From: Acidimicrobiia bacterium
GTDB taxonomy: Bacteria; Actinomycetota; Acidimicrobiia; Acidimicrobiales; Poriferisodalaceae
NCBI GenBank assembly: GCA_022822525.1
Contig: JAJEBN010000048.1
Location: 2,493-66,492, forward strand
Direction of reading: 5' to 3'
DNA length: 64,000 bases
The notes beneath the pieces were generated by a model. The model was given only the letters and a program-made list of their open reading frames with translations, had not been told where the DNA came from and searched no databases. The stretch's first letter is position 1. Every line of letters begins with the position of its first letter. Positions 1 through 64,000 of the stretch are shown one piece after another. The position numbers and the translations under genes were made by a program.

Positions 1-6
1 CCGGCG

Positions 7-1152
7 TCACGGCGATCTGGTCTCGCCGGCGCCGAGGGCTGCCTCGGTGGCAGCAGCGATGCGCCGGTGCTGGTCGCGGTTGGCGTCGGCGTCGATGTCG
101 ATGGTGATGACACGCACGCCCCGGTGCGATCCGGGAGCAGCCAGCAACCCATGCAGCCCCTCACACGAACCGACGCGGTGGTGCTCGAAGCCCATGGCCG
201 CCGAGAGCCCGCCCGCCAGCTCCGCGCTGCTGCGTCCGGGCGGCGTCGTCAGCAGACGGTCGAACGCCACGGGGTCGATGACGCCGTAGGCAGGCAGGAA
301 CGAGAAGATGGCGCCGCCGCCGTTGTCGACGACCACCACGGTGAGGTCGAGCCCGTCAGGGCCGCCATGGGTGGCAGGCGCAGTGTCGAACGCTCCCACG
401 AGACCGCCGAGATCGTGGCGGAGCGCCAGATCGCCGATCAGCACCGTCGTGGGGATGCCCGACGCTGCCACGCCGCTCGCCGCAGAGATGACGCCGTCGA
501 TGCCGCTCGCACCCCGGTTGGCGTGCACGGCCAGCGGCTCGGCCCGAGCGCGGAGGAACGTGTCGACGTCGCGCACCGGCATCGAGTTCGACACGTACAG
601 CGCGTGACCCCCCGGCAGGCTGCGCCCGAGCTGGCGTGCGACACCGGCTTCCCCCAGGGGCTCAGCGTCGAGCACGCCGTCGATTGCTCTGCACGCGCGT
701 GCATCAGCGTCGGCCCATCGCTGCGCCCACCCGGACTCCGGCGACACCAGCGTGCGGGCCGCGTCGGCCACCGCATCGGGCCCGACGGGCAGGTGCAACG
801 AGACGCTGAAGCTCGCATCGGTCCAGGTGCCGGCCGGATCGACCAGCGCGAATGCCGGGCGGTGCCGCTCGATCCACAGCCGCAGCGGCTTGCAGGTGGG
901 CGCTCCGCCGATGCGCAGCACTGCGTCGGGCGGTTCGGCATCCGCCCATGCCGTACGCAGCAGCAGATCGTGATGGTCGGTCACGACGACACCTGGCATC
1001 GTCCGCCGAAGCTGCGAGCAGGGCTCCGCCAGCAGCGGCCATCCAGCAGCCCGGCAGAATTCCGCCACCGCGTCGACCCAGCGATCCCCGTCCCACATGG
1101 GCCCGGCCACCACGACGCCTCGCTCGTGCGCCGCCGCCCACTCGCTCAGCAC
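7..1152 (-). CDS. menD: MenD (SEPHCHC synthase), middle and C-terminal ThDP-binding domains; second piece of a split or frameshifted menD
   Basis: 381-aa ORF with RGVVVAG and the ThDP motif IGDLALRHD...VVDNGGGAIFSF. GTG start at 1152 overlaps the stop of the N-terminal piece by 7 nt. Confidence 0.8.
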   Translation of the reverse strand: MLSEWAAAHERGVVVAGPMWDGDRWVDAVAEFCRAAGWPLLAEPCSQLRRTMPGVVVTDHHDLLLRTAWADAEPPDAVLRIGGAPTCKPLRLWIERHRPAFALVDPAGTWTDASFSVSLHLPVGPDAVADAARTLVSPESGWAQRWADADARACRAIDGVLDAEPLGEAGVARQLGRSLPGGHALYVSNSMPVRDVDTFLRARAEPLAVHANRGASGIDGVISAASGVAASGIPTTVLIGDLALRHDLGGLVGAFDTAPATHGGPDGLDLTVVVVDNGGGAIFSFLPAYGVIDPVAFDRLLTTPPGRSSAELAGGLSAAMGFEHHRVGSCEGLHGLLAAPGSHRGVRVITIDIDADANRDQHRRIAAATEAALGAGETRSP

Positions 1153-1709
1153 GGCAGCGGCTCCAGCGGTTCGCGAAACGGCATGTTGAGATGGACGGGA
1201 CCGGGGTTCGAGCCCGTCGCCTGCTGCACTGCTCGCGCCGCGGCCATCGCGAACCAGCGCGACGCCGCCTCAACCGGCAGCTCCGAGGGCACCGGCGTCT
1301 CGCAGAACCAGCGAGCGTGGCTGCCGTACAGCCCGTGCTGGTCGATGGTCTGGCCCGCGCCCCAGCCACGCAGCTCCGGCGGGCGATCGGCGGTCAGCAC
1401 CACCAGCGGCACGCCCGAGTAGTGCGCCTCGACGACCGCGGGCAGGTAGTTGGCCGCCGCGGTGCCCGATGTGCACACCAGCAGCACCGGCCGACGCGAG
1501 CCTTTGGCCAGCCCGAGCGCGAAGTACCCGGCCGACCGCTCGTCGATCCGGATCCAGGTGCGCAGTCCCGCGGTGGCGTCCACGGTGAGCGCCAGCGGCA
1601 TCGAGCGTGAGCCCGGCGACACCACAGCGTCGGTAACCCCCGCAGCCACCAACCCCTCGCACAGGGACCGGCAGGCCAGATAGGCAGCGTCGTCGGCGGA
1701 GATCTGCAT
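1146..1709 (-). CDS. menD: MenD N-terminal PYR domain piece
   Basis: 187-aa ORF (GVTDAVVSPGSRSMPLAL, CTSGTAAANY, PVHLNMPFREPL) ending in TGA at 1146-1148. Together with 7..1152 it adds up to a normal MenD length (~568 aa). Confidence 0.8.
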   Translation of the reverse strand: MQISADDAAYLACRSLCEGLVAAGVTDAVVSPGSRSMPLALTVDATAGLRTWIRIDERSAGYFALGLAKGSRRPVLLVCTSGTAAANYLPAVVEAHYSGVPLVVLTADRPPELRGWGAGQTIDQHGLYGSHARWFCETPVPSELPVEAASRWFAMAAARAVQQATGSNPGPVHLNMPFREPLEPLPC

Positions 1710-1717
1710 CGCCCGGC

Positions 1718-3901
1718 TCAGTCGCCCTCGAGTGCGTACAGCAGCGCTTCGAGCTTGATGTTGGTCTCGGTCAGCTCAGCCTCGGGATCGGCGCCCTCCA
1801 CGATGCCGCCGCCGGCGAACAGCCGGGTCTGCGACGGACCGGTGAGCGCGCAGCGCAGCGCGACGCGGAACTCGCCCCGGCCGTCCAGCGTCGTCCAGCC
1901 GACCGGTGCCGCGTACCAGCCGCGTTCGAAACCCTCGTGGTCCGCGATCCAGTCGCGGGCGACGCGTCGCGGCAGGCCCGCAACCGCGGCCGTGGGGTGC
2001 AGTGCGCCCGCGAGATCCAGCGCCGTCGTGCCGGCGGGGACGCGCCCGCTGATCGGCGTGTGCAGGTGCATGATGCGCCGCAGCTCCATGACGCCGGTCG
2101 GCGAGGGGGCATCCAGCGCAGCCCCGCACGCACGCAGCGTGTCGCGCACGTCGGTGACCACCATCGCGTGCTCGGTCAGCTCCTTGGGGTCGCGCTGGAG
2201 CTCGGCCGCGAGCTCGGCGTCGCGCACCGGATCGCCGACCCGGCGCCCCGAGCCGGCCAGGGCATCGGTCTGCAGCCGCAGCCCGTCGCAGTGCACCAGC
2301 TGTTCGGGCGTGGCGCCGAAGAACGTCTGGGACCCGCGCCCGAATGCAAACGTGACACAGGACGGGTAGCGCGACCGCAGGCGGTTGAGCACGCCGATGG
2401 GCTCGAGGCCCGACGCGATGTGCACCTCGCGTGCGGTCACGACCTTGTCCAGCCCCCCGTCGGCGATCCTGCCGAGGGCGCGCCGCACCAGCTCGGTGTA
2501 GCCGCCGTCGGAGCGGTAGCTGCCGCCCAGCATCGCCAGTGCCGCGGCGTTCAGATCGCTCGCGGGCGAGCCCGCCAGCTCGGGATCGTCCTCGACGCAC
2601 GCGGCCGGAGCGAGACCGCACACACCGCTGCCGTCCGCGATGCCGCAGGTCGCGCACGCCGATGCGACGCCGGATCGAGCCGCAGCCATGATCGAGCTCA
2701 CGTCGGCACCGGGCACTGATGTCAGCCAGGTCCCGCCGCCCTTGCGCACCACGAGCACCTCGGGCAGGGTCAGCCGACCGGTGCCGAACGCTTCCCATGC
2801 CGAGCCGGCCGGCGACGGCTCGTCGCTGAAGGAGAACCCGCCGACGAGCAGCGGACCCGTCGGATCGCCGCTGTCGCCGTTGACGGTGACATCGAGGTAG
2901 CTCATCGCTTCGGCAACCGACGCGAAGCGATCGGTGCCGGCCCCAGCGCTGGCGTCGAAGGCGCTGCCGAGCGCGCAGAACTCCAGGTCGCCGTCGGGGT
3001 GCGTCCAGTACGCCCGCTGGTGGGCGTCGGAGGCTGCGAAAACCGCCAGCGGATCCAGCCCACCGGACAGTTCGCGGCATTCCAGCGTCACGGTGCGCCG
3101 CGCGCGCAGTCCCCCGGAGGCGCCCGATGTGCTCGGCGCCGCCGTTGCGGCACGGGCAGCGCCGGTTGTCTCATCATCGATGTCGCCCGACAGGATGCGC
3201 TCGGTGGCGCGCTCCACCAGCGATTCGCGGAAGTGCTGCGCCACCAGATCGGTGACCAGCGGGATCAGGCGCGCGGCCAAGTCGGCTCGTTCGGTTGCGG
3301 GCCGCTCGGCGAAGCGGTCGGCGAACAGCTCGACGGCGTCGGCCGCGACCGCTTCCATGTTCGATGCGTGTCGCAGCGCCAAGCCGACGAGGTCATCCAG
3401 CGGCATCTCCGCGGCGAGCAGCTCGGTCGCGGCGCGCAGCATCGTCAGCGCACCCGTGCTGTACAGCGCACCGGCCGCGGTGTCGCCCGATGGCGTCGCC
3501 GACGCGCTGCCCGCACTGGCTGGCGAGCTGCGCAGCGGTCGCACCAGGCCGGTGTCGGTCGCCAGCCGCACCAGCTCTGGGTCGAGCCCGGACTGCTGCA
3601 CGAGTTCGTCGAAGGTCAGGGTGTCACCGCTGCGTGTGCCCAGGGCAACCAGCATCGGCTCGTCAGCGCCGTCGCCGAGCTGCCGGATCTGCGCCAGCGA
3701 GAAACCCGCTTCGGACAGGCGCCGGATCTCAGCCAGTCGACGGTCGTGGCTCTCGTCGTACAGCGCCATCCGTCCGTGGCGTGCGGGCGGGTGCAGCAAG
3801 CCGATCTTCTGGTAGTAGCGCACCGTGTCGACGCTTACCGAGTGCGCCGCTGCCAGCTCGAAGACTCGCACCGCCACATCGTATGCAGATCGTGGGAGCA
3901 A
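1718..3901 (-). CDS. menF: MerR-type HTH domain fused in one ORF to isochorismate synthase (MenF)
   Basis: 727-aa uninterrupted ORF. The N-terminus VRVFELAAAHSVSVDTVRYYQKIGLL is a MerR HTH. The C-terminal ~450 aa carry chorismate-binding motifs (TFFGATPEQL, HPTAAVAGLP, GWYAAPVGW, FAGGGIV). Ends 8 nt upstream of the menD start. Confidence 0.8.
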   Translation of the reverse strand: MLPRSAYDVAVRVFELAAAHSVSVDTVRYYQKIGLLHPPARHGRMALYDESHDRRLAEIRRLSEAGFSLAQIRQLGDGADEPMLVALGTRSGDTLTFDELVQQSGLDPELVRLATDTGLVRPLRSSPASAGSASATPSGDTAAGALYSTGALTMLRAATELLAAEMPLDDLVGLALRHASNMEAVAADAVELFADRFAERPATERADLAARLIPLVTDLVAQHFRESLVERATERILSGDIDDETTGAARAATAAPSTSGASGGLRARRTVTLECRELSGGLDPLAVFAASDAHQRAYWTHPDGDLEFCALGSAFDASAGAGTDRFASVAEAMSYLDVTVNGDSGDPTGPLLVGGFSFSDEPSPAGSAWEAFGTGRLTLPEVLVVRKGGGTWLTSVPGADVSSIMAAARSGVASACATCGIADGSGVCGLAPAACVEDDPELAGSPASDLNAAALAMLGGSYRSDGGYTELVRRALGRIADGGLDKVVTAREVHIASGLEPIGVLNRLRSRYPSCVTFAFGRGSQTFFGATPEQLVHCDGLRLQTDALAGSGRRVGDPVRDAELAAELQRDPKELTEHAMVVTDVRDTLRACGAALDAPSPTGVMELRRIMHLHTPISGRVPAGTTALDLAGALHPTAAVAGLPRRVARDWIADHEGFERGWYAAPVGWTTLDGRGEFRVALRCALTGPSQTRLFAGGGIVEGADPEAELTETNIKLEALLYALEGD

Positions 3902-3977
3902 TTACTCCTAGAGCTGTCGCTCCCATCGTGACGGGCGTGCGACGCCTCCTCGAAACGCAGGTGGCTAGGGTGACCCG

Positions 3978-4580
3978 ATGGCTGAGCGGGATCGCCTGAG
4001 TGCCGACGACTGGGTCGCAGCAGCCCTCGAAGTGCTGGTCACCGAGGGCATCGGCGCCGTCAAGGTCCTGCCGCTCGCCAAGCGGCTCGGCGTCACTCGG
4101 GGCAGCTTCTACTGGCACTTCGAGAACCATGAAGCCCTGCTCAATCGCCTGCTCGAGGTGTGGGAGGAAACCAACTCGGGTTCGATCATCCGGGCCGCCA
4201 CGCTCGAGGGCAGCATCATCGACCGGTATGTCGCCCTGATGCGCTGCTGGCTGGGGATGGAACGCTTCGATCCGCGTCTCGAAGTGGCCGTGCGCAATTG
4301 GGGCCGCAGCAAACCCGAGCTGTGGCAGAAGCTGCATGCGACCGATGAGCGGCGTGTGGATGCCTGCGTGGAGATGCTCGCGTCCGAGGTGAGCGATCCC
4401 GCCATGAGGCTGCACCGTGCCCGCACCATCTACTTCCTGCAGATGGGCTGGTACGAGCTCGAGGTGGATGTACCGATGGATGCCCGCATCGAGGCGTTGA
4501 CGTACTACTTCGAGATCTATGTCGGCCGTGCGCCGAGCGACGACGAGCGGGCAGCCATCGGGGCCGGGTTGCGCGTCTGA
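3978..4580 (+). CDS. TetR/AcrR family transcriptional regulator
   Basis: 200 aa; N-terminal HTH LPLAKRLGVTRGSFYWHFENHEALL. Confidence 0.85.
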   Translation: MAERDRLSADDWVAAALEVLVTEGIGAVKVLPLAKRLGVTRGSFYWHFENHEALLNRLLEVWEETNSGSIIRAATLEGSIIDRYVALMRCWLGMERFDPRLEVAVRNWGRSKPELWQKLHATDERRVDACVEMLASEVSDPAMRLHRARTIYFLQMGWYELEVDVPMDARIEALTYYFEIYVGRAPSDDERAAIGAGLRV

Positions 4581-4652
4581 CATTCTGTTCTTGCGCGTCT
4601 GGCATTTTGTTCATATTGACGTGCTCCATACAGATCCGTACGGTTCGTCTCA

Positions 4653-6167
4653 GTGACGCGTCGAGGCCGTAAACGTCGGGAAGCTGCGGCAGCGCCGATG
4701 CCGCCTCAACCTCAGGCACGCAACACGTTCCAGCCGATCGAGCTCATCAGTGCCGACGAGGTGGAGCGCATCCACGAGTCATCGCTGCGGGTGCTGTCCG
4801 ACATCGGCATGAACTTCCTGCTGCCAGAGGCGGTTGAGATCCTGTGCGCGGCAGGGGCGACGTCCGACGACGGTGTGCGGGTGCGATTCGGGCCCGACCT
4901 GGTCACCGAGCAGGTCGCCTTGGCGCCGTCGCAGTTCACGCTGCATGCGCGCGACCCGGCCAACAGCGTGATCTTCGGCCATGACTGGGTCGTGTTCGGC
5001 ATGGTCGGCAGCCCGCCCAACGTCTCGGATCTCGACCGTGGCCGGGTCACCGGCAACTACGTGGATTACTGCAACATGCTGCGCCTGCAGGAATCGCTTG
5101 ACGCAGCGGACACCTGCACCGGCCATTCGGTCGAGCCGATCGATCTCGAGGTGCGCACCCGTCACCTCGACGCCGTGTCGGCCATGTACACCCTGTCCAC
5201 CAAGCCCGGGTTCTGCTACTCGCTGGGACGCGAACGGGTCAGCGATGCCATCGAGATCGCGCGCATCGCCCGCGGCATCGACCATGAGACGTTGCTGCGC
5301 GAGCCGTCCATCCACACCGTGGTGAATGCGAACTCGCCGCTCGTGTACGACAAGCCGATGCTGGAGGGCGCCATCGAGCTCGCCCGCCACGGCCAGCCGG
5401 TGGTGTACACGCCGTTCACCCTGGCGGGGGCGATGGCGCCGGTCACGATCGCGGGCGCGCTCACCTTGCAGAACGCCGAGGCGCTTGCGGGCATCACGCT
5501 GGCGCAGCTCGTGAACCCCGGCGTGCCGGTCGTGTACGGCAGCTTCACCTCCAATGTCGACATGCGATCGGGTGCGCCGGCCTTCGGCACGCCCGAGTAT
5601 GTGAAGGCCACCATCATCAGCGGCCAGCTGGCGCGCCGCTACGGCTTGCCCTTGCGGGCCTCGAACGCGAACGCTTCCAACGCTCCCGATGCCCAGGCCA
5701 CCTATGAGTCGCAGATGTCGCTGTGGGCGTGCATCGTCGGCGGCATCAACTACGTGCTGCACGGTCTCGGCTGGATCGAGGGCGGGCTGTGCGCTTCGTA
5801 CGAGAAGGTGATCATCGATGCCGAGATGATCCAGATGATCCGGGCGATGCTGCAGCCCGCCGTCATCGACGAGGCTTCGCTTGCCGTCGATGCGATCGCC
5901 GAAGTCGGCCCGGCGAACCACTTCTTCGGTGCCGCCCACACGCTCGAGCGCTACAACACCGCCTTTTACGAGCCGATGCTGTCGGACTGGCGCAACTTCG
6001 AGACGTGGCAGGAGGACGGCGCGCTCGATGCCACCCAGCGGGCGAACCGCATCTGGAAGCAGCTGCTGGCCGACTACGAAGAGCCGCCGATGGACGACGC
6101 CATCCGCGCCGAGCTCACCGATTTCGTCGAGCGCCGCCGATCAGAAGGCGGCGTCGAACCTCTTTAG
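4653..6167 (+). CDS. MttB-superfamily (trimethylamine methyltransferase-like) protein, non-pyrrolysine type
   Basis: 504-aa continuous ORF with no in-frame TAG. The N-terminus FQPIELISADEVERIHESSLRVLSDIGMNF and the length are typical of MttB-family proteins. GTG at 4653; ATG at 4698 is an alternative start. Confidence 0.75.
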   Translation: MTRRGRKRREAAAAPMPPQPQARNTFQPIELISADEVERIHESSLRVLSDIGMNFLLPEAVEILCAAGATSDDGVRVRFGPDLVTEQVALAPSQFTLHARDPANSVIFGHDWVVFGMVGSPPNVSDLDRGRVTGNYVDYCNMLRLQESLDAADTCTGHSVEPIDLEVRTRHLDAVSAMYTLSTKPGFCYSLGRERVSDAIEIARIARGIDHETLLREPSIHTVVNANSPLVYDKPMLEGAIELARHGQPVVYTPFTLAGAMAPVTIAGALTLQNAEALAGITLAQLVNPGVPVVYGSFTSNVDMRSGAPAFGTPEYVKATIISGQLARRYGLPLRASNANASNAPDAQATYESQMSLWACIVGGINYVLHGLGWIEGGLCASYEKVIIDAEMIQMIRAMLQPAVIDEASLAVDAIAEVGPANHFFGAAHTLERYNTAFYEPMLSDWRNFETWQEDGALDATQRANRIWKQLLADYEEPPMDDAIRAELTDFVERRRSEGGVEPL

Positions 6168-6192
6168 ATGGCGCCACCGCAGCGGTGGCGCT

Positions 6193-7731
6193 CTAGTTGA
6201 TCTGCTTCTCCATGCCTTCCCAGTACGGGGCGCGGAGCTTGAACTTCTGCAGCTTGCCGGTGGCCGTGCGGGCCAGCTCCTCGCGGAACTCGACGCTGGT
6301 GGGGCACTTGAAGTGCGCCATCCGGTCGCGGCAGTAGTCGATGAGGTCACGCTCGGACACCGCATCGGCCGCAGCGTCGACGACCACGAGGGCCTTGATG
6401 GTCTCGCCCCACTTCTCATGGGGCACGCCGATCACGGCCACCTCGGTCACCGCGGCATGGCTGAACAGCACGTCCTCCACCTCGATGGACGACACGTTTT
6501 CGCCGCCGGAGATGATGACGTCCTTCTTGCGGTCCGAGATGGTGACGTGGTGCTCGTCGTCCATGGTGCCGCCGTCGCCGGTGTGGAACCAGCCGTCAAC
6601 GATGGCCTCTGCGGTTGCCTCGGGCTGCTCCCAGTAGCCCTCGAGCACGACGTTCGCCCGGGCCAGGATCTCGCCTTGGCTGTCGACGTCGATCTTCACA
6701 CCGATGGCCGGTGCGCCGGCCCGGCTCAGCTTGCGAGCCTTCTCGTCGGGCTCGAAGTCGTCCCATTCGGGCCGGCAGCGGTTCATGGTCAGCAGCGGCG
6801 CCGTCTCGGTGAGGCCGTAGATCTGGATGAACTCCCAGCCCAGCTCGGTCTCCATGCGGGCGATGGTGCGCGTGGGCGGCGGGGCGCCCGCCACCACCAT
6901 CCGCACGCGGCCGCTGCCGGGGATGGGTCCGTCCCAGTCGGCGGCTGCGTCCAGCACGGCGGCCACCACAGCGGGAGCGCCGCACATCAGCGTCACGCCG
7001 TGCTGATCGATGCGCTTCAGGATCTCGGGGCCGCGCACCTCGCGCTGCACCACGTGCTTGCCGCCCATGCCGGTCACCGCGTAGGGCATGCCCCAGCCGT
7101 TGCAGTGGAACATCGGCAGCGTGTGCAGGTACACGTCACGGTCGTTCACGCCCGAGTGCCAGCCGAACGTGGTGGCGTTCACCCACAGCGCCCGGTGGGT
7201 CTGCTGCACGCCCTTGGGGCGGGCGGTGGTGCCCGAGGTGTAGTTGATGGTGGCGGTGACGTCCTCGTCCGGCGTCCACGGGGCCGGCTCGACGCCTGGC
7301 GCGTACATCTGGTCGTCGGCGTCGGTGCCCATCACCACGAAATGCTCGACGTCGATGTCCTTGCAGGTGTCCTCCATGGAGGGGTCCACCAGCAGCATCG
7401 TGGCGCCGCAGTGATCGATGATGTAGCTGATCTCGTCGTGGCTGAGCCGGAAGTTGATCGGCACGAAGATGCGGCCGTAGCCCGACACGCCGTAGAACGA
7501 CGTCATCAGCCGGCCGGCATTCTGCGACACCATCGCGACCCGCTCGCCGTGGTTGATGCCGAGCTGGTCCAGCTTGGCTGCCTGAGCCCGGACGAGGTCG
7601 CCGAAGCGGGCGTAGGTGATCTCGCCGAGCCCGCCGCCGGGCGCTTCGGGTTCGTCGGCCAGCGCAACCCGGTCCGGGTACACGTTCTCGGCCCGGTACA
7701 AGAAGTCGGAAACAGTAAACGGAACCTTCAT
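6193..7731 (-). CDS. Acyl-CoA synthetase / AMP-dependent ligase
   Basis: 512 aa; AMP-binding motifs YTSGTTARPKGV, GWFHTGDGG, DRKKDVIISGGENV. Confidence 0.85.
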   Translation of the reverse strand: MKVPFTVSDFLYRAENVYPDRVALADEPEAPGGGLGEITYARFGDLVRAQAAKLDQLGINHGERVAMVSQNAGRLMTSFYGVSGYGRIFVPINFRLSHDEISYIIDHCGATMLLVDPSMEDTCKDIDVEHFVVMGTDADDQMYAPGVEPAPWTPDEDVTATINYTSGTTARPKGVQQTHRALWVNATTFGWHSGVNDRDVYLHTLPMFHCNGWGMPYAVTGMGGKHVVQREVRGPEILKRIDQHGVTLMCGAPAVVAAVLDAAADWDGPIPGSGRVRMVVAGAPPPTRTIARMETELGWEFIQIYGLTETAPLLTMNRCRPEWDDFEPDEKARKLSRAGAPAIGVKIDVDSQGEILARANVVLEGYWEQPEATAEAIVDGWFHTGDGGTMDDEHHVTISDRKKDVIISGGENVSSIEVEDVLFSHAAVTEVAVIGVPHEKWGETIKALVVVDAAADAVSERDLIDYCRDRMAHFKCPTSVEFREELARTATGKLQKFKLRAPYWEGMEKQIN

Positions 7732-7875
7732 GGCGTCCCCTCAGGGTCATGGGTTGTCGTACGCGGCGGTCGCCTCGGTGTGCGGTGCCCCGCCGGAGGT
7801 GTCTCCCGGCGGATCGGCCGCGCCAACTCTAGAGCGGGCTGCAGCGGCAGTGCCCTGAGAGGCTGAGCCGCCTCC

Positions 7876-7881
7876 TAGGGT
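7876..7881 (+). promoter_or_regulatory. Candidate -10 hexamer (TAGGGT) placed for a leaderless transcript of the exonuclease gene
   Basis: TAGGGT lies exactly 7 nt upstream of the ATG at 7889, with no Shine-Dalgarno between them. Confidence 0.35.
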
Positions 7882-7888
7882 CGCGGTC

Positions 7889-8809
7889 ATGGAGGGATCA
7901 GCGGGAGCGCCGCCCGCCGCCGGTCAGGTCGATGTCCATCTGATCGACGGCACTTACGAGTTGTTCCGCCACTTCTTCGCGGTGCCCAGCCGCAAGGCGC
8001 CGGACGGCAGCGAGGTGGGAGCGCTGCGGGGTGTGCTCGGCAACATCGTGATGCTGCTCGAAGGCGGTGCGACCCACGTTGCCGTCGCGACCGACCACGT
8101 CGTGGAGTCGTTCCGCAACGATCTGTGGCCCGGGTACAAGGACGGCTCGGGCATCGACCCTGACCTGCTGTCGCAGTTCCACCCGACCGAGGAGGCGCTG
8201 GAGCTGCTGGGCGTGGCCGTGTGGCCGATGGTCGAATTCGAAGCCGACGACGCCATGGCGGCAGGCGCCGTGATGGCAGCCGATGACGACCGCGTCCGGC
8301 AGGTGGTGATCTGCACGCCCGACAAGGACCTGGGCCAGTGCGTGGGCGGCAAGGTCGTCCAGTGGGATCGCCGGGCCGACGAGATCATCGACGTGGCCGG
8401 CGTCGAGGCGAAGTTCGGCGTCAGCCCCGAGTCGATTCCCGACTACTTGGGCTTGGTGGGCGACAGTGCCGATGGGTTTCCGGGGCTGAAGGGCTGGGGT
8501 GCCAAGTCGACCTCGGTGATGCTGTCGCACTACGGCCACATCGAGAACATCCCCGACTCGCACGATGACTGGGAGCCGAAGGTGCGCGGCGCAGCCGGTC
8601 TTGCCGCCACTCTCGCCGGCGAGCGTGAGCTTGCCCTGCTGTTCCGCCGCATTGCCACGGTGCGCACCGATGCGCCGGTGTCAGACAGCGTCGACGAGTT
8701 GGCGTGGCGCGGCCCGCGTCGAGGTTTCGAAGAACTCTGCGAACGGATCGGCGCCGAGAACCTGCTCGACCGGGTGATGAACCTCGCGGCCTACCGGACG
8801 GACATCTAG
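7889..8809 (+). CDS. 5'-3' exonuclease / flap endonuclease (Pol I N-terminal domain-like)
   Basis: 306 aa; LIDGTYELFRHFF, EADDAMA, PDKDLGQC, and the H3TH region GLVGDSADGFPGLKGWG. Confidence 0.8.
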   Translation: MEGSAGAPPAAGQVDVHLIDGTYELFRHFFAVPSRKAPDGSEVGALRGVLGNIVMLLEGGATHVAVATDHVVESFRNDLWPGYKDGSGIDPDLLSQFHPTEEALELLGVAVWPMVEFEADDAMAAGAVMAADDDRVRQVVICTPDKDLGQCVGGKVVQWDRRADEIIDVAGVEAKFGVSPESIPDYLGLVGDSADGFPGLKGWGAKSTSVMLSHYGHIENIPDSHDDWEPKVRGAAGLAATLAGERELALLFRRIATVRTDAPVSDSVDELAWRGPRRGFEELCERIGAENLLDRVMNLAAYRTDI

Positions 8810-8826
8810 AGCAAGCGAGGCAGGGC

Positions 8827-9186
8827 TCAGGCGGGCTGATTCAGCTCGATCATGTTGCCGGCCGGGTCGAAGAAGAACGTCTGGCGGGCGGTCGTGCCCG
8901 GCAGCGCCACCGGGTCCTTGACCCTCACGCCGGCGTCGCGCAGCTCGGCCACCGTGGCATCGATGTCGTTGACCTTGAAGGCCCAGTGCTGTCCCTTGGG
9001 CGGCACCCAGTCGGCCACTTCGATGAGATGCACCTCGCCCCCGCCGGGCGTCTGCAGCCATCGCCCGTTGAACCCGAAATCGGGCCGGTCGAGCTGCTTC
9101 ATGCCCAGGACGTCGGTATAGAACGGCGCCGCAGCATCCACATCGGCGCAGTTGATCGATACGTGATGCACAGGCCCCAGTTCCAT
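8827..9186 (-). CDS. VOC / glyoxalase family protein
   Basis: 119 aa; HHVSINCADVDAAAPFYTDVLGM, and FFFDPAGNMIEL at the C-terminus. Confidence 0.8.
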   Translation of the reverse strand: MELGPVHHVSINCADVDAAAPFYTDVLGMKQLDRPDFGFNGRWLQTPGGGEVHLIEVADWVPPKGQHWAFKVNDIDATVAELRDAGVRVKDPVALPGTTARQTFFFDPAGNMIELNQPA

Positions 9187-9251
9187 GGGTGCAGCTTAGA
9201 GGCTGAGCCGGAGGCGAATCCCGGGCCTGGGTACCGGACGGCCTGCTCTCG

Positions 9252-9257
9252 TAGGCT
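9252..9257 (+). promoter_or_regulatory. Candidate -10 hexamer (TAGGCT) for a leaderless pccB transcript
   Basis: TAGGCT lies 7 nt upstream of the ATG at 9265, the same geometry as at 7876. Confidence 0.35.
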
Positions 9258-9264
9258 CTGCTGA

Positions 9265-10821
<1,557 letters not shown>

Positions 10822-10941
10822 GAGGCTGAGCCGAATGGCGAAGCCGTGGCCCGAGCGGCCCGTGAGCCCAATCGCATGAGACACGGGGAACAAGAGCGGA
10901 AAATGATGGCGGTACGACACGAAGGCACGTGCGGGCGACCG

Positions 10942-11148
10942 GTGACAGCGCCTGTGATCGATGCTTCGCGGATGGCCATCTCCCCCGCAGCGACAGCGGA
11001 AGAGGCTGCCGCCATCGTCACGGCGCTCGAGCTGCTGTGGCCCCAGCCAGTCCCAGTCGCCCCCCATGCGGCGACGTCCAGCAAGTGGCGTTTCAGCGGC
11101 CGTCCCTGGCACGCTCCCACGTCCTGGCCCGCCGTCCGCTACCGCTAG
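10942..11148 (+). CDS. Acyl-CoA carboxylase epsilon subunit (AccE-like)
   Basis: Sits immediately after pccB. The short protein has AEEAAAIVTALELLW...KWRFSGRPW, typical of AccE. The ORF-track start at 10846 lies inside a repeat; GTG 10942 or ATG 10972 is more plausible. Confidence 0.55.
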   Translation: MTAPVIDASRMAISPAATAEEAAAIVTALELLWPQPVPVAPHAATSSKWRFSGRPWHAPTSWPAVRYR

Positions 11149-11180
11149 CCGTGCCAGCAGCCTCGAATCCCGCTGCGGCC

Positions 11181-12305
11181 ATGCCGCTCGACGGCCTGAG
11201 AGTCGTGGACCTGTCATCGGTGTTCGCGGGGCCGCACTGCGCCCGCTACCTGGCCGATTTCGGTGCCGACGTCATCAAGGTGGAGCGCCCCGGCGGCGAC
11301 ACCGTCCGCAACATGGGCTGGCGTGACCCCCAAGGCGAGACCTTGTGGTGGCGGCTCGTCAACCGCAACAAGCGCTGCGTCACGCTCGACCTCAAGGCCG
11401 CCGCCGACCTGGCCGTGCTGCGACGGCTGCTGGCGGTCGCCGATGTGCTGGTGGAGAACTTCCGGCCGGGCAAGCTCGAAGCGCTCGGCCTGGTGCCCGA
11501 CGAGCTGATCGCGGCCAACCCGAAGCTCGTGATCGTGCGGCTGACCGGCTTCGGCCAGGACGGCCCGTACCGCGACCGGCCGGGCTTCGCCACGCTCGCC
11601 GAAGCCATGAGCGGCTTCGCCTCGATGAACGGCGAGGCCGATGGCGCCCCGCTGCTGCCGCCGGTGGCGCTCACCGACGAGATCGCCGGCCTGGCCGGAG
11701 CGTTCGCGGCGATGGTGGCCTTGCGCAGCGGCGTCGGCCAGGTGGTGGATGTCAACCTGCTCGAGTCGATGTCCCAGGCGATGGGCCCGCTGATGACCGC
11801 CTGGCACACCGAGGGCTACTTGCAGCCCCGCCTCGGATCGGGCATCCCCTACAGCGTCCCCCGCGGCACCTACCAGGCGTCCGACGGCGGCTGGCTGGCC
11901 GTCAGCAGTTCCACCGACTCGGTTGCTGCCAGGGTCATGGAGATGATCGGCATCGGCGACGACGAGCGATTCACCACCTTCGAAGGCCGCATGGCCCACC
12001 GCGCCGAATTGGACGAGGCCATGGCCGACTGGGTGTCCCAGCGCACGCTCGCCGAAGCAGTCGAGGCATTCGACAACGCCCAGGCGGCCGCGGCGCCCGT
12101 CCTCGACATGAGCCAGCTCGCCGACGACCCGCACGCCCGATCCCGGGAAGTGTTCGTGGAAGTCGACGGGCTCATGCAGCAGAACGTGATCGCCCGCCTG
12201 AGCGCTACGCCCGGCCAAGTCCGCTGGATCGGCCGCAACGAAGGCGCCGACAACGACTGCCTCGCCGACATCGCCGACGCCGACGACCCCTGGCCCGCTC
12301 CCTGA
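11181..12305 (+). CDS. Family III CoA-transferase (CaiB/BaiF)
   Basis: MPLDGLRVVDLSSVFAGPHCARYLADFGADVIKVERPGGD. The track ORF (10929) is extended upstream in an Arg-rich, non-coding-looking stretch; the ATG at 11181 fits the family N-terminus. Confidence 0.85.
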   Translation: MPLDGLRVVDLSSVFAGPHCARYLADFGADVIKVERPGGDTVRNMGWRDPQGETLWWRLVNRNKRCVTLDLKAAADLAVLRRLLAVADVLVENFRPGKLEALGLVPDELIAANPKLVIVRLTGFGQDGPYRDRPGFATLAEAMSGFASMNGEADGAPLLPPVALTDEIAGLAGAFAAMVALRSGVGQVVDVNLLESMSQAMGPLMTAWHTEGYLQPRLGSGIPYSVPRGTYQASDGGWLAVSSSTDSVAARVMEMIGIGDDERFTTFEGRMAHRAELDEAMADWVSQRTLAEAVEAFDNAQAAAAPVLDMSQLADDPHARSREVFVEVDGLMQQNVIARLSATPGQVRWIGRNEGADNDCLADIADADDPWPAP

Positions 12306-12309
12306 ACCG

Positions 12310-13674
12310 TCAGTCTCCGGACGAGATCGGCTCCACGCCCTTCAGCTTCAGCAGCACCCAGCGCCCGGCTTTCATCAGCGGGTAGGTGAAGCGCGAGATC
12401 AACGGCGAGCTGAACGCCAGCCGGTTGAACTTGCTGAATGCGCCGCGGTCCGCCGCCAGCAGCGCCAGCACGTGCAGCGCCTCGTGGCCGACGTAGTGCC
12501 GGTCGCCGATCTTCACGACCATCCCGTCGTTCAGGTCGTGCGGCAGCCGCCGTACTTCCTCCACGATGGGCCCGCCCTGGCGCGCATCGACCAGCACGAA
12601 CTCGCCGACCGATTCCCGCAGCCGCAGGTACTGGGCGTAGTTGTTGCACATCAGGCACTCGCCGTCGTACACCAGCCAGACCCGGTCAACCTGCCGAGGC
12701 TGCTGTGACTGCTGCCGCCGCTTCATAAGGCGGAACGGTATGCCCACCAGCGGCAGCGACTGCACGGTCCCCGACAGCGAGAACCGGTCTGGAGCAAGCG
12801 GGGACAGCAGCAGGAACAGGCCCAGCATCACGATGTTGAGCGAGAACGAGATGTTCATCAGCCAGTCGCTCGTGATGTGGAACACCATCAGCACTGCACC
12901 GAACAGCCGGTGCAGGTGGGGCCGGAACACCACCAGCAGCGCGAAGACCTCGATGTAGAGCGTCAGCCACCACATCGACTGCGCCAGCCAGTTGTGCTGC
13001 GCCACGAACGGCAGCAGCACCGGGATGTTGTCTGCTTCGAGCAGTGCCCGATCCAGCAAGATCCTCGACATCGCGTCAGGCGAGAACACCTCGAGGCGGC
13101 TGTGCCAGAGCTTCCAGAAGCCCGACAGCGTGTACGACAGCAGGATCAGGCCCTGCGCAAACCACAAGACCGTGAGGCACGACAGCACGTTCTTGCGGGC
13201 CATGCGGCGGCCGTCGTCGCGCCGCGGCAGGAACAGCAGCGCAAAGCCGACGAACAGCATCACGTGCGAGCCGTGATTGATGGCGCCGTAGGAGTTGGCC
13301 AGCGACACGTGCAACAGCAGGTAGCCGAAGCTGCCGAGGCGCCACAGCAAGAACCTCGGGAACCCAGCGGCTGCGATGGCAAACAACAGTCCGACCACCG
13401 TGATGACTCGGTCGTGTGCGAACCACCCCAATCCGGTGAGCCACTGCACGGCGTCGATCGGCCATAGCGGCGCGGTGGGCGGGCGCCCCGTATAGGCCCG
13501 GGCGAACTGCAGTCCCGAGGTGCCGATGTTGAAGGCAAGAAACAGGTAGTAGAAGCGGCTGAGCATGACCACATCGGCCGCCGCTCGGGTCAGCTCAGCC
13601 GGCGAGCGGCGCTCGGCCTCGCCGGCCTGCAGGACCGACCTGCGGATCCAGCGCATCGACCGCTTGACGTGCAC
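12310..13674 (-). CDS. Polytopic membrane protein (HTTM-like N-terminal domain) fused to a DCC-family thiol-disulfide oxidoreductase domain (DUF393)
   Basis: 454 aa with about 8 hydrophobic segments. The C-terminal VYDGECLMCNNY carries the DxxCxxC signature of the DCC family. The HTTM assignment rests on remembered family features (NHGSHVMLFVGFALLFLP). Confidence 0.6.
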   Translation of the reverse strand: MHVKRSMRWIRRSVLQAGEAERRSPAELTRAAADVVMLSRFYYLFLAFNIGTSGLQFARAYTGRPPTAPLWPIDAVQWLTGLGWFAHDRVITVVGLLFAIAAAGFPRFLLWRLGSFGYLLLHVSLANSYGAINHGSHVMLFVGFALLFLPRRDDGRRMARKNVLSCLTVLWFAQGLILLSYTLSGFWKLWHSRLEVFSPDAMSRILLDRALLEADNIPVLLPFVAQHNWLAQSMWWLTLYIEVFALLVVFRPHLHRLFGAVLMVFHITSDWLMNISFSLNIVMLGLFLLLSPLAPDRFSLSGTVQSLPLVGIPFRLMKRRQQSQQPRQVDRVWLVYDGECLMCNNYAQYLRLRESVGEFVLVDARQGGPIVEEVRRLPHDLNDGMVVKIGDRHYVGHEALHVLALLAADRGAFSKFNRLAFSSPLISRFTYPLMKAGRWVLLKLKGVEPISSGD

Positions 13675-13680
13675 TGCCGC

Positions 13681-14211
13681 CTACTCCGCGTCCGCCGACG
13701 GACCGATGCGGCCGGTCTGGGTATTCCACCGGCCGATGACGTCGACCGGCCGGTAGAAGTCGGTCCTCAGCGCCGTGCCGTCCGCGAGGTCGTCGACGCC
13801 GTCCCGCACATCACGCAGGTCGATCTTGGCTTCGACGATGCTGAAATCGATGCTCCGATCGCCGAGCGCTTGCCGCACGATCGGAACCAGCACATCTTCG
13901 ACCGTGCGGTCGCAGGGATCGCCCCGGCGGCACGCCCAGGCGGTGGTGCTCAGCACCTTCCAGTCCCGGATGTCGGTGCTCGGGATCAGGTAGAAGTCGC
14001 CGTCGACTGGCTCGCCGTCGATCGCATCGATGGCCAGGCCGAACTCAGTCGTCTCCCAGTCGGGGACGTTCGCAAAGAGCTTCCACTTGAAGAAGGGGAA
14101 GACCTCGGTGTGGTCGTCTTCGAGCACCCCGTTGAGCGGGATCATGACGATGTAGAGAACGAAGAACGCCGGAACCAGCAGCCTGGCAAGCCGGAATCGG
14201 TTCTTCAGCAA
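13681..14211 (-). CDS. Hypothetical N-terminally anchored protein
   Basis: The ORF 13681..14385 overlaps the mutase 3' end. A TTG at 14211 gives LKNRFRLAR plus a TM helix (LLVPAFFVLYIVMIPL) and a ~150-aa soluble domain. Lies 6 nt upstream of the next gene. I recognise no family. Confidence 0.45.
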   Translation of the reverse strand: MLKNRFRLARLLVPAFFVLYIVMIPLNGVLEDDHTEVFPFFKWKLFANVPDWETTEFGLAIDAIDGEPVDGDFYLIPSTDIRDWKVLSTTAWACRRGDPCDRTVEDVLVPIVRQALGDRSIDFSIVEAKIDLRDVRDGVDDLADGTALRTDFYRPVDVIGRWNTQTGRIGPSADAE

Positions 14212-14266
14212 AGAACTCGCACCCCTGGACCTCGCAACCCAACGACCCAGCGGCCCGGCAACCCAG

Positions 14267-16246
14267 TCAGGCCGAATTGGCGCGTGACTGCTCGGCCAAG
14301 CCGGCGATGTCGGCCATGATCGCGGACAGCTCGAAGTCCTTCGGCGTGTAGACCGCGGCCACGCCCGCGTCGCGCAGTGCCTCATGGTCCGCAGGCGGGA
14401 TGATGCCGCCGACGACGACCGGAGCGCTCACGCCTTCGGCGTCGAGGCACGCCAGCACCTCGGGCACCAGCTCGAGATGCGACCCCGACAGGATCGACAG
14501 GCCCACCACGTCCACGTCCTCGTCGCGTGCCGTCGCGGCGATGTGGCTCGGGGTCAGCCGTATGCCCTGGTACACCACCTCCATGCCGGCATCGCGGGCT
14601 GCCACGGCCACCTGCTCCGCGCCGTTGGAGTGACCGTCGAGACCGGGCTTCGCGACCAGCACCCTGGGCGGCCCGCCGGCCATCGCCGCGCACTTCTGTG
14701 CGACAGAGGCCAGACCCGGTCCCCGTGATGCCGTGCTCGCAGCACCTGCGCCGCCCAGCCCGGTGGGTGCGCGGAACTCGCCGAACACCTCGCGCAGTGC
14801 TTGGGCCCACTCGCCGGTGGTCACACCCGCATGGGCGGCCTCGATGCTCGGGCCCATGATGTTGACGTCGCCGGTTGCGGCCACCCGCAGGTCGTCCAGC
14901 GCGGCGACGACCCGGTTCGAGTCCCGGGTGCTGCGCCAGCGCTCGAGGTCGGCCACCAGCTCGGCTTCGGTCTCGGGATCCACCCGCAGGATCGACTCGT
15001 CGCCCTCCAGCGGGGACGGCGCGGTCTCGGTGAACTCGTTCACGCCCACCACGGTCAGCTCGCTGGCTTCGATCTGGCGCACCCGTTCGGTGTGACTCGC
15101 CACCAGGCGCCGCTTCAGCTCGTCGATCGCGGCGAAGGCGCCGCCCATCTCGATGACGTCGTCCAGCTCTGCCTGGGCCGACTCTGCCAACTCGGCGGTC
15201 CGGCCCTCGACCACCACCGAGCCGTCGAAGATGTCGCCGTACTCCAGCAGGTCGGTCTCATGGGCGAGCACCTGCTGGATCCGCAGCGACCACTGCTGGT
15301 CCCACGGCCGCGGCAACCCCAGCGCCTCGTTCCAAGCCGGCAGCTGCAGCGACCGGGTCCGCGCCCGCTGTGACAGCGTCACGCCGAGGGCTTCGAGCGT
15401 GATGCGGGCCACGTTGTTCTCGGGCTGCGCCTCGGTGAGCCCGAGCGAGTTCACCTGCACGCCGTAGCGGAAGCGCCGCAGCTTGGGGTCGGCCACGCCA
15501 TAGCGCTCGGCGCAGATCCGGTCCCACATCTGGGTGAAGGCCCGCACCTTGCAGACCTCCTCGACGAACCGGATGCCCCCGTTCACGAAGAACGAGATGC
15601 TGCCCACCGTGGCGTCGAAGCGCTCGGGGGGCACCTTGCCGCTGTCGCGCACCGCATCGAGCACGTCGATCGCGGTGGCCAGCGCGTAGGCGATCTCCTG
15701 GGTGGGCGTGGCGCCCGCTTCCTGCAGGTGGTAGCTGCACACGTTGATCGGGTTCCACTGCGGCACCTGGGCCGAGCAGTAGGCCACCACGTCGACGGTG
15801 AGGCGGCGGCTGGCCTCGGGCGGGAAGATGTACGTGCCCCGGCTGAGGTACTCCTTGACGATGTCGTTCTGGGTCGTGCCTCGCAGGGCCACCGGCGCCA
15901 CCCCGGCGTTCTGTGCGTTGGCGATGTACAGGCTCAGCAGCCACGGCGCGGTGGCGTTGATGGTCATCGAGGTGTTCATGGCCTCGGGCGGGATGCCGTC
16001 CATGAGCTGGGCCATGTGGCCCAGGTGCACCACCGGCACGCCGACCTTGCCGACCTCGCCGCGCGCCATCGGATGACCGGGGTCGTAGCCGGTCTGGGTC
16101 GGCAGATCGAACGCCACCGACAGTCCCGTCTGGCCCTTGGCCAGCATCGACCGGTAGAGCTCGTTGGACGCCCGGGCCGTGGAATGCCCCGAGTACGTGC
16201 GCATCAGCCACGGCCGCGAGCGCCGTGGCGCATCAGACTCAGCCAC
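14267..16246 (-). CDS. Fused B12-dependent acyl-CoA mutase (methylmalonyl-/ethylmalonyl-CoA mutase family: catalytic plus cobalamin-binding domains)
   Basis: 659 aa; RTYSGHST, GQTGLSVAFDLPTQTGYD, and a C-terminal DxHxxG motif (GLDGHSNGAEQV). GTG start lies inside a tandem repeat. Confidence 0.85.
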   Translation of the reverse strand: MAESDAPRRSRPWLMRTYSGHSTARASNELYRSMLAKGQTGLSVAFDLPTQTGYDPGHPMARGEVGKVGVPVVHLGHMAQLMDGIPPEAMNTSMTINATAPWLLSLYIANAQNAGVAPVALRGTTQNDIVKEYLSRGTYIFPPEASRRLTVDVVAYCSAQVPQWNPINVCSYHLQEAGATPTQEIAYALATAIDVLDAVRDSGKVPPERFDATVGSISFFVNGGIRFVEEVCKVRAFTQMWDRICAERYGVADPKLRRFRYGVQVNSLGLTEAQPENNVARITLEALGVTLSQRARTRSLQLPAWNEALGLPRPWDQQWSLRIQQVLAHETDLLEYGDIFDGSVVVEGRTAELAESAQAELDDVIEMGGAFAAIDELKRRLVASHTERVRQIEASELTVVGVNEFTETAPSPLEGDESILRVDPETEAELVADLERWRSTRDSNRVVAALDDLRVAATGDVNIMGPSIEAAHAGVTTGEWAQALREVFGEFRAPTGLGGAGAASTASRGPGLASVAQKCAAMAGGPPRVLVAKPGLDGHSNGAEQVAVAARDAGMEVVYQGIRLTPSHIAATARDEDVDVVGLSILSGSHLELVPEVLACLDAEGVSAPVVVGGIIPPADHEALRDAGVAAVYTPKDFELSAIMADIAGLAEQSRANSA

Positions 16247-16320
16247 GGCCGCGAGCGCCGTGGCGCATCAGACTCAGCCATGGCCGCGAGCGCCGCGGCG
16301 CATCAGATGCAGTCACGGGC
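16202..16320. repeat. 35-bp tandem repeat, about 3.4 copies, spanning the mutase start codon
   Basis: Copies at 16202-16230 (29 nt, 6 nt missing), 16231-16265, 16266-16300 (33/35 identical) and a partial copy at 16301-16320. Unit: catcagactcagccacggccgcgagcgccgtggcg. Confidence 0.9.
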
Positions 16321-16321
16321 G

Positions 16322-17029
16322 TTAGCCCTCGAGCATGCGGAAGACCATCGGTCGCAGCCAGATTTCCGGCAGCGGTCGGGTGATGGCCTCGGCCAGCAGT
16401 TCGAGGTACGCGGCCCGTTCGACCTCCACGGCACCCAGCCCGGCCAGGTGGGGGGTCGTCCACTGCACATCCAGCAGCGCGCCGCCGGTCACCTTGAGTG
16501 CGTCCACCAGCGCCACCAGCGCCACCTTGGAGGCGTCGCTCTCGGTGTGGAACATCGACTCGCCGGCGAAGAAGGCGCCCACCGCCACCCCGTAGAGACC
16601 GCCCACCAGCTCGTCGTCGAGCCAGGCCTCCACGCTGTGGGCCCAGCCATGCTCGTGCAAGGCCAGGTAGGCGCTGTGCATGTCGTCGCTGATCCAGCCA
16701 TGGGGCCGGGCGGGATCGGCGCATGACTCCAGCACACGCTCGAAGGAGGTGTCGATGCGGATGTCGAAGCGCCGGCATGCCCGACGCAGTGAGCGGCTGA
16801 CACGCAGGTAGCTGAGCGGCAGGATGCCGCGGGGGTCCGGCGACCACCAGCCGACGGTGTCGCCCAGCGGCATCGGGAACAGCCCGGCCCGGTAGGCGCC
16901 GAGCAGCGTGCCGGGCTCTAGGTCGGCACCTGCGCCCACCAGTCCGTTCTCGTCCGCCGTCGATGCCGGCGGGAATGACCATCCCGACGCAGGTGGTTCC
17001 GTCGGGCCGTCTTCTGACTGGCGCTGCAT
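16322..17029 (-). CDS. aat: Leucyl/phenylalanyl-tRNA--protein transferase
   Basis: 235 aa; GLFPMP, WWSPDPRGILPL, GESMFH, DVQWTTPHLAGLGA. Confidence 0.85.
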   Translation of the reverse strand: MQRQSEDGPTEPPASGWSFPPASTADENGLVGAGADLEPGTLLGAYRAGLFPMPLGDTVGWWSPDPRGILPLSYLRVSRSLRRACRRFDIRIDTSFERVLESCADPARPHGWISDDMHSAYLALHEHGWAHSVEAWLDDELVGGLYGVAVGAFFAGESMFHTESDASKVALVALVDALKVTGGALLDVQWTTPHLAGLGAVEVERAAYLELLAEAITRPLPEIWLRPMVFRMLEG

Positions 17030-17085
17030 CGTTGCGAGCCTACGCCTGTTGCCGTCGGGCCGTCGGATGTGCGCGGCGGCGCAAC

Positions 17086-18015
17086 TCAGCCACGCGCATC
17101 GCCGTATGCGTCGATTTGCGCCAGGGATGCCTCAGTGACCGTCACGTGTTTGACGACGACCTCGGTGGCGGGCACGTCACCCGCTTCGGTGTCGACGCCG
17201 TCGATCTCCATGACCGTGTCCATGCCTTCGATGACGTGGCCGAGCGGCGAGTACAGCGGCGGCAGGCCGGCACCGTCGGGGCCGGTGATCACGAAGAACT
17301 GCGAGCCGTTGGTCGCGGGATTGCCCCGGTTGGCCATGGCGACCGAGCCGATCCGGTACCAGTCTTCTGGCGGGAAGGCACCGGTGAACTGGTAGCCGGG
17401 TCCGCCCCTGCCGAAGTCGAGCTGCACATCGCCGCCCTGGATCACGAAGTCGGAGATGACCCGGTGGAACAGCGTGCCGTCGAAGGCTCCCCAGCGGGCG
17501 AGCACCACGAAGTTGTTGACGCTGTCGAGGTCGAGCGTGGGGTCGAGCACCATCGTGAAGTTGCCCATGTCCGTCTCGAATTCGGCCGCGTACAGCGTTT
17601 CGGCGTCGATGCAGATGAGCGGTGGGGCATCGAACTGATTGCGGGGTCCCGAGCTGCCGTCGACGGCCGGGCAGTCGGGCACATCCGCCTCGGTCGCCTC
17701 CGGCACGGCCTCGGTGGTGTCGGCGCCGGCGTCGCTCGTCTCGGCGGGATCCGGCGCGGCTGCGGTGTCGCTCGGCTCGTCGGTCTCGAACACGGTGACG
17801 GGGGGCGCGTCGGTCGCCACGGGCGCGTCGTCGCTGCTCTCGTCGCCGTCGCCGCTGAACGTGCTCCACAGCCACAGTGCGATGAGCACTGCAGCCACGA
17901 CGAGCACCACCCGGAACACCTTGCGCCCGGTGGTGGAGCGCTTCTTGGCGCGTTCGGCCTCGGCGATCGCACGCATCCGGTTCTCGCGCTGGCGTTGTCT
18001 CTTCTCGCTGCCCAT
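17086..18015 (-). CDS. Membrane-anchored cyclophilin-type peptidyl-prolyl isomerase
   Basis: 309 aa; N-terminal TM segment (VVLVVAAVLIALWLW), acidic linker, FHRVISDFVIQGGD and NGSQFFVITG. Confidence 0.85.
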   Translation of the reverse strand: MGSEKRQRQRENRMRAIAEAERAKKRSTTGRKVFRVVLVVAAVLIALWLWSTFSGDGDESSDDAPVATDAPPVTVFETDEPSDTAAAPDPAETSDAGADTTEAVPEATEADVPDCPAVDGSSGPRNQFDAPPLICIDAETLYAAEFETDMGNFTMVLDPTLDLDSVNNFVVLARWGAFDGTLFHRVISDFVIQGGDVQLDFGRGGPGYQFTGAFPPEDWYRIGSVAMANRGNPATNGSQFFVITGPDGAGLPPLYSPLGHVIEGMDTVMEIDGVDTEAGDVPATEVVVKHVTVTEASLAQIDAYGDARG

Positions 18016-18189
18016 GAGCGGCGTTCTCCGTGTAGCTGAGGGGACTGGCGAACCCTGCCGGCGGTCACACTACCGAGGCCCACTCCCCGGCTCGGTCGGG
18101 TGCAGCGCGGGCGCATACCGGCGGGCTGCGCCGGCATGGCCGGAAAATCCCGACCGAGGCGCTGAGGCGTCCCGGTACCATCGCCCGAC

Positions 18190-19416
18190 GTGCCTCTGGT
18201 CGTGCAGAAGTTCGGCGGAACGTCGGTCGCCAGTGCGGCGCGCATGCGCGAGGTGGCCGACCACGTCAAGCATTGCCGCAGCCGCGGCGATGAGATCGTT
18301 CTTGTGGTCAGCGCGATGGGCTCGGAGACCGACGAGCTCATCGGCCTCGCGAATCAGATCAGCGACGAGCCGTCCGGCCGCGAGATGGACATGCTCATCA
18401 CCGCGGGCGAGCGCAAGGCGATCGCATTGATGTGCATGGCGTTGCACGACGTCGGCGTCCCGGCCGACTCGTTCACCGGCAGCCAGGCAGGGTTCCTGAC
18501 CGACACCAACCACCGCAACGCCAAGATTCTCTCGGTCACCCCCAAGCGCGTGATGTCGTCGCTCGAGGCCGGTCGTGTCGCCGTGGTGGCCGGCGCGCAG
18601 GGTGTGTCCACCGACAACGACGTGACCTTTCTGGGCCGTGGCGGTTCGGACACGACCGCGGTGGCCTTGGCGCACGGTCTCGGCGCTGACGCTTGCGAGC
18701 TCTACACCGATGTGTCGGGGGTGTTCACGACCGATCCCCGGGTATGCACCCGCGCCCGCAAGCTGGCGCGGATCGGTTTTGACGAGCTGCTCGAGATGAC
18801 CGCCATGGGCTGCCCCAAGCCGGCCGCCCGCTCGGTCGAGGTTGCCCGCACGTACGGCGTTCCCCTGCACGTGCGCTCGGCATTCACATGGGAACCAGGA
18901 ACGTGGGTCGTCGACCCGGAGACAGGCATGGACGCGAGAGAGATGGAGCAGCCGATCGTGACCGGCATCGTGCCGGACGCGTCGCAGGCCAAGGTGACGC
19001 TGGTCGGCGTGCGCGATGAGCCCGGGATCGCCGCCAAGGTGTTCCGGACGCTGGCCGATGCAGCGGTGGTCGTGGACATGATCGTGCAGAACGTGGGCGA
19101 TCACGACCGCACCGACATCTCGTTCACCGTGCCCGCCGAGAGTGCGGATCAGGTGCGGGCCATCTGCGAGTCCATGGTGAACACGGTGGGCTTCTCGTCG
19201 GCCAACACCGATGTCGATATTGCGAGGGTGTCGCTGGTCGGCGCCGGCATGGCCAGCCATCCCGGGGTGGCGGCCACGATGTTCGAGACGTTGGCGTCCC
19301 AGAACATCAACATCGAGATGATCTCCACCTCGCCGATCCGCATCTCCTGCGTCGTTGCCGAAGCAGACGTAGACCGAGCCACCGTCGCCCTGCACACAGC
19401 CTTCGGCCTCGACTGA
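18190..19416 (+). CDS. lysC: Aspartate kinase
   Basis: 408 aa; VVQKFGGTSV and C-terminal ACT domains. GTG start. Confidence 0.95.
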   Translation: MPLVVQKFGGTSVASAARMREVADHVKHCRSRGDEIVLVVSAMGSETDELIGLANQISDEPSGREMDMLITAGERKAIALMCMALHDVGVPADSFTGSQAGFLTDTNHRNAKILSVTPKRVMSSLEAGRVAVVAGAQGVSTDNDVTFLGRGGSDTTAVALAHGLGADACELYTDVSGVFTTDPRVCTRARKLARIGFDELLEMTAMGCPKPAARSVEVARTYGVPLHVRSAFTWEPGTWVVDPETGMDAREMEQPIVTGIVPDASQAKVTLVGVRDEPGIAAKVFRTLADAAVVVDMIVQNVGDHDRTDISFTVPAESADQVRAICESMVNTVGFSSANTDVDIARVSLVGAGMASHPGVAATMFETLASQNINIEMISTSPIRISCVVAEADVDRATVALHTAFGLD

Positions 19417-20493
<1,077 letters not shown>

Positions 20494-20521
20494 GACACAG
20501 TGCCGAGGTTCTGTGGGCCGG

Positions 20522-21505
20522 CTAGCCGCGGCGCACCACCACCTCGGCACCTGGCACCTCGGGTTCGTCGTCGACGATCTCGGCTGGGAAACCGGGCGCG
20601 GTGATCGTGCGGCCGGTGGCGTCCTCGAGTCGCCGGATGATGTTGGGCGACCATTCCCGCTCGCCGTAGCGGGCGGCGCCGTCGGCGAACACGTCGACCA
20701 GCACCGGCGACAGCTCGAGCGGGATGCCGTGCTCGGAGGCGATGCCGTCGAACAGGCCGATGTCCTTGCACACGAGGTCCATGGTGAAGTTGATGTCGCG
20801 CGAGCCGTTCAGGATGACTTGGCTCTCGGTCTCGTGCACGAACGAATTGCCCGAGCTGATGCGGATGGCCTCGTACGCAGTGGCCAGGTCCATGCCGGCT
20901 GCGTCGGAGGTGACCAGTGCCTCGCACAGCGAGACGAGGTTGGCCGTGGCCAGGTAGTTGGTCACGACCTTGAGGATCGATGCGGAGCCCAGCGGACCGG
21001 TGTGCAGGATCCGCCGTCCCATCGTGGTGAGCAGCGGCAGCATCGCCTCGAAGGCTGAGCGGTCGCCGCCGGCGAAGATGGCGATGTTGCCGGTGGCGGC
21101 CCGGTGGCACCCGCCCGATACCGGGCAGTCGATGGCGGTCCCGCCGGCGGCTTCCACCCGGGCGCCGAGCCGGCGCACCTCATGATGATCGGTGGTGCTC
21201 ATCTCGGCCCAGATTTTCGGGGTTGACGCCCGGCTCGCAGCGAGACCGGCCAGCACGCCATCGTCAGCTTCGAGCACTGCCGCAGAGGCAGCAGGAGAGG
21301 GCAGGCAAGTGATCACCACATCACAGCGCTCGGCCAGCTCCGCGCCCGACCCGACTGTCGACGCACCAGCATCCACAAACGGAGCCATCGCAGCCGGGTC
21401 CAGATCGCGCACCACCAGCTCAAACCCGTTGCGCAGCAGCGACCCCGCCAGCTTGCCGCCGACATTCCCCAACCCGACAAACCCGACCCGCCGAGAGTTC
21501 GCCAT
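20522..21505 (-). CDS. NAD(P)-dependent oxidoreductase, 3-hydroxyisobutyrate dehydrogenase family
   Basis: VGFVGLGNVGG Rossmann motif. The track ORF (to 21673) runs through the tRNA-Pro gene; ATG at 21505 (or 21520) is the plausible start. Confidence 0.8.
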   Translation of the reverse strand: MANSRRVGFVGLGNVGGKLAGSLLRNGFELVVRDLDPAAMAPFVDAGASTVGSGAELAERCDVVITCLPSPAASAAVLEADDGVLAGLAASRASTPKIWAEMSTTDHHEVRRLGARVEAAGGTAIDCPVSGGCHRAATGNIAIFAGGDRSAFEAMLPLLTTMGRRILHTGPLGSASILKVVTNYLATANLVSLCEALVTSDAAGMDLATAYEAIRISSGNSFVHETESQVILNGSRDINFTMDLVCKDIGLFDGIASEHGIPLELSPVLVDVFADGAARYGEREWSPNIIRRLEDATGRTITAPGFPAEIVDDEPEVPGAEVVVRRG

Positions 21506-21542
21506 CGCGCCGGTATCCATCAGAGCCGACCCCCCGTAACCA

Positions 21543-21567
21543 AAAGCGCAGGCAAGGCCTGCGCTTT
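21543..21567 (-). terminator. Intrinsic terminator downstream of tRNA-Pro
   Basis: 11-bp stem AAAGCGCAGGC/GCCTGCGCTTT with a 3-nt loop. On the minus strand the stem runs into TTTTGG. Confidence 0.6.
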
Positions 21568-21615
21568 CTGTTGTTGCGAGCGAGGGGCGAAGCCCTTCGA
21601 GCTCGCACTGTCCAG

Positions 21616-21689
<74 letters not shown>

Positions 21690-21788
21690 TTTGCGATCGG
21701 GTGGCTGATCGCTCCGGCCGAAGCTACCGGTCCTGTGCCTTGCTGCGCTACAGCAATTCTGCGCAGCGGGTCGGCGAGTGCCGCTGGG

Positions 21789-22166
21789 CTAGGTGGCCTG
21801 TGCGGTGTCGCGTTGCAGCAGCTCGTGTGCGGTGCGACGAAGCTGCAGCGGGTTCAGCGGCTTGACCAGCCACGCGTCGGCCTCTGAGCGCCGGGCCAGG
21901 AACTCGTCGGCCTCCCGGTCGACCAGCATCAGCACAGGCACCCGCGGCAGCCGGCCCATGCCCGATTCCAGCCGCAGATCCAAACAGGTGGCCATGCCGC
22001 CCATGTTGCCGATCTGGAAGTCCAGGATCACCAGGTCGGGCGTGCTGGCCTCCACCGCCGGCCGGACATCGTGTCCCGAGCGCACGACCCGGAACGTGAC
22101 GTCGCCGGTCGCGAGTGCCGCGGCTACTTCTTCGACCACCCAGTCGGCGTCGGTTGCCAGCAGCAT
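21789..22166 (-). CDS. Single-domain response regulator (receiver only)
   Basis: LLATDADW..., DLVILDFQIGNMGG and LVKP are receiver hallmarks. ATG at 22166 chosen over the longer track ORF (22352). Confidence 0.7.
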   Translation of the reverse strand: MLLATDADWVVEEVAAALATGDVTFRVVRSGHDVRPAVEASTPDLVILDFQIGNMGGMATCLDLRLESGMGRLPRVPVLMLVDREADEFLARRSEADAWLVKPLNPLQLRRTAHELLQRDTAQAT

Positions 22167-22371
22167 CTCGGTCACGGGCCGCAGGGTAGTAGCGCGAGCA
22201 CTGCCACCGGCCCGCGGGCGCGCCCGGCCCGAACCGCACCGCCCGGGGACGCTTCTAGAGTTCGGGCCGAGCGTCTCGCCAGAGGCGGAGCCGACAGGCG
22301 AAGCGTGGCCCGAGCGGCCCGTGAGCCCGTATCGAGCCGAATGAGGGAACACGAGCGGGAAGCAAGGGGCA

Positions 22372-23844
22372 ATGGGACGAACGGGAACACCCGTCCATGA
22401 GCGTCCGAAGGGATCTGGAGTGAACGCACGACGTACTCGCCGCCGGCTGTTGGCACGTCTCGCCGCAGGAGTGCTGCTGCTCGTGGCAATGGGAGGCCTC
22501 GTTGCGGGGCCTGCATCGGCGCACGACGAGATCGGTGGTCACCACGGTGAGAACGATGCCCCGGGAGCCCCCGCTGACGGCGCTCCCCGCCTGATCGTGG
22601 TGGTGGAGGTCAACGGGCTCATCGACCCGATCGTGGCGTCCTATATCCGGCGGCAGATCACCATCGCTGAGGGACGCCACGCGCTCGGCGTGGTGTTGCA
22701 CCTGGACAGTGCCGGATCCACGCTCGACGACGAAGCCCTCGTGCACCTGCTCGACAACGTGCAGCTCGCGCACCTGCCGGTGGGGGTCTGGGTCGGCCCG
22801 AGCGGGGCGCAGGCGCTCGGCGGGGCCGCGCACCTGGTCACGACAGCCGACTTCGCTGCGATCGCGCCGGGCGGCCGCATCGGCGAATTCACGGCGGTGC
22901 AGGGCCTCGTTCACGCCCATGGGCCCGATGCCGAGCGATTCCACCACCACGACGAGGACGGCCTGCACTCCGGCTCGAGCGTCCGCTTCTTTGATGCCGA
23001 GGTCGCGATGGGCGCCGGCCTCACGCACAGCACGGCACCCACGATCGGCGAGTTCATCTTCGCCCTGTCCGACGCCGGCTACCTGCCGCCGATCGGGCAG
23101 GAGGTCACCGGGGACGACGGTGTGGTGCGGCGCGCTCCTGCTCCCGACGTCGTCGTGTCGTTCGTGAGCTTGCCGCTGATTGACGGCCTGTTCCACACGG
23201 CCGCGAGCCCGGCGATCACCTACCTGCTGCTGCTCTCAGCGCTGTCGCTGCTGCTGCTCGATTTCTACACAGGAGGCATCGGCGTCGCGGCGGTGGTCGG
23301 GGCCGGCTCCGGGCTCTTGGCTGCGTTCGGACTCGGGACGCTCGACATCCGCCCGTGGGCGCTGGTGCTGGTCGTCGCGGCATTCGTGGCGTTCGCCGTC
23401 GACATCCAGGCGGGTATGCCGCGTTTTTGGACTGGGGTCGGAGGCGTCGTGCTGCTGGTCGGCTCGCTGGGGCTGTTCGGCGAGCATTCGATGAGCTGGA
23501 TCCCGCTGCTCGTCGGTCTTGTCGGAGTGGGCGTGTTCGTGCTGTCGGGCCTGCCGGCCCTGGTGCGCACTCGCTACGGAACCGCCACCGTCGGCCGGGA
23601 CTGGATGATCGGCGCCACCGGAACCGCCGTGACCGATGTCGATCCCGACGGCACGGTCGAGGTGCACGGCGCCCAATGGCGTGCCCGGGTCAACCGCCTG
23701 ACCCCGCTGGAGGCCGGCGAGACGCTGCGTGTCAGCGGGTTGAGCGGTGTGGTGCTGGAGGTGGAGCCGCTCGAAGGAGCCGCGGTGGACTACCGCGAGC
23801 TGCGCAAAAAACGGGGCAAAGCGACGGTTTCCGAAACCGAATGA
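22372..23844 (+). CDS. NfeD-family membrane-bound serine protease (ClpP-class domain, TM region, C-terminal OB fold)
   Basis: 490 aa; VVEVNGLIDPIVASYIRRQI, a multi-TM middle region, and C-terminal VEVHGAQWRARV...LRVSGLSGVVLEVEP. Confidence 0.8.
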   Translation: MGRTGTPVHERPKGSGVNARRTRRRLLARLAAGVLLLVAMGGLVAGPASAHDEIGGHHGENDAPGAPADGAPRLIVVVEVNGLIDPIVASYIRRQITIAEGRHALGVVLHLDSAGSTLDDEALVHLLDNVQLAHLPVGVWVGPSGAQALGGAAHLVTTADFAAIAPGGRIGEFTAVQGLVHAHGPDAERFHHHDEDGLHSGSSVRFFDAEVAMGAGLTHSTAPTIGEFIFALSDAGYLPPIGQEVTGDDGVVRRAPAPDVVVSFVSLPLIDGLFHTAASPAITYLLLLSALSLLLLDFYTGGIGVAAVVGAGSGLLAAFGLGTLDIRPWALVLVVAAFVAFAVDIQAGMPRFWTGVGGVVLLVGSLGLFGEHSMSWIPLLVGLVGVGVFVLSGLPALVRTRYGTATVGRDWMIGATGTAVTDVDPDGTVEVHGAQWRARVNRLTPLEAGETLRVSGLSGVVLEVEPLEGAAVDYRELRKKRGKATVSETE

Positions 23845-23859
23845 GGTTTCGTTTAACTC

Positions 23860-23888
23860 TTGTCAAGCGCTTTTTTGTCCTCTAGTGT
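23860..23888 (+). promoter_or_regulatory. Candidate sigma-70-type promoter of whiB (TTGTCA-17 nt-TAGTGT)
   Basis: Locally AT-rich; -35 at 23860-23865, a 17-nt spacer, and -10 at 23883-23888, 21 nt upstream of the ATG at 23910. Confidence 0.4.
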
Positions 23889-23909
23889 CCCCCCCGATAA
23901 GGGGGACAT

Positions 23910-24176
23910 ATGAGCGCTCTGCTAGTCGATGAGTGGCAGGACAAGGCAGCTTGTCGAGGACCTCAGGCGGCGGTTTTCTTCCCGCCACCCCGCACCGAGC
24001 GGCGTGACGAGAAGGCCGAGCGCGAGGCTCGTGCGAAGTCCATCTGCAACCAGTGCTCAGTGGTTGCCGACTGTCTGACGCATGCGTTGGACGTCGGCGA
24101 AGCCCACGGCATCTGGGGTGGGCGCAACGAGATCGAGCGCCGCAACCTGCTGCTCCTGCGCACAAACGGCAACTAG
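23910..24176 (+). CDS. WhiB-family transcriptional regulator
   Basis: 88 aa; four Cys (AACRG, CNQCSVVADC) and GIWGG. Confidence 0.9.
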   Translation: MSALLVDEWQDKAACRGPQAAVFFPPPRTERRDEKAEREARAKSICNQCSVVADCLTHALDVGEAHGIWGGRNEIERRNLLLLRTNGN

Positions 24177-24254
24177 CAACACCCTGCGCCCCGGCCGGCG
24201 CGGCTCACTGACGAGTGCGCTGCCTCACGCTGGCCTCCATCACTCAACGAGCGT

Positions 24255-25997
24255 TCACTCAGACTGCTGCGGCGGCTGTGACTGCTGCGGCAGCCGTGGC
24301 CCGCCTATGCGCAGGTCCCCCCGCCGGCGCGTCACCCCCGTCCGGTCCAGATAGCCCACCAGCGGCAACGCGTACTTGCGGGTCGTGCCGAGCGCTTCGC
24401 GGATCTCCGCCACGGTGACGCCGTCCGGCTGGCGGGCCAGCAGTGCCGCAACCTGGTTTGCGGCGGAGTCGATCGCCGCGGCGGCAAACCAGATGCCGTC
24501 TGCGTGAATCAGGTCTCCTCGGCGGGCCAGCGCCAGCAGCTCCTGCTGGGTGACGCCGCTCGGCTCGGGCGGCGCGAACGGCGTCGCCGCGAGCGCCGCG
24601 ATGACGGGATGATCGGCCAGGACATCGGCGGCATCAGCCTGCCGGGCACGTCCCGCATCGATCACGATCCCGTCCAGGGACTCGATTGCGAGGCGCTGGC
24701 GCTCGTCCAGCCCGGCCAGGTCCAACCCCAGCGGTCCGGCACCCGCGACCTGTTCTCGCAGGTCGTTGAGCAGCGCGTCCACCAATTCGGGCGGGGCAAC
24801 CCAATCGCCCATCACGGGTTCGAAGCGCTGCCCGGTGAGCCGCTCGAGCTGTGCCGCCTTCGCCCAGCCGCGCTCGGCCACCAGGCGCTCGGGGCGGGCG
24901 TCGGGCTTGGCGACTGAGGCTCGAAGCTGGGGATCGGGATCGAGCACGGTGCCGCCGCCGACGGTTTGTCCCCGGCCGAAGTCCCGCAGCACGAAGCGGT
25001 CTCCCATCACGAGCGGCAACGCGACCGGCAGGTGCAGCCGGGCGTAGCCGGTCTGCCCGGGGGCGATGCGCTCGGGCCCGAGCACGCGCAGCCGCACCGG
25101 CCACTCGCCCGACCCCAGGTACAGGGCGTAGGCGCCCCGCCGGGTCACATCGCTGCCGAGGCTGCTGAGCACGGTCAGCTCCACGTCCACGCTGCGGGTG
25201 TGATGCCATTGGTCGGATCGCACCAGGGCGATGCCGCGACCCAGGTCGCCGGCGTCGACACCGGTGAGATTGAGCGCCACCCGGTGCCCCGGGCCGATGC
25301 GCTCGACCGTCGTGCCCTGGGTCTGGATCGCCCGCACCCGGGCTGCGCGGCCGCCGGGCGCTGTGCGCAGCTCGTCGCCGGCGGCGATGGCACCGCCTGC
25401 CAGCGTGCCGGTCACGATCCGCCCCGCTCCGGTGGCGGCGAACGACCGGTCGATCCACAGGCGCGGCCGGTCCCGATCGGCCGCGGTGGGGGTGGCTGCG
25501 CACAGATCGTCGAGCGCAGCACGCAGCTCGTCCAGCCCGGTGCCATCGAGTGCGTCTGTTGCGACCACCGGTGCGTCAGCCAAGAACGTGCCCTCGACGT
25601 GGTCGGCAATGTCGAGACGGGCCAGCTCGGCGAGCTCGTCGTCGACCAGGCCGATCTGGCTGAGCACTACGACGCCGTGGGAGATGCCGAGCAGCTCCAG
25701 GATCGCCAGGTGCTCGGCCGATTGCGGCTTCCAGCCTTCGGGTGCCGCCACCACGAACAGCGAGGCATCCACCGCCCCGACGCCGGCCAGCATGTTCTTG
25801 ACGAAGCGAATGTGGCCGGGCACATCCACAAAGCTGACCTGCCGGCCCGACGGCAGCGTGCAGAACGCGAACCCGAGGTCGATGGTGAGGCCGCGTTCCT
25901 TCTCTTCGGCGAGCCGGTCCGGATCGGTGCCCGTGAGGGCGCGCACCAGCGTCGACTTGCCGTGGTCCACGTGACCTGCGGTGCCGACGATGTGCAC
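24255..25997 (-). CDS. selB: Selenocysteine-specific elongation factor SelB
   Basis: 580 aa; G domain GHVDHGKSTL and DVPGH, domains II-III, and a C-terminal winged-helix extension. GTG start. Confidence 0.9.
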   Translation of the reverse strand: MHIVGTAGHVDHGKSTLVRALTGTDPDRLAEEKERGLTIDLGFAFCTLPSGRQVSFVDVPGHIRFVKNMLAGVGAVDASLFVVAAPEGWKPQSAEHLAILELLGISHGVVVLSQIGLVDDELAELARLDIADHVEGTFLADAPVVATDALDGTGLDELRAALDDLCAATPTAADRDRPRLWIDRSFAATGAGRIVTGTLAGGAIAAGDELRTAPGGRAARVRAIQTQGTTVERIGPGHRVALNLTGVDAGDLGRGIALVRSDQWHHTRSVDVELTVLSSLGSDVTRRGAYALYLGSGEWPVRLRVLGPERIAPGQTGYARLHLPVALPLVMGDRFVLRDFGRGQTVGGGTVLDPDPQLRASVAKPDARPERLVAERGWAKAAQLERLTGQRFEPVMGDWVAPPELVDALLNDLREQVAGAGPLGLDLAGLDERQRLAIESLDGIVIDAGRARQADAADVLADHPVIAALAATPFAPPEPSGVTQQELLALARRGDLIHADGIWFAAAAIDSAANQVAALLARQPDGVTVAEIREALGTTRKYALPLVGYLDRTGVTRRRGDLRIGGPRLPQQSQPPQQSE

Positions 25998-26100
25998 GCT
26001 GCCAGCTTGCCCCGCCCGGACTGTCAGTGTCGAACCGCCCGGCCGTTGTCGTGGCAGCGGAATCTGCTTGTGTAGCGTGCTGGTGCGGCCGCAAGGTCGC

Positions 26101-26171
26101 TGGTGGAGCTAGCGGAATCGAACCGCCCGAGGCCAGATTTCAGGCCGGCTCGGCGCACCAGCGGTAGCCCC
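26101..26171 (-). ncRNA. Aberrant tRNA-like element with an Ala-type acceptor stem (not tRNA-Sec)
   Basis: GGGGCTACCGCTGGTGCGCCGAGCCGGCCTGAAATCTGGCCTCGGGCGGTTCGATTCCGCTAGCTCCACCA: 7-bp acceptor with G3:U70, A73 and encoded CCA; T arm GCGG-TTCGATT-CCGC; 3-bp D stem with a 4-nt loop; 9-bp bulged stem with an 8-nt loop. See finding. Confidence 0.55.
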
Positions 26172-26174
26172 ACG

Positions 26175-26202
26175 AGAGCCGCACTTTTCGGGGTGCGGCT
26201 CT
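26175..26202 (-). other. 10-bp perfect hairpin between selA and the tRNA-like element
   Basis: agagccgcac-ttttcggg-gtgcggctct. There is no U tract on the sense (minus) strand, so it is not a classical terminator. Confidence 0.5.
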
Positions 26203-26296
26203 TGTCACGCTGGCAGACGAAACGTACGTGACTTTCATGGATTTCTGATCTCGCGCAGGAGCGCGTCGAGGCGGCCTGCGAGTCAGAATCCGTGCC

Positions 26297-27583
26297 TCAG
26301 GACTGACCCTCGAGCGCGTCGCGCACTGCAGCCGCCACCACGGTGTCGTCGGCGGGATCGACCGTGCGCAGGTCGAGCACGGTGGTCTGCTCGTTGACTC
26401 GGGCGATCACCGGCGGATCGAACGCTCGCAGTGCAGCCGCGTAGTCGCCGTCGAGCTCGATGCCGGCCGACGGGATTTCCTGGCCGGGCAGCGACCCGGC
26501 ACCCGCCAGCGCCGTCGTGCGCGACGGCCGGCCCACGCCCAGCGCCTCGGCACGCTCGGCCAGCTCGTCGACCGGCACCCTGGCCATGCGCCAGAACGGG
26601 ATGGCGTCGGCGTCGCGGCGCAGGTACGCCATCGCCACCGACTGCAGTGCGTCCAGCACCAGCGAGCCGGGCCGGAATGCCCGCATCAGCGGATGCGCTG
26701 CGCAGGCGGCTACCAGGTCGGCCGTGCCGCAGATGATCCCGGCTTGGGGGCCGCCCATCAGCTTGTCGCCCGAGAAGGTGACGAGCGCCGCGCCCGCCGC
26801 GAGCGTCTGGCGGGCGCCGGGTTCGCCGGTCAGCCATCCGGGTCGCTCGCCCAGCCACGGGCAGCGCTCGTCCAGCAGGCCCGAGCCGAGGTCGGAGACG
26901 ACCGGCGGCCCGATCTTCGCGAGCTCTGTCACCGCGGCTTCTTCGGTGAAGCCGGTGATGCGGTAGTTGGAGGGGTGCACCTTGAGCAGCAGTGCGATGT
27001 CGTCCCGCTCGGCCGCCGCGAGGTAGTCGGCCGCCCGGGTGCGATTCGTGGTGCCCACCTCGACCAGGCGGGCGCCCGATTGCTCCATCACCTCGGGTAC
27101 CCGGAAGCCGCCGCCGATCTCCACCAGCTCGCCGCGTGACACCGCCACGCCGCGGCCGCGTGCCAGCGCAGCCAGCACCAGCGTCACCGCAGCGGCGCAG
27201 TTGTTGACCACCAGCGCGGCCTCTGCGCCGGTGAGCGTTGCCAGCAGCAGCGAGGCATGCGCGGCGCGCGAGCCGCGCCGGCCCGATGCCAGGTCGAACT
27301 CCAGATTGCTGAAGCGCACCGGATGGTCGTCAAGATCTGGCCCAAGCGCCGATCTGCTGTGCTGGTTTCCCAGCGGCGCTCGGCCCAGGTTCGTGTGCAG
27401 CAGCACGCCGGTGGCGTTGACAGCGGGACCCAGCAGGCTCCGCCGCAGCCGCTGCGCCTCGCTGGCCGCCGAGTCGGGATCGCCGGCGGCGATGGCCGCA
27501 CGGGCGGCAATCACCAGCAGCGGGTGCGGAAGGCCGGTGTCGGCGATGCTCAGCGCCAGGTCGTTCACCGACGGCGGCCTCAT
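26297..27583 (-). CDS. selA: L-seryl-tRNA(Sec) selenium transferase SelA
   Basis: 428 aa from the ATG at 27583; VNATGVLLHTNLGRAPL and the PLP-lysine motif FSGDKLMGGPQAG. The first 236 codons of track ORF 26297..28291 are antisense to the Nudix gene and are rejected. Confidence 0.9.
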   Translation of the reverse strand: MRPPSVNDLALSIADTGLPHPLLVIAARAAIAAGDPDSAASEAQRLRRSLLGPAVNATGVLLHTNLGRAPLGNQHSRSALGPDLDDHPVRFSNLEFDLASGRRGSRAAHASLLLATLTGAEAALVVNNCAAAVTLVLAALARGRGVAVSRGELVEIGGGFRVPEVMEQSGARLVEVGTTNRTRAADYLAAAERDDIALLLKVHPSNYRITGFTEEAAVTELAKIGPPVVSDLGSGLLDERCPWLGERPGWLTGEPGARQTLAAGAALVTFSGDKLMGGPQAGIICGTADLVAACAAHPLMRAFRPGSLVLDALQSVAMAYLRRDADAIPFWRMARVPVDELAERAEALGVGRPSRTTALAGAGSLPGQEIPSAGIELDGDYAAALRAFDPPVIARVNEQTTVLDLRTVDPADDTVVAAAVRDALEGQS

Positions 27584-27673
27584 CGTCGGGACACTACCGG
27601 CGCCCCTGCGAGCCGATGCGGCGAGGCGAGGGTCGGTAGCGTCCCTGTGGCCTTGCCGACGACGGGAGACCCT

Positions 27674-28522
27674 GTGAGTGATGCCGACGTGCCCGCCGAC
27701 GTGCCGATGCGGCAGGCGGCGACCGTGATGCTGGTGCGCGATGGCAGCAACGGGCTCGAGGTGTTCATGCTGCGCCGCAACCCGCGCAGCGAGTTCGTGC
27801 CCGGCCAATTCGTCTTCCCCGGCGGAGCCGTCGACGCCGAAGACCGGGAAGATCCGGGACTCGAATCTGTCTGCGTCGGTCTCGATGACGCGACGGCCTC
27901 TGAGCGGATCGGCGTCGATCACGGCGGCCTCGCCTACTGGGTGGCCGCGGTGCGCGAGTGCTTCGAAGAAGCCGGAGTGCTGCTGGCGCGCGACGGCGAC
28001 GAGCACGTGTCGTTCGATGAGCCCGCGGCAGCCGCCAGGTACAGCGGTCTGCGCCGCAGGGTCCACAGCGGCGAGCTCCGCCTCGCCCAGATGTGCCTCG
28101 ACGAAGGACTCTCGCTGGAGCTTGACGACCTGCGCTACGTGAGCCACTGGATCACGCCGGTCGGCCCGACGCGCCGGTTCGACACCCGATTCTTCATCGC
28201 CCATGTGCCCGAAGGGCAGGAACCGCTGCACGACGGCAGCGAGACCGTCGAGAGCACCTGGATCCGGCCCGCCGACGCCTTCGCCCAGCACGCCGAGGGC
28301 CGCTTCATGATGATCTTCCCCACCCTCAAGAACCTCGAACCGCTGCTCGAGGCCGGCACCGTGGCGGAGTTGATGGCCTGGGCTGACGGTCTGGAGGACG
28401 TCCCGGCCATCCTGCCTGCGATTGCGGTGCGCCCCGACGGCGAGGTCCTCACCCTGCTGCCAGAAGACGAGGGCTACGCAGAAGCCTTGGCCAACCCGCC
28501 GCCGCCGAACTCGATGCGCTAG
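27674..28522 (+). CDS. NUDIX hydrolase
   Basis: Nudix box GGAVD...AAVRECFEEAGVLL. GTG at 27674 or ATG at 27707; divergent from selA. Confidence 0.8.
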   Translation: MSDADVPADVPMRQAATVMLVRDGSNGLEVFMLRRNPRSEFVPGQFVFPGGAVDAEDREDPGLESVCVGLDDATASERIGVDHGGLAYWVAAVRECFEEAGVLLARDGDEHVSFDEPAAAARYSGLRRRVHSGELRLAQMCLDEGLSLELDDLRYVSHWITPVGPTRRFDTRFFIAHVPEGQEPLHDGSETVESTWIRPADAFAQHAEGRFMMIFPTLKNLEPLLEAGTVAELMAWADGLEDVPAILPAIAVRPDGEVLTLLPEDEGYAEALANPPPPNSMR

Positions 28523-28544
28523 GCGCGCCCCGCCGGTCCGGCGG

Positions 28545-29747
28545 CTAGTTGCGGCGAGGGCCGAGCGCGACGGGAATCGGCCCTTCCATGCGAGCCGTGC
28601 AGCTGCCCATGTCCACCGGCGGGCAGATCTCGGACACGAGCCGCTCGGTGATCTGCTCGAATACCTCGGCGGCGGCGCCGCCCGCCCCTTTGCCGGTCAC
28701 CGGCGTTCCGGCGTCGCCGCCTGCGGACACCGCCGGTTCCAGCGGGATCGAGCCCAGCAGCGGCACGCCCAGGTCTGCAGCGAGGCGCTCGCCGCCGCCT
28801 TCGCCGAAGATCGCCCAGCGCTGGCCGTCGGGGGCCACGAACGCTCCCATGTTCTCCACCACGCCCACGATCGGCATGTGACTGCGGCGCGCCATGTCGG
28901 CGACGCGCACAGCCACCTTCTGCGCGCTCAGCGCCGGCGTCGTCACCACCAGCATCTCGGCCTGGGGCAGCAGGCGGGCCAGCGCCATCTGCACATCGCC
29001 GGTGCCCGGAGGCATGTCGATGAGCAGGTAATCCAGCTCGCCCCAGTCCACGTCGTGCAGGAACTGCTCGACGGCCTTCGCGAGCATGAGGCCCCGCCAC
29101 ATCAGGGCGGTCTCCTCGGTCTCGACCATGAGGCCGGTCGAGACCACCTTCAGCCTCCCGGCGCCGGCGGGCTTCTCGTCGGGCACGATCTTGCCCCGTT
29201 CCTCGCCCTCGGCGGGGGGGCGAGCGCCGAGCCGGCCGTCCATGCCCAGCATCCGGGGGATGCTGAAGCCCCAGATGTCGGCGTCCATCACGCCGACGGT
29301 GAATCCGCGGGCGGCGAGCGCTGCGGCCAGGTTCACCGTCACCGACGACTTGCCGACGCCGCCCTTGCCCGAGGCCACGGCGAGCACACGGGTGCTGGCC
29401 GGCACCTGCGTCGGCGGCGCGTTGTCGCGCGCGGTGCGTCGGGCCCGTTCCATCACCCGGGCTTTCTCGGAGGCGTTGAGCTCGTCCCAGTGCAGCCGCA
29501 CCTTCTCGATGCCTGCCAGCCCGGCGACTCGCGTCTCGCAGTCGCGCTTGATGGTGGCTCGCAGCGGGCAGCCGGCGGTGGTCAGCGCCACGGTCACGTG
29601 CCCGGTGGTGCCCTCGCGGTACGCGTTGCGCACCATGCCCAGATCGACGATGTTGTCTCCCAGCTCGGGATCCATGACCCCGCGCAGGATTGCGATCATC
29701 GCCTCGTCATTCGCGGGAGCAGCGGGAGCATCGGTGATCGCGCTCAC
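28545..29747 (-). CDS. Mrp/ApbC-family Fe-S cluster carrier ATPase
   Basis: N-terminal DUF59-like region (VMDPELGDNIVDLGMV) and deviant Walker A VASGKGGVGKSS. GTG at 29747 or ATG at 29699; the rest of the 643-aa track ORF is rejected. Confidence 0.85.
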   Translation of the reverse strand: MSAITDAPAAPANDEAMIAILRGVMDPELGDNIVDLGMVRNAYREGTTGHVTVALTTAGCPLRATIKRDCETRVAGLAGIEKVRLHWDELNASEKARVMERARRTARDNAPPTQVPASTRVLAVASGKGGVGKSSVTVNLAAALAARGFTVGVMDADIWGFSIPRMLGMDGRLGARPPAEGEERGKIVPDEKPAGAGRLKVVSTGLMVETEETALMWRGLMLAKAVEQFLHDVDWGELDYLLIDMPPGTGDVQMALARLLPQAEMLVVTTPALSAQKVAVRVADMARRSHMPIVGVVENMGAFVAPDGQRWAIFGEGGGERLAADLGVPLLGSIPLEPAVSAGGDAGTPVTGKGAGGAAAEVFEQITERLVSEICPPVDMGSCTARMEGPIPVALGPRRN

Positions 29748-29912
29748 AGGGCGCAGGGTAATGGCCCGGTGCGCGGGCCCATGGGCCGGGGATCGCCGCG
29801 GTGCCCGAGACGGGACCGACGGGCGGCCCGCACCTGTGCAATCCGGCATCGTGGCACTAGCATCGACATCACAAGGTTTGCCCCCCCAAGGGCTGATCCA
29901 GGAGTCGCCGTT

Positions 29913-30248
29913 GTGATCACGCTGACCGATACCGCCGCCGAGAAGGTCTCGGAACTCATCACTCAGGAGGTTGCCGAGGCCGGCGGCGAGCCGGAGCTGG
30001 CGCTGCGCGTCGCCGTGCGGCCTGGCGGCTGCTCGGGCTTCAGCTACGAGATGTTCTTCGATTCCGAGGTCGCTGCTGACGACATGTCGAAGTCGTACGG
30101 CGAGATCCGGGTGGTCTCCGACCCGATGAGCGCGCAGCTGCTCGAAGGCGCCACGCTCGACTTCACCGACGGGCTGATGGGCTCGGGCTTCGCGATCGAC
30201 AACCCCAACGCGCAGCGCACCTGCGGCTGCGGCAACTCGTTCAGCTGA
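29913..30248 (+). CDS. HesB/IscA/ErpA-family iron-sulfur cluster insertion protein
   Basis: 111 aa; ITLTDTAAEKV, GGCSGFSY, and C-terminal CGCGNSFS. AGGAG lies 9 nt upstream of the GTG at 29913. Confidence 0.85.
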   Translation: MITLTDTAAEKVSELITQEVAEAGGEPELALRVAVRPGGCSGFSYEMFFDSEVAADDMSKSYGEIRVVSDPMSAQLLEGATLDFTDGLMGSGFAIDNPNAQRTCGCGNSFS

Positions 30249-31969
30249 GCGAAGCGAAGTCCAAACCGGATCTGGCCGAGCCTGAGTCGGCCCCGGGTTC
30301 GGCGCACACCGGCGCCACGCTTTCCTTCGTCGTCGACGGCCGCGCCGTCGAGGTTTCCGATGACGGCGACACGCTGCTCGGCGTGCTGCGCGACCGCCTC
30401 GGCATCGAAGCGGTGCTCGACGGCTGCAGCCCCCAGGGCCAATGCGGATGCTGCACCGTGCTGGTCGACGACGCACCCCGCGTGGCCTGCGTCACCCCGG
30501 CACGCCGCGTGGCCGGACGTCAGGTCACCACTGCCGCCGGTCTCACGCCCCCAGAGCAGCAACGCTGGACCGACGCGTTCCTCGCCTGCGGCGCATCCCA
30601 GTGCGGCTTCTGTACCCCCGGCATCGTCTGCCGGTTCGTCGGCCACGAGCGGCGCGGCGCCGACCTGACGGATCGCGCCACGGTCGACAAGGCGTTAGCG
30701 GCGCATCTGTGTCGCTGCACCGGCTGGCAGACCATCCGCGAAGCCGCTGCCATCGCCGCGCCGTCGCCCCGGGCTCTCGCAACGGATGTCGCCACGAGCG
30801 TCGCCGCGCCGCCGTCGGGGGACGCAACCGAACGCGATCCCGACGCGGCCGCCCGCCGTGCGTCGATCGAGACCGGCGGCCCCCAGCGATCGGTGGCGGC
30901 CAGCGTGCTGGGCGGGTTCGATTTCGGGGCCGACGGCGCACCGCCAGGCACCCTCATCGGGATCGGGGGGCCGACAGGCGACTGGCACACAGCCGAGAGC
31001 CTCACCGAAGCACGCCGCCAAGCCGGCAAGGTGCAAGGCCGCCGCACCACCCTCGAGCCCACCCCGCCCATCGAGATCCCCGATGCTCCGCCGGGGACCC
31101 AATGGGATGTTCAGCTCGCCACCTGCTGGACCGAGCCCGGCTACCTCGAGACCGACGCCGCCTGGTGCGAACCCGGCGGCGAGCCCTCCGATCCCCTGGC
31201 AAACGGCGGAGCCTTCGGCGCCAAGACCACATCGCCGGTCCGCATCGAGGCCCGAAGACTCGCCGACGACCTCGGCCGGCCAGTCCGAGTGCTGTGGTCA
31301 CGGGAAGACACCGTGCGGCGTGGCCCCAAGCGCCCGCCGCTGGCAGCAGGCCTCCACGCCGACGGCACCGGCATCGTCCGCATCGCCCGCACCCCCGGAG
31401 CAGCGCAAGTGCTGAGAACAGTGCTGCCGCACGCCAAGGTCGAGGAAGTCGACGTCGCCGGCCCAACAACGTCCATGGATCTGCGAGGCGCAGTCTGGGC
31501 CGAAGCCCAAATGCTGAGCGCCGCCCTGCACCGCCTGCAAACCGGCGAACCGCTCGAAGCAGGCACCGCCACCGTCAAGGTCACCTCCCCCGAAGGCGCC
31601 ACGGCAAGCGCCACCGTCACCCCGGACGGCATCGAGCTGCACATCGACGCAGGCAACCCCCTCGATGTGACGACGTTGCGCAGCTACGCGATAGGAGCCG
31701 CCCACATGGCCTGGAGCTGGGTCACCTCAGAATCACTCACGGTCGACCCCGAAGGCCACGTCCAAGACCTGACAATCCGCAGCTTCGGAATAGCCCGCTC
31801 AGCCGACACCCCCCACATCAACATCACGATCGAACCGTCCCAACATCCCCCCATCCCCGCAGGCAGCGCCGCATTCGCAGCAGCAGCCGCCGCCATCTGG
31901 CTCACCCAAGGAGCCCCACCCCACCTCCCCACGCATTGCACGGCGCTAGCGTCAGCCGGCGATGGCTGA
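30245..31969 (+). CDS. [2Fe-2S]-binding domain fused to a shortened xanthine dehydrogenase/aldehyde oxidase-type molybdopterin-binding region
   Basis: CSPQGQCGCCTV, CGFCTPG and CRCTGW (CoxS-like); later GYLETDAAW and GGAFGAKT...GRPVRVLWSREDTVRRGPKRPP (Mo-subunit-like). The first ATG/GTG is at 30383, but conserved N-terminal residues extend upstream to a CTG at 30245. Confidence 0.6.
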   Translation: MSEAKSKPDLAEPESAPGSAHTGATLSFVVDGRAVEVSDDGDTLLGVLRDRLGIEAVLDGCSPQGQCGCCTVLVDDAPRVACVTPARRVAGRQVTTAAGLTPPEQQRWTDAFLACGASQCGFCTPGIVCRFVGHERRGADLTDRATVDKALAAHLCRCTGWQTIREAAAIAAPSPRALATDVATSVAAPPSGDATERDPDAAARRASIETGGPQRSVAASVLGGFDFGADGAPPGTLIGIGGPTGDWHTAESLTEARRQAGKVQGRRTTLEPTPPIEIPDAPPGTQWDVQLATCWTEPGYLETDAAWCEPGGEPSDPLANGGAFGAKTTSPVRIEARRLADDLGRPVRVLWSREDTVRRGPKRPPLAAGLHADGTGIVRIARTPGAAQVLRTVLPHAKVEEVDVAGPTTSMDLRGAVWAEAQMLSAALHRLQTGEPLEAGTATVKVTSPEGATASATVTPDGIELHIDAGNPLDVTTLRSYAIGAAHMAWSWVTSESLTVDPEGHVQDLTIRSFGIARSADTPHINITIEPSQHPPIPAGSAAFAAAAAAIWLTQGAPPHLPTHCTALASAGDG

Positions 31970-32423
31970 ACCAGCAATAGACAAGCTCCGCCGCCTGGTA
32001 GCGGCCGAAAACGGACTCTGCACCTTCGCCTGCCTCAACAACAGCGGCGCCCCCCACGTGTCAATCATCAACGCCGGCGTCATGGATCACCCCGTGACCG
32101 GGGACACCAGCGTCGCCTGCGTCGTGCGCGCCGACGCCCGCAAGGCACGCCTGCTGCGCAGCGACCCGCGCGCCGCCGTGGCGTTCCGGCACCGCTGGGA
32201 CTGGGTGGCGGCCCACGGCACCGCGCAGCTCATCGGCCTCGACGACCCCGCCGAGGGCATCGCGGATGCTGACATCCCCGAACTGCTGCGCGACGTCTTC
32301 CGCTCGGCGGGCGGCACGCACGAAGACTGGGACGAGTACGACCGGGTGATGGCCGCCGAGCGTCGCCTGGCGATCTTCGTCTCACTCGATCACATCACCT
32401 CCAACACCGGCAGCATCGCCTGA
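31962..32423 (+). CDS. Pyridoxamine 5'-phosphate oxidase family protein (PPOX class, possibly F420-dependent)
   Basis: 153 aa; split-barrel-type sequence (HVSIINAGVMD..., RKARLLRSDPRAAVAF). Confidence 0.7.
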   Translation: MAEPAIDKLRRLVAAENGLCTFACLNNSGAPHVSIINAGVMDHPVTGDTSVACVVRADARKARLLRSDPRAAVAFRHRWDWVAAHGTAQLIGLDDPAEGIADADIPELLRDVFRSAGGTHEDWDEYDRVMAAERRLAIFVSLDHITSNTGSIA

Positions 32424-32449
32424 GCGCTGCCGCAGAAGGGAAGCACCTG

Positions 32450-32797
32450 ATGGCCGCACCTGTCGCTCACTATTCGAAGTGGTACCGAGCGGGCGATCTC
32501 GTCTTCGTCTCGGGCCAGATCGGCCTGGCCGGCGGCGCACTCGTCGACGGCGTCGAAGCGCAGGCCCGAGCGGTGCTCGCCAACGTCGTCGAGGCGCTGG
32601 AAGAAGCCGGGGGCACGCTCGACGATGTCGTGAAGTGCCTCGTGTTCATGACCGACATCGGCAATTTCTCGCTGATCAACTCGATCTACGCGGAGGCCTT
32701 CGGCGAGCACCGTCCTGCACGCAGCGCCATCGGCGTGGCGGCGCTGCCGCTCGGCGCTGAGGTCGAGATCGAGGCGATCGCCTACCTGCCCGAATAG
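32450..32797 (+). CDS. RidA/YjgF family enamine/imine deaminase
   Basis: 115 aa; GDLVFVSGQIGL, VKCLVFMTD, PARSAIGVAALPLGAEVEIEAIA. Confidence 0.85.
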   Translation: MAAPVAHYSKWYRAGDLVFVSGQIGLAGGALVDGVEAQARAVLANVVEALEEAGGTLDDVVKCLVFMTDIGNFSLINSIYAEAFGEHRPARSAIGVAALPLGAEVEIEAIAYLPE

Positions 32798-32833
32798 TCA
32801 CACCGCGCTCGGCGCATCAGTACGCTGCGGCAC

Positions 32834-32989
32834 ATGGCCGGTGCCATCATCATCGTGATCGTGCTCCTGCTGAGCCCTTTCATCATCACGATTTCGCTCG
32901 CAGCAGCCGCAGCCGCCTTAGGCAAGCTCCTCACCGACGATGCCGAAAAGCGCCACGAAGGCAGCTCCCTCGTACAGACGAACATCTAG
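32834..32989 (+). CDS. Possible 51-aa small membrane protein (below the ORF-track cutoff)
   Basis: Hand translation: MAGAIIIVIVLLLSPFIITISLAAAAAALGKLLTDDAEKRHEGSSLVQTNI. Support comes only from hydrophobicity and codon use. Confidence 0.3.
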   Translation: MAGAIIIVIVLLLSPFIITISLAAAAAALGKLLTDDAEKRHEGSSLVQTNI

Positions 32990-33004
32990 AACACAGGCGC
33001 GCGA

Positions 33005-33124
33005 GGGGTGGGCGTGGGCCGTGGTACCCGCGCGCAGTTATGAAGCGCCCCCAAGCCACGCCCAGCGAGCGCAGAAGGCGCTTCATCTGTTTGAAGCACG
33101 GGTGCCACGGCCCACGCCCACCCC
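33005..33124. repeat. 120-bp nested palindromic element between convergent genes
   Basis: Outer arms at 33005-33030 (ggggtgggcgtgggccgtggtacccg) and 33099-33124 (reverse complement, 1 mismatch). Inner inverted repeat atgaagcgcc/ggcgcttcat. Confidence 0.85.
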
Positions 33125-33137
33125 GGACGCAGGACAA

Positions 33138-33812
33138 CTAGCGCCAGCGATACGTGCCCAGCCGGTACCCAACCGAGCGAACCGTCTGGATCAGGTCAGC
33201 GTTTTCCTCACCAAGTTTGGCCCGCAGCCGCCGGATATGAACATCCACCGTCCGCGCCCCCCCGTAGTACTCGTATCCCCACACCTGGTTCAGCAACGCC
33301 TCCCGCGTAAACACCCGCCCAGGCTGAGAGGCCAGAAAGCGCAGCAGCTCGTACTCCATGTAGGTGAGGTCGAGCGGTTGCTCGTCCACGACGGCCTCGT
33401 AGGTGTCGAGGTTGATGCGCAGCGGCCCGTAGGTGATGATCTCGGTGGATCCGTCGCTCGAGCCTGCGGCCAGGTGCGCCAGCCGGGCCTCCAGCTCGCG
33501 GGGGTGGAACGGGTCGAGGCAGAAGTCGTCGAACAGCTCGTCACGCATCGTCAGCTCGTCGAGCGCGTTGCCGCGCACCAGCACCAGCACGCCTCTGCTG
33601 ACGCTCTCTCGCAGTGCCCGAGCCACTGCCCAGGCTGCTTCGGTGCTGTCGCTCGCGGGGCTGTCGAGCTGGATGATCGCCCCGCTCCACCCTTCGGACG
33701 GGGCATCCGCGGTCACCTCAGCGGCGTCGCCCACCGGTTTCCAGGCGTAGCCGCCGAGGTCCAGGAACTGCGCCAGCTCGGGGCTCACGGTTCCGGGATG
33801 GACGGCGTACAT
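33138..33812 (-). CDS. OmpR/PhoB-family regulator with an atypical receiver domain (GlnR-like orphan regulator)
   Basis: 224 aa from the ATG at 33812. C-terminal winged helix (LTYMEYELLRFL..., VWGYEYYGGARTVDVHIRRLRAKLG). The N-terminus lacks the usual acidic DD pair. Starts 8 nt after the GSI stop. Confidence 0.7.
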   Translation of the reverse strand: MYAVHPGTVSPELAQFLDLGGYAWKPVGDAAEVTADAPSEGWSGAIIQLDSPASDSTEAAWAVARALRESVSRGVLVLVRGNALDELTMRDELFDDFCLDPFHPRELEARLAHLAAGSSDGSTEIITYGPLRINLDTYEAVVDEQPLDLTYMEYELLRFLASQPGRVFTREALLNQVWGYEYYGGARTVDVHIRRLRAKLGEENADLIQTVRSVGYRLGTYRWR

Positions 33813-33820
33813 GCCCAAAG

Positions 33821-35176
33821 TCAAACTGCGTCGAAGTAATTGTCCAACTCGAATTGAGTCACCTGCGTCTGGTAGGTCGACCATTCGCGACGCTTGTTGC
33901 GCAGGAACCACCGGAACAGGTGCTGGCCCAGCGTCTCGGCCACCAGCGCGCTGCCTTCCATCTCGTCGAGTGCTTCGTCGAGCGAGGCGGGCAGGTGATG
34001 GCCGTAGACCGGGCCGCCGTGGTCGCTGTATCCGGTGATCGAGGGGGGAGTCTCGGGGGGCAGTTCGTATCCCTGCTCGATGCCGGTCAGCCCAGCCGCC
34101 AGGATCACCGCAAAGGCGAGGTAGGGGTTGCAGGCGGGATCCGGCGCGCGGTACTCGACCCGTGTCGATTCGCTCTGGCCCTGGCGGGTCGGCGGCACCC
34201 GGATGAGCGCCGCGCGGTTGCTGCGTGCCCATGAGATCGCCACCGGTGCCTCGTACCCGGCGATCAGCCGCTTGTAGCTGTTGACGAGCTGGTTGGTGAC
34301 GGCGGTGATCTCCCGTGCGTGGGTGAGCAGGCCGGCCACGAATCCGCGTGCCACGTCGGAGAGTCCGTCGGGCGCGCTGGGATCGCTGAAGGCGTTGCGT
34401 CCTTCGCAGAACAGCGACAGGTGGGTGTGCATGCCTGAGCCCTGCACCCCAGCCAGCGGCTTGGGCATGAAGGTGGCGTGCACGCCGTGCTCGAAGGCGA
34501 TCTCGCGTACCAGCAGCCGGAAGGTCATCACGCTGTCGGCCATGGTGAGCGCGTCGGAATAGCGCAGGTCGATCTCGTGCTGGGAGGGGGCGTCCTCGTG
34601 GAACGAGTACTCGACGGGGATGCCCATGGTCTCCAGCGCGCTCAGCGTGCGGTGACGGATGTCCGAGGCGATGTCCGCGGTGGTGAGGTCGAAGTAGCTG
34701 CCGCCGTCGAGCGGCACCGGCCGCCCGTCGGCCCGTTCGGGCTCGAACAGGAAGTACTCCATCTCGGGCGCCACGTAGAACGTGTAGCCGGCGGCGTGCG
34801 CCCGGTCCATGACCCGGCGAAGCACGCCTCTGGGATCGCCGTCAAATCTGGTGCCGTCGGCGCCGGTGATGTCGCAGAACATGCGCGCCGAGATGTCGTC
34901 GCCGTTGTGGCCGCTGCGCGAGGCCATCAGCTCGAACGTCTCGGGGTCGGGGCGTGCCACCATGTCCGCCTCGGCGATGCGGCTGAAACCCTCGATGGAG
35001 GATCCGTCGAACACCATGCCCTGCTCGAAGGCCGTCTCGAGCTCGGCGGGCGAGATGGCGAACGACTTGAGCTGCCCGGCGACATCGGTGAACCACAGGC
35101 GGATGAATCGCACGCCCCGCTCGGTGACGCGACGCAGCACGTAGTCCTGCGGTCGTTCCCTGCTTGAGACCGTCAC
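33821..35176 (-). CDS. glnA: Glutamine synthetase, type I family
   Basis: 451 aa; FIRLWFTDVAGQLKSF, MVFDGSSIEGF, KPLAGVQGSGMHTHLSLF. Confidence 0.9.
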   Translation of the reverse strand: MTVSSRERPQDYVLRRVTERGVRFIRLWFTDVAGQLKSFAISPAELETAFEQGMVFDGSSIEGFSRIAEADMVARPDPETFELMASRSGHNGDDISARMFCDITGADGTRFDGDPRGVLRRVMDRAHAAGYTFYVAPEMEYFLFEPERADGRPVPLDGGSYFDLTTADIASDIRHRTLSALETMGIPVEYSFHEDAPSQHEIDLRYSDALTMADSVMTFRLLVREIAFEHGVHATFMPKPLAGVQGSGMHTHLSLFCEGRNAFSDPSAPDGLSDVARGFVAGLLTHAREITAVTNQLVNSYKRLIAGYEAPVAISWARSNRAALIRVPPTRQGQSESTRVEYRAPDPACNPYLAFAVILAAGLTGIEQGYELPPETPPSITGYSDHGGPVYGHHLPASLDEALDEMEGSALVAETLGQHLFRWFLRNKRREWSTYQTQVTQFELDNYFDAV

Positions 35177-35262
35177 GGCGACCTCCCTTGTGGCGAGTGC
35201 CCTGTGGCTGAGGCCCCATTGTCGGCGGCGCGTCGCTGTCTGATCCAGAGTCCGCAGCCAGC

Positions 35263-35300
35263 TTCACGCGCTGTTCACATTTGGGCAATGGCCCGGAAAC
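35263..35300. promoter_or_regulatory. Four pentamers phased at 11 bp (TTCAC-n6-TTCAC-n6-GCAAT-n6-GAAAC); candidate GlnR-type operator
   Basis: Lies in the divergent GSI/GSII intergenic region. The spacing was checked base by base, and it resembles the gTnAC-n6-GaAAC boxes described for actinobacterial GlnR. Confidence 0.4.
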
Positions 35301-35438
35301 TCTGGCTCGTTTGTATCGTGCGCACGGACATTGGTGTCAGCCGCCAACCGGGCCAGCACTTCGCGGGCTCGCAGGCACAGCGACCTACTCCTGTTCATTT
35401 CTCCCTTCCCACAACCGAATGCAGCGAAGGAGCATGCA

Positions 35439-36452
35439 GTGACTTACCGCGCCGAGTACATCTGGACCGACGGCACAGAGCCCACAGCCGAAGTGCGCTC
35501 CAAGACGAAGATCCTCGCCGACGGCGAGGAGCCTGGCATCTGGGGATTTGACGGCTCCAGCACCAATCAGGCCGAGGGCAGCGACTCCGACGTCGTGCTG
35601 AAGCCGGTCTACCAATGTCCCGATCCGCTGCGGGGCGGCAACGACATCATGGTGATGTGCGAGACCTTCGTGCCCGAGACGATGGAGCCGCACCCCACCA
35701 ACATGCGGGCCAAGACCCGGGCGATCCTCGACAAGTACGGCGATCAGGACTTCTGGTTCGGTCTCGAGCAGGAGTACACCATGCTCGACCCGGTCACCAA
35801 GTGGCCCTCGGGTTTCCCGCCCAACGGCTTTCCCGGACCGCAGGGCCCCTATTACTGCGGCGTGGGCGCGCTGCGCATCCACGGCCGTGACGTGGTCGAG
35901 CAGCACACCACCTGGTGCATCGAGGCGGGCCTGAACATCTCGGGCACCAACGCCGAGGTCATGCCCGGTCAGTGGGAGTTCCAGATCGGCCCGGTCGACG
36001 CGCTGACCGTGGGCGACGAGATCTGGCTGGCCCGCTACCTGCTGTATCGCGCCGGCGAGGATCACGAGATCGAGGTCAGCCTGGCGGCCAAGCCCATGCA
36101 GGGCGACTGGAACGGCGCGGGCATGCACACCAACGTGTCCACCAGGGCGATGCGTGAGAACTACGACGCCGTGGTGAAGGCTGCTGAGTCGCTGGGTGCG
36201 CCGGGCAAGCCCGAGCAGCACATCGCCGGCTACGGCCACGGCATCGAGCTGCGTCTCACCGGCGAGCATGAGACCCAGCGGTACGACACCTTCAGCTACG
36301 GCGTGTCAGACCGCGGCGCCTCGGTGCGCATCCCCTGGCAGGTTCATCAGGACGGCAAGGGCTACATCGAGGATCGCCGGCCGAACGCCAACGCCGATCC
36401 CTACGTGGTGACCCGCCTGCTCAGCGAGACCATCGGCGAAGCGCTGGCCTGA
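35439..36452 (+). CDS. glnII: Glutamine synthetase, type II (eukaryote-like GSII)
   Basis: 337 aa from the GTG at 35439, with GAAGGAG 6 nt upstream. TYRAEYIWTDGTEPTAEVRSKTKIL, and the length is typical of GSII. Confidence 0.9.
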   Translation: MTYRAEYIWTDGTEPTAEVRSKTKILADGEEPGIWGFDGSSTNQAEGSDSDVVLKPVYQCPDPLRGGNDIMVMCETFVPETMEPHPTNMRAKTRAILDKYGDQDFWFGLEQEYTMLDPVTKWPSGFPPNGFPGPQGPYYCGVGALRIHGRDVVEQHTTWCIEAGLNISGTNAEVMPGQWEFQIGPVDALTVGDEIWLARYLLYRAGEDHEIEVSLAAKPMQGDWNGAGMHTNVSTRAMRENYDAVVKAAESLGAPGKPEQHIAGYGHGIELRLTGEHETQRYDTFSYGVSDRGASVRIPWQVHQDGKGYIEDRRPNANADPYVVTRLLSETIGEALA

Positions 36453-36503
36453 CGGCCAGCCAAGGCGAAGCCCTGGCCGCGCCCCCGCCTGCTGCGGACG
36501 AGC

Positions 36504-38237
36504 TCAGCGGAAGAAGTTCGTGATCGGCATGCGCCGGTCCTTGCCGAAGCTCTTGGCGGTGATGCGAGGACCGGGCGGCGACTGACGCCGCTTGTATTCG
36601 GCGATGTCGACCAGCCGCGTGATGCGGTGCACGAGCTCGGGGTCGGCGCCGTGTCGGCGCGCAACCTCCACGACCTCGGCGGCGCTCAGGTCGCCTTCCA
36701 CATACGCCTCCACCAGCGGATCCAGCAGCTCATAGGGCGGCAGGCTCTGGTCGTCGCGCTGGTCGGGCCGCAGCTCGGCTGAGGGCGGCTTGTCGATGCA
36801 TGCCTGCGGGATGCGTTCGCCGTCGCCCTGGCGGTTGCGCCAGCGGCACAGCTCGTACACCAGCAGCTTGGGCACGTCCCGGATGACCGCGTACGCCCCG
36901 GCGGTGTCGCCGTACAGCGTGGTGTAGCCCACGGAGGTCTCGGTCTTGTTGCCGGTGGTGAGCACCAGCCAGCCGAACCGGTTCGACAGCGCCATCAGCA
37001 GCACGCCCCGGATGCGGCTCTGCAGGTTCTGATCGGTCAGATCGGCCGCGGCGATCTCGGCCGCGGAGCCGCCCGGAGCAGCGGGTTCGTCCAGCATCCC
37101 GGCCAGCGCGGCGTGTGCGGGCTCAATCGGCACTGTGCGGAAGTCGATGCCGAGATTCGCTGCGAGCTGGGAGGCATCGGTGCGCGACCCGTCGCTGGAG
37201 TAGCGCGACGGCATCGAGACGCCATGCACATGTTCGGGTCCGAGCGCGTCGGCGGCGATGGCCGCCACCGCGCTCGAATCGATGCCGCCCGACAGCCCGA
37301 CCGCCACATCGGTGAAGCCGTTCTTGCGCACATAGTCACGCGTCGCCACCACCAGCGCCCGCCACACCTCCTCCAGCGGATCGGGCAGTGCTGCAACCAC
37401 GCCGCCGCCAGCATCGTGCTCACCCGCCAGGGGAACCTCGCACACGGCAACTTCGTCGGCGAAGGCCTCGAGCCGGCAGATCACCGTCCCGGACGCATCG
37501 GTCACAAACGAGCTGCCGTCAAAGACCAGCTCGTCCTGCCCGCCCACCTGGTTGACATAGACCACCGGCACTCCCAGTGCCGCGGCCCGCGTCCGCGCGA
37601 CAGCCTCCCGGTCCGCCTGCTTGCCCCGCCGGTACGGCGATCCGTTCAGGTTCACGAGCAGCTGCGCGCCCATCTCGACCTGCGCCAGTGCCGGGCTCGT
37701 ATCGGCCTCGCCGCCCACGATCGACGGCAGCCCGCCGTCGGGAGCGGAGGCGTCAGCAGTCCGAGGCGGTCCCCACAAGTCCTCGCAGATCGAGACGCCC
37801 ACCGCCACGCCGTCGACAGTCAGCAGCGGCCCCGCGTCGCTGCCAGGCACGAAGTAACGCTGCTCGTCGAACACGGCGTAGTTGGGCAGCAGATGCTTGC
37901 GATACACCCCGCGCACCGCCCCGTCCCAGCACAGAGCGGCCGAGTTCCACAGCCGAATCGGTCCATTGAGACCGGCGTCCTCAGCAAAGCCAACCACCGC
38001 AGGCACCTCGCCCGTATGGGAAGCAATCCGCTCCAGCGCCGCAGCCGCCCCCTCCACAAACGCCGGCTTCAGCAACAGATCCTCAGGCGGGTACCCGGTA
38101 ACCGTCAGCTCGCTGAACACCACCACCTGAGCGCCCCCAGCGACCGCCTCCTCATAGGCAGCCAGAACCATCTCAGCGTTCCCATCTAGATCACCAAGAC
38201 GCAAATTGAGCTGAGCCAGCCCCACAAGCACCGCCAC
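36504..38237 (-). CDS. nadE: Glutamine-dependent NAD+ synthetase
   Basis: 577 aa; N-terminal CN-hydrolase domain (VVVFSELTVTGYPPEDL) plus a synthetase domain with GLSGGIDSS. Confidence 0.9.
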   Translation of the reverse strand: MAVLVGLAQLNLRLGDLDGNAEMVLAAYEEAVAGGAQVVVFSELTVTGYPPEDLLLKPAFVEGAAAALERIASHTGEVPAVVGFAEDAGLNGPIRLWNSAALCWDGAVRGVYRKHLLPNYAVFDEQRYFVPGSDAGPLLTVDGVAVGVSICEDLWGPPRTADASAPDGGLPSIVGGEADTSPALAQVEMGAQLLVNLNGSPYRRGKQADREAVARTRAAALGVPVVYVNQVGGQDELVFDGSSFVTDASGTVICRLEAFADEVAVCEVPLAGEHDAGGGVVAALPDPLEEVWRALVVATRDYVRKNGFTDVAVGLSGGIDSSAVAAIAADALGPEHVHGVSMPSRYSSDGSRTDASQLAANLGIDFRTVPIEPAHAALAGMLDEPAAPGGSAAEIAAADLTDQNLQSRIRGVLLMALSNRFGWLVLTTGNKTETSVGYTTLYGDTAGAYAVIRDVPKLLVYELCRWRNRQGDGERIPQACIDKPPSAELRPDQRDDQSLPPYELLDPLVEAYVEGDLSAAEVVEVARRHGADPELVHRITRLVDIAEYKRRQSPPGPRITAKSFGKDRRMPITNFFR

Positions 38238-38300
38238 CGGCTCACCCTACGCAGACCTTCCAGCACGTGGGCCATCAACTGCCGTCCCAGGCTCGGGAGC

Positions 38301-38486
38301 GTGGAGGCTGATTCCGGCCGCAGTCTGAGCGTCTTTGATCTCTTCGAAGCGTCAGAACGAATGATCGAAGCCCGTCTGCGGCGTGAGAATCCGGCCGTCG
38401 CCCAAGCCGAGATCAGGGCCGCTATCGACGAGTGGGCCCGCGGCGGCGATGGTCACCTCGACTTCGAGTCTGCGCAGCGGCGCTGA
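38301..38486 (+). CDS. Hypothetical small protein
   Basis: 61-aa ORF with a GTG start. I recognise no family, so support is weak. Confidence 0.3.
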   Translation: MEADSGRSLSVFDLFEASERMIEARLRRENPAVAQAEIRAAIDEWARGGDGHLDFESAQRR

Positions 38487-38490
38487 AGGG

Positions 38491-38793
38491 CTACTGCCCG
38501 GTGGTCCAATACTGCTGCAAGCGCTCGATTGCAGCTTCGGTCGTCAGTTCAGCGAGTTGGTCGTCTCGCAGGCCGACGCGCTCCCGGAGCAGGTACAGCA
38601 CCTCGGTGGGGATCGAGTGCTGGGCCTGGGCGGGCTGGCTTCGCGGAGGCACGATGCCGTCGTTGACGCATCGCCAGAACTCCTCAGGGCTCACCTGGAG
38701 CTGGTCCCGCAGGATGTGCGACCACAGCCCGCTGCCGTAGACCGTCCGGTCAGGCGGCCGCGAGATCCGAGTGCGCAGAATGTCTCCGCTCAT
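38491..38793 (-). CDS. Hypothetical 100-aa protein
   Basis: MSGDILRTRISRPP...ERLQQYWTTGQ has coding-like composition. The ATG at 38793 is embedded in a 23-nt motif repeated at 33084-33106. Confidence 0.5.
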   Translation of the reverse strand: MSGDILRTRISRPPDRTVYGSGLWSHILRDQLQVSPEEFWRCVNDGIVPPRSQPAQAQHSIPTEVLYLLRERVGLRDDQLAELTTEAAIERLQQYWTTGQ

Positions 38794-38961
38794 CTGTTTG
38801 AAGCACGGGTGCCTGGCCCCGCCCATCACCCGGGCACGCGAGCGCGAGCACCAGCGCGCGGAGGCAACGGGGCGAGTCATGGGTACGCTCACCCCTCAGC
38901 GGGGGAAGCAAGTGCGACTCCCGGCACATGTACAGCGGGGGACGACCAGCGAGGTGGCGCG

Positions 38962-39897
38962 GTGGCCAAAGAGAGGGTCGAACGTGACGAGGAAGATCTC
39001 GTCCGCCTGTACCTGACCGATATCGGCCAGTACCCCCTGCTGAACAAGGACGACGAGGTCCGGCTCGCGCAGCTGATCGAGAAGGGCATCGCTGCCAAGG
39101 ATTCCCTCGAGTCGGCCCGCAACATCTCCAGCGCGCAGCGTCGCCGCCTCGTTCGAGCGCAGCAGCAGGGCTCCCGCGCCGAGCGCACCTTCGTGCAGTC
39201 CAACCTGCGCCTCGTGGTGTCGATCGCGAAGAAGTACCAGGCCTCGGGGCTGCCGCTGCTGGATCTCATCCAGGAAGGCAACCTGGGCCTGATGCACGCG
39301 GTCGAGAAGTTCGACTGGCGCAAGGGCTTCAAGTTCTCGACTTATGCGACGTGGTGGATTCGCCAGGCGATCACCCGTGGCATCGCCAACACCGGCCGCA
39401 CGATCCGGCTGCCGGTGCACGCGGGCGACACGCTGGCCCGCTTGCAGAAGGCCCGCTCACGGCTCGAGCTGAAGTACGGCCGTCCCGCCACGCTCGGCGA
39501 GCTGGCGGTCGAGGTCGACATGCCCGAGCAGAAGGTCACCGAGGCGCTGCGGTTCGCCGCCGAGCCGCTCTCGCTGTCCGAACCTCTGCGCGAGGACAGC
39601 GACGCCGAGCTGGGCGACGTTGTCGAGGACCGCGCGGCCGAGTCGCCCTTCGAGGTCGCGGCCACCACGCTGCTGCCGAGCGAGATCACCCGGCTGCTGT
39701 CGCCGCTCGACGAGCGCGAACGCGAGATCCTCAAGCTCCGTTACGGCCTCGACCGCGGCGAGCCCCGCACGCTCGAAGAGGTCGGCGAGCACTTCCAGCT
39801 CACCCGCGAGCGCATCCGCCAGATCGAGGCCCGGGCGATGTCCAAGCTGCGCCACCCCAGCACCGACACCGGCGCACGCGACCTGCTGTCCGTCTAG
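38962..39897 (+). CDS. RNA polymerase sigma-70 family factor with regions 1.2-4 (group 1/2-like)
   Basis: DLIQEGNLGLMHAVEKFD, STYATWWIRQAITR, TLEEVGEHFQLTRERIRQIE. GTG at 38962 chosen; the upstream part of the 504-aa track ORF looks non-coding. Confidence 0.9.
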   Translation: MAKERVERDEEDLVRLYLTDIGQYPLLNKDDEVRLAQLIEKGIAAKDSLESARNISSAQRRRLVRAQQQGSRAERTFVQSNLRLVVSIAKKYQASGLPLLDLIQEGNLGLMHAVEKFDWRKGFKFSTYATWWIRQAITRGIANTGRTIRLPVHAGDTLARLQKARSRLELKYGRPATLGELAVEVDMPEQKVTEALRFAAEPLSLSEPLREDSDAELGDVVEDRAAESPFEVAATTLLPSEITRLLSPLDEREREILKLRYGLDRGEPRTLEEVGEHFQLTRERIRQIEARAMSKLRHPSTDTGARDLLSV

Positions 39898-40166
39898 ACA
39901 GCCACGCGACGGGCTAGACGACCGCGCGACGGGCTGGACAGCCGCGCGACGGGGCAGAAAAGGGCCGTGAGCGCCTGAACGTCGCGCCCGCCGGCCTATG
40001 CCTCGGACAGGCGGCGAACGACGATGACGATCAGTGCGCCGACGATCACGGCGAGCAGCAGCTTCTTCATGGTGCTTCGTCCTCTGTGAGGGGTGAGCCG
40101 ACGGCATCGGCACAGCGAATGCTAGGCGGACAAGCCGCAAACTCCGCGCGCGCCGGGTGAGTTGAT

Positions 40167-40262
40167 TGGCGGAGGTGGACGGGAATCGAACCCGCCGGAC
40201 GGGGATCACCCGTCCCGCCCGCTTTGAAGGCGGGGGAGCCCACCAGGCGCTCAGACACCTCC
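40167..40262 (-). tRNA. selC: tRNA-Sec (selC), anticodon UCA
   Basis: 96 nt: GGAGGTG acceptor stem, 6-bp D stem with 4-nt loop (TGGT), anticodon arm CCCGC-CTTCAAA-GCGGG, long variable arm GGACGGG-TGATC-CCCGTCC, T arm CGGG-TTCGATT-CCCG, G73 and encoded CCA. Confidence 0.9.
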
Positions 40263-40401
40263 GTCGGTCATCTTTGCCCACCGCAGGCCGTCGCGCCACC
40301 GCGCCCACCTCGCGAAAACAGATTGATCGCGCTGCCTCGCATCGGCAAGAGTGACACTGCAATGCAGTTTCAGTCAATCTGAATGATTATCGGGGATACC
40401 A

Positions 40402-41034
40402 ATGATCTATGCCTATCTCGGCGCGAAGGGCGGCGTCGGCAACACCGTGACAGCTCTGCTCGCTGCGGTCAGCGCGAAGCGTTCGGGCCGCGACGTCGTG
40501 CTGGCCGACCTCACCGGCGATTTCGGCGTGGTGCTCGGCACGGCGCCCGACCTGCCCGGCATCGCCGAATGGACTGCGGCATCGGAGCTGTCGCTGGGAG
40601 CGGCGTCGGCACTCGCGGTCGACGTCGCGCCGGGCATCAGCCTGCTGCCGCGCGGCAGCGGCGACATCGACTCGGCCCGGCTCGCCACGCTGTGGTCGCT
40701 GCTCGCGGGCAAGCCGCGGGTCAACATCATCGACGCGGGGCGCGGCCCGACGGCGCTGACCCACGTGTCGGGTCCGCGGGTCCGGCGCCTGCTCACGATG
40801 ACGTGCTGCTACCAGGCCCTGCACCGGGCTCGTGAGCTGGTGGCGCAGGTCGACGACGTGATCGTGCTCACCGACACGCAGCGGGCGCTGGGCTTAGCCG
40901 ACATCGAAGCCGCGCTGGGCCGTCATGCCGACGCGGTGCTGGCCGTCGACCGCTCGGTCTCGCGCTGGGCCGACGCCGGACTGCTGCTGGACCGTGGCGC
41001 GAAGCCCGCACGGTCGCTGGACGTGTTCCTGTGA
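40402..41034 (+). CDS. TadZ/CpaE/Ssd-like ParA-MinD family protein with a degenerate Walker A
   Basis: 210 aa; GAKGGVGNT, where Asn replaces the usual GK[ST] lysine. Directly precedes tadA with a GTGA overlap. Confidence 0.65.
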   Translation: MIYAYLGAKGGVGNTVTALLAAVSAKRSGRDVVLADLTGDFGVVLGTAPDLPGIAEWTAASELSLGAASALAVDVAPGISLLPRGSGDIDSARLATLWSLLAGKPRVNIIDAGRGPTALTHVSGPRVRRLLTMTCCYQALHRARELVAQVDDVIVLTDTQRALGLADIEAALGRHADAVLAVDRSVSRWADAGLLLDRGAKPARSLDVFL

Positions 41035-42128
41035 GCCGCAGGAGCCGGGCGGTGGGCAATCACCCCGCAAGCCGGACGTTCGTCGAGCAGATCCACGAAC
41101 GGTTCCTGCCGGCGCCGGCACCCGAGCCGCGTGAGGTCGCCGACGCGGTGGACACGGCTGCCCCGCTGCTCGACCGCAACCACGCCGCCGAGCTCGTCTC
41201 GGAGGTGCTGGCCCGCCTCGCCGGCATCGGCCCGCTTGCGGACATCTGGTCCGACGACGAGGTGACCGAGGTGATGATCAACGGTCCGGGGCCGATCACG
41301 ATCGAACGGCGAGGCGCCCTGTCGGCGGTCGGCCGGATCAGCGCGGCGGAGGTGCATCGCCTGGTCGAGTACCTGCTGGGGCCGACGGGGCGCCGTGTCG
41401 ACCGCCGGCTGCCGATGGTGGACGTACGGCTGGACGACCGCACGCGCTGCCACATCGCGGTGCCGCCGGTCGCGGTGGACGGCCCCTACATCACCCTGCG
41501 GCGCTTCCCGGCCCACGTGCGCCAGCTCGACGAGCTGGCCGCGCCGCCAGAAGCAGCGTGCCTGCGCCGGCTCGTCGCTCAGAGGGCCAACCTGATCGTG
41601 TTCGGGCCCACCAGCACCGGCAAGACCTCGCTGCTGGCGAGCCTGCTCGTCGCCGTGGCCGGATCCGAGCGACTGGTGGTCGTGGAGGAAGCCGCGGAGC
41701 TGCCGAGACTGGGCGACGGCACCGTGCGCCTTGAAGGCCAGCCGCCCAATGTCGACGGGGTCGGCGAGGTGACCCTGGCCGATCTGGTGGTCGCGGCGCT
41801 GCGGATGCGGCCCGATCGCCTGGTGGTCGGCGAGGTGCGAGGTCCCGAGGCGGCTGCGTTGCTGCAGGCGCTGACCACGGGCCATCGGGGCTCGGTGTCC
41901 ACCCTGCACGCGGATGACCCGTCCCATGCGCTGTGGCGGCTCGAGCAGCTCGCTCGCGCCGGCGGCGCGGTCGGCGATGTGTCGGGCCACATCGCGTCGG
42001 TCCTCGACGGCTTGGTCCACATGAGCCGCTGCGCCGACGGGCGCAGAACGGTTGCAGCGATCTACGAGGTCGCCGCGGACGGTGGGCTGCGACGCGCCGC
42101 GTCGGGCGTGCAGGCCGTGGCCTCCTGA
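41031..42128 (+). CDS. tadA: TadA/CpaF-type secretion ATPase
   Basis: 365 aa; VTEVMINGPG, Walker A GPTSTGKTS, RMRPDRLVVGEVRG, GHRGSVSTLHA. Confidence 0.9.
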   Translation: MSRRSRAVGNHPASRTFVEQIHERFLPAPAPEPREVADAVDTAAPLLDRNHAAELVSEVLARLAGIGPLADIWSDDEVTEVMINGPGPITIERRGALSAVGRISAAEVHRLVEYLLGPTGRRVDRRLPMVDVRLDDRTRCHIAVPPVAVDGPYITLRRFPAHVRQLDELAAPPEAACLRRLVAQRANLIVFGPTSTGKTSLLASLLVAVAGSERLVVVEEAAELPRLGDGTVRLEGQPPNVDGVGEVTLADLVVAALRMRPDRLVVGEVRGPEAAALLQALTTGHRGSVSTLHADDPSHALWRLEQLARAGGAVGDVSGHIASVLDGLVHMSRCADGRRTVAAIYEVAADGGLRRAASGVQAVAS

Positions 42129-42143
42129 TGAGGGCTGTCCAAG

Positions 42144-42785
42144 GTGATGCGGATCGTCGTGCTGGTGGCCTTGGCCGGGCTGATCACCTCGCCGGCAGCG
42201 CGTCGACTGCACCGTGCGCGGCGTCACCGGCGACTCGAACAAGCAGCGGTCGGCGCCCGCTCCGAACGCATGGGCGATTTCTGTGCCGCGGTCTCGCGCC
42301 GGCTGGGCGGCGGCGACACGCTGCTGCAGGCGCTCGCCAACGCCTCACGAGACGGCCCGATGTCAGGGCCGCTCGGCCAGATCACCGAGGAGCACGAGCG
42401 CGGGGTCACGCTCAGCCGTGCCGTGCAGCGCTGGGCAGCGCGCGAGCAGACCTCCGAGGCGGCGCTGCTGTCGACCGCGGTCACCCTGGCGTCGGACCGA
42501 GTGGGGGCCCAGCCGCAGCTGTTCGACCGGGTAGCGGCAACCAGCCGGGCGCGGGCCGACATGACCGCGGAGGCGCGCGTGCAGGCCGCCCAAGCGCGCG
42601 CCTCCATCTGGGTCGTCGCGGTGCTGCCGTGGGCGGTAGCGCTGGCGCTGCTGGCCGAGGGGGGCGCCGCGGCACGGGTGCTCACCTCGACTCCGCTGGG
42701 CTGGTTCTGTGCCGGCGCGGCGCTGCTGGCCGAGCTGGCAGGCGTGACGTGGATGCGCGCGCTGGTCGCGCGGGCGCTGCGATGA
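42144..42785 (+). CDS. TadB-like type II secretion system F-family membrane protein
   Basis: 213 aa with TM segments at both ends and a T2SSF-like core. Position after tadA supports the call. Confidence 0.65.
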   Translation: MMRIVVLVALAGLITSPAARRLHRARRHRRLEQAAVGARSERMGDFCAAVSRRLGGGDTLLQALANASRDGPMSGPLGQITEEHERGVTLSRAVQRWAAREQTSEAALLSTAVTLASDRVGAQPQLFDRVAATSRARADMTAEARVQAAQARASIWVVAVLPWAVALALLAEGGAAARVLTSTPLGWFCAGAALLAELAGVTWMRALVARALR

Positions 42786-43417
42786 GCGTGTTCTCCAGCG
42801 TCGTGCTGACCAACCCGGTGGTCGTCGGGGCATTCGCGGCCGGAGCCGTCGGCTGGGCCGGTTTCGCCGTCCGGCCCGAACCGGCTCGCCGCCGCACGAG
42901 GCGGCTGGCCCTCAGCACCGGCCCCCGCCCCGGCCCCGGCCCCGGTGCCCGGCTGCGTCTGGCCCGACTGCGCCCGGGGCCCCAGCTCGACCGTGTGGCG
43001 GCGGAGCTGGGCGCGATCGTCGAGGTGATGAGCGTGGCCCTCGAATCGGGCCTGTCGATCACCGCATCGCTGCAGCTCGCGCTGGCCCACTGCGACGCCG
43101 CAAGCGACACCGCACGCCGGCTCGCCACATCCCAGCATCGGCCGCTGGACGAGGCCCTCGACGACTTCGGCAGCACCTGCGGACCGCGAGCGCGGGCCTT
43201 TGCCGAGGCAGTCTCGGGCTCGCTGCGCTCGGGCATCCCGCTCGCACCCGAGCTGGATCGCTTGGGGCGCGAACTGCGCGAGCAAACGCGCCGGCGTCTC
43301 GAGCGCAGGGTGCGCCGGCTGCCGGTGCTGCTGCTGTTTCCCCTCGTGCTGTGCGTGCTGCCGGCGCTCGGGCTGGTCGCGATCGTGCCCGTGCTCGTCG
43401 CTGCGTTCGGCGCGTGA
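42782..43417 (+). CDS. TadC-like T2SSF-family membrane protein
   Basis: ATG at 42782 forms an ATGA overlap with the tadB stop. MSVFSSVVL..., with C-terminal TM LPVLLLFPLVLCVLPALGLVAIVPVLVAAF. Confidence 0.65.
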   Translation: MSVFSSVVLTNPVVVGAFAAGAVGWAGFAVRPEPARRRTRRLALSTGPRPGPGPGARLRLARLRPGPQLDRVAAELGAIVEVMSVALESGLSITASLQLALAHCDAASDTARRLATSQHRPLDEALDDFGSTCGPRARAFAEAVSGSLRSGIPLAPELDRLGRELREQTRRRLERRVRRLPVLLLFPLVLCVLPALGLVAIVPVLVAAFGA

Positions 43418-43464
43418 CCCACGCATTGCCGACCCCGTCAACCGCCAATCTCACAGGAGCTCTC

Positions 43465-43689
43465 ATGACTGACACACCCGCAACGCCCGTCGCACCCCTG
43501 CGCCGCACGCACCGGATCACGCTGGCCCCGCACGCCGACGAGTCCGGCCAGACCACCGCCGAGTACGCCCTGCTCACCGGCGCCATCGCCCTGCTGGTCG
43601 CGGCGGTCACCGCCTGGGCCACCAGCACGGGCAAGATCGGCCGCCTGCTCGATGCCGTCTTCAACTACCTGACGAAGGCCATCTCCTGA
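43465..43689 (+). CDS. flp: Flp-family type IVb pilin precursor
   Basis: 74 aa; AGGAG lies 5 nt upstream of the ATG. Contains the processing motif G/QTTAEYALLTGAIALLV (G-x4-EY) after a ~27-aa leader. Confidence 0.75.
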   Translation: MTDTPATPVAPLRRTHRITLAPHADESGQTTAEYALLTGAIALLVAAVTAWATSTGKIGRLLDAVFNYLTKAIS

Positions 43690-44063
43690 TCAGAACGGGG
43701 CAGTGCCAGCACCAGCGCGGGCAGGCCACCGTCGAGCTGGCCCTGCTCATGCCGTTCCTGGTGCTGCTGCTGATGTGCATCATTCAGACGGCCCTGGTCG
43801 CGCGCGATGCGGTGCTGGTGTCCCACGCCGCGCGCGTCGGCGCCCGCATCGCCAGCGTCGAGGGATCGCTGGACGGCATCCGCAGGGCCGTGACGGAGGC
43901 GTCGCCGCTCGACCCGGCCCGCCTGGAGGTCGAACGGGAGGTGAGCGGCGAGCTCGTTCGCGTCACGGTGCACTACCGCTCCCCGACAGAGGTCCCGCTG
44001 GTCGGAGCGCTCGTCGGCGATGTCGGCCTCGCCGAATCCGCTGCGATGCCGGTCGAACGCTGA
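43686..44063 (+). CDS. TadE-like pilus assembly protein
   Basis: RGQATVELALLMPFLVLLLMCIIQ is a TadE N-terminal signature. It lies upstream of the first ATG (43749), so a CTG at 43686 overlapping the flp stop (CTGA) is proposed. Confidence 0.6.
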   Translation: MIRTGQCQHQRGQATVELALLMPFLVLLLMCIIQTALVARDAVLVSHAARVGARIASVEGSLDGIRRAVTEASPLDPARLEVEREVSGELVRVTVHYRSPTEVPLVGALVGDVGLAESAAMPVER

Positions 44064-44263
44064 GTTCTGGCGGCGTGCTGGCGGCTCTGTGGCGGGGTTC
44101 TGAGAGCCCGATGACCCCCCGGCAACGGCGCCCTCTCGATGCGCCGAAATTGCCGCTTGCGCATGTCACACCCATGGGGTTCAATGGCAAGTCACACACC
44201 TGTAATTACAGGTCAGCAATCTCGACAACTGGTCACCTGTCGAGGGACTGCCCGGGAGGCGCA

Positions 44264-44542
44264 ATGGCATTCGCAATCGAAGAAGACATCGACGCAGCAG
44301 AAGGCAACTGGTGGGACGAGGCCAACTGTCTCGGCGTCGATCCCGACCTGTTCTTTCCCGAGCGCGGGGCCAGCACACGCGAGGCCAAGGCCGTCTGCCG
44401 GGGCTGCGTCGTGAGCGACGACTGCCTCGAGTACGCGCTCCAGAACAGCGAGAAATTCGGCATCTGGGGCGGGATGAGCGAGCGTGAGCGCCGCCGGGTG
44501 CGCCGCCAGCGAGCGCTCACGAGACGGGCCGCCGCCGGCTGA
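44264..44542 (+). CDS. WhiB-family transcriptional regulator
   Basis: 92 aa from the ATG at 44264, with GGGAGG upstream. ANCLG, CRGCVVSDDC, GIWGGMSERERRR. Confidence 0.9.
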   Translation: MAFAIEEDIDAAEGNWWDEANCLGVDPDLFFPERGASTREAKAVCRGCVVSDDCLEYALQNSEKFGIWGGMSERERRRVRRQRALTRRAAAG

Positions 44543-44615
44543 GACCTCCCGGCTGTATCAGGCCGGCCAGTCCAGCCGGCTCTTCGTCTGACTGGGCACT
44601 GGTACGCTCGCGGGC

Positions 44616-44813
44616 GTGATGGCGATCGCACTCGGGCCTCCCGAACTGCTCATCCTTCTCATCATCGTGCTGGTGCTCTTCGGCGGCGCCAAGCTGCCCA
44701 AGCTGGCCCGCTCGCTGGGCCAGGCACAGCGCGAGTTCCGCGAGGGCGTCAACGACGCCGAGAAGGAAGCCGGCGGCAGCTCATCGAGCGACTCCAAGTC
44801 CAAAGACGCCTGA
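44616..44813 (+). CDS. tatA: Twin-arginine translocase subunit TatA/E
   Basis: 65 aa; LLILLIIVLVLFGGAKLPKLARSLG followed by an acidic tail. Confidence 0.9.
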   Translation: MMAIALGPPELLILLIIVLVLFGGAKLPKLARSLGQAQREFREGVNDAEKEAGGSSSSDSKSKDA

Positions 44814-44959
44814 GTCAGGCGGCGAAATTTGCCCGCCCGCCGTTGGGCCGGTAGGGCCGGTCCGGGGGCCGGGGATTGCGCACCCGTGCAACCCCCAGCG
44901 TGAACACGCCGGGGCGCAGACCGATGCATCGTTTCGGGCTGCCGGCGCCCCGAGTGAGC

Positions 44960-45271
44960 TCAGGCGGCCCTGGCTGCACGACGACGGTCTCGCAGGATCC
45001 GGCGGCGCTGCCGCTCTGAGGTGCCGCCCCACACACCGTGGGTGATGTTGTTGGCGAGTGCGTACTCCCGGCAGAGGTCCTTCACCGGGCACTCGGCACA
45101 CACCTTCTGAGCGGCGATGACGCCGGCGCCGTCGCTGGGGAAGAAGACATTCGGGTCGATGTCGGCGCAGTTGCGTCGCATGACCCACTCGGCTGCCACG
45201 CTCTCGGAGCCCGGAGCGGGGCATATCTGCGGTTCGTATATCGGATTGACCTGCAACATCGTGAGAACCAA
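44960..45271 (-). CDS. WhiB-family transcriptional regulator
   Basis: RRNCADIDPNVFFP, CAECPVKDLC, GVWGGTSERQRRR. Start at 45271 or 45259. Confidence 0.85.
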   Translation of the reverse strand: MVLTMLQVNPIYEPQICPAPGSESVAAEWVMRRNCADIDPNVFFPSDGAGVIAAQKVCAECPVKDLCREYALANNITHGVWGGTSERQRRRILRDRRRAARAA

Positions 45272-45407
45272 CGCTCCAGACAGCCAACCGGTTCCCTCAT
45301 TCGGCGCTTCTCATCAAACTCTCAGGTAGAGCTCTCAGGTAGAGGGTCTCGCCGCCTCCGCAGCAGGCACCATCGGTACCCTTGCGCGACCACAAACGAG
45401 GACAATC

Positions 45408-45692
45408 GTGACCGACATCGCCACCGAAGAAGAGCAGCTCCCGCCTGAGGTCGGCATCCGCGTCGTGTATCTGGGACCCGTCGCTCCCCACTGGGAGATC
45501 GAGGGCATCTATGGCGACCAGGCCGCTGTGGAGGAGTTCCGCCGCCGCACCAACGCACGCCTGCAGCTGCTGCCGCCGCATGATCCGCAGTTCCGCCGCA
45601 ACCGCGAGCGGGTCGTGCGCGACGCCGAGCGGGAGAACTACGAGCTGCACTGGGACCTCGGCATGCCCGAGGACGAGGAAGACGCCGAGTAG
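45408..45692 (+). CDS. Hypothetical acidic 94-aa protein
   Basis: ORF with coding-like composition. I recognise no family. Confidence 0.5.
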   Translation: MTDIATEEEQLPPEVGIRVVYLGPVAPHWEIEGIYGDQAAVEEFRRRTNARLQLLPPHDPQFRRNRERVVRDAERENYELHWDLGMPEDEEDAE

Positions 45693-45736
45693 TTCCCACG
45701 CCGAGTAGTTCCCTCGCCGAGCTGCCCCGTCGAGCA

Positions 45737-45780
45737 GTTCACCGGTTGTTCACGGCATCCGTGGCGACCGTTCACCCGCC
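45737..45780 (+). promoter_or_regulatory. PHO-box-like direct repeats upstream of pstS
   Basis: Four 11-nt units: GTTCACCGGTT, GTTCACGGCAT, CCGTGGCGACC (degenerate), GTTCACCCGCC. GTTCACC is the core of the actinobacterial PhoP PHO box. The region lies 42-85 nt upstream of the pstS ATG. Confidence 0.5.
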
Positions 45781-45821
45781 ACAACCAGTGATGTCACCGG
45801 CCGTTCGTAGCGTGCGCGTCC

Positions 45822-46973
45822 ATGCGAAAGACCCCCTTTTCATCCCGCCGCGGCACGAAGCTGCTCGTGGCACTGCTCACCTCGTTCGCTCTGATAGCCG
45901 CTGCGTGCGGTAGCGACGACGACTCGTCTGACGACGGCGCCGCCAGCGCTCCTGCGACGACAGCCGCACCCGCTGCGCCGGCGCCGGCTGACGACGACCC
46001 TGACCCCTCCGAGGACGACGATCACGACGAGGACGAGATGATGGAGTCGATCCGCGGCTCCATCGACGTGACCGGCTCCTCGACGGTCGAGCCCGTCACC
46101 AACCTGCTGGCAGAGGCGTTCTCCGAGAAGCACCCAGACGTGGCGTTCTCGGTCGCAGGCCCCGGGTCGGGCGACGGCCACAAGGCCGCAGCGGCCGGCG
46201 AAGTGCCCATCTGGAACAGCTCCCGCCAGATCAAGGACTCCGAGGCCACCGACATCAACGCTGCAGGCATCGAGTTCATCGAGCTGCGCGTCGGCATCGA
46301 CGGCATCTCGGTGATCACTGCCGCCAGCAACGATTCAGTCGACTGCCTCAACTTCGAAGACCTCTACAGCCTGGTCGGCATCGAGGCCACCGGCTTCGAG
46401 AGCTGGGCCGACGCCAACAGCCTGAACGCCGATCTGGGCGGCTCTGGTCCGTTCGATGACGGCGCGCTGGAGATCTTCGCTCCGGGCGAGGAATCGGGCA
46501 CCTTCGACAGCTTCATCGAGATTGCCCTCGAGGACGTCTGGGAGCACCGTGTCGAAGAAGGCCATGCCGACGAGAACTTCGCAGTGCGCCCCGACTACAA
46601 CGCTTCGGCCAATGACAACGTGATCATCGACGGCATCGCCGGCAACCAGCACAGCCTCGGCTGGGTGGGCTTCGCCTTCGCCGATGAGAACCGCGACAAG
46701 GTGAAGCTCCTGGAGGTCGACGGCGGCGACGGCTGCGTGTCGCCGACGCCTGAGACCATCGCATCGGCCGAGTTCCCGATCGCCCGCTTCCTCTACACCT
46801 ACATCGATGCTGCGAAGGCCTCCGACCCCGCCATCAAGGCCTTCGTGGACTTCATGCTGAGCGACGAGGGCCAGACCTACGTGGTCGAGGCCGGCTACGT
46901 CAACCTCGACCCTGCCGACCTCGAGCAGTCGCGCAGCAACTGGGCCAACCTGACCACCGGCAAGACCTTCTAG
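45822..46973 (+). CDS. pstS: Phosphate ABC transporter substrate-binding lipoprotein PstS
   Basis: 383 aa; lipobox LIAAAC, an acidic linker and a PBP domain (GSSTVEPV). Confidence 0.9.
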   Translation: MRKTPFSSRRGTKLLVALLTSFALIAAACGSDDDSSDDGAASAPATTAAPAAPAPADDDPDPSEDDDHDEDEMMESIRGSIDVTGSSTVEPVTNLLAEAFSEKHPDVAFSVAGPGSGDGHKAAAAGEVPIWNSSRQIKDSEATDINAAGIEFIELRVGIDGISVITAASNDSVDCLNFEDLYSLVGIEATGFESWADANSLNADLGGSGPFDDGALEIFAPGEESGTFDSFIEIALEDVWEHRVEEGHADENFAVRPDYNASANDNVIIDGIAGNQHSLGWVGFAFADENRDKVKLLEVDGGDGCVSPTPETIASAEFPIARFLYTYIDAAKASDPAIKAFVDFMLSDEGQTYVVEAGYVNLDPADLEQSRSNWANLTTGKTF

Positions 46974-47023
46974 CCGCACGCAGGTCCAGCCCGAAGATCC
47001 GGGACCCCTCCCTCCCGCTGATG

Positions 47024-47059
47024 GTCCCCCTCAGGTGCACGGAAGCTCCTGAGGGGGAC
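47024..47059 (+). terminator. Strong hairpin between pstS and pstC (partial terminator or mRNA stabiliser)
   Basis: Perfect 12-bp stem GTCCCCCTCAGG/CCTGAGGGGGAC with a 12-nt loop, followed by atcggtggttttct. Confidence 0.5.
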
Positions 47060-47076
47060 ATCGGTGGTTTTCTAGA

Positions 47077-48027
47077 ATGGCTCCGCCCATGAGCACCACA
47101 CCCCACGGCCCAGGCCTCAAAGTCACCGACCTGCGCACTTCGGTGAGGCGGCGAGCTTGGTCAGCCGGGGCACGCTGGGCATTCGCACTCGCGGCCCTCG
47201 CCACCGTGCTGGTGAGCGCGCTCATCATCTGGACGGTCGCGTCGGGGGCGTGGACCTTCATCAGCCAGGTGGCCTTCGACAACCTGACCGAGATCGGCTG
47301 GTTCCCACGGCGGGGCCTGTTCGACCTCAGCACGCTGCTGGTCAACTCGGTGCAGATCTCCGTCATTGCGATGCTGGTGGCGGTGCCGTCGGGATTCGGC
47401 GCTGCGATCTACCTCTCCGAATATGCGCATCCCAAGGTGCGCAAGGTGATGAAGCCCACCCTCGAGCTGCTGGCCAGCGTGCCCAGCGTCGTGCTCGGCG
47501 TGTTCGCCATCAGCTTCATCACCCCGTCGATCCTCACCAACTTCTTCGACGACATCAACTTCTTCAACAAGCTGGCTGCGGGCATCGCGGTCGGCCTGCT
47601 GGTGATCCCGCTGATCGCCTCCATCGCCGAGGACGCGCTGCGAGCCGTGCCGGTGGCGCTGCGGGAAGCCTCCTCGGGTCTCGGCGCCCGCAAGGTCACC
47701 ACCTCGATCCGGGTGGTGCTGCCCGCCGCGATGTCGGGCCTGATGGCGGCCATCATCGTCGGCTTCAGCCGGGCCATCGGCGAGACGATGGTGGTCACGA
47801 TCGCGTCAGGCGGCGGCGACACGTCGCTGTTCAACCTGGCGCTCACCGAGTCCGGCGGCACCTTCACCTCCGCGATGGCGGCGCTCGGCCTCGGCACCGA
47901 CCAGGTGGCCGGCAACAACCTGGCGTTCCAGAGCCTCTACTTCCTGGGGGCGCTGCTGTTCGCCATCACGCTGGTGCTCAACATGCTGGGCGATCTCATC
48001 GTCCGCCGACTGCAGAACAAGTACTGA
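47077..48027 (+). CDS. pstC: Phosphate ABC transporter permease PstC
   Basis: 316 aa; polytopic, with an EAA-like loop (IAEDALRAVPVALREASSGLGA). Confidence 0.9.
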   Translation: MAPPMSTTPHGPGLKVTDLRTSVRRRAWSAGARWAFALAALATVLVSALIIWTVASGAWTFISQVAFDNLTEIGWFPRRGLFDLSTLLVNSVQISVIAMLVAVPSGFGAAIYLSEYAHPKVRKVMKPTLELLASVPSVVLGVFAISFITPSILTNFFDDINFFNKLAAGIAVGLLVIPLIASIAEDALRAVPVALREASSGLGARKVTTSIRVVLPAAMSGLMAAIIVGFSRAIGETMVVTIASGGGDTSLFNLALTESGGTFTSAMAALGLGTDQVAGNNLAFQSLYFLGALLFAITLVLNMLGDLIVRRLQNKY

Positions 48028-48040
48028 CGGCTGCCTTGAC

Positions 48041-48979
48041 ATGACGATTCTCACGACACCCGCAGGCATCGCCACCGGCGCAGCCGACGCTCTGCGCAAA
48101 CGCCCAGGCGCCGACGTGGCCGGCGCCACGTTCAAGTGGCTGCTCATCGGCGCCACCGTGTTCGCCACCGGCTTCCTGGCCGTGCTGCTCGCCGTGATGA
48201 TCGTGGACGGCTGGGACGTGCTGTCGGGCAACCTGTGGTACTTCCTCACCCACGGCTTCTCCCAGCGCTCCGCCGGCGAGGCCGGCGTCTGGCAGGGCAT
48301 CATCGGCAGCCTGCAGGTGGCGCTGGTCACCGGGGTGTTCGCCGTGCCGACCGGCGTGGCCACGGCCATCTACCTCGTCGAGTACGCACAGGGCAATCGC
48401 TTCGCCCGCATCGTCGAGCTGAACATCCGCAATCTGGCCGGCGTGCCCTCGATCGTGTACGGGCTGCTGGGCCTCGCGGTGTTCGCTCAGACGCTGCGGG
48501 GATTCAGCGGCGGCACCACCGCCATCGCCGGCGGGATGACGCTGGCGGCGATGGTGCTGCCGATCGTGGTCATCACCTCGGTGGAGGCGCTCAAGGCCGT
48601 GCCGGACTCGCTGCGCGAAGCCGCCTACGGTGTGGGGGCCACCAAGTGGGAGGTGCTCTCACGCCAGGTTCTGCCCGCAGCACTGTCGACGATCCTCACC
48701 GGCACGGTGCTGGCGTTGGCGCGCGCCCTGGGCGAGGCGGCTCCGCTGATCCTGGTGGGGGCTGCGACCGGCTTCATGAGCTTCGGCGACGCCAACATGC
48801 TCGAGACCTTCACCGGGCCCTACACGGCGCTGCCGGTGCTGATCTTCAACTTCGCCCGCCAGCCCGGAGCGGACTGGGGGGTGAACGCCGCCGCGGCGAG
48901 CGTCATCATCCTGGTGCTGGTGCTCGCGGTGAACGGCTTGGCGATCTACCTGCGCAACCGTTTCGAGCGACAGTGGTGA
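48041..48979 (+). CDS. pstA: Phosphate ABC transporter permease PstA
   Basis: 312 aa; polytopic, [24 protein letters not shown]. Confidence 0.9.
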
Positions 48980-49031
48980 GCGCATCCGTGACATCTCAAG
49001 ACAACCCTCCCGACAACTCGGTGGTGACTCC

Positions 49032-49958
49032 GTGACTCCAGAGAAGGCCCTGATGACCCAAGAGCCCGATGCAACGGTGCCCGAAGTGACGGTGACGGCC
49101 GAGACGGCCGCCTCTCAGCACACCCGCATCGACGTCAGCGGTGCAGCAGCGGCGCCGATGGCCGCGAACCGCGCCGACACCCAGACGGTGTTCCATTGCG
49201 ACGGCGTCCACGTGTACTACGCCGACTTCTTGGCCCTGCGAAACGTCTCGCTCAACATCGCTGCGCACGAGGTGACGGCGTTCATCGGCCCCTCGGGCTG
49301 CGGCAAGACGACGTTCCTGCGCTGCTTCAACCGCATGAACGACCTCATCGAGGGCGCCCGGGTGGAGGGCTCGATCAACTACCACGGCGTCGAGCTGTAC
49401 CAGGACGAGGTCGACCCTGTCGAGGTGCGCCGCCGGGTGGGCATGGTGTTCCAGAAGCCGAACCCGTTCCCCAAGTCGATCTACGACAACATTGCCTACG
49501 GCCCGAGGCTGGCGGGCGCCAAGCGATCCGAGCTCGACGACATCGTGGAGCGCTCGCTGACACGGGCGGCGCTGTGGGACGAGGTGCGCGACCGGCTCAA
49601 GACATCGGCCTACGGCCTGTCGGGCGGCCAGCAGCAGCGCCTGTGCATCGCCCGGGCGATCGCGGTGCAGCCCGACGTGGTGCTGATGGACGAGCCCTGC
49701 TCGGCGCTCGACCCGATCGCCACCGGCCGCATCGAGGAGCTCATCGCCGAGCTGAAGACCGAGTACACGATCATCATCGTCACCCACAACATGCAGCAGG
49801 CCGCTCGCATCAGCGACATGACGGCCTTCTTCTCGGTGCAGGCCAACGAGATGGGCCAGCGCACCGGCGAGCTGGTCGAGTACGCACCCACCAGCCTGAT
49901 CTTCACCAATCCCGACGATCCCCGAACCGAGGCGTACATCACCGGGCGGGTCGGCTAG
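49032..49958 (+). CDS. pstB: Phosphate ABC transporter ATP-binding protein PstB
   Basis: Walker [10 protein letters not shown], signature LSGGQQQR, Walker B VVLMDEP. The N-terminal ~40 aa may be an over-extension (alternative ATG at 49158). Confidence 0.9.
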
Positions 49959-50002
49959 ACGCACTCACCAGTGGGGCGGCGCGGATACGCCAAACTGCAA
50001 CC

Positions 50003-50710
50003 ATGACCGAAGAAGTACGAACCGAGTTCCATCAGCTGATGGACGAGGTTCGTGCGGATCTCGTGCAGATGGGCGGCATGGTGGCCGAGGGCATCTCGGC
50101 GGTGACCGCCGCGCTGCTCGCTGGCGACATCGGCGGGGCCGACCAGATCATCGCCGCCGACGACGAGCTCGACCTGCTGAGCCTCGAAGCCGAGGAGAAG
50201 TGCGTCCATCTGCTGGCGCTGCAGCAGCCGGTGGCGGTGGACCTGCGCACGATCCTGACCGATCTGCGGATGATCTCCGAGATCGAGCGCAGCGGCGACC
50301 TGGTCACCAACATCGCCAAGGCGGTGGCGCGGCTGCACGGCGTCGAGCTCGAGCCGCGGGTGCGGGGACTCATCGATCGGATGCGCCAGCAGGCGGTGAA
50401 GCTGACGGCGATGGCCATGGATGCCTACGCCGAGCGTGACGCCGGCCTGGCGTCGGTGCTCAACGACATGGACGACGTGCTCGACGACCTGCACAACGAG
50501 TACATCGTGTCGGTGTTTGCTTCCCATGAGCTCGGCAAGATGGAGATTCAGCACGCCGTGCAGCTCGCCGTGGTGGGTCGCTTCTACGAGCGCATCGGCG
50601 ACCATGCGGTCAACGTCGCGGAGCGTGTCGAGTTCTTGGTGACCGGGGAGCTGCCCGAGCACCTCGGTGCCAACCGGGCTCGGGCCCGGCGGGAGCAGGA
50701 CGAGATGTGA
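50003..50710 (+). CDS. phoU: Phosphate signalling regulator PhoU
   Basis: 235 aa from the ATG at 50003, with two PhoU repeats (DDELDLL..., ISEIERSGD, YERIGDHAVNVAE). Confidence 0.9.
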   Translation: MTEEVRTEFHQLMDEVRADLVQMGGMVAEGISAVTAALLAGDIGGADQIIAADDELDLLSLEAEEKCVHLLALQQPVAVDLRTILTDLRMISEIERSGDLVTNIAKAVARLHGVELEPRVRGLIDRMRQQAVKLTAMAMDAYAERDAGLASVLNDMDDVLDDLHNEYIVSVFASHELGKMEIQHAVQLAVVGRFYERIGDHAVNVAERVEFLVTGELPEHLGANRARARREQDEM

Positions 50711-52140
50711 TTGCAGCGCTGGTGGCAATTGCGTCCGCTCTGGCGCTGGCACTGGTGATCGTCGTGGTGGCGGCGATGCGAGCGCGCCGCTCGGCCGCTG
50801 AGCGGCTGGGCAGGGTGGTGCACCAGTTCGTTGCCCATGACGATGAGCGGCCGCGGCCCGCCGAGGCCGACATCGAGGGGTACAAGCTCGACGACTGGCT
50901 CACCTATCTGGAGTCGGTGGCCACCACGGCGGCGATGACGGCCAACTTGGTCGAGCGTGACCGTGCCCGCTGGCAGCTCGCCATGGACGAGCTCGCGATC
51001 GGTGTCGTGCTGGTGGACGAGGACGGCACCGTGTGCGCCAGCAACGCACTGGCCGACGAGATGATGTCGGCGCGAGATGCCATGGCCCTGGTGGGCGCAG
51101 GCGTGCGAGAGCTGCTGGAGCAGGCAGGCGCGGGGCACGCACGCTTCCGCACGGTGAAGCTCACGGGACCGCCGCCGCGGGTGATCGAGATCGGCGCGCA
51201 CCCCGTCGCCAGCGACAGCCATGCGCTGGGGGCGGTGGCGGTGATCGCGGACCGCACCGAGGGCGCTCGGGTGGACGAGGTGCGGCGTGATTTCGTGGCC
51301 AACCTGAGCCATGAGCTGCGTACGCCGGTGGGTGCGATCGCGCTGCTGTCCGAGACGCTGGAGCACGAGGACGACCCGGCCGTGCGGGCTCGGCTGGTGG
51401 ACCGCATCAGCGTTGAGACCGAACGGGTCCGGCTCATCATCGACGACCTGCTGGAGCTGAGCCGGGTGGAGCTGGAGGGATCGATGCGCCAGGAGCCGGT
51501 GGCGATCGTGCCGCTGCTGGGCGAGGTGGCGCACCAGTATTCCGAGCACGCACGCTTGCACGACGTGGAGCTGGTGCGACCCGAGCCCTCGAACGGGTCG
51601 GCGATCAAGCTGCACGCCGACCGGGGCCAGCTGCTGCGGGCCGTCGGGAACCTGGTCGACAATGCCATCAAGTACAGCGACCCTGGCGCGGAGGTGCACC
51701 TGAGCGTGCTGCCGAGCTCGGGACATGACCGGCCGCCCACCGAGGTGCTGGCCGATGCCGACGCGGCTGTCGCTCGGATCGGGCCGGGGGACGCCTCGGG
51801 GTCATCGGATTCGCCTGCACCGCCGGGCGGCCCCGCGCTGTTCGACCCTGAGCAATCCGACGCGGGTGAGCCGGCGTGGGTGGACATCGTTGTCGCCGAT
51901 GAGGGCATCGGCATTCCCGCGGACGAGACCGAGCGGGTCTTCGAGCGCTTCTACCGGGTGGACAAGGCCCGCGCCCGCGCCACCGGCGGCACCGGCTTGG
52001 GCCTCAGCATCGTGCGCCACGTGGTGGCGAATCACGGCGGCGAGGTGATGCTGCACACCCGCGAGGGCGTCGGCACGACCTTCACGCTCAGGTTCCCGGC
52101 TCCTGACGACTCCGTCATCTTCGACAAGGCAGACACATGA
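50707..52140 (+). CDS. senX3: Sensor histidine kinase (SenX3/PhoR-like)
   Basis: 477 aa; H box FVANLSHELRTP, N box DNAIKYS, G box GGTGLGLSIV. GTGA overlap with phoU. Confidence 0.85.
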   Translation: MIAALVAIASALALALVIVVVAAMRARRSAAERLGRVVHQFVAHDDERPRPAEADIEGYKLDDWLTYLESVATTAAMTANLVERDRARWQLAMDELAIGVVLVDEDGTVCASNALADEMMSARDAMALVGAGVRELLEQAGAGHARFRTVKLTGPPPRVIEIGAHPVASDSHALGAVAVIADRTEGARVDEVRRDFVANLSHELRTPVGAIALLSETLEHEDDPAVRARLVDRISVETERVRLIIDDLLELSRVELEGSMRQEPVAIVPLLGEVAHQYSEHARLHDVELVRPEPSNGSAIKLHADRGQLLRAVGNLVDNAIKYSDPGAEVHLSVLPSSGHDRPPTEVLADADAAVARIGPGDASGSSDSPAPPGGPALFDPEQSDAGEPAWVDIVVADEGIGIPADETERVFERFYRVDKARARATGGTGLGLSIVRHVVANHGGEVMLHTREGVGTTFTLRFPAPDDSVIFDKADT

Positions 52141-52826
52141 CATCGGTACTGGTAGTGGACGACGAGCCGTCCTTCACCGAGGCGCTCTCGGTGGGCTTGC
52201 GGCGTGAGGGCTTCGAGGTGCGCACCGCCGCCGACGGCCGCGCCGCGCTGGAGGAGATCAGCGAGTCCGAACCGGATCTGATCCTGCTCGACGTGATGCT
52301 GCCGGGCATGTCGGGGCTGGACGTGTGCCGTGAGATCCGCAAGACGACGCAGGTGCCGCTGATCATGGTGACTGCCCGCGGCGAGGAGATCGACGCCGTG
52401 GTGGGCCTCGAGGTGGGCGCCGACGACTACGTCTGCAAGCCGTACCGGATGCGTGAGCTGGTGGCCCGCATGCGGGCGGTGCTGCGGCGAGCCTCCCCGC
52501 AGCCGTCCGAGCCCGAGGCAACGTGCCTCATCGAGGGCGATGTGGTGCTCGACATCGACCGCCATGAGCTGCGGGTGCGCGGCGAGCTGGTCTCCCTCGC
52601 GCTGAAGGAGTTCGAGCTGCTGGCCTATCTGCTGTCCCATGCCGGCCGGGTGGTCACCCGCGACAGCCTCATGCAGAACGTGTGGGGCTACAACTACGTC
52701 GGCGACACCAAGACGATCGACGTGCACGTGAAGCGCCTGCGGGCCAAGATTGAGGACGACCCGTCGAGCCCGCAGCGCATCACCACCATCCGGGGCCTGG
52801 GCTACCGCTACGAGCGGACGGCTTGA
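52137..52826 (+). CDS. regX3: OmpR-family response regulator (RegX3/PhoP-like)
   Basis: 229 aa; VLVVDDE, LILLDVMLPGMSG, and a winged helix (KEFELLAYLL, TIDVHVKRLRAKIE). ATGA overlap with the kinase gene. Confidence 0.9.
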   Translation: MTSVLVVDDEPSFTEALSVGLRREGFEVRTAADGRAALEEISESEPDLILLDVMLPGMSGLDVCREIRKTTQVPLIMVTARGEEIDAVVGLEVGADDYVCKPYRMRELVARMRAVLRRASPQPSEPEATCLIEGDVVLDIDRHELRVRGELVSLALKEFELLAYLLSHAGRVVTRDSLMQNVWGYNYVGDTKTIDVHVKRLRAKIEDDPSSPQRITTIRGLGYRYERTA

Positions 52827-52996
52827 TCCCGCCGGACAGGGGTTGCCCCGGCAGGACCGCCGTTGGTGTATCACCGGGTGCGCACAATGAGTCCACGACG
52901 ATTCGACGACTGAGACAACTGATTCGTCGTCGGATTCCACGACTGGTTCGTGGGCGGATGACGACGGGGTGATGCCATGGGAGCGCTGAGCAGCTG

Positions 52997-54457
52997 ATGC
53001 AGCCGTTCACGTGGCTTGCCCGCACGCACCTGCTGTCAGCGGCCGGCGATGCGCTGATCGCGATCGCGCTGGCCGGTTCGCTGTTCTTCAACCTCGACCC
53101 GGCGGCTGCGAGGCCCCGGGTGGCGCTGTACCTGCTGGTGACGATGGCGCCGTTCGCGGTGGTAGGACCGCTGATCGGGCCGCTGGTGGACCGCGCCCGC
53201 GGCGGCCGGCGGGGGATGATCATCGGGGCGGGCATCGCCCGGGCGCTCCTGGCGCTGCTCATGGTGCGCCATCTCGATTCGCTGCTGCTGTTTCCCGAGG
53301 CCTTCGGCGCGCTGGTGGCCGCCAAGACGTACCACGTGGCCAAGAGCGCGGTGGTGCCGGGGCTGGTGCGCGAAGAGCGCGACCTGGTGGAGGCCAACTC
53401 CAAGCTGATGCTGCTGAGCGGGCTGGGGGGCGCGCTGGCTGCGGGGCCCGGTGTGCTGCTGAGTCTGGCGTCGTCGCGCTGGGTGCTGGTGCTGGCGTCG
53501 GTGACCTTCGTGCTGATGACGTTCCCCGCGGCGCGCCTGCCGCGTTTTGCGGTGCGGCCCCGCAACGTGCCGCTGAGTCCCCCGCTGCCGCCGAGCCAGC
53601 CGCCCCGGCGCTGGCGACGCGCGTCGGACAACTACGCCGATCCGTGGGCTGATCCTGCCGACGGAGGCATCGAGTGGAGCGACGCGCCCCCCAGCACGCC
53701 CCCCGATGCCGGTGGCCCTGTCGAGCCCGGCCTCGGGCCGGTTGCACCCCGCCAGCGGGTGCCCGCTGCAGCCACCCGGCGGCGCGGCGCGATGCTGCTC
53801 GCCGGCTCGGCCATGGGCGTCGTGCGGATGATGACCGGCTTCACGCTGTTCCTGATCGCGTTCTGGCTGCGCGCCGACGACGCGGCCCCGTGGTGGTTCG
53901 GCTTCATGTTCACCGCCAGCGCGGTCGGTCAGCTCATCGGCGCGGTGGGGGCGCCGTGGCTGAGGCGTCGCGTCCGCGAGGAAGTCCTGCTTGCCTGCAC
54001 CCTGCTGCTGGCCGCGGCGATGTCGTTCTATGTCGTGACGTCGCCCGACCGTGGCTCGGTGCTGGCGCTGGCACTGGTGATCGGGCTCATGTCGGCGCTG
54101 GGCAAGCTGTGCTTCGACGCCATCGTGCAGCGCGACGAGGTGCCCGCCGACCAGGGCCGCACGTTCGCCCGTTTCGAGACCCGCTTCCAGCTCATGTGGG
54201 TGATCGGCGGGCTGGTGCCGGTGGCCGCGCCGAGCGGCATCCTGCCGCTGCGGGCAGGGGTGATGCTGCTGGGCATTGCCGCCCTGGTCGCGGTGGTGCT
54301 CTATGCCGGGGGGCTGTGGGCGCTGGCGCGGGGCCGCCGCCCGCCGTCGGAGATCATCGTGTCGCGGGTGCGTACCCGCATCACCCAGACCCGTGTCCAG
54401 CGCCGCACCCGCGTGACCCGCCGCCCGCCGGGTCCGGCCCGCGGCGTCGAGCACTAG
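52997..54457 (+). CDS. MFS-type membrane transporter with a Pro-rich central loop
   Basis: 486 aa, about 12 hydrophobic segments in two halves separated by a ~70-aa P/A-rich loop; DRARGGRRGMI after TM2. Confidence 0.6.
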   Translation: MQPFTWLARTHLLSAAGDALIAIALAGSLFFNLDPAAARPRVALYLLVTMAPFAVVGPLIGPLVDRARGGRRGMIIGAGIARALLALLMVRHLDSLLLFPEAFGALVAAKTYHVAKSAVVPGLVREERDLVEANSKLMLLSGLGGALAAGPGVLLSLASSRWVLVLASVTFVLMTFPAARLPRFAVRPRNVPLSPPLPPSQPPRRWRRASDNYADPWADPADGGIEWSDAPPSTPPDAGGPVEPGLGPVAPRQRVPAAATRRRGAMLLAGSAMGVVRMMTGFTLFLIAFWLRADDAAPWWFGFMFTASAVGQLIGAVGAPWLRRRVREEVLLACTLLLAAAMSFYVVTSPDRGSVLALALVIGLMSALGKLCFDAIVQRDEVPADQGRTFARFETRFQLMWVIGGLVPVAAPSGILPLRAGVMLLGIAALVAVVLYAGGLWALARGRRPPSEIIVSRVRTRITQTRVQRRTRVTRRPPGPARGVEH

Positions 54458-54534
54458 CTGCCGTGCGATAGGCGACGAGCACGAGGCGTCGAGCACGAGG
54501 CGTCGAGATATAGGCGTCGTGCGATGGCCGTCGA

Positions 54535-55734
54535 CTAGTCGAGCGGCAGGTCGAGGCGGGCCAGCCACAGCCCGGGCGCAGCGAGCTCGTTGGGCGTCGG
54601 CAGCGAGCCCGGTTCGAACAGGCGGGCCAGCCCGTCCCGCCCCGAACGCTCGATCACGCCGACGATGAACGCCTCGCCCCGCTCGCGGGCCTCGGCGCTC
54701 AGGCGCACGCCCAGCAGGCGATCCGCAAAGTCGGCGCCCTGTGTGAGCTGGCGGCGCCGCACCGCCTCGCTGAGCGCGCCGAAGCCGCCGATGAGCCGCG
54801 AGCCCGCCTGGGCGACCACGTCGTCGATGTAGGCGTTCACGACGCTCAGCAGCGTCTCGAGCCGTTGCACGATGTCGTTCTGGCTGTCGTCGCGCGACAC
54901 GCCCAGCAGCAGCTCGGGGTTGCCGAAGATGCGCTGGAGCTGCGAGCCGAGCTGGGAGGGCTCGCTCATCATGTCGGGGTCGAGTTCGAGCATCTCCTCG
55001 AACGCGCGGTCGCTGCGCTGGAAGCCCTCCACGTAGCGCAGCAGCAGCCCATCGAGTTCGGCGCGCACGTGGGGCACCGCCAGCATCGAATGCATGGCGT
55101 GCTCGCGGATCGCGACCCACAGCGTCACGTCGTCGACGTCGAGGCTCCATTCGGAGGCGAAGTCGGTGATGTTGGCGGGCACGATGAGCACGCGCCCCAT
55201 CGGCACGCCGAGGTCGGAGTTGCCGAACGCCTTGGTGGCGAGATGGCCGGCCATCATGCCCGCGGTCATCGCCACGGTCATCGGGCTCATCATGCGCAGC
55301 AGCCCGGCGAAGGGATCGTCGGTCGATTCGGCGGTGAGGCGTTCGGACAGCCGGTCCATGAGCGGGCGGATGGCGTCGAGCGCGGCCGCCGCCCACCCCG
55401 AGCGCGTGACAGGCTCAGTGCGTGCGGGAACGATGTCGAGATGGGTCACGTTGGCCGTGTGCAGCTCCGCGACGCGGCTGATCTCGCTGAGGCGGTGCCG
55501 GATGGCCGGATCGACGTTGTGCTCGGGCTTGCCGCCGGTGGCGAGCTGGGCGGCCGTCTGGCGGGCGCCTTCCCACAGCGATGCGTCGTTGCCGAGCATG
55601 GAGGCGATGTCGCCGAGAAACGGGATGCCCTTGAACGGGTCGGTCCCGCCGTCGTCGGCCCCGGCGTCGTCAGCCACGACCGAATCGTACGGCTGCGGTG
55701 GGGGCGTGTGGCCCGCGGCGCCCGCGCGGGGCAA
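54535..55734 (-). CDS. DUF2342/zincin-like hydrolase family protein (apparently lacking HExxH)
   Basis: 399 aa. PFLGDIASMLGN... and LWVAIREHAMHSMLAVPHV resemble the actinobacterial putative-hydrolase family. The assignment is from memory of that family. Confidence 0.5.
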   Translation of the reverse strand: MPRAGAAGHTPPPQPYDSVVADDAGADDGGTDPFKGIPFLGDIASMLGNDASLWEGARQTAAQLATGGKPEHNVDPAIRHRLSEISRVAELHTANVTHLDIVPARTEPVTRSGWAAAALDAIRPLMDRLSERLTAESTDDPFAGLLRMMSPMTVAMTAGMMAGHLATKAFGNSDLGVPMGRVLIVPANITDFASEWSLDVDDVTLWVAIREHAMHSMLAVPHVRAELDGLLLRYVEGFQRSDRAFEEMLELDPDMMSEPSQLGSQLQRIFGNPELLLGVSRDDSQNDIVQRLETLLSVVNAYIDDVVAQAGSRLIGGFGALSEAVRRRQLTQGADFADRLLGVRLSAEARERGEAFIVGVIERSGRDGLARLFEPGSLPTPNELAAPGLWLARLDLPLD

Positions 55735-55742
55735 GGTTGAGC

Positions 55743-56741
55743 ATGGCTTCGGGTGAGCGACCCAGCCGGGTGGCGGTGTCGGGCACCGGCGGCGTGATCG
55801 GCGCCCGGGTGCTGCAGTGGCTGGCGCAGTCGTTCGATGTGGTCGATGTCGGCCCCTTGATGGACGACGACCCGCCGGTGCGCCTGCGCCGGGCCATATC
55901 GGCCGCCGACGCGCTGGTGCACCTGCGGCTGACGCGCGAGATCACCTCAGACCGGCTGCGCCGGGTGGTCGCCGCTGCCGACGTGCCGCACCTGACGCTG
56001 GTGTCGAGCGCCAGCGTGTACGGGGCGTGGCCCAACCATCCGACGCCGATCTCTGAGGACATGGCGGTGCGGCCGAACCTGGAGGCGTCGTTTGCGGTGC
56101 ACCACGCCGACGCCGAGCGCACCGTGCTGGAGTGGCGTGATGCTGGGTCCGGCGCTCCCGGCGAGCGCGGCCGCCAGGTGGCCATCCTGCGGCCGGCGCC
56201 GGTGGTGTCGAGCGGTCTGGGCGGGCCGATCGGCGAGGCGATGCTGGCCGCTGCGCCGATCCGCACCGGCAGCGACGACCCGCCGGTGCAGTTCCTGCAC
56301 CTCGACGATCTGGCGTCCGCGGTGGTGCTGGCGGTGCAGCGGCGCCTCGAGGGCGCGTTCAACGTGGCGCCCGACGGCTGGCTGGCGCCCGGCGAGCTGC
56401 GGGCGCTGCTGGGGGCTCGGCCCAAGATCCGCGTGCCGCTGCCCTTGCCCAAGCGGCTCGACCGGTACGTGGCCCGCCGGGTGGGTCATGCGGCGCCCGA
56501 CGGCCTGCTGCCCTACACCCGCTACAGCTGGGTGGTGGCCAACGACCGGCTCCGCGCCGCCGGCTGGGAGCCCCGCTACAGCAGCGCGCAGGCGTACGTG
56601 ATCGCTGACGCCGGGATGCCCTGGGACGACCTCAATGCGCGCCAGCGCCAGTACGCCACGCTGGCCGGCGCGGGAGCTGCACTGGTGGCCGGCGGCTGGG
56701 CAGCCACAGCCTGGCTCCGGCGCTCCTACGCTTTGCGGTGA
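55743..56741 (+). CDS. NAD-dependent epimerase/dehydratase (SDR) family protein
   Basis: VAVSGTGGVIGARV is a GxxGxxG motif. ATG at 55743 preferred over the track start at 55698. Confidence 0.7.
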   Translation: MASGERPSRVAVSGTGGVIGARVLQWLAQSFDVVDVGPLMDDDPPVRLRRAISAADALVHLRLTREITSDRLRRVVAAADVPHLTLVSSASVYGAWPNHPTPISEDMAVRPNLEASFAVHHADAERTVLEWRDAGSGAPGERGRQVAILRPAPVVSSGLGGPIGEAMLAAAPIRTGSDDPPVQFLHLDDLASAVVLAVQRRLEGAFNVAPDGWLAPGELRALLGARPKIRVPLPLPKRLDRYVARRVGHAAPDGLLPYTRYSWVVANDRLRAAGWEPRYSSAQAYVIADAGMPWDDLNARQRQYATLAGAGAALVAGGWAATAWLRRSYALR

Positions 56742-57190
56742 TGACGACCTGGGTCGAGCTGACGCCCGACGAGCTGCCGGTTGCGGCCATCTACGAGTGG
56801 GCGCTGGATCCGGCGGCCGGCGCGGTGGTGCTGTTCTCGGGCACGGTGCGCGACCATGCCGAGCACCGCACCGGTGTGACCCAGCTCGTCTATGAGGCCT
56901 ACGAGGCCGAAGTGGCCCCGCGGCTGGCAGAGATCGCCGCCGAGATGCGTCGGCGGTGGCCCAGCGTGTGCAAGGCGGCGCTGCTGCACCGGGTGGGCAC
57001 GCTGGCCCTCACCGAGAGCTCGGTGGTGGTCGCGGTGTCGGCGCCGCACCGCGATGCAGCATTCGAAGCTGCGCGCTTCGGCATCGATACGTTGAAGGCC
57101 ACGGTGCCGATCTGGAAGCAAGAACATCATGACGGCGGCACGGACTGGGGCTTGCAGTCCCAGCCGATTGCCGAGGTGCCCCGCGCATGA
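56738..57190 (+). CDS. moaE: Molybdopterin synthase catalytic subunit MoaE
   Basis: 150 aa; VLFSGTVRDH, YEAYE, VVVAVSAPHRDAAFEAARFGIDTLKATVPIWKQE. Confidence 0.85.
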   Translation: MMTTWVELTPDELPVAAIYEWALDPAAGAVVLFSGTVRDHAEHRTGVTQLVYEAYEAEVAPRLAEIAAEMRRRWPSVCKAALLHRVGTLALTESSVVVAVSAPHRDAAFEAARFGIDTLKATVPIWKQEHHDGGTDWGLQSQPIAEVPRA

Positions 57191-57606
57191 GCCCGCTGCT
57201 GTTCCTGGCCATCGCGGTGGTCGTGCCGCTGCTGGGAATGGCCGTGCTGGGCGTGGGCGCCCGGATGAAACACAACCGCGTCACCGACGACGAGACCGAG
57301 CCGTTCCGCCGGCGGCTGAATTCGATCGCTCCGCGTGATCCGCAGCAGTCATCGCGCATGCCCGGCCTGGTGGGCCTGTTCCGCCGAGCGCCCAAGCCGT
57401 CGAATCGAGGCGGCGCCACCGCAGACGGGCCCCAGACCGGCACTGCCGGCCCGCGCCCCCGCACGGCGAAGAGCATCCGCCTGATCGAGCGCGAGTTCTC
57501 GCTGCCGAGACTGCCGCCGCTCAGCGCCGAGCGAGATGAGCGACCGTCACGCCCGAGGCACCCGCGGCGCCCGGCCCACGAACAGGGGAACCGCTCTGCC
57601 ACGTGA
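57187..57606 (+). CDS. Hypothetical single-TM protein with a basic, disordered tail
   Basis: 139 aa; MSPLLFLAIAVVVPLLGMAVLGV then low complexity. Overlaps the mreB start by 71 nt, so the extent is uncertain. Confidence 0.4.
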   Translation: MSPLLFLAIAVVVPLLGMAVLGVGARMKHNRVTDDETEPFRRRLNSIAPRDPQQSSRMPGLVGLFRRAPKPSNRGGATADGPQTGTAGPRPRTAKSIRLIEREFSLPRLPPLSAERDERPSRPRHPRRPAHEQGNRSAT

Positions 57607-58600
57607 CCTCGCAATCGACCTCGGCACAGCGAACACGCTGGTGTACGAGCGGGGACGCGGCATCGTGTTCAACGAGCCGTCGGTCATCGCGCTCAACGAG
57701 CGATCCGGCGACGTCCTGTCGGTGGGCCGCGAGGCGTGGCAGATGATCGGCCGCACGCCGAGCTACATCATCGCTGCTCGCCCCCTGCGCAACGGCGCCA
57801 TCACCGACTTCGACATCACCCAACGCATGATCCGGCTGATCCTCCAGGGCGTCGGCGTCGGCCGGTTCGGCCGGACCCGGGTCGCGGTGTGCGTGCCGTC
57901 GCTGGTCACCCCCGTCGAGCGGCGCGCGGTGATCGAGGCGGCCCGGCGCGCCGGTGCCTCCGACGTGCGGCTCATCGAGCAGCCGATCGCCGCAGCCATC
58001 GGCTCGGGGCTGCCGATCCACGAGCCTGCGGGATCGCTGGTCATCGACGTCGGCGGCGGCACCGCCGAGATCGCCATGGTCTCCCTCGGCGGCTTGGTCT
58101 CGCTCAAGGCAGTGCGCGTGGGTTCGTTCGACTTCGACACCGCGTTGATGAACTACTCCCGGCGGGCGCACGGCATCGCCATCGGCGAGCGCACCGCCGA
58201 GGAGCTCAAGATCAGCATCGGGTCCGCGTGGCCCGCCGACGACAAGTTCGACGCGGAGGTCAAGGGCCGCGACCTCACGACGGGGCTGCCTCGCACGTTC
58301 GTCATCACGCCGACCGAGGTGCGCTCTGCGCTGGCCGACACGGTGGAGGTGATCGTCGAGTCGGTGCTGGAGTGTCTCAGCGAGGCACCGCCGGAGCTGG
58401 CGCAGGACCTCATTCACACTGGCGCGCTCATGGTCGGCGGCGGGTCGCTGCTGCAGGGTCTCGACCGGCGCATCGCGTCGGAGGCACGTGTGCCGGTGCT
58501 GCGGTCCGAGTCGCCGCTCGAGACGGTGGTGCTGGGCGCGGGTCGGGCGCTCGAGAACTTCGAATCGCTGCACGCCTCGCACACCATTCCGGGCCGCTAG
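57536..58600 (+). CDS. mreB: Rod-shape-determining actin homologue MreB
   Basis: 354 aa; LAIDLGTANTLVY, VIDVGGGTAEIA, MVGGGSLLQGLD. Confidence 0.9.
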   Translation: MSDRHARGTRGARPTNRGTALPRDLAIDLGTANTLVYERGRGIVFNEPSVIALNERSGDVLSVGREAWQMIGRTPSYIIAARPLRNGAITDFDITQRMIRLILQGVGVGRFGRTRVAVCVPSLVTPVERRAVIEAARRAGASDVRLIEQPIAAAIGSGLPIHEPAGSLVIDVGGGTAEIAMVSLGGLVSLKAVRVGSFDFDTALMNYSRRAHGIAIGERTAEELKISIGSAWPADDKFDAEVKGRDLTTGLPRTFVITPTEVRSALADTVEVIVESVLECLSEAPPELAQDLIHTGALMVGGGSLLQGLDRRIASEARVPVLRSESPLETVVLGAGRALENFESLHASHTIPGR

Positions 58601-58643
58601 CCGCGCTCGGCAGCGACGCCGGCGGTTGACGCCGCCGGGGCGG

Positions 58644-59354
58644 TCAGCGCACCGGCACGCCGAGCAGCTCGCCGGCGACGGCGCGCACCTGGCGGTCGCG
58701 GTCCTCCAGCGAGGCGCGCACCGCCTCGACGGCACGGTCGTCGTCGAACTGGTGCAGTCCCAGCAGGGCCCGGCGCCGGATCTGGGGCCGGTCCGCCATC
58801 GCGGCGAGCAGCACGTCCAGCGACCGCGCCCGGGCATCGTCGTGACCGGCGCGGGCCCGAGCACCCTGGGCTGCGTCGGTGACCGCTGGGGCTTCGCCGA
58901 GCCCCGCTGCGATGGCACCGAGCGCGGCAACCGCGCTCTCACGGCACAGCGGTTCGTCGTGGTCGAGCGCGATGCGGCACAGCTCGGGCACCGGTGCTGG
59001 GTCCCAGTCCCGCTCGCCCAGCGCTGCCGCTGCGGCATCCACCACCGAGGCGTCGGGGTCGCCCAGCAGTGCGATGAGATCGATCTCCGGCGGGGCCAGC
59101 TCCGCGGCGCGCATGCGGACCTCGGCCGCCCCGTCGTCCAGCGCTGAGCGGACGTGGGCGGCGCTGAGCTCGCCGCAGCGGGCCAGGGCGCCGAGCGCGG
59201 CGGCGCGCACCTTGGCGTCCTCGTCGGCCAGGTACTTCGCTGCTGTGCGGCCGTCGCCGCGGTGGCCGGCCAGCACCGCTTCCAGCCGGCGCTCGTGGGC
59301 ATCGTGAGCGTGGCCGGCACGTGCCTGGCCCGGGGCGGCGGGTGGCGGGGGCAC
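58644..59354 (-). CDS. HEAT-repeat protein
   Basis: 236 aa of repeated D..VR.AA..ALG units (EDAKVRAAALGALA, DPDASVVDAAAAALG, EDRDRQVRAVAGELLG). Confidence 0.7.
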   Translation of the reverse strand: MPPPPAAPGQARAGHAHDAHERRLEAVLAGHRGDGRTAAKYLADEDAKVRAAALGALARCGELSAAHVRSALDDGAAEVRMRAAELAPPEIDLIALLGDPDASVVDAAAAALGERDWDPAPVPELCRIALDHDEPLCRESAVAALGAIAAGLGEAPAVTDAAQGARARAGHDDARARSLDVLLAAMADRPQIRRRALLGLHQFDDDRAVEAVRASLEDRDRQVRAVAGELLGVPVR

Positions 59355-59365
59355 GGGGCCTCAGC

Positions 59366-59530
59366 TCATCCCACGAGCGCTTCGAGCAGGAGCGCTCCCA
59401 GCGCGGCAGCGACCAGCACGATCGCCACCAGCATGAGCGTGCAGATGGCCGTGAAGGCGGTCAGCCCGACGACGGCGACCAGCCGCCGCCAGATCCCCGT
59501 CGGCTTGTAGGGCCAGCGCCCCGACTCCAT
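59366..59530 (-). CDS. Possible 54-aa small membrane protein upstream of the HEAT gene
   Basis: Hand translation: MESGRWPYKPTGIWRRLVAVVGLTAFTAICTLMLVAIVLVAAALGALLLEALVG. Its stop lies 11 nt before the HEAT gene start. Confidence 0.35.
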   Translation of the reverse strand: MESGRWPYKPTGIWRRLVAVVGLTAFTAICTLMLVAIVLVAAALGALLLEALVG

Positions 59531-59565
59531 CAGCCCAATATGCCCGATCAGCCGCCGCGTCGCGC

Positions 59566-60888
59566 GTGGGGGAGACAGGGTGCATGGCACGCTGTGCGCC
59601 TGTGAGCGACGCGTCCGGCGACCCCGACGAGAACGAGGCGGGCCTCGGCTGGCGTGCCCTCGCGGGATCGCTCGACGATCCCATGCTCGGCGTTGCGCTC
59701 CCGCCCGCCGCCGCCGATCCGCAGGCGGCCGATCCGCAGGCTGACGATCCGCACGCTGCCGACCCGCCCGCCGACGATCCGCACGCTGCCGCTCTGCAGG
59801 ACGATGCGATCGACCCCGAGCGATCCGACCCGGCCGAGGCAACCGCGACCGCCCCAGTGCCGACCGGCCACCCCCGACCCAGCCAGTACTCGCCCACCGC
59901 GGTCACGGTCGCGCTGGCCGTCACGCTCGTCGCGATCGCCATCGCCGCCGGCTTCCAGATCCAACTGCGGGGCAAAGCCGTCGTCGCCCCTGGCGGCACG
60001 TTCGACATCGAGGAGTTCGTCGAAGTCCACGACCACCCGGCCTACGCCTCCGACGCGTCCATCAGCCTCGTCAGCGTGCGCACCAGCTTCGCCCCGTCGC
60101 TGTTCGAGGTGGCGGGCGGCTGGCTCGACGGCGCCCTCGAAGTGGTCGACATCATCGACATCCTCGGCGAGCGCACCATCGCGGAGAACCGTGAGGACGG
60201 CCGCATGCAGATGGACCAGTCCACCCAGATCGCTGTGGCCGTCGCACTCGAGCACCTGGGCCACGACATCATGACCCCCATCGGCGCCCGCATCGAGTGG
60301 ATCGTGGCCGACAGCCCCGCCGACGACAGCGAGCTCAGCGAGGGAGATCTCGTCCAGAGCGTCGACGGCACCCCCATCCTCACCGCGCCCGCCCTGTCCG
60401 AGGCCATCAAGGCCTACGAGCCCGGCGCCGAGGCAACCCTCACCGTGCTCGACCCAGATGGGCTCACCCGCACTGTCACCGCCACGCTGGCCGAGCGGGA
60501 CGGCCTCACCCACCTCGGTGTCGTCGTGACCACCCATGTCGAGTTCTCCGAGCCCCCCATCGACGTGACGCTCAATGTCGAGAACATCGGCGGTCCCTCC
60601 GCAGGCCTCGCCTTCACGCTGTCGGTCATCGATGCGCTCACGCCCGAGCCGCTCACCGGCAGCCTCGACGTGACCGCTACGGGCACCATCCATCACGACG
60701 GCGCCGTCGGCCCCATCGGCGGCGTGCCGCAGAAAGCTCACTCCACGGTGCGTGCGGGCACCGATCTGTTCCTGGTGCCGGCCTCGCAGGCGGCTGAAGC
60801 CGCCGCTGTCGCCGAGCCGTCCGTCACCGTCGTCGGCGTCGAGACGCTCGAAGAAGCCATCGCCGCCATCGAAGCCCACCGGCGCTGA
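59566..60888 (+). CDS. Membrane-anchored PDZ plus Lon-like (S16) serine protease (YlbL/SepM-like)
   Basis: TM segment VTVALAVTLVAIAIAA, PDZ (LSEGDLVQSVDG), catalytic Lon-type GGPSAGLAFTL and GGVPQKA. The N-terminal start is uncertain. Confidence 0.8.
   Translation: MGETGCMARCAPVSDASGDPDENEAGLGWRALAGSLDDPMLGVALPPAAADPQAADPQADDPHAADPPADDPHAAALQDDAIDPERSDPAEATATAPVPTGHPRPSQYSPTAVTVALAVTLVAIAIAAGFQIQLRGKAVVAPGGTFDIEEFVEVHDHPAYASDASISLVSVRTSFAPSLFEVAGGWLDGALEVVDIIDILGERTIAENREDGRMQMDQSTQIAVAVALEHLGHDIMTPIGARIEWIVADSPADDSELSEGDLVQSVDGTPILTAPALSEAIKAYEPGAEATLTVLDPDGLTRTVTATLAERDGLTHLGVVVTTHVEFSEPPIDVTLNVENIGGPSAGLAFTLSVIDALTPEPLTGSLDVTATGTIHHDGAVGPIGGVPQKAHSTVRAGTDLFLVPASQAAEAAAVAEPSVTVVGVETLEEAIAAIEAHRR
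59713..59787 (+). repeat. 15-bp in-frame tandem repeat x5 encoding (A/D)DP(Q/H/P)A pentapeptides
   Basis: gccgatccgcaggcg / gccgatccgcaggct / gacgatccgcacgct / gccgacccgcccgcc / gacgatccgcacgct, all in the cytoplasmic N-terminal tail of the PDZ-Lon protease. Confidence 0.85.
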
Positions 60889-61015
60889 CCGCCCCGCCGG
60901 CGGCTCTGCTGACGTTGACGAGCTCGGCTGCATCAGGTGCGCTGAGCACCGGTCTTGGCGTCGCCGGTCGCCTGGTTGAACTCCCGGCTCGTCACTTGCG
61001 TTCTCGGCTTTACGA

Positions 61016-61609
61016 TTGGCGCCGATGAGCACTGTGGCGTCACGGCAACTGCTGGAGATCTTGCGCACCAAGGGCCTCACCGAACTGCCCGAGCCGGTCC
61101 AGCTCGCCTCGGGCAGCTACTCGCGCTACTTCATCGACGGCAAGGTGGCGCTGGGGGCCGGCCACGATCTGCGCTTGGCCGCCGAAGCGATCACCGAGCG
61201 GGTGACCGCGGCCGGCATCCGCTTCGACACGGTCGGCGGGCTCACCCTCGGCGCCGACGCCCTCGCCGCTGCCATCGCGGTGGTGAGCGGCTCGAGCTGG
61301 TTCATCGTGCGCAAGGAAGCCAAGGGGCGCGGCACCAACCGCCTGGTGGAGGGCACACGGATCGGCGACGCCAACCGGGTGCTGCTGATCGACGACGTGG
61401 TCACCACCGGCGGGTCGATCCTGCGGGCCTATGAGAACGTGCGCGACACCGGCGCACAGGTGGTGGCGGCAGTCACGCTGGCCGACCGGGGCCATGACGC
61501 CCAGCGCTCATTCGACGAGCTCGGCGTGCCGTACTTCCCGATGGCCACCTACAGCGACATGGGCATACCGGCCATCGGCACCGAGACAGCCGCAGCCGCC
61601 GCCGACTGA
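61016..61609 (+). CDS. pyrE: Orotate phosphoribosyltransferase-type PRTase
   Basis: 197 aa; PRPP-binding motif VLLIDDVVTTGGS, and SGSYSRYFIDGK. Confidence 0.8.
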   Translation: MAPMSTVASRQLLEILRTKGLTELPEPVQLASGSYSRYFIDGKVALGAGHDLRLAAEAITERVTAAGIRFDTVGGLTLGADALAAAIAVVSGSSWFIVRKEAKGRGTNRLVEGTRIGDANRVLLIDDVVTTGGSILRAYENVRDTGAQVVAAVTLADRGHDAQRSFDELGVPYFPMATYSDMGIPAIGTETAAAAAD

Positions 61610-61801
61610 GCCTCCGCCGACCAGTCGACTCGACTGCCGGGAAGCTGCCGACCAGCGCGCGGCCGACCGCAAGCTCATGGCCGCCTGGGCCGTCGGTGTC
61701 GTCGTCGATGCACGGGGTGAGCCGATTCGGGAGGTGATCGGGCAGTTCCGGCTCGGGGCCTCGTGTCTGGTTCGACGGGTGGTGAACGGCGTCGGGGGCG
61801 G

Positions 61802-62215
61802 CTACGCGGCTGGGAAGGGGTTGAGCACGTTCGCTCCGGTGGGCTCGAAGTGGCGGGCGTTGCGGGTGACCACGGTGAGGCCGTGCTCGAGTGCTGTGGC
61901 CGCGATCAGCAGGTCGGCATTCGCGTGCCCGGGCAGCTCGGAGAGCTGGCCCCACCGACGGGCCGTGCCGGTGTCGACGGGGAGCACGCGGTCGCCGTAC
62001 CAGGTGAGCACCTTGTCGAGCCAGTCGGCGAGTTCCCGGGCGAATGCGGGGTTGCGATCGCGCTGCCGACAGATGCCGCGCTCGATCTCGCCGATGGTGA
62101 CCACGCTGAGATGCAGGTCGGCGGTGCGCTGGCTCGCCAGCCATCTGGCTACCGACGGGTTGCGGTCGCGGCGGCGCAGCGCTGAGAGGACATCGGTGTC
62201 GAGCAGCAGGCTCAC
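61802..62215 (-). CDS. vapC: PIN-domain toxin VapC
   Basis: 137 aa from the GTG at 62215; LLDTDVLSAL, DLLIAATALEHGLTVVTRNARHF. GTGA overlap with the antitoxin stop. Confidence 0.85.
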   Translation of the reverse strand: MSLLLDTDVLSALRRRDRNPSVARWLASQRTADLHLSVVTIGEIERGICRQRDRNPAFARELADWLDKVLTWYGDRVLPVDTGTARRWGQLSELPGHANADLLIAATALEHGLTVVTRNARHFEPTGANVLNPFPAA

Positions 62216-62499
62216 AGCTCGATGTCCCTGGGCGATACGTCGAGCCGCTCGAATTCGCCGTCGTCGGTCGGCATTGCGGCCAGCAGACGGCCGAACGTGG
62301 GCGCGGCAGCGCTGTCGAGCCGGCAGAGCCGCTCGAATTCGTCCACCGCCACCACCACGACCACGGGCCGGCCTCGCCGGGTCACATGCTGCGGATCGCC
62401 GCCCAATGCCGCTTCGACGACGGCGCTGAATCGGTTCTTGGCGTCCTGCAATTGCCACATCTGCGATGCGTCCGCCACAACGGTCTCCCCTGCGTTCAT
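62212..62499 (-). CDS. Phd/YefM-type antitoxin
   Basis: WQLQDAKNRFSAVVEAALGGDPQHVTRRGRPVVVVVAVDEFERL. Start at 62499, or 62460 as an alternative. Confidence 0.8.
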   Translation of the reverse strand: MNAGETVVADASQMWQLQDAKNRFSAVVEAALGGDPQHVTRRGRPVVVVVAVDEFERLCRLDSAAAPTFGRLLAAMPTDDGEFERLDVSPRDIEL

Positions 62500-62504
62500 C
62501 CCAC

Positions 62505-62548
62505 TACAAGCTAGACAGATAATCTAGCCAGCTAGTGAATCTAGGAGT
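62505..62548 (-). promoter_or_regulatory. AT-rich CTAG-palindrome cluster; candidate promoter/operator of the TA operon
   Basis: Four CTAG sites in 34 nt (62511, 62524, 62532, 62541) forming CTAGA-n7-TCTAG and GCTAG/CTAGC dyads. On the minus strand, TAGCTT lies 8 nt upstream of the ATG at 62499. Confidence 0.4.
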
Positions 62549-62604
62549 GAGGAACCGACGCCGGCACTGGCGAAGGCGGCTAGCGCCTCAGCTGGTGCCG
62601 TAGG

Positions 62605-64000
62605 TCAGTTGCTCCTGGAGATGGAGACCGTGTGGGTGTTGCCGTTGTCGGCCGTGACGGTGATGGTGTAGCCGCTCACGGCGACTGACTCGCCTGCTTG
62701 GAGCACTGGGAAGTCGTCGACTTGGCCGTTGCCGGTGTCACCGGCGACCTTGAGGGGCAGTTCCCCGGATTGGGTGAGCGCGTCGACGGTGTACACGAGC
62801 ACGCCTTCGCTGATGAGGCGGGGGTAGGTGGTTCTCCAGCCGTTGGGCGCGGTGTAGTCGCGGCTGTGGTCGAAGCCCTGCTTACGGCGGCTCTCGATGA
62901 CGATCACCTCGCGGGCGTTCAGCGGCACGGCTGCCATTGCTATGCCGTCGCCGGGCTGCGCGATCGGTGCAAGGCTCACAGTGGCTTCGTCGTCGTTGAT
63001 GCACCGCATTTGGGCTTCGTCCAGCCAGCCGAGCTGCCAGCGGCTCCACGCGAGCATCTCGTGCGGTACGAGGTATGTGTCGTAGCCGGTGGCAGTCTGC
63101 CCGTTGCGGTGCTGCCAGGTGTGCCGCAGGCGGGGATCGGTACTGTCCGCGTAGAACCACGAGTGCATCTGCATGAGACCCCACCAAACGTCGACCTTCG
63201 ACTTTCCGGGTGGAACGGGATCCGTTGCCTCGTGGAGGCTGGAGTCATATGGGCCGTAGTCGACGAGTCCGAACTTGTGGACAAGCTCGTGGGCAGCTAC
63301 CCAACCCCAATCAAGCGGCTCGCCGGCCGCTGGGCGAATCTCGTTGCCGACGCTCGCCAAAGTGAAGGTGTTGCCGTCGGCCTCTCCCAGCTCGCCGAGC
63401 GAGATTCCAGCAGTGAAGTGCGTGCCGGTGAACACCGTGAGCGCGACATCGATGTCGGAGAAGTCCAGATGCTCGTCCGCTAGTGCGGCGGCCTCCAGAT
63501 TGGCGACAGAGGAGAGGCTCGTCCGATTCGTGGCCGTCGTGAGCGTCGCATAGTGCCTGAAGGGCTGGCCGGCTCGCAGCCACTCGTGGTGCGGTACGAA
63601 CTCGACGTCGAGCTTGCCGTCACTGACTGCTTCCATGTACGCCTCTGCGTAAGGAAGGCCCAGTGCGGCTTCCTCATGTGTTGTATGGGTCGCCTGTGCA
63701 TCGGGAAAGTCCATGAACAGGACTGCGACGCGCAGCTTCCCGGTCGAGGGAAGCGCGCCAGCCGGCAACGGGAACCCCACGGTGACAAATTGCCCCACAC
63801 CGCGGGGCTTGCATTGGGCCGATGTGTCACGAACCGAGTCTCCGCGCGCGCCCGCCACATAGATGCGGCGACGGTTCTCGTCGTCGATGGTGTGGAACAA
63901 GATCCGCTGGCCGTCGGGCGACCATCGCGGCGCTACCGCCTGAACTTCGCGGTCGAAGATCACCTGCTCATCGGTGCCGTCGATGTTGGCGACATGGATC
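62605..64000 (-). CDS. Secreted zinc metalloprotease-like protein with N-terminal PD40/TolB-type repeat; 5' end lies outside the window
   Basis: HExxH motif (AAHELVHKFG) and WSPDGQRILF. The reading frame stays open from 63963 to the window edge (IHVANIDGTDEQ...). Confidence 0.6.
   Translation of the reverse strand, partial: IHVANIDGTDEQVIFDREVQAVAPRWSPDGQRILFHTIDDENRRRIYVAGARGDSVRDTSAQCKPRGVGQFVTVGFPLPAGALPSTGKLRVAVLFMDFPDAQATHTTHEEAALGLPYAEAYMEAVSDGKLDVEFVPHHEWLRAGQPFRHYATLTTATNRTSLSSVANLEAAALADEHLDFSDIDVALTVFTGTHFTAGISLGELGEADGNTFTLASVGNEIRPAAGEPLDWGWVAAHELVHKFGLVDYGPYDSSLHEATDPVPPGKSKVDVWWGLMQMHSWFYADSTDPRLRHTWQHRNGQTATGYDTYLVPHEMLAWSRWQLGWLDEAQMRCINDDEATVSLAPIAQPGDGIAMAAVPLNAREVIVIESRRKQGFDHSRDYTAPNGWRTTYPRLISEGVLVYTVDALTQSGELPLKVAGDTGNGQVDDFPVLQAGESVAVSGYTITVTADNGNTHTVSISRSN

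What the first reader, a model, noticed from the sequence alone, without database searches (positions are those of the whole stretch)
26083..26202. Ala-type tRNA-like element with no usable anticodon loop, inside the selA-selB operon where selC would be expected
A 71-nt minus-strand element lies between the selA stop (26297) and the selB start (25997). Its ends are tRNA-perfect:
- a 7-bp acceptor stem GGGGCUA/UAGCUCC containing G3:U70;
- discriminator A73 and an encoded CCA;
- a canonical T arm GCGG-UUCGAUU-CCGC.
G3:U70 plus A73 is the classical AlaRS (and tmRNA) identity set, and the acceptor and T arm are almost those of a bacterial tRNA-Ala.

The core is not tRNA-like:
- the D arm is only CGC-UGGU-GCG;
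- there is no variable region;
- the anticodon position holds a 9-bp bulged stem (CCGAG-CCGG ... CUGG-C-CUCGG) capped by an 8-nt loop CCUGAAAU;
- I could not draw any 5-bp stem with a 7-nt loop, and there is no UCA on this strand.

A textbook tRNA-Sec exists elsewhere (40167-40262), so this is not a miscalled selC.

The 7-mer at 26178-26184 is complementary both to 26193-26199 (a local 10-bp hairpin, 26175-26202) and to 26083-26089 on the far side of the element. These are two mutually exclusive pairings that either free or clamp the tRNA-like fold.

Possible interpretations are a processed small RNA, an operon-internal processing or stability signal (RNase P/Z substrate), a mimic sensed by the Sec machinery, or a decayed tRNA-Ala.
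Basis: partly seen in the sequence, partly recalled or inferred. Interest (0 to 1): 0.8.

Follow-up and report, generated by a model that had tools for sequence, protein, structure and literature searches.

The report
Portable anticodon-less tRNA-Ala-like element
A conserved 71-73-base RNA fold resembling an alanine tRNA without an anticodon sits between selA and selB in this sponge-symbiont genome, but it belongs to a movable intergenic module unrelated to selenocysteine and is probably cut out by the tRNA-processing enzymes.

Summary
On the minus strand, 26171->26101 folds as a compact cloverleaf:
- a 7-bp acceptor stem with G3:U70
- a short D arm with a UGGU loop
- a T arm GGUUCGAUUCC
- A73-CCA
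- no anticodon loop

ARAGORN and Rfam do not call it.

The organism is Candidatus Poriferisodalis (Acidimicrobiia). The fold recurs in 22 distinct sequences from this genus. Eight base pairs show compensatory changes, and G3:U70 is invariant. Mean pairwise identity is 88%, against 62% at selB fourfold sites.

It is not linked to selenocysteine:
- 11 of 30 congeners lack it upstream of selB.
- Outgroups have selA and selB abutting.
- The same ~190-nt module lies between a dehydrogenase gene and an ABC-transporter gene in other Poriferisodalis contigs.

The module consists of an AU-rich leader, an 11-bp hairpin, the tRNA-like fold, a 6-bp hairpin and a conserved tail.

The window copy is a slightly damaged version, with a D-stem mismatch and a 1-nt T-stem deletion.

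Best reading, which is inferred and not shown: it is a t-element/mascRNA-like unit excised by RNase P. This leaves a hairpin-capped upstream mRNA and releases an RNA that is probably alanine-chargeable but cannot decode.

Similar compact G3:U70 tRNA-like genes occur in unrelated metagenomic bacteria.

The parts
26057..26248 (-). Whole portable module (~192 nt): AU-rich leader, 5' hairpin, tRNA-like core, 3' hairpin, conserved tail
   Evidence: blastn of L100 against the window aligns exactly this stretch (75.6% over 193 nt), with unrelated flanks. The same span is 80-98% identical in 23 selA-selB loci.
26204..26250 (-). Conserved AU-rich leader (GATCAGAAATCCATGAAAGT ... TGCCAGCGTGAC), unstructured
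   Evidence: Conserved in sequence in both genomic contexts. No sigma-70-like promoter match. Function not assigned.
26174..26203 (-). 5' hairpin: 11 bp in relatives, 10 bp in the window, with a variable 8-9-nt loop. It ends 2 nt before G1.
   Evidence: Predicted by RNAalifold. Two pairs show compensatory changes: G-C to A-U in L019 and A-U to G-C in L100.
26101..26171 (-). tRNA-Ala-type cloverleaf without an anticodon (71 nt here, 72-73 nt in relatives). Acceptor 26171-26165 / 26111-26105 with G3:U70. D arm 26164-26153 with loop UGGU. Anticodon-like arm 26152-26128. T arm 26127-26112. A73-CCA 26104-26101.
   Evidence: MFE and RNAalifold give a cloverleaf. Compensatory changes occur at 4:69 (G-C, C-G, A-U), 5:68, 6:67, 10:25 and 50:64. 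G3:U70 is present in 22 of 22. Model R1 scores it 130.5 bits and it is the only copy in the window.
26128..26152 (-). Anticodon-like arm: conserved 4-bp base (CGAG/CUCG) carrying a ~17-18-nt cap. The pairing register of the cap is not conserved, but its U-G-A-(A/U)-A is invariant.
   Evidence: Alignments A3-A5. Only 1 inner pair is proposed by RNAalifold. No 5-bp stem with a 7-nt loop is possible in any copy.
26085..26100 (-). 3' hairpin (6 bp, tetraloop) starting directly after CCA
   Evidence: Predicted by RNAalifold. One compensatory pair, C-G to U-A in L113. The A:C mismatch at the fourth pair is common, so support is weaker (88.6% of cells paired).
26059..26073 (-). Conserved tail ACACAAGCAGATTCC
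   Evidence: Conserved in all copies, including the SDR-SBP context. Function not assigned.
26297..27421 (-). selA 3' part (Pfam SelA domain 26360-27421; stop codon 26297-26299): the upstream gene whose transcript would carry the module
   Evidence: Pfam SelA, E 2.2e-96.
24255..25997 (-). selB. It is preceded by a conserved CAAGCT box (26009-26004) 6 nt before the GTG start, so it may be leaderless with its own promoter.
   Evidence: Pfam GTP_EFTU, SelB-wing_3 and Beta-barrel_SelB. The box is conserved with or without the module. The promoter role is inferred.

Best explanation
**What is shown.**
- The element is the core of a ~190-nt portable intergenic module of Candidatus Poriferisodalis genomes.
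- The module is under purifying selection for a compact tRNA-Ala-type cloverleaf.
- That cloverleaf has a 7-bp acceptor stem with G3:U70, a 4-bp D stem with a UGGU loop, a 5-bp T arm, an encoded A73-CCA and no linker nucleotides. A poorly paired cap stands in place of an anticodon arm.
- It is flanked by two conserved hairpins.
- It is not tied to selenocysteine genes.

**What is inferred.**
- The module is transcribed by read-through from the gene upstream (here selA) and is recognised by the tRNA-maturation machinery.
- RNase P cuts at G1, 2 nt after the 11-bp hairpin. The upstream mRNA therefore ends in a protective hairpin.
- The 3' side is trimmed back to the encoded CCA, releasing a 71-73-nt RNA.
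- This RNA carries the full alanine identity set. It is therefore probably chargeable by AlaRS, but it cannot decode.
- In mechanism this is the bacterial counterpart of plant mitochondrial t-elements and of MALAT1/mascRNA.
For: **Fold and selection**
- RNAalifold independently returns a 5' hairpin, a cloverleaf and a 3' hairpin.
- 8 pairs have changes on both sides, 96.4% of cells are paired, and 0 of 500 shuffles reach this.
- Mean pairwise identity of the element is 87.6%, against 62% at selB fourfold sites in the same 17 genomes.

**RNase P determinants, all conserved**
- A 12-bp acceptor/T stack.
- A GG-containing D loop and a UUCGAUU T loop.
- An invariant ACCA.
- The anticodon arm, which RNase P does not need, is the only part that drifts.

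**Position**
- The module is always co-directional with its neighbours. It lies after the stop codon of the upstream gene.
- In the second context it lies upstream of a strong promoter-like site. This is TTTACA-18-TATAGT (10 of 12 matches), ending 8 nt before the ATG of the downstream gene.
- It therefore sits at the 3' end of a transcription unit.
- No promoter-like or intrinsic-terminator-like site of its own was found.

**Portability and independence from Sec genes**
- The same module sits between an SDR gene and an ABC solute-binding-protein gene in L100, L113 and L114.
- It is absent upstream of selB in 11 of 30 congeners and in all outgroups.

**Precedents**
- t-elements define mRNA ends through RNase P/Z and are CCA-tailed (PMC1920247, PMC11658184).
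Against: - There are no expression or end-mapping data, so every processing step is inferred.
- A pure processing signal does not need G3:U70, yet it is invariant in 22 of 22 copies while 4:69, 5:68 and 6:67 flip.
- The AU-rich leader, the tail and the invariant UGA(A/U)A of the cap are conserved but unexplained.
- The module has been lost repeatedly, so whatever it does is dispensable at a given site.
- The window copy carries two lesions: a D-stem mismatch and a T-stem deletion. In precursor context its MFE is not the cloverleaf.
- An alternative helix, CGCUGGUG with CACCAGCG, competes with the cloverleaf in several copies.
Confidence: 0.5

Rival explanations
1. The excised RNA is the point, not the cut. 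It would be a trans-acting, alanine-charged, non-decoding tRNA-like RNA. Possible roles are an Ala donor for a non-ribosomal reaction, or a minimal tmRNA-like (tRNA-like domain only) molecule. It would belong to a wider undescribed family of compact G3:U70 tRNA-like genes.
For: - G1:C72, G3:U70, A73 and CCA are invariant, and G2:C71 holds in 20 of 22, while neighbouring acceptor pairs covary.
- CCA is always encoded, although a real tRNA of the same genomes (tRNA-Pro) mostly lacks it.
- A pattern scan of metagenomes found 7 further distinct genes, plus a tandem partner in L094, with the same 7 / 4-4-4 / variable / 5-7-5 / 7 / ACCA layout and G3:U70. They come from unrelated contigs.
- Some of these look like stand-alone genes: an intrinsic terminator in L095, and housekeeping neighbours (L31, RF1, 6PGDH) in L104 and L106.
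- L104's gene lies next to the same GNAT gene where a relative (L110) has tRNA-Ala(GGC).
- Rfam scores them only as sub-threshold tmRNA through the acceptor and T arm.
Against: - The search pattern itself forced the D-arm sequence, the T loop and the UCCACCA end. Family resemblance is therefore partly imposed.
- There is no aminoacylation or expression evidence.
- No conserved partner gene is seen next to the elements.
- In Poriferisodalis the module is absent from both known sites in at least one genome (L031/L115).
- The element evolves much faster than a working tRNA: 87.6% against 98.9% identity.
Confidence: 0.22
2. It is a low-copy selfish or mobile intergenic element. The tRNA-like fold and flanking hairpins would serve its own spread or persistence, for example recognition by a recombinase or transposase, or by an RNA-templated route. 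The host would gain nothing.
For: - There are at least two unrelated insertion sites with sharply bounded homology.
- Presence and absence are interleaved on the SelB tree.
- The two sequence types are also interleaved there; for example L019 and L043 are sisters with different types.
- These genomes carry another abundant small dispersed repeat, which even inserts next to the module.
Against: - No terminal inverted repeats or target-site duplications were seen at either site.
- Only one copy occurs in 64 kb, and none in about 260 kb of other loci.
- No transposase or integrase gene is adjacent.
- The constraint pattern is that of an RNA cloverleaf, including G.U and compensatory changes, rather than of a DNA site.
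Confidence: 0.12
3. It is a decaying tRNA-Ala pseudogene with no function.
For: - The acceptor stem GGGGCUA/UAGCUCC-ACCA and the T arm are those of a bacterial tRNA-Ala (my own knowledge of tRNA-Ala sequences).
- The window copy has two lesions relative to the consensus.
- The element has been lost repeatedly.
Against: - It is 88% conserved where neutral sites are 62%.
- Eight compensatory pairs are seen.
- Flanking hairpins and tails are co-conserved and move together between sites.
- The compact D arm and the absence of linkers are shared by all copies. That is a design, not random decay.
Confidence: 0.04
4. It is a tRNA-Sec or SECIS mimic sensed by SelA or SelB that regulates selB. One version has the invariant UGA of the loop pairing with the UCA anticodon of tRNA-Sec.
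For: - It is located between selA and selB in the window.
- The best Rfam hit is tRNA-Sec (31.4 bits), driven by the 4-nt UGGU D loop.
- UGA is invariant in the cap.
Against: - The same module lies between SDR and ABC-transporter genes.
- It is absent upstream of selB in 11 of 30 congeners, 8 of which keep selA next to selB, and in all outgroups that keep selA-selB.
- The 8/9-bp acceptor stem, G73, long variable arm and 6-bp D stem of tRNA-Sec are all missing.
- Consensus-type copies score best as tmRNA, not tRNA-Sec.
Confidence: 0.03
5. It is a working, non-canonical decoding tRNA with a compact core and an enlarged anticodon loop.
For: - The cap contains a Y-U-G-A-W-A-Y heptamer that resembles an anticodon loop.
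- One unrelated family member (L094b) is called tRNA-Arg(ACG) by ARAGORN.
Against: - No 5-bp stem closes a 7-nt loop in any copy.
- The would-be position 36 varies A/U between close relatives.
- Ala charging combined with a Phe or Ile anticodon would cause mistranslation.
- ARAGORN does not call any of the 23 copies in the loci it scanned (L113/L114 were not scanned).
Confidence: 0.02

Closest known systems
Plant mitochondrial t-elements (tRNA-like sequences at mRNA ends)
   Same: - A tRNA-derived fold embedded next to protein-coding genes on the same strand.
- t-elements are cut by RNase P/Z, which defines the mRNA ends.
- The released piece is CCA-tailed and does not decode (PMC1920247, PMC11658184).
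- The module here sits between a stop codon and the next promoter.
   Different: - t-elements are organellar, have no encoded CCA and are not aminoacylated.
- This element is bacterial and chromosomal, and it encodes CCA.
- It keeps the full AlaRS identity set.
- It has a compact core without linkers and is flanked by two conserved hairpins.
- It moves as a module between sites.
- Processing has not been shown here.
MALAT1 / mascRNA 3'-end processing (mammals)
   Same: RNase P cleavage 5' of a tRNA-like fold creates the mature 3' end of the upstream RNA, and a structure immediately upstream protects that end. Here an 11-bp hairpin ends 2 nt before G1.
   Different: - mascRNA is eukaryotic and Pol II-derived.
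- The protective structure there is a triple helix.
- mascRNA lacks aaRS identity elements and gets its CCA added after transcription (as summarised in PMC11658184).
Bacterial tRNA-Ala
   Same: - Acceptor stem GGGGCUA/UAGCUCC.
- G3:U70, A73 and CCA.
- T loop UUCGAUU.
- Probably the evolutionary source.
   Different: - No anticodon stem-loop.
- The D arm is reduced to 4 bp plus UGGU.
- No nucleotides at positions 8-9 or 26, and no variable region.
- Not called by ARAGORN and below the Rfam tRNA threshold.
- It evolves about ten times faster than tRNA-Pro in the same genomes.
tmRNA tRNA-like domain, and the ORF-less mitochondrial tmRNAs of jakobids
   Same: - The acceptor stem with G3:U70, the T arm and ACCA are the only parts that match.
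- There is no anticodon.
- Rfam aligns consensus copies and the wider family to tmRNA through exactly these parts.
   Different: - No mRNA-like reading frame and no pseudoknots: only 25-30 nt lie between the D and T arms.
- A real D stem is present.
- Scores are 17-34 bits against a cut-off of 47.
- ARAGORN finds no tmRNA.
- No link to SmpB is known.
tRNA-Sec (Rfam RF01852), the best database hit for the window copy
   Same: A 4-nt UGGU D loop and a G+C-rich long arm 5' of the T arm.
   Different: - No UCA anticodon arm.
- A 7/5 rather than 8/5 acceptor/T stack.
- A73, not G73.
- A D stem of 3-4 bp, not 6.
- 31.4 bits, below the cut-off of 47.
- The real selC is at 40167-40262.
Irregular and allo-tRNAs with G3:U70 (Mukai et al. 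2017, PMC5389517)
   Same: These are non-canonical bacterial tRNA-shaped genes found in metagenomes. Some carry G3:U70 and are charged with Ala in E. coli, and some are proposed to be non-translating or regulatory.
   Different: Allo-tRNAs have 8/4 or 9/3 stacks, long variable arms and real anticodon loops. None of these features is present here.

Membership tests
Canonical tRNA (Rfam RF00005 / ARAGORN) | Called by tRNA detectors at their thresholds | tested here: not met
   ARAGORN calls only tRNA-Pro and tRNA-SeC in the window. It calls none of the copies in the loci scanned. Nothing in Rfam reaches a gathering score.
Canonical tRNA (Rfam RF00005 / ARAGORN) | 5-bp anticodon stem with a 7-nt loop; linker nucleotides 8-9 and 26; a variable region | tested here: not met
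   The helices abut without linkers. Only a 4-bp stem base is conserved, and the cap has no conserved register.
Canonical tRNA (Rfam RF00005 / ARAGORN) | 7-bp acceptor stem, 5-bp T stem with a UUCRAUU loop, GG in the D loop | tested here: met
   Met in the relatives (22 sequences, with compensatory changes). The window copy itself has a 1-nt deletion in the T stem.
tRNA-Sec | 13-bp acceptor/T stack (8/5), UCA anticodon, long variable arm, 6-bp D stem, G73; Rfam cut-off 47 bits | tested here: not met
   31.4 bits with the anticodon arm deleted. Positions -1/-2 are not conserved as pairs. There is no TCA on the strand.
tmRNA | tRNA-like domain with G3:U70 and a T arm | tested here: met
   The Rfam tmRNA model aligns only the acceptor stem and T arm.
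tmRNA | Internal tag reading frame with a resume codon, pseudoknots; Rfam cut-off 47 bits or an ARAGORN call | tested here: not met
   Only 25-30 nt lie between the D and T arms. Score is 17.7 bits for a consensus copy. ARAGORN finds no tmRNA.
AlaRS substrates (alanine identity set) | G3:U70 wobble pair, A73, G2:C71 and a 3' CCA on an acceptor/T minihelix | tested here: met
   G3:U70 in 22 of 22, A73-CCA in 22 of 22, G2:C71 in 20 of 22. That these features suffice for charging comes from established minihelix work, which is my own knowledge.
AlaRS substrates (alanine identity set) | Actual aminoacylation with alanine | not testable with these tools
   Needs in vitro charging or periodate-based tRNA-seq.
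t-element / mascRNA-type processing elements | tRNA-like fold on the sense strand at the end of a transcription unit | tested here: met
   The module is co-directional, lies after the upstream stop codon, and lies upstream of the promoter-like site of the next gene in L113 and L100. For selA-selB, the promoter of selB is only inferred.
t-element / mascRNA-type processing elements | Cleavage by RNase P (and 3' maturation) in vivo | not testable with these tools
   No transcript data are available.
Small mobile intergenic repeats (MITE / REP-like) | Many copies, terminal inverted repeats, target-site duplications | tested here: not met
   Two sites are known. There is one copy per 64 kb, and none elsewhere in about 260 kb. 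No TIR or TSD is seen at filled versus empty sites. Whole genomes could not be scanned.

The most novel reading that the evidence does not exclude
The Poriferisodalis element would be one branch of a previously unrecognised, phylogenetically wide family of compact tRNA-shaped RNAs of about 72 nt with no anticodon. Family features are no linker nucleotides, a CCGC-UGGU-GCGG-type D arm, a hypervariable arm in place of the anticodon arm, and invariant G1-G2-G3:U70, A73 and CCA. These RNAs would be charged with alanine and act outside normal decoding, for example as ORF-less tmRNA-like rescue factors or as dedicated Ala donors. Genomes would deploy them either as stand-alone genes or, as here, embedded in mRNA 3' regions.
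Probability: 0.22. Interest if true: 0.85.

Novelty: new variant of a known kind. Interest (0 to 1): 0.6.

Why it matters
tRNA-like folds that punctuate mRNAs are known from organelles and from mammalian MALAT1. No bacterial chromosomal counterpart that travels as a self-contained hairpin/tRNA-like/hairpin module has been described, as far as I could find.

If the processing model holds, it shows a portable way for bacteria to create hairpin-capped mRNA 3' ends without an intrinsic terminator.

If the RNA is also alanylated, it adds a new class of non-decoding aminoacyl carriers alongside tmRNA. The strict retention of G3:U70, A73 and CCA, and the look-alike genes in unrelated bacteria, hint at this.

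For annotation, it shows that tRNA and tmRNA detectors and Rfam all miss a conserved RNA that a simple pattern plus covariation analysis recovers. It also removes a tempting but wrong link to selenocysteine biology.

Tried and rejected
1. Rfam at permissive thresholds on the window copy and on a consensus copy gave only sub-threshold tRNA-Sec and tmRNA matches.

2. The 33-codon ORF starting at ATGAAAGT and ending at the loop TGA is not conserved. L002 stops earlier and L003 has no ATG (my reading).

3. Two candidate registers for the upper 'anticodon' stem were each broken in several relatives.

4. A sigma-70 promoter and intrinsic terminator scan of 25800-26500 found nothing.

5. The AU-rich leader does not form a conserved structure.

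6. A 4-bp GAUC/GAUU pairing between leader and tail seemed to covary in L100 but fails in L036.

7. No 9-mer or longer of the cap recurs nearby in Poriferisodalis loci beyond G+C-rich chance matches.

8. Viral-contig scans returned ordinary phage tRNAs and tmRNA ends, or an unrelated longer RNA.

9. A phage-database blastn with the tandem L094 genes found nothing useful.

10. My impression that L105's neighbour is the C-terminus of a serine recombinase got no Pfam support. I therefore do not claim that the wider family serves as integration sites.

11. Literature searches for anticodon-less Ala-type bacterial tRNA-like RNAs found no description. A search for Poriferisodalis found no paper at all.

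12. The look-up of P0159 failed. The presence of two copies in a single genome (L019's) is therefore only probable, through an identical SBP protein, and is not verified.
Full report
**1. Observation**

On the minus strand, the sequence from 26171 to 26101 reads GGGGCUACCGCUGGUGCGCCGAGCCGGCCUGAAAUCUGGCCUCGGGCGGUUCGAUUCCGCUAGCUCCACCA.
- a 7-bp acceptor stem with G3:U70
- A73-CCA
- the T arm
- the CGC-UGGU-GCG D arm
- a bulged stem capped by CCUGAAAU
- no UCA

Its MFE is a cloverleaf, but with an unremarkable z-score of -0.94.

The flanking ORFs are selA (Pfam SelA, E 2e-96, stop at 26297) and selB (GTG at 25997). A genuine tRNA-Sec lies at 40167-40262.

ARAGORN does not call the element, and nothing in Rfam reaches a gathering score. 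In permissive mode the best match is tRNA-Sec at 31.4 bits (cut-off 47). That alignment deletes the whole anticodon arm and is driven by the UGGU D loop and the T arm.

**2. Organism and relatives**

SelB homologues identify the source as Candidatus Poriferisodalis, an Acidimicrobiia sponge symbiont. I fetched selB loci from species-representative genomes and other assemblies.

Counts for the 30 Poriferisodalis-clade genome loci:

| State upstream of selB | Loci |
|---|---|
| Element present in the selA-selB spacer | 18 |
| Contig cut inside the element's tail (L027) | 1 |
| selA followed by selB after only 30-100 nt, no element | 8 |
| A different gene upstream of selB | 3 |

In more distant Acidimicrobiia (about 51-68% SelB identity), selA and selB abut or overlap and nothing similar is present.

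**3. Fold and selection**

In an alignment of 20 distinct spacers, the conserved block is much longer than the 71 nt. RNAalifold returns, without guidance:
- an 11-bp hairpin ending 2 nt before G1
- the cloverleaf
- a 6-bp hairpin starting directly after CCA

On 22 distinct sequences:

| Measure | Result |
|---|---|
| Cells that form a standard pair | 96.4% |
| Pairs changed on both sides | 8 |
| Shuffles reaching the observed covariation | 0 of 500 |
| Such pairs in slid controls | 0-1 |

The eight compensatory pairs are:
- 4:69, seen as G-C, C-G and A-U
- 5:68
- 6:67
- 10:25
- 50:64
- two pairs in the 5' hairpin
- one pair in the 3' hairpin

G3:U70 and A73-CCA are invariant.

Rates in the same 17 genomes:

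| Sequence | Mean pairwise identity |
|---|---|
| Element | 87.6% |
| selB fourfold sites | 62% |
| tRNA-Pro(CGG) | 98.9% |

The fold is therefore under purifying selection, but far less tightly than a working tRNA.

**4.

- The consensus has a 4-bp D stem (CCGC/GCGG or GCGC/GCGC) and a 5-bp T stem. The window copy, and its near-identical twin L001, has a C.C mismatch and a 1-nt T-stem deletion.
- Consensus copies fold as cloverleaves with z about -1.8 to -1.9.
- The four helices abut without any linker nucleotides.
- Only the 4-bp base of the anticodon-like arm is conserved. The cap of about 18 nt has indels and no consistent register, yet it keeps U-G-A-(A/U)-A.
- The 9-bp acceptor stem implied by the tRNA-Sec alignment is not conserved.
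- The 7-mer at 26083-26089, invoked for an alternative pairing, is window-specific.
- A different competitor helix does exist in all copies. CGCUGGUG of the D arm can pair with CACCAGCG, which spans the CCA and the trailer. This is the MFE in some precursor-length folds. Both strands are invariant, so it cannot be tested by covariation.

**5. No link to selenocysteine**

A pattern scan of metagenome contigs recovered L100. There the same unit is 75.6% identical to window 26057-26248, with unrelated flanks. It lies between a short-chain dehydrogenase gene and an ABC solute-binding-protein gene.

The best homologues of that binding protein are from Ca. Poriferisodalis. The same site has these states:
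- Filled in L113 and L114, where the module starts at the dehydrogenase stop codon.
- Empty in L115, which is the genome of L031 and also lacks the module at selA-selB.
- Empty in L116, which is the genome of L004 and has the module at selA-selB.

In the filled sites, a promoter-like TTTACA-18-TATAGT ending 8 nt before the ATG lies downstream of the module. The module therefore sits at the 3' end of the upstream transcription unit.

selB likewise keeps a CAAGCT/CATGCT box 6 nt before its GTG, with or without the module. This suggests a leaderless gene with its own promoter, which is an inference.

**6. Copy number and history**

A covariance model of the hairpin/cloverleaf/hairpin (R1) gave these results:
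- One copy in the window, at 130.5 bits. The next hit is 19 bits, which is the palindromic hairpin read on the other strand.
- No copies in about 260 kb of loci that lack it.

On a SelB neighbour-joining tree, filled and empty spacers are interleaved. So are the two sequence types, GGGGCUA/CCGC and GGGCCUA/GCGC. This implies repeated loss, and exchange or gene conversion between sites.

Comparisons of filled and empty sites show clean indels, but no terminal repeats or target duplications.

**7. Mechanism (inferred)**

Everything RNase P reads is conserved:
- the 12-bp acceptor/T stack
- the D/T-loop elbow nucleotides
- RCCA

The arm that RNase P ignores drifts. A strong hairpin ends 2 nt before the predicted cut. 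The unit has no promoter-like or terminator-like site of its own and is always co-directional with its neighbours.

The most economical model has three steps:
1. Transcription by read-through from the upstream gene.
2. RNase P cleavage at G1, which leaves a hairpin-capped upstream mRNA.
3. 3' trimming to the encoded CCA.

Mechanistically this equals plant mitochondrial t-elements (PMC1920247, PMC11658184) and MALAT1/mascRNA.

The model does not explain the strict retention of the alanine identity set. A real tRNA of these genomes, tRNA-Pro, mostly lacks an encoded CCA, while the element always has one. A role for the released, probably Ala-chargeable RNA is therefore a serious rival or an addition.

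**8. Wider family (a lead, only partly followed)**

The same metagenome scan returned 12 contigs from other organisms, holding seven distinct genes plus a tandem partner in L094. All share the 7 / 4-4-4 / 25-32 / 5-7-5 / 7 / ACCA layout with G3:U70 and fully compensated acceptor stems.

- None of the pattern-matched genes is called by ARAGORN; only the tandem partner in L094 is, as tRNA-Arg (ACG).
- Rfam scores them as sub-threshold tmRNA, 17-34 bits.
- Contexts include housekeeping genes: L31, RF1, atpB and 6PGDH.
- L095 has an intrinsic terminator.
- L094 has a tandem pair on a phage-like contig.
- In one lineage the gene sits next to the same GNAT gene where a relative has tRNA-Ala(GGC).
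- In four of them, 10-12 nt of the variable arm recur within 150 nt. This is unexplained.

Caveat: the pattern forced the D-arm sequence, the T loop and the UCCACCA end. Common ancestry is therefore not established.

**9. Comparison with known families, and verdict**

The element fails the defining tests of tRNA, tRNA-Sec and tmRNA. It matches the positional definition of a t-element-like processing unit, and it carries the sequence definition of an AlaRS substrate. I found no description of such a bacterial element.

I rate it a new variant of a known kind (tRNA-like processing elements and tRNA mimics), with moderate-to-high interest. The Sec-related reading that motivated the original score is rejected. 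The main weakness is the complete lack of transcript evidence.

Noticed in passing
window 10806-10899 (+) and 22282-22359 (+); also L100 7381-7476 and the selA-selB spacers of L009/L010/L035: A dispersed 50-95-nt G+C-rich repeat with core GAGCCGnnTGGCGAAGCCGTGGCCCGAGCGGCCCGTGAGC. More than 20 further copies lie at varying intergenic places in the Poriferisodalis loci. It looks REP/MITE-like and has no Rfam match at gathering score.
   Followed up: partly
L094 302-452 (-), the same as L099 1818-1968 (-): Two tandem compact G3:U70 tRNA-like genes lie 6 nt apart. ARAGORN calls one of them tRNA-Arg (ACG). They sit about 280 nt from a sub-threshold type III hammerhead match (39 bits, cut-off 48.5), on a contig of small same-strand ORFs with one PHROG hit.
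   Followed up: partly
L096/L102/L104 (884-955 in L104), L097 443-514, L101 532-604, L103 1122-1198, L105 537-608, L095/L106: Compact tRNA-shaped genes without an anticodon, carrying G3:U70, occur in unrelated metagenomic bacteria. In L097, L098 and L101 (direct) and L105 (inverted), 10-12 nt of the variable arm recur within 150 nt of the gene.
   Followed up: partly
L110 238-313 and 1440-1500; L111 1203-1450: These are tRNA-Ala integration scars. In L110, an intact tRNA-Ala(GGC) and a GCTCCACCA remnant bracket a 1.2-kb insert upstream of the GNAT gene. In L111, tRNA-Ala(CGC) is followed by two tandem 3' fragments, each preceded by a hairpin.
   Followed up: no
window 21615-21689 (-): tRNA-Pro(CGG) has no encoded CCA (discriminator A followed by CUGG). 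It is 98.9% identical across 17 Poriferisodalis species. selC and the tRNA-like element both encode CCA.
   Followed up: yes
window 25995-26009 (-): A conserved CAAGCT/CATGCT box lies 6 nt before the selB GTG, and no Shine-Dalgarno sequence is evident. This suggests a leaderless selB with its own promoter. The box is present whether or not the module is there.
   Followed up: partly
window 26153-26162 and 26097-26104 (-): CGCUGGUG of the D arm is complementary to CACCAGCG, which covers C72-A73-CCA plus the first 3 nt of the trailer. This holds in all copies, and the helix is the MFE in several precursor-length folds. The UGGU/ACCA part resembles T-box UGGN/NCCA pairing. It cannot be tested because both strands are invariant.
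   Followed up: partly
window 25942-25951: The D-arm 10-mer CGCTGGTGCG also occurs in selB (the codons for TLVR after the GKS P-loop) in most Poriferisodalis species. This is probably chance in a G+C-rich genome.
   Followed up: no
L116 1768-1830: Where other genomes carry the module, the SDR-SBP spacer of this genome holds about four tandem ~17-nt repeats (ACTGCGATTCGATTGAT).
   Followed up: no
L025, L028, L029 (upstream of selB at 4001): In three Poriferisodalis genomes selB is preceded not by selA but by the end of a long unrelated ORF. The selA-selB pair has therefore been broken up in that lineage.
   Followed up: no
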